Positions 1-24,551 of a stretch of 24,551 nt of DNA are shown in pieces. The DNA comes from Candidatus Iainarchaeum sp. (lineage in GTDB: Archaea > Iainarchaeota > Iainarchaeia > Iainarchaeales > Iainarchaeaceae). The notes beneath the pieces were generated by a model that did no database searches, was not told where the DNA came from, and was given only the letters and a program-made list of their open reading frames with translations. The first letter of the stretch is position 1, and each line of letters starts with the position of its first letter. The stretch lies in NCBI GenBank assembly GCA_038895675.1, contig JAWANB010000006.1, forward strand, positions 1 to 24,551, in the 5' to 3' direction. Both the position numbers and the translations under genes were made by a program.

Positions 1-624
1 GCCTGCCCATGCGTCTTCATGAATAGTTAGTTCATTTTCTGTTATTTCCATTACTTTTGTTATCCAATTAAAATATTCTTCAAAGTAAAGTTCTGTGTTA
101 TAGTCTTTAGCTTTTTCGAAATGTAATTGCCCTAACATGTCAAAGCAAACATAGTGAGAGCCTGTTATGCCAACGTTATCTATGTCGTTGAATCTTAGTG
201 ATAGTTGTGGTATTATTACTGCATTACTTTTTGGTTTTATTTCGCCTTTTACTACAAAAGGTTGGAATGGGTATATTGAGGCACCTACCCAGTAAACGTC
301 TGGACGCCATCTTGCAACTACTGGGTATCTTTTGTATTCGTAGTAACCTAATTTTGTAAAATAATTTTTGAATTCTGTCCAAGTGCTTAAGTAATCAAAC
401 TTTTTTTTTGTAGGCGGGTCACCTATAAAAGAATAGCCTCCACAACAAGTAGCGTCTCCGCATATTTTTCTTTCATTGTCTTGTGTCCAATAATATCTTC
501 CGCAATTTTCGCATTTTTTTCTGGTAAATCCTTTTTCTTGCAGTTTTTTTGTCGGGTAATTTTTGGTTGGTTCTTTTGAAGCTTGTTCTTTGTATATTGC
601 TTTTATTTCTTTGTCTGTAAGCAT
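1..624 (-). CDS. alaS: Alanyl-tRNA synthetase, archaeal type (N-terminal part; runs off the left edge; absent from the ORF track)
   Basis: My translation from ATG at 624: MLTDKEIK...GFTRKKCENCGRYYWT...ICGDATCC...RYPVVARWRPDVYWVGASIYPFQPFV...PQLSLRFNDIDNVGITGSHYVCFDMLG...ELTIHEDAWAG. This matches archaeal AlaRS motifs (RYPV.RWR.D, ASI.FQP, RF.DIDNVG.TG.H). Confidence 0.95.
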   Translation of the reverse strand, partial: MLTDKEIKAIYKEQASKEPTKNYPTKKLQEKGFTRKKCENCGRYYWTQDNERKICGDATCCGGYSFIGDPPTKKKFDYLSTWTEFKNYFTKLGYYEYKRYPVVARWRPDVYWVGASIYPFQPFVVKGEIKPKSNAVIIPQLSLRFNDIDNVGITGSHYVCFDMLGQLHFEKAKDYNTELYFEEYFNWITKVMEITENELTIHEDAWAG

Positions 625-702
625 TCTTACTTTCTTGTTGGATAAAAAATATTAATTTAATTTTTCAATAGAATTAAATTTTGGTTAGTTGTTTGTTTTG
701 TT

Positions 703-1284
703 ATGTGTGCAAAAACCAATAGAGTTTTGAGTAGTCGTGCAAGAAAAGTAGGTCCCGAATTTCAACCATCTCCTGTTGTTTCTGTTGTGGATGGGCTTTT
801 AGCTGTACGTAGCAACCGAAGAGAAAAAGCGGAGCTTGGTTTTTATAAGGGTTTTGCTTTAGGTAGTTTGCCTGGCTTATTTTTGGGCGAGTCTTTGAAA
901 AAGGATAGTCTAAGAATTCCTGTTGCTATTAGTTTCATGGTTTTAGGCGGTGCTGTAAATTATTTTCGTGAAAAGTTAAAGTCTAAAAAAGAGGTTTATG
1001 CCCAAACTTTGTTAGTGGCTAAAAAGCTTAATGAGTTTTACGAGTCTGAAGTGAAGGGCAAGTTGGAAAGAGCGATGAATGATAATATTTCTTTAGTTAA
1101 ATATTTTCGGAATGAAGATGACATTTATGCTGCTTTAGCTATAAAGTTGTTAGTAAATGGTTGGAATTACATTTATGTTAATAGAAAAGGCGAGTTAGTT
1201 GGTTCGAATTGGAAGGTTAGTCGTTATGCTATAAGCACTAAAAAAATTAGGAATAATTATTATTTAACTTCTAAGAGTCTTTGA
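703..1284 (+). CDS. Hypothetical protein (basic N-terminus, two Gly-rich hydrophobic segments)
   Basis: 193-aa ORF filling the gap between alaS and leuS; segments GFALGSLPGLFLG and VAISFMVLGGAV; no family recognised. Confidence 0.7.
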   Translation: MCAKTNRVLSSRARKVGPEFQPSPVVSVVDGLLAVRSNRREKAELGFYKGFALGSLPGLFLGESLKKDSLRIPVAISFMVLGGAVNYFREKLKSKKEVYAQTLLVAKKLNEFYESEVKGKLERAMNDNISLVKYFRNEDDIYAALAIKLLVNGWNYIYVNRKGELVGSNWKVSRYAISTKKIRNNYYLTSKSL

Positions 1285-1292
1285 TTGTAATT

Positions 1293-4127
1293 TTATTCTA
1301 TTACTATCGCTGGTTTTTTTGGCATGGCTTTTTGGGCTTTTTCTTTGTATTGTGTTTGTTCTGCTTTTTCAAAGAAAACTTTGCAATTAAATTCTTTTTC
1401 AAAAAATTCTGTGTTTTCTTTTATTAGTTCTTCTTCGTTTATTTCTGTTTCGTCGTAAGTTTTGGCAATTTTCAAAGCTTGTTTTGCGAATTGTTCTGTT
1501 TCTTTTCCTTTTTGTCTTATTTCTTGGTCTTGCATAAGGGCTTTCATTATTAACCCAAAATCAATTTTGTTTTCGCAAGCTTTTTTTGCTATTGTCATTG
1601 CTTTGTGTTTCCATTTTGGTGCTATGATTATAGTGATTTTTTTTGGTTGGCTTATTTTTGTTAGCTCTATTATTTGTTTTATGTCTTCTATAGTTGTTTT
1701 TATTATTTCTTCTGTTTGTTTTATTTCTTTTGATATTTTTGTTTTGTCGTAGCTTGGCCATTTTGCTGTACTAATCATTTCTTTTTGTTCTAATAATTGC
1801 CATGCTTCTTCTGCTACAAAAGGTGTTATTGGGGCTAACATTAGTATTTGTGTTTTTAAGGTTTCTTCTATGGTGCTTTTGTTTGGTTTGTTTCCTGTTC
1901 TGTACAAGTACCATTTTATTGCTCTTTGCATTTCAAAGAATGCTAACCTTAGTGCGCTTTTGAACATTGCTTCTTCCATGTAGTTTGTTGTTTGCATTAC
2001 AATTTCGTTGGTTTGTGATTCTAACCAATAATCTATCTTGCTTTTTTTTCTTTCTGTGCTTTTTTCTTTTATTGTTTTGATTTGGTTTAGGAGTTCTTGC
2101 AGTTTTTGGTTCATTGTTTCTGCTAATGCTATTTCAAAGTTTGCGTCATCTAAGCCTTCTCCTCCTGAGAGTACTGCAAATCTTGAAGCATCGCAACCAA
2201 ATTTTTCTGGGAGTTCTCTTAGCAATATAAAGTTTCCTTTTGATTTTGACATTTTTTCTCCGTTTATTGTTATCCAACCATTTACTCCTATGCCTTTTGG
2301 GTGCTTATTTTTGTCTTCCCAAATTGCAACGTGGTTGAATATGTAGAAAGTTAAGTGGTTTTGTATTAGGTCTTTGCCAGAGTTTCTAAAGTCAACTGGA
2401 TACCAATAATTGAATTCTTTTCTTAGTTCTTCGCAAATTTCTTTTTCTACTTTTATGTTTTTGCTTTCTTTTCCTAAAAACACGTAATCGAAAAATTCGT
2501 TGTTTATTTTTTCTTCTGGAATTTCTTTTATTTTGTGTGCTATAGTGTAATAAGCCATGTATATTGTTGAGTCGCTTAGGCTTTCTATTACCCATTTTTC
2601 ATCCCATGGTAATTTTGTTCCTAAACCGAATTCTCTTGTGCATGGCCAGTCGTTAAGCCAATCTATTACATAGTTGAATTGTTGTCTTGCTTCTTCTGGG
2701 TATAATTTTATTTTAGAGAGTGCTTCGTGGCTTTTTTGTTTCCATTCTTTGTTTTTGTAGTTTATGAACCATTGATCTGTAACTATTTTTACTGTGGCTT
2801 CTTGTAAGCACCTGCATACGACTTTTCCTGTGAGTTCGTAGAATATTGTTGCTTCTTTGTTTTGTATTAGTTCTTCTTTCACGAGTTCTTTTGCTTTTAT
2901 TACTGGCATTCCTGAGTATTTCCTCGTATTTTTTCCCATAATGCCTTCGTAGTATCCTTTTTTGTAAACTATTTTTTTTGCTTCTTCTAATTTTTGTCTT
3001 TCTTCTGGGCTTTTTATGTTCATTTCTTTTACCATTTTTTCTGCTGCCATTTCTCCCAATTCTGCCGAGTTAATTATTGGTATTGGTTTTATTTTGCAAA
3101 TTTCTTCGTAGTTTAAACCGTATTTTTCACATGTTTCTTTTGAATTTTGCAAGTAAAGTAAGCCTATGTAGTCGTCCGGTGCGTCGCTTGGCACGCTTGT
3201 CACTATTCCTGTTCCTTTCGTAGGGTCGCAGAATGTAGCTGGAAGTACTATTATTGTCTTGTGTATTTCTGGTGCTATTACTTTTTTTCCTATTAGTTCT
3301 TTTCCTTTTAATTTTCCTATCGTAGTTACTTCGTGGTTTTGTTGTTTTAGTTTTGCGAAAAATTCTTGGCTTCCTATCCATTTTTCTTTATCTACTTCTG
3401 CTATAATATATTCTATTTCTGGGTTTACCCATAGATTTGTTTGGCCAAAGACTGTTTCTGGTCTTAGTGTTGCTGCTATAATGTATTTGTCTTCAAACTT
3501 GAATTTTAGTAAGGTGAATTCTTGTGGTGTTTCTCCTTCTCCTTCTATTCTTGAGTGGTCTGGCACTGGGGCGTTGTCTTTTGTGCACCAAACCACAGGA
3601 TGGCTTCCTTTTATTACATAGTTTTTTTCTTTTAGTTTTGTGAATTGCCATTTTATGAATTTGTCGTAATGCGGGTTTAATGATGTTGTTATGAAGCTTC
3701 TTCGCCAATCTATGCTTAACCCTAAAGACTTTAGGTCTTTTTCTGCTTCTTTTGGAAAGTATTCTACCCATTTTTTTGGTTCTTGAAATTCTTTTATTTG
3801 TTCTTCTTTCAGCCCTAATTGTTTCATTATTTCTATTTGCTTTGGTTCATTTTCTTTGATTCTTTGCGCAGCACTTTCTATTGGACTGCCGGTGCAATGC
3901 CAACCTTGTGGAAATAGGACATTATAGCCTCTCATTCTTTTATACCTTGCCATGGCTTCTACTCTCATTAGAGTATAAAAGTGCCCTATGTGCATTAGTG
4001 AGTTCATGTAGGGATAAGGAAATGTTACAAAGAACTTTGGTTTTTCGTTAGGGTTTGCTTCAAAAGTTTTTTCATTTTCCCATTTTTTTATCCATTTTTG
4101 TTCTATTTCTTTGAAATTGTTAGGCAT
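1293..4127 (-). CDS. leuS: Leucyl-tRNA synthetase (archaeal type)
   Basis: FPYPYMN..MHIGH, KMSKS, ATLRPET, GTGIVTSVPSDAPDD editing domain, WVIESLSDSTIYMAYYT, SGKDLIQNHL. Confidence 0.98.
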   Translation of the reverse strand: MPNNFKEIEQKWIKKWENEKTFEANPNEKPKFFVTFPYPYMNSLMHIGHFYTLMRVEAMARYKRMRGYNVLFPQGWHCTGSPIESAAQRIKENEPKQIEIMKQLGLKEEQIKEFQEPKKWVEYFPKEAEKDLKSLGLSIDWRRSFITTSLNPHYDKFIKWQFTKLKEKNYVIKGSHPVVWCTKDNAPVPDHSRIEGEGETPQEFTLLKFKFEDKYIIAATLRPETVFGQTNLWVNPEIEYIIAEVDKEKWIGSQEFFAKLKQQNHEVTTIGKLKGKELIGKKVIAPEIHKTIIVLPATFCDPTKGTGIVTSVPSDAPDDYIGLLYLQNSKETCEKYGLNYEEICKIKPIPIINSAELGEMAAEKMVKEMNIKSPEERQKLEEAKKIVYKKGYYEGIMGKNTRKYSGMPVIKAKELVKEELIQNKEATIFYELTGKVVCRCLQEATVKIVTDQWFINYKNKEWKQKSHEALSKIKLYPEEARQQFNYVIDWLNDWPCTREFGLGTKLPWDEKWVIESLSDSTIYMAYYTIAHKIKEIPEEKINNEFFDYVFLGKESKNIKVEKEICEELRKEFNYWYPVDFRNSGKDLIQNHLTFYIFNHVAIWEDKNKHPKGIGVNGWITINGEKMSKSKGNFILLRELPEKFGCDASRFAVLSGGEGLDDANFEIALAETMNQKLQELLNQIKTIKEKSTERKKSKIDYWLESQTNEIVMQTTNYMEEAMFKSALRLAFFEMQRAIKWYLYRTGNKPNKSTIEETLKTQILMLAPITPFVAEEAWQLLEQKEMISTAKWPSYDKTKISKEIKQTEEIIKTTIEDIKQIIELTKISQPKKITIIIAPKWKHKAMTIAKKACENKIDFGLIMKALMQDQEIRQKGKETEQFAKQALKIAKTYDETEINEEELIKENTEFFEKEFNCKVFFEKAEQTQYKEKAQKAMPKKPAIVIE

Positions 4128-4241
4128 GCCATCATTTCCATTTTTTGTTCTAAAAAACTTGTTTGGAAATAGTTTTAAATATTAAATAATTCTTTAATTG
4201 GTTTGTTAAATTGTTTTTTTATTGTTTTTTTTGGGTTTAAA

Positions 4242-6014
4242 ATGTTTGAAATTATTTTTTTGTTCGGGTTAATAGTTTTGCTTGGTTTTTTTAGTAGGTG
4301 GCTTTTTGAAAATACTAAAGTTCCAGAGCCATTGATTCTTCTTGTCTTTGGTTTTATTTTGGGGCCTTTAGGCTTGTTGAATTTTTTTTCTATTTCTAAT
4401 CTTGATTTGGTTCAGTTCAAGGAGGCTTTACCTGTAGTTGGTGCTATTGCTTTAGTATCTATTGTTTTTGAGGCTAGTTTGAGGCTTAAGGTCAAAGACT
4501 TTCCTAAGGATTTTTTTTATTCTTTATTGTTTTCTGTTTTAAATCTTGGTTTATGTGTTGTGCTTTTGACTGCTTTGGTTAGGTTTGTTTTTGGTTGGAG
4601 TCCAATTAATTCTTTTATTTTGGGTTCTATTTTAGGCGCTATTTCTTCTTATTCTTCTTATTCTATATTGCCATTTGTGAAAACCACTAATTCTTTGCGT
4701 TCTGCCTTGTACTTTGAAAGCACTTTGTCCACTATTTTTGTTTGTGTTTTAACTTTAGGTATTATGAAGTATAGTTCTTTGCCATTTTCTAATCAGAATT
4801 CTTTTGCTTCTATTTTATTTTCTTTGTTTTCTGTTTCTTTTATTTTTGGTTTATTTTTAAGTTTGTGTTTATTGTTTTTGCTTTTGCATTTTAACATTAA
4901 TCGTTTTGGTCGTTTGGTCTTGTTTTCTGTTGTGTTAATAATTTATTTTGTTGATTTCGTTATTTTCGGTGGTGTTGGTGTTATTTCTGTTGCTTTGATT
5001 GGTTTTGTTTTGGCTAATTCTGAGTTATTTTTAAAGTTGTTGGGAAAACCTAATTTTTCTTTTGACAATTCTTTAACTTCTTTTCAATCAGAGATTTCTA
5101 TTTTTGTTAATACCTTTTTCTTTGTTTATTTGGGCATGATTTTTGATTTGTCTCAAATTTCTACTTTGGCTATATTTTTTGTAATCTCGATAGTTTTAGT
5201 AATGCTTTTTTCAAGGTTTTTAGTAGCTTTTGTTTTGAAAAATTTTGTTAAATCACAAAAACACGAAGATTTTTTGCGTGTTGTTTTTATTCCTCGTGAT
5301 TTGTTAAGTGCAGTATTGGCTTCTTTCGTGTTTATTTATTCTCCTTCTAGTAGTTTCATTATTGACACAATTATTTTGGCTATTGTTTTTTCTACAATTT
5401 TTACTTCCGTTGCTTTGTTCTATTATGAGAAAATTTTTAAGGATTCTTTCCTTTTTAAGAAAGAAATTCAGTTGGTTGATGGTAGAAAAGTTTTGATTAG
5501 GACTTTTACTAAGGATGACGTTGGCAAGCTAAAAAATTTTTTGAACAAATTGGTTGAAGAAGGTGCCTACATTGCCATTGATCAGAGGCTTGATACTGAA
5601 GACGAACGTGAAATGGTTAATGACATGATTTTAAGGATGAATCGTAAAGAATTAATTGTTTGGGTAGGAGTTCATGATAATAGAATTATCGCCAAGGTTT
5701 CTGCTGAAAAAATGTCAGGTAGAGAAAGAGACAACGTTTCTTTAAGTTTTTATGTGGATAAAGATTTCAGAGGAGTTGGCCTTGGCACTATTTTGATAAG
5801 ACTTATTGTTAACGAAGCCTTAAAGACTTTTGATCCTCACAATCTCTACTTGACAGTTTACTCTGATAATACTAAAGCCATTAAACTTTATGAGCGAGAA
5901 GGATTTGTCAAGTGCGGTGTTTTGCCAGGTTGGGTAAAACACAATAACAAATACCTAAACAGAGTTTACATGGTTTATAAGCCAAAAAAAGAAAAAGCAT
6001 TAGAAAATAGTTAG
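4242..6014 (+). CDS. NhaP/CPA1-like cation:proton antiporter domain fused to a C-terminal GNAT acetyltransferase
   Basis: About 12 hydrophobic helices with KVPEPLILLVFGFILGP, FFFVYLG and PRDLLSAVLA; the C-terminal ~180 aa carry GNAT motifs VDKDFRGVGLGT and VYSDNTKAIKLYEREGF. Start placed at the first ATG (4242). Confidence 0.85.
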   Translation: MFEIIFLFGLIVLLGFFSRWLFENTKVPEPLILLVFGFILGPLGLLNFFSISNLDLVQFKEALPVVGAIALVSIVFEASLRLKVKDFPKDFFYSLLFSVLNLGLCVVLLTALVRFVFGWSPINSFILGSILGAISSYSSYSILPFVKTTNSLRSALYFESTLSTIFVCVLTLGIMKYSSLPFSNQNSFASILFSLFSVSFIFGLFLSLCLLFLLLHFNINRFGRLVLFSVVLIIYFVDFVIFGGVGVISVALIGFVLANSELFLKLLGKPNFSFDNSLTSFQSEISIFVNTFFFVYLGMIFDLSQISTLAIFFVISIVLVMLFSRFLVAFVLKNFVKSQKHEDFLRVVFIPRDLLSAVLASFVFIYSPSSSFIIDTIILAIVFSTIFTSVALFYYEKIFKDSFLFKKEIQLVDGRKVLIRTFTKDDVGKLKNFLNKLVEEGAYIAIDQRLDTEDEREMVNDMILRMNRKELIVWVGVHDNRIIAKVSAEKMSGRERDNVSLSFYVDKDFRGVGLGTILIRLIVNEALKTFDPHNLYLTVYSDNTKAIKLYEREGFVKCGVLPGWVKHNNKYLNRVYMVYKPKKEKALENS

Positions 6015-6103
6015 AAAATTGAATAAAAAAGTAATATGTAAAAATTGGTCTTTGCAAAATATTTTAAGTAATTCATAAAAAGGCGTTGCCAATTATTATT
6101 TGT

Positions 6104-7780
6104 ATGAGTCGCTTTATTGAAAAAGAACTTAAATCTTTGTTAGAAAAAGTAGTTTCTAATAATCCTAAAGCCAAAACCTCGGTTTTGGAAGAAGCCTACT
6201 TTTTTTCTAAGATTGCTCACAAAGACCAAAAACGTTTGTCAGGAGAACCATATTTTTCTCATCCTTTAGCAGTCGCAAATTCCCTAGCAGACTTTGGTTT
6301 TGACGAAATAGTTGTTTCTTCTGCTTTGTTGCACGACGTTGTAGAAGACTCCAATATTAGTTTAGCAGAATTAAGACGCCTTTTCGGCAAAGACATAGCA
6401 AATTTAGTTAGCGCTTTGACCAAATTGGATTTAGTAGCTTTCAGGTCAAGGAAAGAACACACCGCCGCTAACGTTGTTAAAACAATAATAGCTTCTTCCA
6501 AAGACTTGCGAGTCCTTATAATAAAGCTTTTTGATAAACTTCACAACCTTGAAACACTCTCTTACTTAGACAAAGAAAGAAGAATCAGAATAGCATCAGA
6601 CGCCCTCTTAGTATACGTCCCTATAACTCAACGCCTTGGCTTGAATTTTTTAAAAAGAAAAATGGAAGACTTGTGCTATGCTAACCTTGAACCACGAGAT
6701 TTTAAAAAATTCAAAAAATCGTTGATGCCTTTCAGCAGAGCCAAAGACAAAGAAATATCAAAAATAATTAAAACCCTAAAAAAACAAAGATTTACTAAAG
6801 ATTGGTCGTTTTTGACTTTCTGTAAGTCGTTTTATTCATTGAGAATGAAAATGCGAGTTCGTGGAAAAAAAATCGAAGAATTGAACGACATAAAAGTTTT
6901 GAAGATTATTGTCCCATCAAAAAAAGATTGTTACTTTGCATTAGGTGCAGTCCATGAAATATTCAAGCCAATACCTAAAAAATTCAAAGACTATATTGCA
7001 ACTCCATCATATCTTTACCAGGCTTTGCACACCCAAGTAATAAGTCCAAAAAACAAGCCTGTAAAAATTTACATTCAATCCAAAGAAATGTTTGAATTAG
7101 GCGAATACGGAATAATCTATTTATTCAAATCAAAAAGCAAAAGAATCCAAGAATTCAAAAAAATATTTTATCTCAACAGAAACGTAAAATACAACGACAG
7201 CAAAGAATTGATTAGCGATCTAAAACTCGACTTTTTAAACAAGTCTATTGTAGTATTCACAGCTAATGGGGAAATGATAAAACTACCAAGCGATTCAACA
7301 GTAATTGACTTTGCTTATCTTACAGACCCAACAGTTGCAGATAAGTCAATTAAAGCCGAAGTTAACGGAAGAATAGTCCCACTTTGGACAAAACTATTTG
7401 ACGGAGACAGAGTAAAAGTAATACACGCAAAAAAACCAACAATACAAATAAGTTGGCTTTGCTTTGCAACCTCCGAAAAAGTAAAAAAAGACATAGAAAG
7501 CACACTAAAAAACAGCATAATACCATTAGAAATTTCAGGACACGTAAAATTCAGAATTGACTCAATCGACAAACCAGGCTTAGTAGGAAAACAAGCAAAA
7601 ATTCTTGCTGACAACGGATTCAACATAGAATCAGGAATAACAAAAGTAAACGAAGACAGAAAAACAGGTTATTCAGAATTCATAGTAAAAAACCTAAAAG
7701 GCTCTAATTTACAAAAAGCAATAGAACAACTAAAAAAAATGAAAGAAACAATAAAACTCAACGTAGACTATTTTAAATAA
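6104..7780 (+). CDS. Long RelA/SpoT homologue (HD hydrolase - degenerate synthetase - TGS - ACT)
   Basis: HKDQKRLSGEPYFSHP, ALLHDVVED, IKLFDKLHN; DCYFALGAVH, KFKDYIA, YQALHT; TGS VFTANG..IDFAY..VNGRIVPL; ACT DKPGLV..NGFNI. ATG at 6104. Confidence 0.92.
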   Translation: MSRFIEKELKSLLEKVVSNNPKAKTSVLEEAYFFSKIAHKDQKRLSGEPYFSHPLAVANSLADFGFDEIVVSSALLHDVVEDSNISLAELRRLFGKDIANLVSALTKLDLVAFRSRKEHTAANVVKTIIASSKDLRVLIIKLFDKLHNLETLSYLDKERRIRIASDALLVYVPITQRLGLNFLKRKMEDLCYANLEPRDFKKFKKSLMPFSRAKDKEISKIIKTLKKQRFTKDWSFLTFCKSFYSLRMKMRVRGKKIEELNDIKVLKIIVPSKKDCYFALGAVHEIFKPIPKKFKDYIATPSYLYQALHTQVISPKNKPVKIYIQSKEMFELGEYGIIYLFKSKSKRIQEFKKIFYLNRNVKYNDSKELISDLKLDFLNKSIVVFTANGEMIKLPSDSTVIDFAYLTDPTVADKSIKAEVNGRIVPLWTKLFDGDRVKVIHAKKPTIQISWLCFATSEKVKKDIESTLKNSIIPLEISGHVKFRIDSIDKPGLVGKQAKILADNGFNIESGITKVNEDRKTGYSEFIVKNLKGSNLQKAIEQLKKMKETIKLNVDYFK

Positions 7781-7821
7781 AGTTCAACATTTTTAATCAG
7801 TTTAGTAAAACAATATTTGAA

Positions 7822-8066
7822 GGGCCCGTAGCTCAGTTTGGATAGAGCACCTGCCTTCTAACCCTTTTCTTTTCGTTGGCACGAAAAGAAAAGCGTTAAT
7901 GGAAAAGAAAAGTGCAAGTTTTCTTTTTTCCATTGAAAGAAGAGCGTTAACGAAAAAGAAAGATGACCATTTCTTTCTTTTTGCTAGGAAGCGTTAATGA
8001 AAGTTTCTTTTTCATAAGAGAAGGGAAGTAAGCAGGGGGTCGAGGGTTCAAATCCCTCCGGGTCCG
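7822..8066 (+). tRNA. tRNA-Arg(TCT) with a 170-nt intron at position 37/38 (exons 7822-7860 and 8031-8066)
   Basis: GGGCCCG-TA-GCTC-AGTTTGGATA-GAGC-A-CCTGC-CT-TCT-A / A-GCAGG-GGGTC-GAGGG-TTCAAAT-CCCTC-CGGGTCC-G. BHB: CTTC 7855-7858 pairs GAAG 8025-8028, with TAA bulges at 7859-7861 and 8029-8031. No encoded CCA. Confidence 0.93.
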
Positions 8067-8205
8067 CATTAACCCTTTTCTTTCCTTTCACCAAGGAAAG
8101 AAAAGCGTTAACGGAAAAGAAAGGTGGTGTTTTTTTTTCTTTTTTTTTATTGATGGGTTTTTTTATCAAGGAAAGGTTGTGTTTTTTTTCTTTTTTTTAT
8201 TAATG
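7861..8205 (+). repeat. Array of purine/pyrimidine hairpins punctuated by AGCGTTAA, inside and downstream of tRNA-Arg
   Basis: AGCGTTAA at 7892, 7943, 7990 and 8104; perfect 13-bp stems 7864-7876/7881-7893 and 8075-8087/8093-8105; direct repeat GAAAGGTKGTG(T)nC(T)nATTRATG at ~8119-8155 and ~8171-8205. Confidence 0.85.
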
Positions 8206-8313
8206 AAGTTTAGTGTTATTTGTGAAGAAAGGTGATTATTTTTATTTTACCATGTAAAAAGAAAAATTGCTGAGAAAGGCAGATTATTAAATAAAATTGT
8301 TTTAGAGATTTTT

Positions 8314-10011
8314 ATGTTCGAAGAAGCTAAAGTTGTTTTGGCAAAGGCGCTTTCAAAAACCAATTCAAGAACTGATTTTTTTAGTTTGCTTGAATGCCCT
8401 TACGACAGGTCTTTCGGAGACTTTGCTTTGCCTTGCTTTAAGCTTTCTCATGAAAAAAACCCTAATCAAACAGCTTTAGAATTGAAAGATAAATTGGTTT
8501 TGCCTAAAATTTTTAGGTCTTGTGAAGTCAAGGGACCTTACTTAAATTTTTTTTTCAACGAATTAGAAGTAGTTAAAAAAATTGTTCCAGCCATAATTTC
8601 CCAGAAAAGTGCTTATGGCAAGGCAAAAAGAAAAAGAGAAAGAATTATTGTAGAGTATTGCCAAGCAAATCCTATGAAAGCTTTTCATATTGGCCATACT
8701 CGTAATATTTGTTTGGGTGAAGCAATAGCAAAAATCTTCGAATACTTTGGCGAAAATGTTTTTAGAGTAAATTATTGTGGTGACGTTGGGCCTCACGTGA
8801 GCAAATCAATTTACGCTTATCGTTATCTTTCTCAAGAGCCAGAGCCTTTTTCTCTGGCAGAAAAAGAAAAGTGGCTAAACAAGTTGTATGCTTTGGGTGA
8901 AAAGGCTGTTTCGGAAGATAAAGCATTGCAAGAAAAGATGCGTGAAATGGTTGTTTTGCTTGAAAAAGGCGATAAAGATTTGAAAAAAGATTGGCTCTAC
9001 TTGCGTTCTATTAGCTTTGATTGTTTCAATAGAATTTTTGAACAGCTTGGAACAAGGTTTGACAAAATCATTTGCGAAAGCGAAGTTGAGAAAGAAGGAA
9101 TAAAAATTGCTTTAGACCTTGAAAAGCAAGGCTTTGCAAAAAGAGATCAAGGCGCAATTATTGTGGATTTAGAGTCTTATGGTTTAGGCAAGTTTTTGAT
9201 TTTAAAGAGTGATGGCGCTGCCCTGTATTCTACAAAAGACATAGCTCTCGCCAAGCTTAAAAAAACAGAGTTAAACGCAATTAAGTCTTACAACATAGTA
9301 GGTTCAGAACAATCTTTTTACTTTAAGCAGTTGATCAAAACTATAGAGCTTCTCAACCAAATTAAGAAAGATTATTGTGAAACCATTCATTTGCCTTACG
9401 AGTTAGTAAACGTTGAAGGAGCCAAAATGTCTTCTAGATTAGGCAACGTCATAACTTATACTGACTTGTTTGAAACGATTTTTAACAAAACTTTGGAAGA
9501 AACAAAAGCAAGGCATTCTGATTGGCCTAACGAAAAAGTTTTTAATGTTGCTGAAAAAATAGCTTTGGCTGCTTTAAAGTATGGAATGCTTTCACAAGAT
9601 AGAAACAAAACTTTGGTTTTCAATTGGGAAAAAGCTATAAAAATGGAAGGAGAAACAGGGCCTTTCATATTGTATAGTTATGCAAGAGCTTCAAGTATTT
9701 TGCGAAAAAAAAGTTTTGATTCTTTGCCAAAAAAATTTGTGCTTGAAACAAAAGCGGAAAAAGACTTGGTTGTTTTGTTGGCAAAACTTGATTTTGTTGT
9801 AAAACAAGCTTATGATTATAAAGCGCCTAACAAGTTAGCTCAGTATTTGATTGACTTGAGCAAGTCTTTCAATGCTTTTTATAGAGATTCTCCTGTTTTG
9901 TCTTGTGAAGGTGACCAATTGAAAACTAGGCTTTCTTTGGTTTATGCTACCACATTAATGCTTGAATTAGGTTGTAGTTTGCTAAACATTTCTTTGGTTG
10001 AAGAAATGTAA
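8314..10011 (+). CDS. argS: Arginyl-tRNA synthetase
   Basis: FGDFALPCF, VEYCQANPMKAFHIGHTRN, KSDGAALYSTKDIA, KMSSRLG, GETGPFILYSYAR. Confidence 0.97.
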   Translation: MFEEAKVVLAKALSKTNSRTDFFSLLECPYDRSFGDFALPCFKLSHEKNPNQTALELKDKLVLPKIFRSCEVKGPYLNFFFNELEVVKKIVPAIISQKSAYGKAKRKRERIIVEYCQANPMKAFHIGHTRNICLGEAIAKIFEYFGENVFRVNYCGDVGPHVSKSIYAYRYLSQEPEPFSLAEKEKWLNKLYALGEKAVSEDKALQEKMREMVVLLEKGDKDLKKDWLYLRSISFDCFNRIFEQLGTRFDKIICESEVEKEGIKIALDLEKQGFAKRDQGAIIVDLESYGLGKFLILKSDGAALYSTKDIALAKLKKTELNAIKSYNIVGSEQSFYFKQLIKTIELLNQIKKDYCETIHLPYELVNVEGAKMSSRLGNVITYTDLFETIFNKTLEETKARHSDWPNEKVFNVAEKIALAALKYGMLSQDRNKTLVFNWEKAIKMEGETGPFILYSYARASSILRKKSFDSLPKKFVLETKAEKDLVVLLAKLDFVVKQAYDYKAPNKLAQYLIDLSKSFNAFYRDSPVLSCEGDQLKTRLSLVYATTLMLELGCSLLNISLVEEM

Positions 10012-10039
10012 TAACAAGATTCTTTTCACGTGTTATCTT

Positions 10040-10870
10040 TCATTTTAAAAAAATGTGTCTGCTAGTAGGCAACCTTCTAAGTCTCCATAGGTTTCTTCCT
10101 GTATGTAAAGCCTCTAAATCAGCGAGTAGTTGAAGCCTATGTTCTGCTGAAAATTTTGAAAAAACACGTTCTACAGGTTTTCTTTTAAACGGAAAACTAA
10201 ATTGAAAAAATTTTGGCACTTCTTTTCTTAAAGGATATAAAAATTTCAAAGAGTCAGTCGTGAATAGTCTTGGAACTTCAAATTCACGTATTTTTTTTCT
10301 TGTTTTCAGAGAAAGGTAAGCAGGGCATCTTTGTTTTCTTGCATCGGCAATCGCTACTATGCTCAAAACAATATTGTCTAAATTTCTTTCTTTAATAATA
10401 CTTTCAAGAAGTTTTATACCTTGAACTAAGGCGCCGCCACTATAAACTTCATCTATAAATATGATTTTGATTTTTTTCTTACGTTTGTTTTTTGAATTAG
10501 CCAATGTAAGTATTTTGTCAATAATTCTATTCATTTCTCTTTTTTGTTCTTTTTCTGGAATAGAAGTTTGGTATGATGATACTACTCTATTTACCTTTTT
10601 AGAAGGAACATTACTATTTATTTGTCCTGTTTTCGGGTAATAAATGCGGGGCATTAAGCTTGAATTTTTGTTAAGGCTTGCAAATAAGTTTATGGTTTTT
10701 ATGAGAATTTCAGAACCTCTTAAAGGAGAAATAATTGCATCAGCTTGCTGTGAAATAATATAAATATATGCTGAATAAAGCTCCTTGTAATATCCTTGTA
10801 GTTCTTCAATAGTGTAACCTTCTTTTTGAAACTTTCTATATTCTTTTTTGTTGACTCTCATCGATTCCAT
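10040..10870 (-). CDS. Type I phosphoribosyltransferase-like protein
   Basis: PRPP-binding-loop-like IIFIDEVYSGGAL and N-terminal DAIISPLRGSEIL; otherwise divergent. Confidence 0.55.
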   Translation of the reverse strand: MESMRVNKKEYRKFQKEGYTIEELQGYYKELYSAYIYIISQQADAIISPLRGSEILIKTINLFASLNKNSSLMPRIYYPKTGQINSNVPSKKVNRVVSSYQTSIPEKEQKREMNRIIDKILTLANSKNKRKKKIKIIFIDEVYSGGALVQGIKLLESIIKERNLDNIVLSIVAIADARKQRCPAYLSLKTRKKIREFEVPRLFTTDSLKFLYPLRKEVPKFFQFSFPFKRKPVERVFSKFSAEHRLQLLADLEALHTGRNLWRLRRLPTSRHIFLK

Positions 10871-10881
10871 ATTTGTATCTT

Positions 10882-12879
10882 TTAAAAATCTTTTTTAATG
10901 GCTTTGTTTATGACTATTAAAAGTGTTATTATGCTTATCAAGTAAGATATTATTTCGTAGTTGGTTTTTTCATAACTCAATTCTACTTCTCCTTTTGCAA
11001 AAAACATCATGAAGTTTGGTGCTGCTCTGTAAATATTTATTTCTTTTCCTTCTTGTTTTGCTTTCCAATTTGGGAAATAAGAAATTTTTGCAAGCACTGG
11101 AACTTCTTTTTCAGATTCAATAAATATTTTGTACTTGTCACCTCTTTTGTTTTCTTCTATTATAGTTATTTTTGTTTCAGTGTTTTCTTGCTTTGTTTGT
11201 TGCAATTCTTTCGGCAAATTTTGGATTGGTAATGTATTTATTATTTCTTCTGATAAAAACCAATTGACTGTTTTGTTTTTCCATTCTTGCGTGTCAACTT
11301 TTATTAGTTCTTTTGTTGGAACTTCAAAAATCTTAGAGTCTGAAACCTTGTATAATGAGTATTCTACTTCTTTAGGCCCTTCAGTGTATTCGTTGTTTAC
11401 TTCTGTTTTTAAGACGTCTTTTGTTTTTTTCCAACTTTCTGCATGTTGTTCTGCTGAAATTATGTAATTTATGCCTAAGGCTTCTAATTGCCATGGCATT
11501 AGTTTCATTAGTTTTTCTTTGTTATCAATGACAAATTGTTTGTCTACGCTTACTCCCCAGTCAAAGTTAGTTTCGTCTAATTCTTTTTCAAGGTAGAACA
11601 CAAAGACAGAATTTCTTGACGATTCGCTGTAAATTCCTCTTACTGCTACATTGTTGCATTGCATTGGTATTGCATGTTGTATTTCGTGTGGAGTTTGTGC
11701 AGTTGTTGGTGGTGCGTTTATTAGCGTTCTTGTATTTTCTGGCGGACAATTTTGTTTTATGGTTTCTAAATCGTATCTTGTTAATTTTGAGTATCCTTCT
11801 GGAGAATAGTATTGCACGTTGAAGATTACTATTAGAAAATAGATTGTTGTTGCAAATGCTATTGCTTTATGATCTAATTTTATTATGCTGAAAAAAATTG
11901 GCGGCAATAGTAAGAGTATTATTATTGTGAACCTGTAGAAGTGTGTTGGTATGTCAATTATGCTAGTGCCTATTATTGAAAATACTAAAATAAGAGCGAT
12001 TGTTGTTATTGTTGGGTAAATTGCTTTATTTTTTTGTGATATTGCTATTGCTAAAACTACTAAAAAAAGGCCTAATAACATTGTTGCATCTTCTATGCTT
12101 CCTATTCTTGCTATTTCTGCTTCTTCTCTTGTTATTATTGCAGGGATCCACCAAAAAGCGGTTATTAGAGCGCCAATTATGAATTGTTTTATTGTTGGTT
12201 CTATTTTTTCTTTTTCTTTTATTGAGTAGATTATTAAGTGCGAGATTGTTGCTATTATGCCTATGATTGCTGTGAGTGGGTGGGTTATTATTAGTAAGCC
12301 TAAAAGCAACGCTTGTTTTATGTAGTTTTCTTTTTGGATTTTTGCTAATTCTCCCAAGTAAAAGAATAGTATTGGTAATGCTACAGCATTAGCTATTAAT
12401 CCTGTGCCTAATGTTGAGTAAAGGTCTCCGCCGTAGCTTTTTGGTGGGGCTATTATTAGTAGTGATGTCATGATGAGTGTTGAGGCTAATGCAGAATTTT
12501 GTTTTAGGCCTATCGACTTACTGAAATGGTAAAATGCTATTGGTGTTAGTATTATGAAAATGCTTAGTGCTATTTTGAATGCAATGTCTATGGGTATTAT
12601 TTGTGCTATGGTTGCTACTAAGTATGGGAAAAACGGGCCATAAAAATAGTTTTGCGGATAACCAAAGAAGAAGAATTTGTTCCAGCCTGTTATTTCAGGG
12701 TATAAATAGTTTTTTGTGTGCCATGCTGAAAAGTACATTCCTGTCATGTCGTAATTTAAGAGGTTATTGTGTTGTATGAATGGTATTATTGCCCAAAAAA
12801 ACAGGTAAAAGTAAATGGCTGAAAAGACCATTATTTTTACAAAATTGTCTTTTTTTTCTTCTGTTTTTTTTTGCTTCAT
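10882..12879 (-). CDS. Polytopic membrane protein, GT-C-like (6-pyruvoyl-tetrahydropterin synthase-related/YfhO-like)
   Basis: DMTGMY..GWNKFFFFGYPQNYFYGP, ITHPLT, ITAFWWIP, C-terminal KISYFPNWKA..IYRAAPNFM; ATGA overlap with the upstream gene. Confidence 0.75.
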   Translation of the reverse strand: MKQKKTEEKKDNFVKIMVFSAIYFYLFFWAIIPFIQHNNLLNYDMTGMYFSAWHTKNYLYPEITGWNKFFFFGYPQNYFYGPFFPYLVATIAQIIPIDIAFKIALSIFIILTPIAFYHFSKSIGLKQNSALASTLIMTSLLIIAPPKSYGGDLYSTLGTGLIANAVALPILFFYLGELAKIQKENYIKQALLLGLLIITHPLTAIIGIIATISHLIIYSIKEKEKIEPTIKQFIIGALITAFWWIPAIITREEAEIARIGSIEDATMLLGLFLVVLAIAISQKNKAIYPTITTIALILVFSIIGTSIIDIPTHFYRFTIIILLLLPPIFFSIIKLDHKAIAFATTIYFLIVIFNVQYYSPEGYSKLTRYDLETIKQNCPPENTRTLINAPPTTAQTPHEIQHAIPMQCNNVAVRGIYSESSRNSVFVFYLEKELDETNFDWGVSVDKQFVIDNKEKLMKLMPWQLEALGINYIISAEQHAESWKKTKDVLKTEVNNEYTEGPKEVEYSLYKVSDSKIFEVPTKELIKVDTQEWKNKTVNWFLSEEIINTLPIQNLPKELQQTKQENTETKITIIEENKRGDKYKIFIESEKEVPVLAKISYFPNWKAKQEGKEINIYRAAPNFMMFFAKGEVELSYEKTNYEIISYLISIITLLIVINKAIKKDF

Positions 12880-13433
12880 TTGATTACCCTTTTGTCAGTT
12901 ATTATCATGTCCATTCTTATGTCGTGATTTTCTTTTTTTATTTTTTTTATTATTTGGAAGTCATAAGCTATTGCTATTTTTTTTGCTTTTATTTTGTGTT
13001 TTGAAAAAAATTTGTCGTAATAGCCTTTCCCTGATCCTATTCTGTGCAAGTCTTTTGTAAACGCGATTCCAGGTATTATAAATAATTCTATTTTTTTGGG
13101 GTTTGTTTTTCTGCCTTTTTTTGGTTCTTTTATTCCTACTTTGTTTTTTTTGAATTGTGTTTTTTCTTTTATTTGTACAAAAACTATGCCGTTTGTTGTC
13201 ATTTTTGGTACATAAACTTTTTTTCCTTGTTCAAGTAGCCATTTTTTCAATTTTCGTGTTTTTACTTCGTTGTTGTAGTCAAGGTAAATGGCTATTTTTT
13301 TTGCTTTTTTTATTTCTGGCAACTTTTTTAATTTTTGAATTATTTTGTTTGAGAGTTTTTCTACTTGTGTTTTTCTGATTTTTTGTCTTTCTTTCTTTAT
13401 TGTAGTTCTGTAATATTTTTTTTCCTTTGTCAA
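12876..13433 (-). CDS. ygfA: 5-formyltetrahydrofolate cyclo-ligase
   Basis: NEVKT, GKKVYVP, GIKEP, IIPGIAF..RIGSGKGYYDKF, HDIRMDMIIT; TTG start preceded by GAGG. Confidence 0.93.
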   Translation of the reverse strand: MTKEKKYYRTTIKKERQKIRKTQVEKLSNKIIQKLKKLPEIKKAKKIAIYLDYNNEVKTRKLKKWLLEQGKKVYVPKMTTNGIVFVQIKEKTQFKKNKVGIKEPKKGRKTNPKKIELFIIPGIAFTKDLHRIGSGKGYYDKFFSKHKIKAKKIAIAYDFQIIKKIKKENHDIRMDMIITDKRVIK

Positions 13434-13446
13434 GTTTTTGCCTCAT

Positions 13447-14712
13447 CTATTTTAGTCCTTTTTTTCCTATGTCTGTTCTATAGTATATTCCTTCAAAGTT
13501 TATTTGGCTGGCTCCAGTGTAGGCGTTTTCTATTGCTTGTTTTAGAGTTTTGCCAACGCCTGTTATGCCTAATACTCTGCCTCCTGTTGTTATTATTTCA
13601 TTGTTTTCTTTTTTTGTGCCTGCGTGAAAAACTATGATGTTTTCAAACGCGCTTGCGTTTTTTAATCCAGTTATTTTTTTTCCTGTTTCATACTTTCCCG
13701 GGTAACCCTTTGAGGCTAAGACAACACAGCATGCGTTTTCGTTTTTCCATTTTATTTGTGTTTTGTCCAATTTTTCTGTAATGCATGCTTCTATTATTTC
13801 TATTATGTCTGTTTCAAGTAGTGGTAGTATTGCTTGTGTTTCTGGGTCTCCGAACCTTGCGTTGAATTCTAAAACTTTAAAGTCTTGGTTTTTTATCATT
13901 AGTCCTGCGTAAAGCACTCCTTTGTATTTATTGCCTTGTTTTTTCATTTCGTTTAGTATTGGTTTGAAGATTTTTTCTAAGTACTCTTTTTCTTTTCCTT
14001 GTGCTATTGGTGCTGGAGCATATGCTCCCATGCCTCCTGTGTTAGGTCCTTTGTCGTTATCGTATATTCTTTTGTGGTCTTGGCTTGGTGGCATTATTTT
14101 TGCTGTGTTGCCGTCGCAAAAGGCTAGTACGCTTGCTTCTTCTCCTTCCAATAGTTCTTCTATCACTATTTTTTCTCCTGCTTTTCCGTAAAATTGTTCT
14201 TGTTTTAGTGTTTTTATTGCTTCTATTATTTCTTTTTGGTTTTTGCAAATTATTACTCCTTTTCCTTGTGCTAACCCGTCTGCTTTGACAGCTGCTCCTT
14301 TTTCAAATTCGTTTATTATTTTTTCAGCTTCTTGTATAGTGCTTATTGTTTTGTGTTTTGCTGTTGGTACTTTTGCTTTTTCCATTATTTCTTTTGCAAA
14401 GCTTTTTGAGCCTTCTAATTTAGCTGCTTTTGAGTTTGGCCCAAAGGCTTTTATGCCTTGTTTTTCTAGTTCTTCAACTATTCCTAAGACTAATGGTGCT
14501 TCAGGGCCTATTATTGCTAAATCTATTTTATTGTTTTTTGCAAATTCTATTATGCTATTTATGTCTTCGGATTTTATTGGCACGTTTTCTGCTATTTCTG
14601 CAGTTCCTGCGTTTCCTGGTAAGCAATAAATTTTGTCTACTTTTTTGCTTTGTTTTACTTTCCAACAAATAGCGTGTTCTCTTCCACCGGAGCCTATTAT
14701 AAGGACTTTCAT
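13447..14712 (-). CDS. purD: Phosphoribosylamine-glycine ligase
   Basis: GSGGREHA, GPEAPL, LEGSK, KADGLAQGKGV, QDHKR..GPNTGGMGAY, EFNARFGDPETQ. Confidence 0.98.
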   Translation of the reverse strand: MKVLIIGSGGREHAICWKVKQSKKVDKIYCLPGNAGTAEIAENVPIKSEDINSIIEFAKNNKIDLAIIGPEAPLVLGIVEELEKQGIKAFGPNSKAAKLEGSKSFAKEIMEKAKVPTAKHKTISTIQEAEKIINEFEKGAAVKADGLAQGKGVIICKNQKEIIEAIKTLKQEQFYGKAGEKIVIEELLEGEEASVLAFCDGNTAKIMPPSQDHKRIYDNDKGPNTGGMGAYAPAPIAQGKEKEYLEKIFKPILNEMKKQGNKYKGVLYAGLMIKNQDFKVLEFNARFGDPETQAILPLLETDIIEIIEACITEKLDKTQIKWKNENACCVVLASKGYPGKYETGKKITGLKNASAFENIIVFHAGTKKENNEIITTGGRVLGITGVGKTLKQAIENAYTGASQINFEGIYYRTDIGKKGLK

Positions 14713-14824
14713 ATTTTATGCTTTTATTAGTTTGTGATTAAAAATTTGTCTGTTTTTTTTGTTAGTTCGTTTAAAACTATTTTTTTTAGGTAGGTTTTTA
14801 TTTTTTCTTATGGTTTAGTTGCTT

Positions 14825-16393
14825 ATGTCCGGAGAGGCAAAAGAAGAGTGCGGTATTGCTGCTGCTTTTTTACCAAAGCCTCTTGATAATTATCCTAATG
14901 GTGGTGCTGCTTTTTACCTTTACAAGATGCTTTTGCAAATGCAGAACAGGGGTCAACTTTCTGCAGGAATAACCACGTATAATGCAAAAAGACAGCAGTT
15001 GATTGATACTTGGCGTAAACTTGGTTCTATTTCTGAAGTTTTTGCTACCAAGTCGAGGCATGATGCTTTGTCGATAATGGAGCGTTATGCTGGCAATAAG
15101 GGTATTGGGCATACGAGGTATAGTACTTCAGGTTCTGACGATGAGGGTTCTGCTCAGCCTTTTGAGAGGCATCATGGCAGAAAGTGGAAGTGGTTTTCTT
15201 TTGCTTTTAATGGTAACATTGCTAATTTTTCAGAATTAAAGGCCCAACTTGAAAAGAAGCAGTATCATTTAGTTAGAAATCTTGACACTGAATTGATTTT
15301 GCATTTTCTTGAGAAGGAGCAGTTAGGTGAAAAGAAGAAGCATCCTGATCAAGTGTTCAATAGGTTGACTGAAATATTTGATGGTGCTTATAATATAGTT
15401 TATATTAATGCTGAAGGCACTTTGGCTGCCATGCGTGATCCTTTAGGTATAAGGCCTATGTGTTATACTGCTTCGGATTCTTTTGTTGGTGCTGCTTCTG
15501 AGAGCGTTGCTCTTGAAAATGTTTGCGATAATGGCGTTAAGGATTTAAGGCCTGGCGAAGTTCTAATAGTTGAAAATGATTCTGTAGAATTAAAGCGTTA
15601 TGCTAAAAGTCCTCGTAATGCCCATTGCATGTTTGAGTGGGTTTACTTTGCTAATGCTGCTTCTATTATTGAGGGCAAGTCTGTTTACCATGTGAGGTGG
15701 AAACTTGGTGAAGAATTGGCTAAACAAGAATTTTTGAATGTCAATAGCAATGATTGGCTTGTTGTTGCTGTTCCTGATACTGCAAGGCCTGCTGCTGACG
15801 CTTATGCTCATGCTTTAGGCGTTCCTGCAATGGAGGGCTTTATTAGGAACAGGTATGTTGGAAGGACTTTTATTGAGAGTTCTGATAGGCTTGAGAAAGT
15901 CAAGGAAAAGTTTTATGTGAACAAGTCAGTGTTGAATGGCAAAAAGGTCATTTTGATTGATGACTCTATAGTCAGAGGTACTACTTCAAAGGCTTTGGTT
16001 GATTATTTGAAATTGAAGGCTAATGTTAAGGAATTGCATATGCGTGTTACTTGTCCGCCAATAAGGAGTCCTTGTTTTTACGGCATTGACATGTCAACAA
16101 TAGGCGAGTTGATAGTTAATAGGTGTTCTAATAAAGATCAAATAAGGGAAGTAGGTTGGTTTGATATTGACCAAAAAATAGTTGATAAGATTGCTAAGGA
16201 AATTGGTGTTGATAGTTTAAAGTACATGACTTTGGATGGGTTGGTAAAATGCATAGGTCTTGAGAAAGGTAAGAATGATTTATGCACTGCTTGTCTTACT
16301 GGGCAATACCCTACAGAGTGGGGTCAAAAATTGAGGGTTAAGGCGATTGAGCGTTATGAAAGAGGTCTTGAAGTTAAAAGGACTTATGAGTGA
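14825..16393 (+). CDS. purF: Amidophosphoribosyltransferase (propeptide, Fe-S type)
   Basis: EECGI propeptide junction, QNRGQ, GHTRYST, DDSIVRGTT, PCFYGID, CTACLTG. ATG at 14825. Confidence 0.97.
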   Translation: MSGEAKEECGIAAAFLPKPLDNYPNGGAAFYLYKMLLQMQNRGQLSAGITTYNAKRQQLIDTWRKLGSISEVFATKSRHDALSIMERYAGNKGIGHTRYSTSGSDDEGSAQPFERHHGRKWKWFSFAFNGNIANFSELKAQLEKKQYHLVRNLDTELILHFLEKEQLGEKKKHPDQVFNRLTEIFDGAYNIVYINAEGTLAAMRDPLGIRPMCYTASDSFVGAASESVALENVCDNGVKDLRPGEVLIVENDSVELKRYAKSPRNAHCMFEWVYFANAASIIEGKSVYHVRWKLGEELAKQEFLNVNSNDWLVVAVPDTARPAADAYAHALGVPAMEGFIRNRYVGRTFIESSDRLEKVKEKFYVNKSVLNGKKVILIDDSIVRGTTSKALVDYLKLKANVKELHMRVTCPPIRSPCFYGIDMSTIGELIVNRCSNKDQIREVGWFDIDQKIVDKIAKEIGVDSLKYMTLDGLVKCIGLEKGKNDLCTACLTGQYPTEWGQKLRVKAIERYERGLEVKRTYE

Positions 16394-16427
16394 ATTAATA
16401 ATTTTTTTGAATTTAAAAAAAAGAGTT

Positions 16428-16455
16428 TGCCTTTGCATTTTTTTTGGCAAAGGCA
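16428..16455. terminator. Hairpin between convergent purF and the small-ORF pair
   Basis: TGCCTTTGC (16428-16436) / GCAAAGGCA (16447-16455), 9-bp stem near T/A runs. Confidence 0.5.
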
Positions 16456-16470
16456 TTCAAATTTAGTGTT

Positions 16471-16647
16471 TTAGTATTCTCTTGGTTGGTCGTGTGCAGA
16501 GCCTTTTGAAATGTATTCGTCTTTACAATCCATGCTACAAAATCTTCTTCCGTAAAGCCCTGGCATAGGGTCTACTATTATTCTTCCGCAGTTCATGCAT
16601 CTAAGTTCTGGGGTAGCATAATTAGTTGTTCTTCTAACACCCACCAT
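16471..16647 (-). CDS. 58-aa TRASH/zf-FCS-like Zn-finger miniprotein
   Basis: MVGVRRTTNYATPELRCMNCGRIIVDPMPGLYGRRFCSMDCKDEY...; CxxCG..FCSxxC; SD-like GGTGA just upstream of ATG 16647. The ORF-track start at 16773 is probably too long. Confidence 0.8.
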   Translation of the reverse strand: MVGVRRTTNYATPELRCMNCGRIIVDPMPGLYGRRFCSMDCKDEYISKGSAHDQPREY

Positions 16648-16663
16648 TTTCTCACCTTTTTTT

Positions 16664-16732
16664 TTATTCACAGCAACAACAACATTCTTTGTTGTCTTTT
16701 TCTTTGTTTGTTTTTTGTTTTTTTTCTGCCAT
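16664..16732 (-). CDS. 22-aa poly-cysteine peptide MAEKKQKTNKEKDNKECCCCCE
   Basis: ATG at 16732 preceded by GGGAGGG SD-like motif; codons TGT TGT TGT TGC TGT GAA TAA; stop 16 nt before the next start. Confidence 0.65.
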   Translation of the reverse strand: MAEKKQKTNKEKDNKECCCCCE

Positions 16733-16848
16733 GTGTTTCCCTCCCTACCACCCTTATTTATGAGTAATGGCAAAAAATTAGTGTGGTGATTTGCTTTTAA
16801 TTATAATCAAAGCCGATTTTTTGGCGTCTAAAAGGCTTTTTTTTAGTT

Positions 16849-18231
16849 CTATTCTTCTATATAGTGTGTTCCTATGCTTTTTTTTCTTTTTAGTGCTGCT
16901 TCAAAAGTCATTTTGCATATTAAAAGAGTTTCTTGGTTTTTTGTTTGTTTTAGTAAGGCTCTGATTTTGTTTAATCCTTCTTCTAACTTTTTTTTCTTTC
17001 TTATTATGCCGCAGTAATCCCACATTATTTTTCTTGCTTTTTCAAGTTCTTCTTTTTTTGTTATTTTGTTTTGTTCGGTCTTTTTTATTTTTGTGGTTTC
17101 TTTTTTTTTCAAGGCTTCTTTTGCAGCTATTTTTCCCATTACTAGGCCTTCTAAGAGTGAGTTTGAAGCTAATCTGTTTGCACCATGAAAACCATTGCAA
17201 GAACATTCGCCTATAGCATATATGCCTTTAATGTTTGTCATTCCTTTTTCGTTTGTCTTTATTCCTCCTATAGTGTAATGTGCTGCTGGTTCTATGGGTA
17301 TTTTTTGTTCTTCTGGGTTTATCCCATTTTCTATTAGTGATTTATAAACTATTGGAAATTTTTTTTTGAAGTCAATTATTTTTGTTGCGTCTAAAAAGAC
17401 TTTTTTGCCTTCTTCTATTTTTTGTTGTATTGTTATTGCTACTTTGTCTCTCGTGAGTAAAGGGTTGATTATTTGTTTTCCTTTTTCGTCAACTATTCGC
17501 GCTCCTTCTCCTCTAATTGCTTCGGTGAGTAATAGATTTTTATAATTTGTTCTTAGCGTAGTTGGGTGAAATTGCACAAATTCCATGTTAGTGATTTCAC
17601 AACCTATTTTGTGTGCTAAAATTATTCCTTTCCCAACAGTGTTTTTTGGGTTAGTGGTTTTTTCATAGAATGCTGCATAACCGCCAGTAGCTATTATTAT
17701 TGAATTCGCTTCTATTTCCTGGCTTTGGGTTTGAAGTATAAATTTTTTTTCTTGGATTATGTTGTTTACTTCTTGATTGTAAAAAAAGGTAGCGTTTTTT
17801 TGTTCTTTTGCTATTTTTTTTAAGAATATCAACAGGTTTTTTCCTGTTTGGTCTCCATTTATGTGTAATATTCTCCTTTGTGAATGGCCTCCTTCTAAAC
17901 CTAATTCTATTTTTTTGTCGCCGTCAAACTTTAAGCCTAAGTCTATGAGTTCTCTTATTGTTCTTTTTCCTTTTGAAGTAATCAAGTTAACGACTTTTTC
18001 GTTGCATAGTCCTTTGCCTGCTAAAATAGTGTCTTTAGCGTGTTTTTTCCATGAATCTTTTTTTCCTATTGCACAGGCTATTCCGCCTTGTGCATAATAA
18101 GTGTTTGAATCTAAACCTTTTGTAGAATCTAATACTGCTATTGTTTTGTCTTTTTGTTTGCAGGCTTCTATTAGGGCACTTAAGCCTGAAACTCCAGAAC
18201 CTATTATTGTTAAGTCGAATTTTTCACGCAT
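16849..18231 (-). CDS. nadB: L-aspartate oxidase
   Basis: GSGVSG, SNTYYAQGGIA, EGGHSQRRILH, EFVQFHPT, LLTEAIRGEG, AHYTIGGI, HGANRLASNSLLEG. ATG at 18231. Confidence 0.95.
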   Translation of the reverse strand: MREKFDLTIIGSGVSGLSALIEACKQKDKTIAVLDSTKGLDSNTYYAQGGIACAIGKKDSWKKHAKDTILAGKGLCNEKVVNLITSKGKRTIRELIDLGLKFDGDKKIELGLEGGHSQRRILHINGDQTGKNLLIFLKKIAKEQKNATFFYNQEVNNIIQEKKFILQTQSQEIEANSIIIATGGYAAFYEKTTNPKNTVGKGIILAHKIGCEITNMEFVQFHPTTLRTNYKNLLLTEAIRGEGARIVDEKGKQIINPLLTRDKVAITIQQKIEEGKKVFLDATKIIDFKKKFPIVYKSLIENGINPEEQKIPIEPAAHYTIGGIKTNEKGMTNIKGIYAIGECSCNGFHGANRLASNSLLEGLVMGKIAAKEALKKKETTKIKKTEQNKITKKEELEKARKIMWDYCGIIRKKKKLEEGLNKIRALLKQTKNQETLLICKMTFEAALKRKKSIGTHYIEE

Positions 18232-18282
18232 TAGCAAATTGGATTTATAAAGTGCTTAAAAAACAAGTCGTAATTTTTTTTG

Positions 18283-18381
18283 TGCGGAACCGGATCCGAG
18301 CAAAGACCCTTAGCAGTTTTCTCTTTCGCGAGTAAGCCTGATCCCAGTTCCGCATTCCGTTGGGTTTATGATTTCACCCAA
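18283..18381. ncRNA. Unassigned GC-rich structured RNA candidate between divergent nadB and the phosphatidyltransferase gene
   Basis: TGCGGAAC 18283-18290 / GTTCCGCA 18347-18354; GGATC 18292-18296 / GATCC 18340-18344; inner CTC..GAG hairpin; second hairpin TTGGGT..ACCCAA 18360-18381. Confidence 0.6.
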
Positions 18382-18440
18382 TTTTATTGTGTTCATTCTT
18401 ATATAAAGAATTTTTGGTTGATTATTTTTTTAGTGTCTTT

Positions 18441-19079
18441 ATGTTGAGCAAATTAAGGCCTATTATAAAGCCTTTTGTCGAGTCTGTTGCAAGAATTTTA
18501 GCTAATTTTGGTTTGTCGCCTAATTTTTTCAGTTTTTTAGCTATTCCTTTGGCTGTTATTTCTGCTTATTTTATTGTTCATCAAATTTTTTTGTTTGCTT
18601 TCTTATTTGGTTTAGTAGCTGTTTCTATTGACTTGTTTGATGGTACTTTAGCGAGATTGCAGGGCAAAGTTTCTTTGTTTGGCAATTATTTTGAAACAAT
18701 GGTTGATAAAGTGGTTGAGGTTGTTCTTTTTGTTGCTTGTGCTTTTCTTTATCCTGTTGCTGCTGTTTTGGCTCTTGGTTTTTCAATGTTGGTTAGTTAT
18801 GCAAAGCCGAGAGTCGCTTTGGTCATATTAACTGATAACAGAGATTGGCCTGGTGTTGGTGAGCATTCTGAGAGAATGCTTTTGCTTGTTTTGGGTATTT
18901 TATTTTCATACTTTGGTTTAACTTTTTTGACTTTTTCTGCTTTAGAATTTTCTCTTTGGCTTATTGCTGTTTTGTCTTTTATTGGTTTTGTTCAGAGAAT
19001 GTTTTTTGCTAAATCTTTGATTGAAGAGGCTGAGAAAAAAGGAAATATTTTGCCTTATCTTAAAAAGCAGAAAAAATAA
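18441..19079 (+). CDS. CDP-alcohol phosphatidyltransferase family protein
   Basis: DLFDGTLAR..GKVSLFGNYFETMVDKVVE signature, VSYAKPR; ATG at 18441. Confidence 0.9.
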   Translation: MLSKLRPIIKPFVESVARILANFGLSPNFFSFLAIPLAVISAYFIVHQIFLFAFLFGLVAVSIDLFDGTLARLQGKVSLFGNYFETMVDKVVEVVLFVACAFLYPVAAVLALGFSMLVSYAKPRVALVILTDNRDWPGVGEHSERMLLLVLGILFSYFGLTFLTFSALEFSLWLIAVLSFIGFVQRMFFAKSLIEEAEKKGNILPYLKKQKK

Positions 19080-19094
19080 TTTTAAGCAGTAAAA

Positions 19095-19550
19095 TTAGTT
19101 TTTTATTTTTGCTTTTATTATTCTTAACAACAAAAGAGCGGAAGTAGCTCCATGGATTAATGTGTGTTCTTTTGCCGTGGTTATTTCTTTTCCTTGGAGT
19201 GGTTTTTCGTATGTTTCAAGTTGTTTGATTATTGATTCTATTTTTTCTTTTCCTATTTCCTTGAATACTTCTAATACTTCTTGTGGTATTTGTTTGCTTG
19301 TGAGTATTTTTGTTTCGTCGTCGATTAGAGTTTCTATTGCTTTTATTGCTTTTCTTTTGTTTTGTTGTTTTATGCATGGTACTAAATTTAATTTTAGCAG
19401 GTGTTTTGCCATTTTTACTTTTTGTATTTGAAAATTGTTTTCATCTTGTTCTGTTCTTATTCCTCTTTCTCCCGGGTGGTAAGGGTATCTTTTTTGTAAT
19501 GCGGCAAAATAGTTTACAGCTGTTCTTACTGGTGATTTTTTTAATTCCAT
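19095..19550 (-). CDS. Hypothetical protein
   Basis: 151-aa ORF starting 4 nt after the TraB stop on the same strand; no motif recognised. Confidence 0.7.
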   Translation of the reverse strand: MELKKSPVRTAVNYFAALQKRYPYHPGERGIRTEQDENNFQIQKVKMAKHLLKLNLVPCIKQQNKRKAIKAIETLIDDETKILTSKQIPQEVLEVFKEIGKEKIESIIKQLETYEKPLQGKEITTAKEHTLIHGATSALLLLRIIKAKIKN

Positions 19551-19554
19551 TTTT

Positions 19555-20706
19555 TTACACCATTGTTGATATTATTGCTATTCCTATAAATGACCCTATT
19601 GTTGCTCCTAAATTTGATAGTGCAACTACTAATAAAATTTTTGTTACTTGGTTTTTGGATAGGTCTGTTAAGTTGTTTATGTTTTGTAGGTCTTCAAAGT
19701 CTTTTACTTTCGGTGTTCTAATTTTTGCTTCAACGTAACCTGTTATGAAGCCTACTGCTATTAGCGGGTGTAGTGTTGTTAGAGGTGCGGAAATGAAAGC
19801 AGTTATTATTGAGTATGGATGCGCTTTTGCTATTATCGTTCCTAATGCTGCAAAACTTCCTGTTATTATTACCCAATAAAGACTTGCTTTGAGTAGTGCT
19901 TCTATACCATTACTTATTAAGATCAAGATTATTAGTGTTAAGAAAATTGTAGGAATTATGTATGGTGCTATTTTGTTGAAAAGACTTTTTTGTGGTGTTT
20001 CTTCTGTTTTGTTTTCGAAAATTGTTTCTTTTCCTATTTTTTGTTTTATTCCTTGCAAATGACCTGCGCCTACTACTACGACAATTTTTTTTCCTGGCAT
20101 TTTCGCTATGTTGTTTGCTATATAACTATCTCTTTCGTCCACCAAGGCTTTTTTTAGGCCTGGCATTTCTCTTGTCATTTCGTTTATTATTTCTGTTATT
20201 ATGTCTGTTTTTTTTAGTTCTTCTATTTTTTCTTTTGTTATTTGTTCTCCTATACCAAATAAACTGCTTGTGATTGCTGCTATTAGTTTTGCTTTTTCTA
20301 TTATGTTCATGTTTTGAAATGCTCTTTTCATTGTAATGTTGACGTTTCTGTCTAACAAAAAAATTGGTTTTTGCTTTTCTTTTGCTGCTCTTATTGCTTC
20401 GAGCATTTCTTCTCCTGGTTTTATTCCTAATTCTTGCCCTATTCTTTTTTGCATGTTTGAGAGCAATATTGTGAGTAAAAGTATGCCTGATTGTCCTTTG
20501 TTTATTATTTCTCCTATGTTGGTGTTTTCCCATTTTTTTCCTTCTAATAATTGTCTGAGTCTCATTTCGTCTAATTCAACGCCTATTGCATCTGGATTTT
20601 CTTTTTCTATGGTTTCTCTAACTTCTTCAACGCTTTTTTTTGATATGTGTGCAGTGCCTACTAATATTATTTCTTTTTCTTCAAACTTTATTTTTTCTAT
20701 TGGCAT
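19555..20706 (-). CDS. traB: TraB/PrgY/GumN family protein
   Basis: ILVGTAHIS, GVELD, LVDERD, VVVVGAGHLQGI, C-terminal membrane segments. Confidence 0.92.
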   Translation of the reverse strand: MPIEKIKFEEKEIILVGTAHISKKSVEEVRETIEKENPDAIGVELDEMRLRQLLEGKKWENTNIGEIINKGQSGILLLTILLSNMQKRIGQELGIKPGEEMLEAIRAAKEKQKPIFLLDRNVNITMKRAFQNMNIIEKAKLIAAITSSLFGIGEQITKEKIEELKKTDIITEIINEMTREMPGLKKALVDERDSYIANNIAKMPGKKIVVVVGAGHLQGIKQKIGKETIFENKTEETPQKSLFNKIAPYIIPTIFLTLIILILISNGIEALLKASLYWVIITGSFAALGTIIAKAHPYSIITAFISAPLTTLHPLIAVGFITGYVEAKIRTPKVKDFEDLQNINNLTDLSKNQVTKILLVVALSNLGATIGSFIGIAIISTMV

Positions 20707-20802
20707 AAAATATTTTTTGTTATCAACAATTATAAGGTATTTGTTCGTTTTTCTTTTGTATTTTCTTTAAAAAGTGTTTTGAAGTCTTTTTTTTAGGTGT
20801 TT

Positions 20803-21690
20803 ATGAGTTCTAACCTTGTTTTTGGTTCTGATGTTTTGAAGCGCGGCCTTGCTCAAATGCTCAAAGGTGGCTGTATAATGGACGTTGTTAATGTGAAGCA
20901 GGCTAAAATAGCTGAAAAGGCTGGTGCTTGTGCTGTAATGGCTCTTGAAAAAGTGCCTGCTGACATTAGGGCTTCTGGTGGAGTTGCTCGCATGGCAGAT
21001 CCATTGAAAGTTAAGGAGATTATTGAAGCTGTTTCTATCCCTGTAATGGCTAAGTGTAGGATTGGGCATTTTGTTGAGGCTCAAGTGTTGCAGGAATTAG
21101 GTGTTGATTTTATTGATGAATCAGAGGTTCTAACTCCAGCTGACGAAAGTGCTCACATTTCAAAACACGATTTCAAGGTGCCTTTTGTTTGCGGGGCTAA
21201 AAATCTTGGCGAGGCTTTGAGACGAATCAGTGAAGGCGCTTCTATGATTAGGACTAAAGGAGAGGCTGGTACAGGCAACGTAGTTGAAGCAGTGAGGCAT
21301 GTGAAAGCTATTAGGAACAAAATTAGTGAGTTAAGGGCTTTAAGCCATGAAAAATTAGAAATATTTGCTCGTGAAAACAGAGTTAGTTTTTCTTTGGTTC
21401 AGGAAGTAGTTTCTTTAGGCAAGTTACCGGTAGTTAATTTTGCTGCTGGTGGCATTGCCACTCCTTCTGATGCTGCTTTGATGATGCAACTTGGTTGTGA
21501 TGGTGTTTTTGTTGGCTCTGGAATTTTTAAAAGTTCTAATCCTGAAAAAGTTGCAAAGGCTATTGTTAGGGCAGTTTCTTTTTATAATGATCCCCACGAA
21601 TTAGCTGAAGTTTCTTTTGGTTTAGGAAAGTTGATGGAAGGCTTGGAAATATCAAAATTAGAGTCAAGGCTTCAAGAGAGGGGTGTTTAA
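20803..21690 (+). CDS. pdxS: Pyridoxal 5'-phosphate synthase lyase subunit
   Basis: [61 protein letters not shown] before ATG 20803. Confidence 0.98.
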
Positions 21691-22255
21691 TTTGCTCGTT
21701 GGTGTTCTTGCTTTGCAAGGGGATTTTTTAGAGCATTGTTTGCTTTTAAGTTCTTTGAATGTAGGTTTTGTTGAAGTTAGGAGAGCGTCAGAGCTTGACA
21801 AGTGCAATGCTCTCATAATTCCTGGCGGCGAAAGTACTGTTATTTCTAAATTGCTTTTAGAGACTGGCCTTGACCAGGAAATAAAAAAGCGTGTTAAAAA
21901 AGGCTTGCCTTTGCTTGGCACTTGTGCTGGTGCTATAATTTCTGCAAAAAGAGTAAGGTCTGAGGATAGGTTCAGTCCATTGGGTTTAATAGACATTGAA
22001 ATTGAGAGGAATTCTTATGGTAGGCAAATAGATTCTTTTGAGACTGAGTTGTCAGTTCAAGGGAAAAAAATTAGAGGCATTTTCATAAGGGCTCCTGTTA
22101 TTCGCAAGGTTGGTGCTAAAGTTAAAGTTTTAGCAAGTTTTGATAATACTCCTGTTTTGGTAAAGGAAAAGAATGTTATAGTTTCAACTTTTCATCCAGA
22201 ATTGGTTGGTGAAAAGTTTGTGCACGAACTTTTGTTAAAAGAAGTCCGAAAATAA
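21683..22255 (+). CDS. pdxT: PLP synthase glutaminase subunit
   Basis: [41 protein letters not shown] start overlapping the pdxS end. Confidence 0.97.
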
Positions 22256-22263
22256 TTTTTTTG

Positions 22264-22375
22264 GGGGCTGTGGTCTAGCTTGGTTAGGATTCAGCGTTCG
22301 GGTGGTTTTTGGTTTAAATCGCTTTTTTCTTTCCAGAAAAACGCTGCGGCAGGAGTTCGAATCTCCTCAGCCCCA
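22264..22375 (+). tRNA. tRNA-Pro(CGG) with a 38-nt intron (22303-22340)
   Basis: GGGGCTG..CAGCG-TT-CGG-G / A-CGCTG-CGGC-AGGAG-TTCGAAT-CTCCT-CAGCCCC-A; relaxed BHB (TTCG/AGAA with one G.A mismatch; bulges GGT and AAA). Confidence 0.9.
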
Positions 22376-22385
22376 ATTTGAAAAA

Positions 22386-23039
22386 TCATTTTGTTTTTTT
22401 GTGTTTTTCATGGTGTCCTTTGAGTGTTGATATTTCAAAATCTGTGTGCTTTTTGTGCAAAGAAAAAATTATTGTTGCTAATTTAGCTCCTAAGCATAAG
22501 AAACCAAACAAGATAAGTGTTTTGCCAGAATAAGTTGATAGGTGATAAAAACCATCTTTAAACGCAAAATGCAATAATAGGAAAATTAAAGCAACGTAGC
22601 CCCAACCTTGCAAAGTTTTCCATCTTGTAAAACTTATTTCGCTTATTGATTTAGGCCTTGAAATAATTACTAAACCAATCAATACTAACAAGCCGAGTAT
22701 CAAATAAATGTTGGCATAATAATTAATTGGTTCTACCATTTTTTGAAAGTCTAATTTGTATATTCCTATTAAGAGTATTGCAAAGTAAGCAAAAGCAAAT
22801 AGAACACCGCTTATGCCTATTGGCTTTCTATATAATAGGTCGTGCCTAAATTTTTTTGGAAAAAGTCTTGAAATAGGCCCTAAAAATAGTGTTATGGCTA
22901 TTAATAGAATTGAAGTGAAAATCAAAGAATTTGCAAGGTTAACGATAAAGCTTAGGGAATTAGCCATCAAGTTAAAAGCCAATACAAAGATGAATACTAG
23001 ACTTGCGTTAGCATAGGCTCTTAATTCCATTGAATTCAT
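22386..23039 (-). CDS. Ferric-reductase-like transmembrane protein (MsrQ/STEAP-like)
   Basis: ITLFLGPISR, RKPIGI, RWKTLQGWGYVALIFLLLHF; start ATG 23039 or 23030. Confidence 0.75.
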   Translation of the reverse strand: MNSMELRAYANASLVFIFVLAFNLMANSLSFIVNLANSLIFTSILLIAITLFLGPISRLFPKKFRHDLLYRKPIGISGVLFAFAYFAILLIGIYKLDFQKMVEPINYYANIYLILGLLVLIGLVIISRPKSISEISFTRWKTLQGWGYVALIFLLLHFAFKDGFYHLSTYSGKTLILFGFLCLGAKLATIIFSLHKKHTDFEISTLKGHHEKHKKTK

Positions 23040-23105
23040 GATAAAAAGGACGAGAAAAGAATATTTATGCTTTTTGGATAACAATTAATATATTTTGTGA
23101 TTATT

Positions 23106-23474
23106 ATGCAACTAAAAGGACGGACGCGAAGAACGTTGCCTGCTAAAAAGCCTTCTTTTAATACGCCTTATGGGAAGTGGCCACGTAAAACTCCTTTGAG
23201 TAGATCTAGACTTGTTGAACGTATTTTAAACATGTCTCAACAAGAGGTTGTTAGATTTTTAAGAACTAAATTTCCACGAATATTAAGTGTTGATATAAAA
23301 ACAATATTAGGATTTTTAACTGAAATAAGAAGCCTTACCAAAGAGCTTAGGAATACTAAGAATAACAAACTTCGTACTGCCATTATTACTTCTCAATTAA
23401 ATGACGCTAAGAGCAAATTAGTAATGTTTTTGATAGATTTACAAACAAATTCTAATGTTCGAAAGAAGCGATAG
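23106..23474 (+). CDS. Hypothetical basic protein
   Basis: ORF filling the gap before the enolase 3' end; Arg/Lys/Pro-rich N-terminus, helical C-terminus. Confidence 0.6.
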   Translation: MQLKGRTRRTLPAKKPSFNTPYGKWPRKTPLSRSRLVERILNMSQQEVVRFLRTKFPRILSVDIKTILGFLTEIRSLTKELRNTKNNKLRTAIITSQLNDAKSKLVMFLIDLQTNSNVRKKR

Positions 23475-23485
23475 TCAGATTTTTT

Positions 23486-24550
23486 TTATAAGATGTTTTT
23501 TGGAAAAATTGCTTTTGTTCCTAAGTTTTCTTCTATTTTTAGTAGTCTGTTGTACTTTGCTGTTCTTTCGCTTCTTGCAGGTGCGCCGAACTTTGATTGG
23601 CCATACCCTAATCCTACTACTAAATCAGCTATGAAGTTGTCTTCTGTTTCTCCTGACCTGTGCGAGACTATTACTTTCCATTCGTTTTTTCTTGCTGTTT
23701 CTCCTGCTTCTATTGCTTCTGTTATTGTTCCTATTTGGTTTATTTTGAGTAAAAGTGCGTTGCATAATTTTTCTTGTACTGCTTTTTGTATTCTTTCAAC
23801 ATTTGTTACTAAAATATCATCTCCCACTATTTGTATTTTTTTTCCTAATTTGTTGTTAAATTCTTTCCATGCTTCAAAGTCATCTTCTGCAAAGCCGTCT
23901 TCTATCGAGACTATGTTGTATTTTTCGCACAATTCTTTGTAATAGTCTATTAATTCTGTTGCGCTATATTCTTTTTTTCCTATAGTGTATTTTTCATTCT
24001 TGTAAAATTCAGAGCTTGCACAGTCAAGGCCTATTAATACTTTTTTTTCATAACCTGCTTCTCTTATGCATGCTAAAAGTAGTTCTAATCTTTCTTCCAA
24101 ACTTTCAATTTTTGGAGCAAAGCCTCCTTCATCTCCTAACAACGTTCCTTGTTCTCCAAACTTTTGTTTAAGGCTTTTTTTGAGTGTATAATAAACTTCA
24201 ATTCCTGCTCTTAGTGCTTCGCTGTATGAATTAAATTTTGCCGGTATTATCATGTGTTCTTGCACATCATTTTCTTTGCCAGCGTGTTTTCCACTATTTA
24301 TTATGTTCATTTGTGGAATTGGTAAAAGTTGTTTTGCTTTGTATTTTTTTGCAAAGTATTCGTGTAAATCAAGGTTGTTTTCTTTTGCTATTGCTCTTGC
24401 AAAAGCCATTGAGGTTGAGAGTATTGCGTTTGCTCCTAATTTGCTTTTATTTTTTGTTCCGTCTAATTTTATTAGTTCGTTGTCAAGTTCTTCTTGGTTT
24501 GCATAATTATTATTTACAATTTTTTTCGCAATTATTGTGTTGACGTTTCT
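23486..24550 (-). CDS. eno: Enolase (5' part beyond the right edge)
   Basis: Frame open to the edge (LDGTKNKSKLGANAIL); GDEGGFAP, SIEDG, VGDD, LLKINQIG, SHRSGET, RSERTAKYN. Confidence 0.97.
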   Translation of the reverse strand, partial: RNVNTIIAKKIVNNNYANQEELDNELIKLDGTKNKSKLGANAILSTSMAFARAIAKENNLDLHEYFAKKYKAKQLLPIPQMNIINSGKHAGKENDVQEHMIIPAKFNSYSEALRAGIEVYYTLKKSLKQKFGEQGTLLGDEGGFAPKIESLEERLELLLACIREAGYEKKVLIGLDCASSEFYKNEKYTIGKKEYSATELIDYYKELCEKYNIVSIEDGFAEDDFEAWKEFNNKLGKKIQIVGDDILVTNVERIQKAVQEKLCNALLLKINQIGTITEAIEAGETARKNEWKVIVSHRSGETEDNFIADLVVGLGYGQSKFGAPARSERTAKYNRLLKIEENLGTKAIFPKNIL

Positions 24551-24551
24551 T

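Follow-up and report, generated by a model that had tools for sequence, protein, structure and literature searches.

Signalling by (p)ppGpp is characteristic of bacteria and plastids. In Acinetobacter baumannii, SpoT (SpoT-Ab) has been characterised experimentally as a hydrolase-only enzyme that has lost the TGS histidine, does not respond to the ribosome and owes its activation to its C-terminal domains (Tamman et al., PMC9974481). Complete subfunctionalisation of SpoT and RelA was described by Atkinson et al. (2011), who listed archaea as being without long RelA/SpoT homologues (RSHs) (PMC3153485), and as of 2021 (p)ppGpp had been detected in no archaeon examined (PMC8646023). The presence of RelA/SpoT in DPANN archaea is already published: Li et al. 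(2021; mSystems, PMC8407392) reported this gene family in 69% of the genomes of Diapherotrites, the phylum of the case described here, and predicted that it was acquired from Bacteria. The original prediction for our locus took long RSHs to be essentially bacterial or plastid proteins, a view that this report makes outdated for DPANN. The passage on RelA/SpoT in that report makes no mention of two paralogues, dead domains or gene context, and in the open-access and bioRxiv literature we found this report of presence but no account of a split into hydrolase-only and synthetase-only proteins, a trimmed architecture or linkage to argS in archaea.

The gene analysed here, which we call Hs, occupies positions 6104..7780 of the plus strand of the window (the whole 24,551-nt stretch of archaeal DNA that was analysed), where a long RSH reading frame had been predicted, and encodes a long RSH of 558 amino acids that is hydrolase-only by its sequence. 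Its ATG at 6104 is in register with the starts of 28 aligned orthologues, and the sole alternative in-frame start is a TTG at 6086. Profile matches, residue-level alignment and comparison with 30 orthologues give the domain order HD, pseudo-synthetase, TGS, short helix and ACT. The HD (hydrolase) domain covers residues 32-180 (6197..6643, plus strand; Pfam HD_4, 109 bits), the pseudo-synthetase domain residues 241-338 (6824..7117, plus strand; Pfam RelA_SpoT, 72 bits) and the TGS domain residues 382-440 (7247..7423, plus strand; Pfam TGS, 46 bits). The C-terminal domain, residues 480-557 (7541..7774, plus strand), has a beta-alpha-beta-beta-alpha-beta secondary structure of the ACT/RRM type in an AF2 model, and its Pfam ACT match (residues 485-546) scores 27.4 bits against a cut-off of 27, in keeping with the earlier claim that ACT is kept.

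The single chain thus has two features of a long RSH, namely HD_4 and RelA_SpoT matches that each exceed their Pfam cut-off, and a C-terminal TGS and ACT/RRM pair. A third feature, the helical and zinc-finger region, was not found. Only about 40 residues, including one cysteine, separate the end of TGS (~441) from the start of ACT (~480), and there is no Pfam match to RelA_AH_RIS (PF19296); because of this we conclude that Hs lacks both the helical (AH/HEL) and the zinc-finger (RIS/ZFD) domains, the latter as originally proposed. The protein also falls short of the NCBIfam TIGR00691 (spoT_relA) cut-off, with 423 against 499 bits and a match that covers residues 31-471 alone. With four domains in 558 amino acids it is not a single-HD small alarmone hydrolase. 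The ACT domain appears, on alignment, to be missing from one orthologue of ~480 amino acids (G049), and to judge from frame lengths, other ~480-residue orthologues in several lineages seem to stop before it. Because some orthologues appear to lack ACT, control through this domain would not be general in the family.

We assigned residue states by residue-level alignment to Bacillus subtilis Rel (6YXA) and a mycobacterial Rel; the numbering of Hs nearly coincides with that of RelSeq. All of the hydrolase motifs (RLSGEPY, SHP, HDVVED and DKLHN) are retained, and R44, H53, H77, D78, E81, D82, D144 and N148 are intact in Hs and invariant in all 28 aligned orthologues. HD motifs were recognisable in each of the 30 orthologues, with single substitutions in three of them (HL for HP in L047 and L067, and DKLNN in L058). 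The synthetase domain is altered at its catalytic positions: GRPK has become TFCK (residues 238-241, nt 6815-6826), plEvqiRt has become pvKiyiQs, which places K321 (nt 7064-7066) at the position equivalent to the catalytic E323, and aaHWaYK has become iiYLFKSK. In the TGS domain, DFsYriH has become DFAYLTD, so that the histidine that contacts the CCA end is D408 (nt 7325-7327). The original prediction had named both the Glu-to-Lys and the His-to-Asp replacements, and both were found at exactly these nucleotides. Every one of the 30 orthologues has Lys for the catalytic Glu and is without the Gly-Arg of GRxK; also missing are the Q and R of ExQxR and the HWxYK motif, and 29 of the 30 no longer have the TGS His. 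Because the first and last of these changes recur in all and in 29 of the 30 orthologues, the pattern is more than chance.

By sequence, Hs therefore shows both marks of an [Hs]-type monofunctional hydrolase, intact hydrolase residues and lost synthetase catalytic residues, and the proposal that it acts only as a hydrolase is well supported. The inactivated domain has been preserved: D262, K293, D296, Y305 and H309 are retained, and the pseudo-synthetase is conserved as well as the HD domain (mean pairwise identities of 0.50 and 0.55, respectively, compared with 0.33 for the pseudo-HD of the partner protein described below). In the AF2 model (pLDDT 86), the pseudo-synthetase fold is maintained, and the N-terminal half superimposes on Staphylococcus aureus Rel bound to pppGpp (7OIW) with a target TM of 0.92 and an rmsd of 2.0-2.2 Å.

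The best sequence match (E 3e-89) and the best structure match were to the bifunctional Rel[HS] proteins of Firmicutes (B. subtilis Rel 6YXA, S. aureus Rel 7OIW and RelSeq 1VJ7), which share the HD/SYNTH/TGS order with Hs. These proteins differ from Hs in their length (~730 amino acids as against 558), in their synthetase catalytic residues and TGS His, which Hs has lost, and in their HEL and ZFD domains. The closest functional parallel is the SpoT[Hs] of Moraxellaceae (A. baumannii SpoT, PDB 7QPR), which likewise combines an intact HD domain with a retained but dead synthetase, has lost the TGS His (S407, corresponding to D408 of Hs), and has a partner encoded in its own genome, RelA[hS], a synthetase-only long RSH with a pseudo-HD domain, as is the case here. 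SpoT-Ab is not an orthologue, as Hs scores 173 bits to 7QPR and 303 bits to B. subtilis Rel, a comparison with Moraxellaceae SpoT that was made through PDB scores only. The Hs protein differs from it in the archaeal host, the linkage to argS and the Lys that invariably replaces the catalytic Glu. Moreover, in SpoT-Ab the helical and zinc-finger domains are described as helping to form the active tau state (PMC9974481), and both are absent from Hs; the predicted archaeal hydrolase would thus dispense with domains that tune activity in the SpoT structure. As judged from sequence, the archaeal split converges on that of Acinetobacter SpoT and RelA, and it may offer a second, independent natural experiment in which a bifunctional enzyme has become fully subfunctionalised. 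The small alarmone hydrolases (Mesh1, RelH and Pseudomonas aeruginosa SAH) share the HD fold and likewise belong to the RSH superfamily as hydrolase-only enzymes, but they are single-domain proteins of ~180-200 amino acids, whereas Hs keeps the pseudo-synthetase, TGS and ACT domains.

A profile search of the genome, followed by alignment, identified a second long RSH, hS, which by its sequence is a synthetase-only protein of 615 amino acids encoded outside the window (G000 contig C27, L001:676-2523, minus strand) and flanked by the gene for Pus10, an archaeal/eukaryotic tRNA enzyme. Its residue states are the reverse of those in Hs. The hydrolase site is dead (HD has become HN, and D144 and N148 are lost), the synthetase motifs GRIKS, EVQIRT and HWKYK are intact, the YxSLHT and ExQIRT motifs are Rel/RelA-like, and the TGS domain keeps the CCA-sensing His (DFAYAIH). 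The protein matches PF19296, its CCKP...H..C zinc finger aligns to that of Escherichia coli RelA, and it carries an ACT domain. Degenerate HD motifs were found in 30 of 30 hS proteins, all of which also keep the catalytic Glu, the following Gln and the TGS His. From these features we infer that hS makes (p)ppGpp and that it is possibly responsive to uncharged tRNA. There were no RelA_SpoT or HD_4 matches beyond Hs and hS in the 839-kb, 92%-complete genome. The original prediction had sought the source of the alarmone in another gene or another organism; the first of these suggestions is borne out by hS, and no foreign organism is needed.

We surveyed 61 genomes of the order Iainarchaeales using the RelA_SpoT Pfam cut-off, and 55 contained a match above it. 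An Hs-type gene was present in 38 of the 61 (30 of them motif-checked and eight assigned by score only), and all 38 also contained hS, so that Hs was never found alone. The converse does not hold, because 17 of the 55 RSH-bearing genomes, two of which are 97-99% complete assemblies in 1-2 contigs, have hS with neither an Hs-type gene nor any other HD_4 match. An RSH hydrolase is thus not always needed beside hS, which weakens the logic of an obligate pair.

The gene neighbourhood of Hs is also conserved. In 29 of 30 genomes, representing at least 10 families, argS (arginyl-tRNA synthetase) adjoins Hs in the same orientation; it lies upstream of Hs in 27 genomes, with gaps of 33-280 nt (median 67). 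As a control, the neighbours of hS are conserved in only 1 of 29 relatives. In most relatives Hs probably shares a transcript with argS. In the present genome argS lies at 8314..10011 on the plus strand (TIGR00456, 398 bits), and because 533 nt, including a tRNA gene, intervene between it and Hs, co-transcription is uncertain here. The intervening gene, read from the sequence, encodes tRNA-Arg(UCU) (7822..8067, plus strand) and is interrupted at the canonical position 37/38 by an intron of 170 nt (7861-8030). The corresponding exons of the nearest relative show 100% identity over 39 and 36 aligned bases, and there the gene, called as tRNA-Arg(tct), has a 30-nt intron. A 632-nt contig of sequencing run X2 covers positions 7484-8115 with zero differences, and tRNA-Arg(UCU) adjoins Hs in the loci with sufficient visible flank. 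An Rfam search of 5500-8800 returned nothing above threshold, the tRNA being missed because of its intron, and ARAGORN without its intron option likewise detected none. With introns allowed, ARAGORN parsed the split gene as Pyl(cta), which required mismatching in the anticodon stem as well as a long variable arm; we rejected this parse, as placing the intron at 37/38 yields five Watson-Crick pairs, and the orthologous genes were called as Arg(tct).

Since by sequence the genome holds a hydrolase-only Hs and a synthetase-only hS, it appears to encode a complete but split alarmone cycle. We consider it likely that the long-RSH system of this Iainarchaeales archaeon is fully subfunctionalised into two genes, with Hs as the hydrolase half: a (p)ppGpp hydrolase that works independently of the ribosome and counterbalances hS. 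According to this model, hS would synthesise (p)ppGpp, possibly on uncharged tRNA, and Hs would remove it at its intact HD site, through a 3'-pyrophosphohydrolysis that depends on Mn2+. The dead synthetase, the TGS domain without its His and the ACT domain would serve as an intramolecular scaffold or as an allosteric activator of HD and not as sensors of the ribosome or of tRNA, a role for which SpoT-Ab provides the experimental precedent. Hs is probably independent of the ribosome because the parts that sense tRNA or the ribosome (the TGS His, the helical domain and the zinc finger) are gone, and the analogy with SpoT-Ab lends support to this part of the original prediction. The conserved pair would make stringent-type alarmone use in an archaeon directly testable with two clonable genes.

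The strongly kept linkage to argS hints at a regulatory input unlike that of the ribosome-centred bacterial model, and it invites a bolder reading, which we regard as doubtful. Iainarchaeales would possess a complete (p)ppGpp cycle, the first in Archaea, in which a sensor that only synthesises and an enzyme that only hydrolyses arose by subfunctionalisation, without connection to the proteobacterial split into RelA and SpoT, and the hydrolase arm would be wired to arginyl-tRNA charging and not to the ribosome. In a tRNA-Arg(UCU)-argS-Hs operon, ArgRS or the charging state of tRNA-Arg might control the removal of the alarmone through the His-less TGS and ACT domains, and the invariant Lys beside the retained nucleotide-pocket residues might have turned the dead synthetase into an allosteric nucleotide sensor.

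The (p)ppGpp hydrolase reading has to be weighed against the possibility that the HD domain acts on another substrate, such as (p)ppApp, pGpp, NADPH (as for Mesh1) or another 3'-pyrophosphorylated nucleotide, and that the link to hS is indirect. Small RSH hydrolases of the same fold were indeed among the matches, with a (p)ppApp hydrolase (7SMG) found by sequence and Mesh1 with NADPH (5VXA) and with PAPS (9CHY) found in the structure search, and the 17 genomes with hS and without Hs point in the same direction. However, the best matches by both sequence and structure are long bifunctional Rel proteins that act on (p)ppGpp, the sole synthetase-type RSH of the genome is Rel/RelA-like, and Hs is accompanied by hS in every case, all of which makes a different substrate improbable.

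It is less probable still that Hs is a pseudo-enzyme at both sites and serves in sensing or regulation without catalysis, for example by binding nucleotides or amino acids as a partner of ArgRS or hS. Although the five pocket residues retained in the pseudo-synthetase together with its invariant Lys, and also the conserved position next to argS, would suit such a role, the invariance of all eight metal-binding and catalytic hydrolase residues is what marks an active site that works. There is very little to suggest that Hs is bifunctional or retains weak synthetase activity: D262, at the position of a Mg2+ ligand, and a YQALHT motif remain, but the catalytic Glu and the Gly-Arg are replaced without exception, along with the Q and R of ExQxR and HWxYK, and SpoT-Ab, which also lacks residues critical for synthesis, is reported to be inactive as a synthetase in vivo and not to bind GDP (PMC9974481).

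The genome itself is archaeal and belongs to the Iainarchaeales (DPANN): it contains an archaeal 16S rRNA gene (RF01959, 1423 bits), and its relatives bear the name Candidatus Iainarchaeum. The original prediction had allowed that the contig might prove bacterial or chimeric, and the evidence speaks against this. In an aminoacyl-tRNA synthetase-rich neighbourhood, it carries archaeal-type leuS (1293..4127, minus strand; TIGR00395 leuS_arch, 1071 bits) and a fragment of alaS, encoding an archaeal-type AlaRS (1-624, minus strand), together with a gene resembling that for archaetidylinositol phosphate synthase. A 16-kb contig from run X1, which is possibly the source sample, covers positions 3500-7857 and so links leuS to Hs with one difference, and G+C is uniform at 30-37%.

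Hs belongs to a family of bacterial origin; its nearest non-DPANN relatives are Firmicutes-type Rel proteins with 37-39% identity. In quick trees with SH-aLRT support, which contained no Moraxellaceae SpoT, Hs formed a separate clade (SH-aLRT 100) outside the sampled bacteria, and E. coli SpoT fell within the bacterial clade (SH-aLRT 99-100), apart from archaeal Hs, so that Hs is not an orthologue of proteobacterial SpoT. That mis-binning or mis-assembly brought the gene in from bacterial DNA is scarcely credible and was rejected, for despite the bacterial ancestry of the family its neighbours are archaeal, the X1 contig and the uniform G+C tie it to them, it forms its own clade, and orthologues with an argS neighbour occur in 29 other genomes of the order. 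Among the ~640-residue bifunctional "short" Rel proteins, only one (P0186) carries a label of origin, Nanoarchaeota archaeon.

The window gene (ORF 6104–7780, forward strand) starts with an ATG at 6104, with which 28 orthologous proteins were flush in our alignment, and it encodes a protein of 558 residues that we call Hs, a hydrolase-only long RelA/SpoT homologue (RSH); the names Hs and hS (synthetase-only) are taken from the nomenclature of Atkinson et al. Pfam places HD_4 (the hydrolase domain, HD) at residues 32–180, RelA_SpoT at 241–338, TGS at 382–440, and ACT at 485–546, and the same search gave no match in Hs to the RelA helical/ribosome-intersubunit family. The NCBIfam model spoT_relA matched residues 31–471 with 423 bits, short of the 499 required by its cut-off. 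When residue states were read from an alignment to solved Rel enzymes, the hydrolase motifs RLSGEPY, SHP, HDVVED, and DKLHN were all intact. The synthetase motif GRPK was replaced by TFCK, the catalytic Glu of ExQIRT by Lys321 (nt 7064–7066), and the TGS His by Asp408 (nt 7325–7327); HWxYK was absent, and the interval of about 40 residues between TGS and ACT held one Cys. Every residue named for Hs in the original prediction, which proposed an intact hydrolase and a dead synthetase, was found in this alignment. At the level of sequence, the HD site of Hs is intact, its synthetase site is dead, and the elements that sense tRNA and the ribosome are gone.

It had also been suggested that the alarmone might be made by another gene, and such a gene was located in the same genome. 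PF04607 has exactly two matches in the whole genome, one being the window gene and the other an ORF of 615 aa on contig C27, which encodes a synthetase-type long RSH (hS). A genome-wide profile search returned no further match to HD_4, and therefore the genome has no small alarmone synthetase or hydrolase. Judged by its motifs, hS is the mirror image of Hs. Its HD motifs have degenerated, with HN in place of HD and neither D144 nor N148 retained. It keeps the synthetase motifs GRIKS, EVQIRT, and HWKYK intact and has DFAYAIH as its TGS motif. A zinc finger (CCKP...H...C) that aligns with that of E. coli RelA is followed by an ACT domain. The best solved relative of hS is ribosome-bound E. coli RelA, and a neighbouring gene encodes Pus10, an archaeal/eukaryotic tRNA pseudouridine synthase.

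We surveyed 61 genomes of the order, including the source genome. PF04607 matched in 56 of these (over the cut-off in 55), and 38 carried an Hs-type gene, 30 checked residue by residue and 8 called on score and identity alone. hS was present in each of the 38. The hydrolase motifs were recognisably kept in 30/30 Hs proteins, with isolated substitutions in three rows of the motif table (HL for HP at loci L047 and L067, DKLNN at L058), and the catalytic residues were invariant across 28 re-aligned rows. Lys occupied the catalytic Glu position and the Gly-Arg of GRxK was lost in all 30, and the TGS His was lost in 29. Conversely, all 30 hS proteins had degenerate HD motifs and kept the synthetase Glu, the Gln that follows it, and the TGS His. 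In a wider survey of 201 evenly drawn genomes of the phylum, the Hs profile (E ≤ 1e-20) matched in 145, and by hand count 73 had two or more matches; some families had none (for example, 0/18 in family f30). We conclude that the Hs/hS pair is a lineage trait.

hS occurred without Hs, and with no other HD_4 hydrolase, in 17 genomes of the order (G022, G024, G028, G031, G032, G035, G037, G038, G041, G042, G046, G047, G048, G055, G056, G058, and G060; loci L013, L014, L018, and L077–L084). The 14 that were motif-checked were all of hS type, and one of the 17, G038, is a single contig that is 99% complete. Fragments resembling Hs are present in G048. Bacteria that have a synthetase but no hydrolase are usually not viable. 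In families f21, f24, and f28, the frame of the Hs orthologue is about 480–500 aa (G049, G134, G149, G099, G100, G075, G184, and G197), and the profile match stops near position 478; this was verified directly in G049 (L070, 478 aa) and taken from frame lengths in the others. Such a match end implies an HD/pseudo-SYNTH/TGS protein with no ACT, so that ACT would be dispensable in these families. A third kind of RelA_SpoT-domain ORF, absent from the source genome, was seen in a few relatives, with frames of 365–395 aa matching profile positions 1–99 (G004:C32:18478–18819, G014:C36:17477–17821, G022:C7:36568–36912, and G026:C48:40140–40484); it possibly encodes a small alarmone synthetase, or else a related nucleotidyltransferase.

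Mean pairwise identity, calculated over the 22 genomes with both proteins in the alignment, was 0.55 for the active HD of Hs and 0.33 for the dead (pseudo) HD of hS; for the synthetase domain it was 0.50 in Hs (pseudo) and 0.62 in hS (active). K249, D262, K293, D296, and K321 are among the invariant residues of the Hs pseudo-synthetase, and Y305 and H309 are nearly invariant. The dead domain of Hs is not decaying. An AlphaFold2 model of Hs made with a 28-sequence alignment had a mean pLDDT of 86 and a pTM of 0.65, and its best PDB matches were B. subtilis Rel, E. coli RelA, and A. baumannii SpoT; the N-terminal half of the model superposed on S. aureus Rel-pppGpp with a target TM of 0.92 and an rmsd of 2.0–2.2 Å.

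The gene for Hs is linked to argS, its adjacent and co-oriented neighbour in 29 of 30 genomes; the 30 come from at least 10 families, with Hs identities to the window protein of 34–67%. argS lies directly upstream in 27 (gap 33–280 nt, median 67) and downstream in the source genome and its nearest relative (G001). The genes beside hS (Pus10 and an MgtE-like gene), examined as a control, were conserved in only 1 of 29 relatives. Loci L033–L041 belong to genomes already represented in the survey and add no evidence. The 533-nt Hs–argS spacer of the window holds a split tRNA-Arg(UCU) gene (7822–8067, forward strand) with a 170-nt intron (7861–8030) at 37/38. Over 39 + 36 aligned bases its exons match those of the nearest relative without a difference; the tRNA of that relative has a 30-nt intron and was called Arg(tct). 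At seven other loci with long flanking sequence, tRNA-Arg(tct) lies 22–890 nt upstream of argS. Hs is usually followed by leuS in convergent orientation.

The mirror-image partner, its co-occurrence with Hs, and the argS linkage are direct observations; most likely, the two proteins work as synthesis and removal of (p)ppGpp. hS would make (p)ppGpp and Hs would remove it by Mn2+-dependent 3'-pyrophosphohydrolysis, and by analogy the pseudo-synthetase, TGS, and ACT of Hs may keep its HD site in the active state. Such holding of HD by the other domains was demonstrated for A. baumannii SpoT (PMC9974481), which is hydrolase-only and ribosome-insensitive and loses activity when its C-terminal domains are cut away; its TGS His is replaced by Ser, and that of Hs by Asp. 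Strict pairing is weakened by the 17 genomes that have hS without any RSH hydrolase and by the ~480-aa Hs orthologues that appear to lack ACT.

Outside DPANN, both paralogues are most closely related to bifunctional Rel proteins of the Firmicutes type (37–39% identity for Hs, 39–44% for hS). Quick maximum-likelihood trees (LG+C20 PMSF) of 76 rows, with three truncated rows and alternate rows of family f1 left out, and of 40 rows agreed, with SH-aLRT values of 100 for an Hs clade, 96–98 for an hS clade, and 99–100 for the bacteria, a small sample made of best hits in which E. coli RelA and SpoT are included. As the Hs clade stands apart from these bacteria, E. coli SpoT included, archaeal Hs is not an orthologue of proteobacterial SpoT. 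Bifunctional proteins of ~640 aa form two separate clades, one of which includes a protein labelled Nanoarchaeota archaeon. The pair may have arisen by one transfer followed by duplication, or by two transfers.

The source organism is archaeal, and we found the contig to be sound. The genome (839 kb, 43 contigs, 92% complete; the window is contig C6) has a full-length archaeal 16S rRNA, and its named relatives are Candidatus Iainarchaeum of the DPANN phylum Iainarchaeota (formerly Diapherotrites). The window carries an archaeal-type leuS (1293–4127, reverse strand; TIGR00395, 1071 bits), an archaeal-type alaS fragment, and an archaetidylinositol-phosphate-synthase-like gene, and its G+C content is even (30–37%). 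A 16,273-nt contig from sequencing run X1 spans 3500–7857 with one difference and links leuS to the RSH gene; because run X1 may be the source sample, it is not independent support.

RelA/SpoT genes of predicted bacterial origin have already been reported by Li et al. (2021; PMC8407392) from 69% of Diapherotrites and from further DPANN phyla, and Jimmy et al. divide long RSHs into 13 subfamilies. In the open-access literature we found no description of the archaeal Hs/hS split, the trimmed HD/pseudo-SYNTH/TGS/ACT architecture, the invariant Lys at the catalytic Glu, or the argS linkage of an archaeal RSH. The main interest of the pair is that archaeal (p)ppGpp signalling becomes testable and that Hs and hS repeat, by convergence, a textbook example of subfunctionalisation.

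Several features of the neighbourhood were noted in passing. The tRNA-Arg intron consists of repeated A/T-rich hairpins ending in GCGTTAA (7891, 7942, and 7989), a unit found again just past the tRNA (8069–8111); intron length ranges from 0 to 175 nt in relatives. The acceptor stem has a G3-U70 pair, an alanine identity element that is odd for tRNA-Arg, and relatives have G3-U70, A3-U70, or G4-U69. In some relatives the leuS that follows Hs is syntenic and of bacterial type (TIGR00396, 943 bits; for example L034:7726–10428, reverse strand), and the C-terminal part of the L034 protein matches archaeal LeuRS; the source genome and a few others have an archaeal-type gene at the syntenic place. 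The pattern suggests either that leuS was displaced in place or that the gene is a hybrid. Directly upstream of the RSH gene, a 603-aa ORF (4203–6014, forward strand) combines a Na+/H+ exchanger membrane domain with a C-terminal GNAT acetyltransferase, of which at least the GNAT portion is also found in that position in G001, where the locus starts at a contig end. Downstream of argS, on the reverse strand, lie a 276-aa ORF with no family match (10040–10870) and a membrane protein of 665 aa (10882–12879) that carries a PTPS_related domain and has 71% identity to its counterpart at the same place in the nearest relative.

Follow-up and report, generated by a model that had tools for sequence, protein, structure and literature searches.

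The tRNA-Arg(UCU) gene and its intron

The window, that is, the whole stretch of 24,551 nt that we analysed, carries on its forward strand a tRNA-Arg(UCU) gene (7822-8067, anticodon TCT), followed directly downstream on the same strand by the arginyl-tRNA synthetase gene (ArgRS, 8314-10011). Direct reading and the intronless orthologues divided the tRNA gene into a 5' exon (7822-7860), an intron of 170 nt (7861-8030) and a 3' exon (8031-8067). The intron interrupts the gene at the canonical position 37/38, where the intronless orthologues join CTTCTA to A-GCAGG. ARAGORN returned identical gene limits when introns were allowed, and the intron has the limits proposed in an earlier note made from the sequence of the window. 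The gene was missed by ARAGORN with default settings and by Rfam at the gathering threshold, and it is the only Arg(TCT) gene that ARAGORN found in the assembly. The lesson for annotation is that an essential tRNA-Arg(UCU) gene escaped the default tRNA finders. The host genome (G000) is AT-rich, 0.84 Mb in size and 91.7% complete, and every tRNA intron in it lies at the canonical position.

The earlier note would have given up its reading in the case of a misassembly, or of a repeat unit found neither in relatives nor elsewhere. Logan contigs from two runs, which may be the source samples of the MAG, covered 7600-8115 and 7600-8085 and were free of differences and gaps; the unit was present in relatives and elsewhere, as described below. 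Logan contigs of other organisms joined the sequence at 7861.

Both halves of a motif of the bulge-helix-bulge (BHB) type could be identified on the forward strand. The 5' half (7855-7863) consists of the helix strand CUUC (7855-7858), the bulge UAA (7859-7861) and CC (7862-7863), the first two bases of the outer helix. The 3' half (8023-8031) consists of GG (8023-8024), the helix strand GAAG (8025-8028) and a second UAA bulge (8029-8031), whose last base, A8031, is nucleotide 38 of the tRNA. The motif claimed earlier, with TAA in both bulges, is thus present: two 3-nt bulges enclose the 4-bp helix CUUC/GAAG between flanking helices, and the outer helix comprises only the 2 bp CC/GG (7862-7863/8023-8024). 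The whole pre-tRNA folded with -88.9 kcal/mol (z = -4.75), and none of 200 shuffled sequences was equally stable. The minimum free energy (MFE) structure was without the BHB; folds constrained to form it reached -84.6 to -85.6 kcal/mol, about 3 to 4 kcal/mol above the MFE. A search of the genome gave one match to the splicing endonuclease EndA (PF01974, a 170-aa ORF at C30:251-763), and the ligase RtcB is present in two adjacent frames. The motif and these two genes point to a BHB-type tRNA intron, and its excision and circularisation are predicted.

Hairpin units in the intron and the trailer

The 8-mer AGCGTTAA occurs in the intron at 7892, 7943 and 7990, with spacings of 51 and 47 nt, and once more at 8104, outside the tRNA. 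Its four copies compare with 0.84 expected, and at least four were found in none of 100 shuffles. The three intron copies and the four hairpins described in the earlier note were confirmed, hairpins 1 to 3 in the fold and the fourth by eye. The statement that each 8-mer is followed by YGRAAA applies to the copies at 7892 (TGGAAA) and 7943 (CGAAAA) and fails for that at 7990 (TGAAAG).

The intron begins with a direct copy of a conserved element (7859-7905, forward strand), composed of a TAACCCTTTT-inner stem-AAAAGCGTTA hairpin (7859-7898) and the tail ATGGAAA. The inner part of this hairpin has 13 perfect pairs (7864-7876/7881-7893), and it can be extended to 7859-7898 with a single C.C mismatch at 7863/7894. 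The first AGCGTTAA (7892-7899) lies within the element. In the conserved basal stem, AGCGTTAA is the 3' arm; it is not, as had been supposed, punctuation that separates hairpins.

The remaining parts of the intron follow on the same strand. Hairpin 2 (7897-7935), identified in the fold, has its purine arm first (7897-7911/7919-7935). The fold and the repeat analysis then showed the second AGCGTTAA (7943-7950) with hairpin 3 (7953-7963/7972-7982), together spanning 7943-7982. This unit is a 35-nt copy of the unit at 7892-7926; both belong to a family that we call D1, and their identities to the reference copy at 8104-8138 are 77% and 80%. The third AGCGTTAA (7990-7997) and hairpin 4 (7997-8003/8009-8015, read by eye) span 7990-8015. 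Close to the 3' end lies AGAGAAGG (8017-8024), which pairs weakly with 7862-7869. Relatives have ...AAAAGGGTT/GGTTG here, which suggests that AGAGAAGG may be what is left of an inverted partner element's end.

A second full element was recognised by repeat analysis and folding at 8069-8146 on the forward strand, 2 to 3 nt past the tRNA's 3' end. Its hairpin (8069-8087/8093-8111) has 19-nt arms that are 95% complementary, and it is followed by the tail CGGAAAAG and by a purine-first hairpin, which runs into T runs. The trailer hairpin and tail recur in the intron on C7, with a loop two bases longer, and in an array on C20. Two degenerate copies of the 35-nt D1 unit (8156-8190 and 8212-8246, forward strand, 66% and 71% identity; total span 8156-8246) lie in the spacer before ArgRS.

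The TAACCC element in this genome

At its core the element has an imperfect palindrome, (T)TAAC.C.CTTTT - variable loop or inner stem - AAAAG.C.GTTA(A), in which a C.C mismatch is conserved; the 3' tail reads CGGAAAA(G). We refer to it as the TAACCC element. The genome-wide check suggested in the earlier note, for the 8-mer with flanking inverted repeats, succeeded: a relaxed scan for the 3' half of the element located 18 units at six loci of G000. These are tRNA introns on C1, C6, C7, C12 and C15 and the C20 array, where the count for C6 includes the tRNA-trailer copy. Besides the Arg intron, they comprise three more tRNA introns, a diverged Tyr variant and the intergenic array. A C7 copy followed by GGAT was missed by the relaxed pattern, and six additional matches are probably fortuitous; the same scan found no half-elements elsewhere in G000. 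Scanning for an 11-mer with two mismatches allowed yielded 935 matches, which were uninformative.

Unlinked loci have near-identical stretches of about 45 to 85 nt in common, and tandem units measure 47 to 58 nt. By eye, the Arg and Ser(GCT) introns of G000 are nearly identical over their first ~85 nt, and the trailer copy also matches the beginning of the Cys intron as well as the C20 array. These similarities would fit recent copying between loci, and we count them in favour of mobility.

The TAACCC hairpin is under constraint. There are 47 inner segments with a length of 10 nt or more; 20 of them lengthen the basal stem by at least 4 pairs, compared to 1.8% of shuffles. Two conserved pairings are mutually exclusive: that of the basal stem and that of the tail with the 5' arm. 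In the Arg gene, the basal stem takes U36 and A37 into its pairs. We also considered whether the minimal element contains a BHB of its own and rejected this by hand, since in most copies UUAA finds no pairing partner in the four bases upstream.

Distribution among archaea and orthologous introns

A 17-mer search returned 121 loci, 44 of them with the 5' half as well. All 44 two-part matches were in archaeal MAGs, assigned to Aenigmatarchaeota, Woesearchaeota/Nanoarchaeota, Micrarchaeota, Iainarchaeum, Thermoplasmata, Hadarchaeota and others, and the 5' half was found with none of the bacterial 17-mer matches. The two-part motif comprises about 28 fixed bases, reversed-pattern controls gave 0 or 1 match, and more than half of the 44 copies touch a tRNA gene. 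Because pattern searches pick intact blocks, part of the apparent conservation is an ascertainment effect. Seven loci in viral contigs were all chance matches in coding DNA, with neither hairpin nor tail. The distribution is patchy: the strict pattern was present in 10 of 215 genomes of the phylum, and the relaxed pattern in 11 of 58 high-quality genomes; of the 31 genomes related to a Woesearchaeota MAG, 3 carried the element. Within one family, f1, it was present in 9 of 23 genomes. Genomes carry 1 to 28 copies, many of them inside tRNA genes.

We also compared the orthologous tRNA-Arg(TCT) genes of 24 relatives, as the earlier note had advised. Eleven are intronless, two have short introns free of the motif, eight carry the element and three carry degenerate forms, and the junctions between exon and element are of three different kinds. 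The orthologous Arg introns keep the blocks and the C.C mismatch, and their inner stems have changed by compensatory substitutions. The blocks are conserved across genera, and both features are retained even in the diverged Tyr variant.

Among relatives, whole intron bodies of ~118 nt are homologous between tRNA-Arg and tRNA-Ser(GGA), and the last 6 to 10 nt alone differ. The measured identity (e.g., 104 of 158 columns in G004) is diluted by exon columns and an overlong row. The Arg and Ser(GGA) introns of these relatives consist of a direct and an inverted element, which form terminal inverted repeats of about 45 nt.

Copies outside tRNA introns

Copies also occur at stop codons and in spacers, where there is no BHB. 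In G043, a Woesearchaeota MAG, 10 of the 14 copies have a scorable neighbour, and all 10 are co-oriented with the neighbouring genes. By eye, some free copies have TATA-like boxes upstream. The element has its 5' end within 0 to 3 nt of RNA processing sites, namely splice sites, both canonical and in the D-loop, and the 3' ends of tRNAs. The leading copy is sense in all tRNA introns examined and stands right at the 5' splice site, and the register at which TAACCC starts varies (position 36, i1, i2 or i3).

Another archaeon, G041, contains a 106-nt derivative in about 28 near-identical copies in both orientations. A search with this derivative gave 42 matches, of which 20 were near-full-length at 96 to 100% identity and one was at 90%. 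One copy interrupts a PCMT gene that runs on the opposite strand; the two pieces of this gene match Pfam positions 18-77 and 75-205. Another, antisense, lies within an RNase P RNA match, and inverted copies abut tRNA 5' ends. Each of the 12 G041 copies examined is flanked by TAA at either end, and an empty site with one TTA would agree with the PCMT alignment. A target-site duplication, as in a MITE of a DDE transposon, would account for this, and so, equally well, would insertion 3' of a TAA by an element that ends in TAA. By eye, the derivative has no terminal inverted repeats, and in the fold of one copy the left hairpin alone was independent of the flanks. No long autonomous copy was found in G041; the partial copies that we checked were artefacts of contig ends or gaps, or a shortened variant.

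Search for a mobilising enzyme

The Y1/RAYT or IS5-like transposase that the earlier note had proposed to look for did not turn up in this genome: Y1_Tnp, TnpB, RVT_1, DDE_Tnp_1, Phage_integrase and IS110 were all absent from G000, at its 91.7% completeness. The same set without TnpB was searched in G043, with no match to any of the five families, and in several element-bearing genomes, to which none of the families was common. Y1 (PF01797) was absent from G000, G041, G043, G044 and G045 and present only in G042, where no element copy lies beside either of its two Y1 genes. DDE_Tnp_1 (IS4/IS5-type) was absent from G000, G043 and G046, and reverse transcriptase from all five element-bearing genomes searched. 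Phage_integrase (PF00589) had no match in G000 or G043. The AAC...GTT of the element presumably resembles an integron attC site, and we tried this as an identity for the element. It was rejected because of the missing integrase (PF00589, in G000 and G043); the arrays hold no ORFs.

Origin of the Arg intron

The Arg intron probably belongs to a mobile, non-autonomous, REP/MITE-like family of hairpin repeats, the TAACCC element, which builds transposing tRNA introns and was lengthened here by tandem duplication. The earlier proposal of a REP/MITE-like repeat sheltering in a tRNA is supported in substance: the unit occurs elsewhere in the genome, in relatives and in other archaeal MAGs, and G041 shows a burst of copies and a split gene. 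The notion of shelter falls short: in this lineage almost all of the intron body consists of the element, and different tRNAs have this body in common. The second proposal of the earlier note, in which the tRNA carries a functional multi-hairpin circular RNA, may or may not apply.

Several steps can be proposed. The element would move at the DNA level by means of an enzyme, land beside TAA and persist where it is harmless, at stop codons, in spacers, outside tRNA ends and at tRNA splice sites. At splice sites, its 5' arm CCCUUUU may pair with a purine tract further 3', in its own tail or in an inverted partner, and this pairing would form the outer helix of the BHB. The single short EndA would then excise the intron and RtcB rejoin the exons, with release of the intron, probably as a circle. 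Comparison with relatives partly supports an ancestral Arg intron in which a middle hairpin stood between a direct and an inverted element. Here, the inverted partner would have decayed, and a 47-51-nt unit of basal-stem arm and tail hairpin may have been tandemly duplicated, which would have produced the three AGCGTTAA copies and the length of 170 nt. Several observations restrict this mobile-repeat reading. The enzyme families searched gave no mobilising enzyme, and no autonomous element was seen. The leading copy is always sense at the 5' splice site, for which simple random DNA insertion is no explanation. Each intron ends, on its 3' side, in a stretch complementary to the anticodon loop of its own tRNA, and this stretch cannot derive from the element. 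The co-orientation in G043 and the conserved blocks fit selection on the RNA, the outer BHB helix has only 2 bp here, and the MFE structure lacks the BHB.

We tentatively consider a wider proposal, in which the TAACCC element is the free-living form of the transposing archaeal tRNA intron, a tiny hairpin transposon. It would be moved by an unrecognised kind of enzyme, or by host enzymes that act on the folded, single-stranded non-template strand of heavily transcribed tRNA genes, and would represent a general route of intron gain in archaea. An inverted pair carries its own outer BHB helix, and its insertion into an exposed tRNA loop or an existing intron would thus give a spliceable intron.

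A rather unlikely alternative, yet the strongest of the rivals, is that the element is a functional RNA module. The hairpin with its C.C mismatch and tail would be a protein-binding or processing signal, the tRNA gene a promoter and processing platform with EndA or RNase Z making the 5' end, and the 170-nt intron a multi-site (circular) RNA with a cellular role, mobility being secondary. Such selection at the RNA level fits both the co-orientation with genes in G043 (10 scorable of 14 copies) and the conservation of blocks across genera. It would also agree with the 5' ends near processing sites in three settings, the strictly sense leading copy in every intron examined, the blocks and C.C mismatch kept under compensatory change of the inner stem (the Tyr variant included), the two exclusive pairings and the TATA-like boxes noted by eye above some free copies. 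However, presence is patchy among close relatives, tRNA-Arg is intronless in 11 of 24 of them, antisense copies lie in or beside RNA genes, and identical copies have burst in both orientations with disruption of a gene. There is no Rfam family match, and we know of no partner protein for the TAACCC hairpin, which we also count against the module.

Mobility at the RNA level appears improbable. The excised (circular) intron would be re-inserted into BHB-forming RNAs by EndA and RtcB and then copied back to DNA, so that the splice sites define the element. This would account for intron bodies that start with the first intron bases, stop just short of the tRNA-specific strand and are common to different tRNAs, for element 5' ends at cleavage sites and for the constant sense orientation in introns. 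Intron transposition, with unknown mechanism, is also described for Thermoproteales in a review (PMC4090602). Against it, the homology boundary keeps no fixed register to the splice site (36, i1, i2, i3), antisense and intragenic copies exist, other copies lie at stop codons and in spacers without a BHB, and no reverse transcriptase was found in five of five element-bearing genomes. An ordinary lineage-specific intron grown by replication slippage of purine/pyrimidine tracts, with chance or convergent similarity, would suit the homopurine/homopyrimidine arms, the 47-58-nt tandem units and the AT-rich genome, but it is very hard to reconcile with a motif of ~28 fixed bases at 44 archaeal loci (no bacterial matches, reversed controls 0 or 1), with about 45 to 85 nt near-identical between unlinked loci and with a PCMT gene split by a derivative.

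Relation to known systems

The closest parallel is found in Thermoproteales. Very similar introns in tRNAs of different isoacceptors imply gain after speciation there (Fujishima et al. 2010, as described in PMC4090602), and the 2014 review, in the part that treats this transposition, calls the mechanism unknown and supposes it to act at the DNA level (PMC4090602). The present family likewise has near-identical introns across isoacceptors, namely Arg/Ser(GCT) and Arg/Ser(GGA). Unlike in Thermoproteales, the intron body is also found outside tRNAs (in trailers and spacers, at stop codons, and within an RNase P RNA gene and a coding gene), the element occurs in MAGs of several phyla and forms inverted pairs and tandem arrays, and the host has a 0.84-Mb genome, a single short EndA and introns at the canonical position only. 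The abstract of a 2026 preprint on Asgard tRNAs reports no general link of introns to mobile elements and closes with 'how they arrive remains open'. The TAACCC element is a concrete candidate for the spread of archaeal tRNA introns. One sequence family spans all relevant states, as intron body in many tRNAs, present or absent in the same tRNA, outside tRNA ends, free at stop codons and in spacers, and in a recent amplification that broke a protein gene; the arrival of archaeal tRNA introns is thus testable with a defined sequence.

With bacterial REP/BIME repeats, the element shares the short imperfect palindrome with conserved flanks, the single, inverted-pair or array copies, and probably the mostly extragenic location with co-transcription with neighbouring genes (many copies lie inside tRNA genes). 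It differs from REPs in that G000, G041 and G043 have no RAYT/Y1 gene, that the REP tags GTAG and CGTC are missing, that the link to tRNAs is strong, and that the same core is found across phyla; REPs are usually species-specific. Elements of the IS605 type insert 3' of TTTAA. Like the PATEs of IS200/IS605 elements, the 106-nt derivative has no terminal inverted repeats, an irregular terminal hairpin, a target that is AT-rich and ends in TAA, a right end TTTAA and an empty site that retains one TAA. In contrast to PATEs, the TAACCC hairpin stands directly at the end rather than subterminally and there is no second-end hairpin, and neither TnpA/TnpB in G000 nor TnpA (Y1) in G041 or G043 was found.

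According to passages of a prokaryotic MITE census, some DPANN genomes have very high MITE densities (PMC11602168). Our elements are likewise small non-autonomous repeats, and the introns of relatives have terminal inverted repeats of about 45 nt. However, each such 'terminal repeat' is a complete hairpin element, the minimal form is about 35 nt, and no partner transposase was found; residence in tRNA introns, a feature here, is absent from those passages of the census (PMC11602168). A literature search for the motif strings, whose scope did not extend to Fujishima et al. (2010) or to the supplements of PMC11602168, gave unrelated primer-like matches only.

Rfam searches at permissive thresholds over 7700-8400 gave nothing credible, and in those of the window and 32 loci, at gathering and permissive thresholds, the element matched no family, the matches being confined to neighbouring rRNA, RNase P RNA and tRNA. 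By eye there were no motifs of a K-turn, C/D or H/ACA RNA or a known ribozyme, and these identities, which likewise had no Rfam match, were rejected. A precedent for a structured RNA in a tRNA intron is the tRNA-Trp intron, which carries a box C/D RNA and is released as a circle, as stated in part of a published account (PMC12558985). The Arg intron is comparable in being structured, and circular release is likely here; unlike the box C/D intron, it has no C/D boxes and no Rfam match, and its element is found in many tRNAs as well as outside them.

Structure of the tRNA-Arg gene and its intron

The tRNA-Arg gene (anticodon TCT, plus strand) was read directly as two exons, 7822-7860 and 8031-8067, which together form a normal tRNA with the acceptor stem GGGCCCG/CGGGTCC, the anticodon stem CCTGC/GCAGG and the loop CTTCTA|A. 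The 170-base intron recognized in the earlier note was confirmed at 7861-8030, between nucleotides 37 and 38. ARAGORN with introns allowed gave the same gene limits (7822-8067) with the intron misplaced; default ARAGORN and Rfam at the gathering score missed the gene. Since ARAGORN found 39 tRNA genes in the assembly (G000; 838,897 bp, 43 contigs, 91.7% complete) and no other for Arg(TCT), the intron has to be removed. A motif of the bulge-helix-bulge (BHB) kind with UAA in both bulges (7859-7861 and 8029-8031), as previously claimed, could be drawn around a central helix of CUUC (7855-7858) and GAAG (8025-8028), with an outer helix of CC/GG only. The pre-tRNA fold (-88.9 kcal/mol, z = -4.75) was far better than those of shuffled sequences. 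Folds forced to include the BHB reached -84.6 to -85.6 kcal/mol, and the unconstrained optimum pairs the anticodon loop elsewhere. Contigs assembled independently from two public hot-spring runs, which may be the MAG's own source samples, matched 7600-8115 and 7600-8085 with zero differences, so there is no sign of the misassembly considered in the earlier note.

G000 encodes the RNA ligase RtcB and one splicing endonuclease, EndA, of 170 aa. Its length and its one catalytic domain lead us to regard this EndA as of the homotetramer type, which fits all introns in G000 being canonical. RtcB matches at C26:1422-2962 (minus strand, L205) were spread over two neighbouring open frames (profile 1-248 and 205-426); the gene may be frameshifted, split or interrupted by an intervening element.

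A hairpin element with a conserved mismatch

The 8-mer AGCGTTAA occurs at 7892, 7943 and 7990 in the intron, as already noted, and at 8104 outside it (four copies versus 0.84 expected; none of 100 shuffles reached four). Repeat search and folding showed, directly after the tRNA, a hairpin of 19 bp, with a single C.C mismatch, at 8069-8111 (TTAACCCTTTTCTTTCCTT-TCACC-AAGGAAAGAAAAGCGTTAA), and the first intron hairpin (7859-7898) has the same structure. Because these hairpins are alike, AGCGTTAA is the 3' arm of a basal stem with TTAACCCT as its 5' arm, and not a fixed punctuation between hairpins as first described. The four hairpins themselves are present, the first three by repeat search and folding and the fourth by eye. 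The YGRAAA reported after each intron 8-mer held for 7892 and 7943; the copy at 7990 is followed by TGAAAG. The full core, here called the TAACCC element, reads (T)TAAC.C.CTTTT, a variable middle and AAAAG.C.GTTA(A), followed by the tail CGGAAAA(G). The later intron 8-mers sit in a 35-nt unit of arm, tail and purine-first hairpin. Copies of this direct-repeat family lie at 7892, 7943 and 8104, with degenerate ones at 8156 and 8212, and by sequence the repetition in and after the intron is a tandem duplication.

In the optimal fold, 7945-7951 pairs with 7993-7999 (near-palindromic CGTTAAC/GTTAATG of the second and third copies), enclosing the third hairpin; junctions of this palindromic kind might also let separate molecules pair. 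GTTAAC is scarce in G000 (119 sites observed versus 276 expected from base composition), and the element holds about 1/8 to 1/7 of these sites.

In G000 the motif with its tail is restricted to five tRNA introns, the tRNA-Arg trailer and an array on contig C20, so the unit does recur elsewhere in the genome, a point that the earlier note had proposed to check. Besides tRNA-Arg on C6, where intron and trailer both carry it, the introns belong to tRNA-Ser(GGA) on C1 (four 50-nt tandem units), tRNA-Cys(GCA) on C7 (two subtypes, five units), tRNA-Ser(GCT) on C12 and tRNA-Tyr on C15, a diverged copy in which CGTTAACG became CGTCGACG with the C.C mismatch retained. The anticodons are our own reading, because ARAGORN misplaces the introns of these genes. 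The element thus occupies five of the ten intron-bearing tRNA genes, and these have the five longest introns (roughly 126 to 260 nt). By eye, the first ~85 nt are nearly exact between the Arg and Ser(GCT) introns, and the trailer copy corresponds to the beginning of the Cys intron and to the C20 array. The latter (C20:1-300, minus strand, at least four units) lies outside any tRNA and runs off the contig end; a TATA-like TTTAAAAATA begins 19 nt upstream of its TAACCC, and it may be an independently transcribed copy. A genome scan found no half-elements elsewhere in G000.

Intron bodies shared between tRNAs

Sixteen pattern matches were found in the family of G000 outside G000 itself. Fourteen lay at the 5' beginning of tRNA introns (Arg TCT, Ser GGA, Pro TGG, Pro CGG, Arg GCG, Leu TAA and His GTG), one lay directly after a tRNA and one after an ORF; the form that the repeat mostly takes in this lineage is that of a tRNA intron. 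Alignment showed homology between the introns of tRNA-Arg (G021, G004) and tRNA-Ser(GGA) (G004, G011, G022) that runs from TAACCC to ...AAGGTTG; they diverge only in the last 6-10 nt, which pair with their own anticodon loop. In these ~125-nt introns a direct element stands first, at the 5' end; an inverted one follows and stops 6-11 nt short of the 3' splice site, and the two tails form the middle hairpin. The outer BHB helix is supplied by the ends of this pair. The window intron has the direct copy only, plus a partner remnant, GAGAAGG, within 8017-8024. A review (PMC4090602) describes the same phenomenon in Thermoproteales as intron transposition, its mechanism unknown.

Patchy distribution

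Orthologous tRNA-Arg(TCT) genes of 24 relatives were found through the exon, independently of the motif. The element was carried by eight (intron lengths 70-175 nt) and, in degenerate form, by three more. Eleven had no intron, one of them in the same genus, and two genus-mates had 27-30-nt introns without the motif. One degenerate form, a 35-nt minimal intron, makes a textbook BHB with the tail paired to the 5' arm. Three exon-element junction registers were observed (CTTCTA|ACCC, |TAACCC and |ACTAACCC). Compensatory changes distinguish the inner stems (CGT/ACG, CTC/GAG, CC/GG, CCC/GGG, CTT/AAG). The basal stem is extended by at least four pairs in 20 of 47 distinct inner segments (≥10 nt) versus 1.8% of shuffles; fold z was below -2 in 28 of the 47, and other inner segments are unstructured. 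In the tRNA-Arg introns of G019, G016 and G010 (L144, L149, L152), a second, unrelated ~50-nt hairpin of the CCTTGCAGG...CTGCAAGG type interrupts the element's CGT^TAACG junction, a nested insertion at TTAA.

The strict two-part pattern matched 10 of 215 genomes of the phylum, nine of them within the family of G000 (23 genomes), and a relaxed pattern matched 11 of 58 high-quality genomes, the 11 spread over five families. The backwards-read control gave one match in the 215-genome search and none in four others. When one genome per prokaryotic species was scanned with the 17-mer AAAAGCGTTAAYGGAAA, at least 121 loci were found, at least 44 of which add A[AC]C[CT]CTTT within 70 nt upstream. All 44 listed are archaeal MAGs, labelled Aenigmatarchaeota, Woesearchaeota/Nanoarchaeota, Micrarchaeota, Iainarchaeum, Thermoplasmata, Hadarchaeota, one "Methanobacteriota" and unclassified archaea, among others. 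The other loci listed, mostly bacterial and lacking the 5' half, look like chance matches; viral contigs gave chance matches only.

At least 24 of the 44 listed copies touch a tRNA gene. Thirteen lie in tRNA introns and two directly 3' of a tRNA (ARAGORN); by eye, six more are in multi-intron tRNAs, D-loop introns included (L012, L031, L039, L055, L076, L115), and two more directly 3' of a tRNA (L008, L015). One copy is inverted against a tRNA 5' end (L085). Another is antisense within an archaeal RNase P RNA match (L102:135-469, minus strand; 48.8 bits, under that family's threshold), where it presumably occupies a peripheral helix. Beyond the 44, L032 (5' half GACCC) has the element in a tRNA-Ala intron of a 16S-23S spacer. 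Several element-bearing tRNA genes of Aenigmatarchaeota type (L012, L031, L039, L055 and L076) have an extra T-loop intron after GTTCAAA, and they were missed by ARAGORN and Rfam.

Probable mobility at the DNA level

A 106-nt repeat in a 1.1-Mb archaeal MAG (G041) has the element at its start and CACTTTAA at its end. Of its 42 matches, 20 are near-full-length at 96-100% identity, one is at 90% and many are truncated at contig ends; the two-part pattern counts 28. Twelve copies examined had unrelated, AT-rich flanks with TAA on each side and lay in both orientations relative to neighbouring open frames, three exactly on the upstream frame's stop codon. A protein-L-isoaspartate methyltransferase gene running on the other strand is interrupted by one copy, leaving pieces that match Pfam PCMT positions 18-77 and 75-205. 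When aligned with four intact homologues, the gene is consistent with an empty site retaining one TTA, with no indel, which would agree with a 3-bp duplication and equally with a TAA-ending element inserting 3' of TAA.

The same core lies within repeats of ~130 nt in G217 (seven copies) and ~81 nt in G015. The latter has 11 copies: two inverted ones abut tRNA 5' ends, two direct ones abut 3' ends and two are in tRNA introns. A Woesearchaeota MAG (G043), around which only 3 of 31 genomes have the element, carries 14 minimal copies with 2-4-nt loops. Two lie directly after tRNAs, five to six on or just after ORF stop codons and three between a TATA-like box and a start codon; all 10 with a scorable neighbour are co-oriented with the neighbouring genes.

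The Y1/RAYT or IS5-like transposase suggested earlier did not emerge: Y1_Tnp, DDE_Tnp_1, RVT_1, Phage_integrase, IS110 transposase and TnpB (searched in G000 only) were not found in this incomplete MAG (91.7%), nor were the first five in G043. None of these five was common to the element-bearing genomes searched, all incomplete MAGs, and two Y1 genes of G042 had no element nearby.

Nature of the element

We lean, by a little, towards a selfish mobile repeat resembling REP, MITE or PATE elements, close to one of the two readings in the earlier note. The grounds are its patchy distribution across phyla, a burst of copies that are identical, a gene broken by one of them, antisense copies, presence and absence in one tRNA and shared intron bodies. 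Blind insertion does not explain the sense orientation, the location right at the 5' splice site, the link with tRNA ends, the retained C.C mismatch or the two alternative pairings. These features suggest either that the element would target exposed single-stranded loops or ends of folded, heavily transcribed tRNA genes, or an RNA-level function or filter.

That the element is primarily a functional RNA is a less probable reading. The compensatory changes in inner stems would suit it, and the 11 intronless tRNA-Arg orthologues count against it. Intron mobility at the RNA level would accommodate the shared bodies and seems improbable beside copies on stop codons and in a methyltransferase gene. 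Ordinary slippage could produce tandem units and is hardly credible beside the two-part motif at 44 archaeal loci and the split gene.

Both small palindromic repeats and families of kindred introns in different tRNAs are already known. Among the papers searched, we found none joining the two through one defined hairpin element.

Neighbouring genes

Directly upstream of the tRNA, 6086-7780 (plus strand) encodes a 564-aa RelA/SpoT-type protein (HD_4, RelA_SpoT, TGS, ACT) in this 0.84-Mb genome; long RSH proteins are unusual in archaea. Further upstream, 4203-6014 (plus strand) is a single 603-aa frame with an Na+/H+ exchanger domain (28-404) and a C-terminal GNAT acetyltransferase domain. The arginyl-tRNA synthetase gene (8314-10011, plus strand) follows tRNA-Arg(UCU) after a 246-nt spacer full of repeat and T runs, which in several relatives is apparently only ~50-60 nt (by eye). 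A second intron-bearing tRNA at 22264-22375 (plus strand; Rfam tRNA, 46.8 bits) was read as tRNA-Pro(CGG) with a ~38-nt intron free of the element; the Pro(CGG) intron of the relative G011 has it.

Follow-up and report, generated by a model that had tools for sequence, protein, structure and literature searches.

A dispersed hairpin repeat with a mirrored purine tract inside and behind tRNA genes of a Candidatus Iainarchaeum genome

The tRNA-Arg(TCT) locus and its two module copies

The window analyzed here is a stretch of 24,551 nucleotides, contig C6 of the Candidatus Iainarchaeum genome G000 (839 kb in 43 contigs, about 32% G+C, 92% complete). It carries a tRNA-Arg(TCT) gene with a long intron, followed by the arginyl-tRNA synthetase gene argS. 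Copies of a short repeat, referred to as the module, lie at the start of the intron and directly behind the tRNA. Module scores are those of R1, a covariance model that was built from 40 modules, preceded by a motif scan, and run over the organism's own genome. The locus contains the following features.

7822-8066 (+), whole tRNA-Arg(TCT) gene, by hand reading of the sequence
7822..7860 (+), 5' exon of the tRNA with A37 as its last base, by hand reading; orthologues in relatives are called Arg tct
7861..8030 (+), intron of 170 nt, about three tandem modules of falling quality (repeat families D1-D4)
7859..7915 (+), intron module 1 at the start of the intron, R1 76.4 bits: TAACC 7859-7863, pyrimidine (Y) arm CTTTTCTTTTCGT 7864-7876, loop TGGC 7877-7880, purine (R) arm ACGAAAAGAAAAG 7881-7893, linker CGTTAATG 7894-7901, mirror tract 7902-7915
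7916..7966 (+), intron module 2, degenerate, with linker CGTTAACG at 7945-7952; R1 35.4 bits, E 1.1e-4, motif-scan anchor 7944
7992-7999 (+), third linker copy in the intron
8031..8066 (+), 3' exon with discriminator G8066 and CCA not encoded, by hand reading; ARAGORN puts the gene end at 8067
8070..8127 (+), trailer module 1, 2-4 nt behind the tRNA, R1 76.1 bits: TAACC 8070-8074, Y arm CTTTTCTTTCCTT 8075-8087, loop TCACC 8088-8092, R arm AAGGAAAGAAAAG 8093-8105, linker CGTTAACG 8106-8113, mirror tract 8114-8127
8128..8285 (+), decayed co-oriented units of the trailer array that fill the tRNA-argS spacer (families D1, D3, D5), with a T9CT9 run at 8130-8148
8314..10011 (+), argS, context outside the element (Pfam tRNA-synt_1d, DALR_1, Arg_tRNA_synt_N)

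The tRNA gene escaped ARAGORN at default settings, which reported no tRNA in the window. With long introns allowed the gene was found and mislabelled Pyl, the anticodon labels of this program being unreliable for long-intron genes. Neither the gene nor the repeat had an Rfam match at the gathering score, and the sole Rfam match in the window was a tRNA at 22264-22375. According to hand numbering, the intron occupies the canonical position 37/38 (anticodon loop C-U-U-C-U-A, intron from 7861, A38 at 8031). Hand folding allows a bulge-helix-bulge motif with a 4-bp CUUC/GAAG central helix and two 3-nt bulges (UAA and UAA). This motif was not part of the minimum-energy fold (-82.8 kcal/mol when constrained versus -88.9 kcal/mol, with one of the forced pairs being a mistaken C-A). 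Contig sets from four DNA runs agreed without any difference over 7600-8115, the stretch to which their coverage was limited.

A repeat search of the window returned the two module copies as direct repeat D7 and inverted repeats I2 and I3. Two copies with perfect 13-bp stems, two paired differences between them, and unlike loops had been described in the initial annotation, and all of this is indeed present in the sequence, the paired differences falling on stem positions 10 and 12. Folded as DNA, the intron copy and the trailer copy each beat 200 of 200 shuffles (z of -4.7 and -3.4). The decayed repeat of about 52 nt that had been noticed downstream was recovered in families D1 and D3, with spacings of 51, 52, and 56. 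Another suggestion, that GCATTAA (8066-8072) mimics the punctuation motif, found no support: G8066 is the tRNA discriminator, TTAA is the module's own 5' flank, and the analysis gave no evidence for such a motif.

Some neighbors of the locus deserve mention in their own right. A full-length RelA/SpoT-type protein (HD_4, RelA_SpoT, TGS, ACT) is encoded directly upstream of tRNA-Arg and argS, at 6086-7777 (+); long RSH enzymes are unusual in archaea. The tRNA-Arg(TCT) gene lies directly upstream of argS both here (7822-10011) and in several relatives (L052, L059, L014, L021), and the spacer of just 20 nt in the same-genus genome G001 makes co-transcription possible. The tRNA at 22264-22375 (+; Rfam 46.8 bits, 42-nt insert) is a second intron-bearing tRNA, which looks like tRNA-Pro(CGG) when compared with that of L072. 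Its short intron contains a small pyrimidine/purine hairpin, CGCTTTTTTCTTTCC-AGAAAAACG, a possible vestige of a module that went unscored by R1.

Module anatomy, covariation and the mirrored purine tract

The anatomy of the module was established from 85 R1 matches (E<=1e-7, 83 of them distinct), taken from 63 sources that were chosen as best pattern or model matches and not at random. The module is 57 nt long and consists of NAAC-C, a 13-nt pyrimidine arm, a loop, a 13-nt purine arm, the linker CGTTNNYG, and a purine tract. A basal helix of 4 bp (N-AAC with GTT-N) is followed by a conserved C.C mismatch, present in 70 of 82 distinct modules, and then by the 13-bp hairpin; a 3-nt spacer precedes the purine tract. 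Two such half-modules in inverted arrangement make up the full element, the termini of which (NAACC...GGTTN) are placed against the neighboring exon or gene.

In the hairpin and basal helix, 96.9% of the cells were paired, compared with 53-65% in slid controls. Both sides varied in 14 of the 17 pairs, a count reached by none of 500 shuffles, although the copies are related to each other and the shuffle controls therefore overstate independence. The closing pair N1:N5 occurred in all four Watson-Crick forms (CG 45, UA 24, AU 8, GC 3). In some trailer copies (L030:1390-1530 (+), L038 (-)), the 8-nt linker is split by an insert of about 50 nt made of G+C-rich hairpins, between GCGTCC and GCGG, and the linker thus tolerates large inserts.

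The purine tract beyond the linker repeats the purine arm in reverse, as a mirror. Among 72 unique anchor matches, 49 had a hairpin of at least 9 pairs, and in these 536 of 623 positions agreed with the mirror; the other 23 anchors were left out of the count as chance or degenerate. In 38 distinct types, tracts matched their own mirrored arm at 11.39 of 14 positions, the mirrored arms of other modules at 9.71, and the unreversed arm at 5.87, and none of 10000 permutations reached the observed value. Mirror identity was 0.879 in register and fell to 0.40-0.57 when the tract was slid by 1-3 positions. Positions 10-12 switched jointly between T:A+A, C:G+G, and G:C+T. The two window copies are themselves an example, since at stem position 10 the intron copy has T:A with A, whereas the trailer copy has C:G with G. 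At the four variable positions, the Y arm and the tract, read in parallel, agreed in 89.2% of the cells for 40 modules and in 94.2% for 83 modules, compared with 45-67% in slid controls.

No polymerase produces a mirror repeat by copying, and selection on a physical contact is therefore needed to account for it. The initial annotation had attributed maintenance of the structure to either selection or template-switch copying. Selection on the fold is the better half of that proposal, given the 14 of 17 pairs and the mirror tract, while template switching drops out because it cannot yield a mirror.

Among known structures, it is the triplex that demands such a mirror relation. Judging from the three-strand covariation, the single-stranded module is predicted to fold, more probably as DNA than as RNA, into a pyrimidine-purine-purine intrastrand triplex of class II (purine motif). 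As Holder et al. 2015 (PMC4666352) describe it, a class II motif comprises a pyrimidine stem, a purine stem, and then another purine stem, the mirror image of the one before it. The motif search described there took stems of 6-15 nt and loops of 1-6 nt, and purine-motif triplexes are stated not to form in RNA. The module has its stems in this order, and their 13 nt fall within the range, but its second loop of 8 nt is outside that for loops, and 5 nt of this loop (the C.C mismatch and the 4 bp) are aligned with the 5' flank, making the triplex geometry a prediction only.

Two observations favor a constraint on DNA over one on the transcript. Sense-strand G.T pairs (8) were as rare as A.C pairs (9) in about 1390 pair cells, so that the excess of G.U that would mark selection at the RNA level was not found in this set. 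Moreover, the tRNA-associated copies number 67, and the 24 of them that run antisense to their tRNA have the same architecture as the others.

Distribution within the genome and among relatives

In its own genome, R1 found 24 matches at E<=0.01, all within six loci. Five of these are tRNA genes, namely Arg-TCT (intron and trailer) and the introns of Ser-GGA, Cys-GCA, Ser-GCT, and Tyr-GTA, and the sixth, on contig C20, is an array that reaches the contig end. For comparison, the 39 tRNA genes called by ARAGORN cover about 4.1 kb of the 839 kb. The copy in the tRNA-Tyr(GTA) intron is diverged, and the tRNA-Ser(GGA) intron contains three identical 50-nt tandem units.

Comparison of the window with the rest of the genome by blastn revealed close relatives of both copies at other loci. 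Window 7858-7944 and C12:4420-4506, in the tRNA-Ser(GCT) intron, are identical at 86 of 87 positions. Window 8070-8128 and C20:273-215 are identical at 59 of 59 positions, and window 8070-8136 aligns over 68 columns with C7:168-235, in the intron of tRNA-Cys, at 97% identity (1 mismatch, 1 gap). The intron copy and the trailer copy of the window, by the same program, have 26 nt in common and no more. As each copy is near-identical to other loci and yet unlike its neighbor, the two belong to different subfamilies and did not arise by local duplication. To judge by these alignments and by same-genus genomes whose tRNA-argS locus has neither copy, the intron copy and the trailer copy are separate acquisitions.

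The array on C20 (locus L005, C20:1-380 (-)) stands alone. Its modules, four or more in the same orientation, set in about 10 nt beyond a TATA-like TTTAAAAATATAA and continue to the contig end, where the array is cut off. A diverged extra module lies upstream at 328-380, and an rpl3-like ORF starts divergently nearby. No exon was seen beside the array in the 600 nt of sequence at hand. Contig ends (C7:1, C20:1) and N-masked stretches (L015, L023, L047) fall inside the repeat arrays. The repeats evidently break short-read assemblies, and the copy numbers are therefore lower bounds.

In the set of 85 matches, 30 are 5' halves of introns on the strand of the tRNA, and 14 are 3' halves of introns on the other strand. 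Another 13 are trailer copies, whose NAAC end lies between -5 and +4 nt relative to the 3' end of the tRNA. The leader side accounts for 10, all of which turn their NAAC end to the 5' end of the tRNA (8 of them at -2 to 0, the other 2 about 205 nt off). Flank copies that abut a tRNA thus have the NAAC end facing the exon in 21 of 21 cases (13 of 13 trailer, 8 of 8 leader), and in none of the 85 matches did the tract end face a tRNA. Intron copies begin 0-5 nt from the 5' splice site, and every one observed occupies the canonical 37/38 site or a position near it. The remaining 18 matches have no tRNA within 300 nt. Further copies follow 23S rRNA and SRP RNA, and rpl3-like and rpl11-like ORFs are preceded by arrays. 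The idea that the element is more than an intron is borne out by this dispersed family in introns, leaders, trailers, and intergenic DNA.

Association with tRNA genes was examined further in the high-copy genome G004, for which all 17 new places among the matches listed were fetched as 16 regions. A tRNA was associated with 6 of these freshly sampled regions and not with the other 10, indicating that the association is strong but not exclusive. Clustering of model matches at tRNA genes, one of the checks proposed in the initial annotation, is seen in the organism's own genome (5 of 6 loci). With respect to ORF ends, the intergenic copies of G004 followed no rule and were found in mixed contexts. 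Two of them, L076:502-558 (-) and L077:500-556 (-), are preceded by a similar G-rich stretch (...GGGGGTGCATTGCCGGTCC...), which possibly represents the 3' terminus of a so far unrecognised small RNA, or else the end of a paralogous gene.

A covariance model scanned over this and related genomes had been the check proposed for the initial reading, and it brought to light further copies in the genome and in its relatives, with strong covariation. R1 matched 21 of 23 genomes of the family, with 8-80 matches each. The same-genus genomes G001 (85% complete) and G002 (95% complete) had no R1 match at all. Their orthologous tRNA-Arg(TCT) genes have introns of 30 nt (G001) and 27 nt (G002) with the same GGAAG 3' part, and in G001 the spacer from the tRNA to the start of argS is 20 nt. 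A short intron in congeners free of the module means that the intron is older than the element and that both window copies are lineage-specific. As far as the sequences tell, the presence of the copies here and their absence from the congeners would fit gain in the one lineage and loss in the other alike.

A 20-mer pattern matched 16 of 22 other family genomes, with a reversed-pattern control near zero. Beyond the family, in 215 genomes of the phylum, the pattern gave mostly single matches with 2 mismatches, near the level of the reversed control. In IMG/VR there were 6 exact 20-mer matches with R1 scores of just 18-25 bits, and two alignments (25.4 and 24.5 bits) were without most of the hairpin. 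Viral carriage was rejected, all 6 matches being taken as chance.

Origin and possible roles of the module

We favor, with moderate confidence, the reading that the module belongs to a dispersed DNA repeat without transposase, similar to MITE or REP elements, which settles in introns and spacers, and that the window copies are independent members of this family. The elements would enter existing bulge-helix-bulge introns, from which splicing removes them, and spacers against gene ends, the few sites that a compact genome tolerates. Settling would follow a route independent of a transposase, and settled elements would expand through tandem slippage and then decay. In the window, one copy would have entered the pre-existing short tRNA-Arg(TCT) intron, right at its 5' splice site, and a copy of another subfamily would have entered the 20-nt tRNA-argS spacer. 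Inverted half-modules would form the full element, the NAACC...GGTTN ends of which would behave like terminal inverted repeats. What the sequences show is membership in a family, covariation of the structure, the mirror relation, the orientation of copies that abut exons, presence or absence between congeners, and near-identity of copies from unrelated loci; mobility of the elements, the triplex, and tolerance of the copies through RNA processing are what we infer.

Terminal inverted repeats, as expected of a MITE, are found in the introns, where 14 opposite-strand 3' halves occur beside 30 co-oriented 5' halves. Inspection of the junctions by eye revealed no target-site duplications. A search of G000 (92% complete) for a reverse transcriptase (PF00078) found none, and the Y1 transposase (RAYT, PF01797) had 0 matches in this genome, with controls matching in 6 of 14 genomes. 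We know of no mobilising enzyme and of no binding protein for the module. Two other candidates were also considered. Against a transcription terminator, suggested by the T-rich arm past tRNA 3' ends, we note that single-copy tRNAs have the same arm inside their introns, where efficient termination would be ruled out; the idea was rejected on this argument alone. A C/D-box guide RNA in the intron found no support, as no C or D boxes were seen by eye.

Simple tolerance would predict a looser placement than the one observed, within 5 nt of mature tRNA ends in 21 of 21 cases, and this may hint at an RNA-linked origin or at a function in RNA processing. The same abutment speaks for the idea that the module works in the maturation of stable RNAs. 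A self-contained hairpin right at each cleavage site (5' end, splice sites, 3' end) would then shield the tRNA body against its AU-rich flanks or offer the sites to RNase P, splicing endonuclease, or tRNase Z, and a leader copy and a trailer copy in inverted orientation could pair into a processing stem. The position of intron copies 0-5 nt from the 5' splice site and the copies behind 23S rRNA and SRP RNA agree with this idea, as does a hand drawing in which the module's 5' arm pairs alternatively with the 3' end of the intron to give the outer bulge-helix-bulge helix. We nevertheless think it unlikely. Two same-genus genomes do with short plain introns and without any copy, showing that the module is dispensable, and 10 of the 16 sampled G004 regions have no adjoining tRNA. 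Opposite-strand tRNA-associated copies would be transcribed as the complement, G.U is as rare as A.C (8 versus 9), unlike in most selected RNA helices, and the mirror tract is left without a role. The mirror-repeat and hairpin layout, which points to a non-B DNA fold, and the strand-symmetric mismatches, which fit a constraint at the DNA level, agree with another idea, that the module is a structural DNA element of use to the host where genes are heavily transcribed, hairpin or triplex extrusion under transcription-driven supercoiling acting as a torsional sink, boundary, or pause site. Bacterial BIME/REP elements bind gyrase, and a similar torsional or boundary role has been proposed for them. 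Copies beside tRNA, 23S rRNA, and SRP RNA genes, together with the arrays that precede rpl3-like and rpl11-like ORFs, would suit such a device, but copy numbers that range from 0 to 80 among close relatives fit a parasite better than a housekeeping function, and we judge this alternative to be quite improbable.

Full introns composed of two inverted half-modules that are able to pair also recall split or permuted tRNA genes. The modules would then be relics or tools of such genes, with complementary inverted copies, one following the 5' half and the other preceding the 3' half, uniting the separate exons for trans-splicing, and the C20 array, which lies about 10 nt past its TATA-like sequence and runs off the contig, would belong to a half gene. 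However, every tRNA seen is contiguous, no exon adjoins the C20 array in 600 nt, and many copies are nowhere near tRNAs, so that we hold out very little prospect for this explanation. Least credible of all is the view, taken in the initial annotation, that the 3' exon sits like one unit inside a longer local array whose two hairpins diverged in place by compensatory mutation. It can appeal to the co-orientation of the copies, 211 nt apart, and to units of about 51 nt on either side of the exon. It founders on the subfamilies of the two copies, each of which has its nearest, near-identical relatives at other loci and not next door, and on the congeners, whose locus has neither copy.

Returning to the settling of a transposase-less repeat in introns and spacers, close counterparts are the BoxC/PIT/TMECO repeats, intrastrand triplex motifs that Holder et al. 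2015 (PMC4666352) describe from E. coli and further bacteria. As presented in that paper, these are likewise dispersed and short, with a Y arm, loop, R arm, loop, and a second purine tract antiparallel to the first, and they are conserved across related genomes with no function assigned. Their motif, as given there, is G/C-rich (CCCTCNCCC...) and has 9-nt stems and a 3-nt second loop, whereas the module is A/T-rich and has 13-nt stems. The module further differs in its covarying 4-bp basal helix, the conserved C.C mismatch, the 8-nt linker, and the archaeal host. It also abuts tRNA exon ends and fills introns, while the word 'tRNA' is absent from the main text of PMC4666352. With the bacterial REP/REPIN/BIME elements the module has in common that they are short intergenic hairpin repeats at gene ends, often in inverted pairs and in variable copy number between relatives. 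Unlike these, it occurs in a genome without RAYT/Y1 transposase and inside tRNA introns, and it has the mirror tract and triplex-type covariation.

In Thermoproteales, near-identical introns in different tRNAs of one genome have been reported under the name of 'transposed' tRNA introns (Fujishima et al. 2010, as summarized in the review PMC4090602). The mechanism is called unknown in that summary and is judged to act at the DNA level. The 86 of 87 identical positions between the Arg-TCT and Ser-GCT introns are a case of the same kind. In contrast to the transposed introns as the review describes them, the module is found outside introns as well (trailers, leaders, after rRNA and SRP RNA, intergenic), its intron copies are at or near the canonical 37/38 site, and it has a defined covarying fold. 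The introner-like elements of eukaryotes, which are spliceosomal and transposon-derived, offer a parallel in that a small non-autonomous repeat supplies or enlarges introns that host splicing then removes (as outlined in PMC11282704). The module differs from the elements outlined there in that a protein endonuclease cuts at the bulge-helix-bulge and in that, at the one comparable locus, it entered a pre-existing intron. A full-text search, to which subscription journals were largely closed, found no paper on such a repeat in archaeal tRNA genes.

We also put forward a more far-reaching proposal, as a tentative and rather doubtful one. The module, as a natural purine-motif triplex, might be the terminal repeat of an archaeal 'introner', a DNA element without transposase that docks its NAAC end exactly on exon or gene ends, enlarges and perhaps seeds bulge-helix-bulge introns, and brackets tRNA exons on both sides.

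In practical terms, standard tRNA finders overlook tRNA genes that bear the module, and assemblies break at the repeats. The three-strand covariation would be rare comparative evidence for an intrastrand triplex maintained in nature. The gain and spread of archaeal tRNA introns is a question still open according to the review cited above (PMC4090602), and the repeat offers a concrete lead. Here the filler of the intron is a recognisable folded repeat, near-identical in unrelated tRNAs, present also outside introns, and cleanly absent from congeners, so that insertions can be dated and mapped. If the proposal of an archaeal introner were true, it would provide a traceable route to the gain of archaeal tRNA introns, and possibly to the splitting of tRNA genes.
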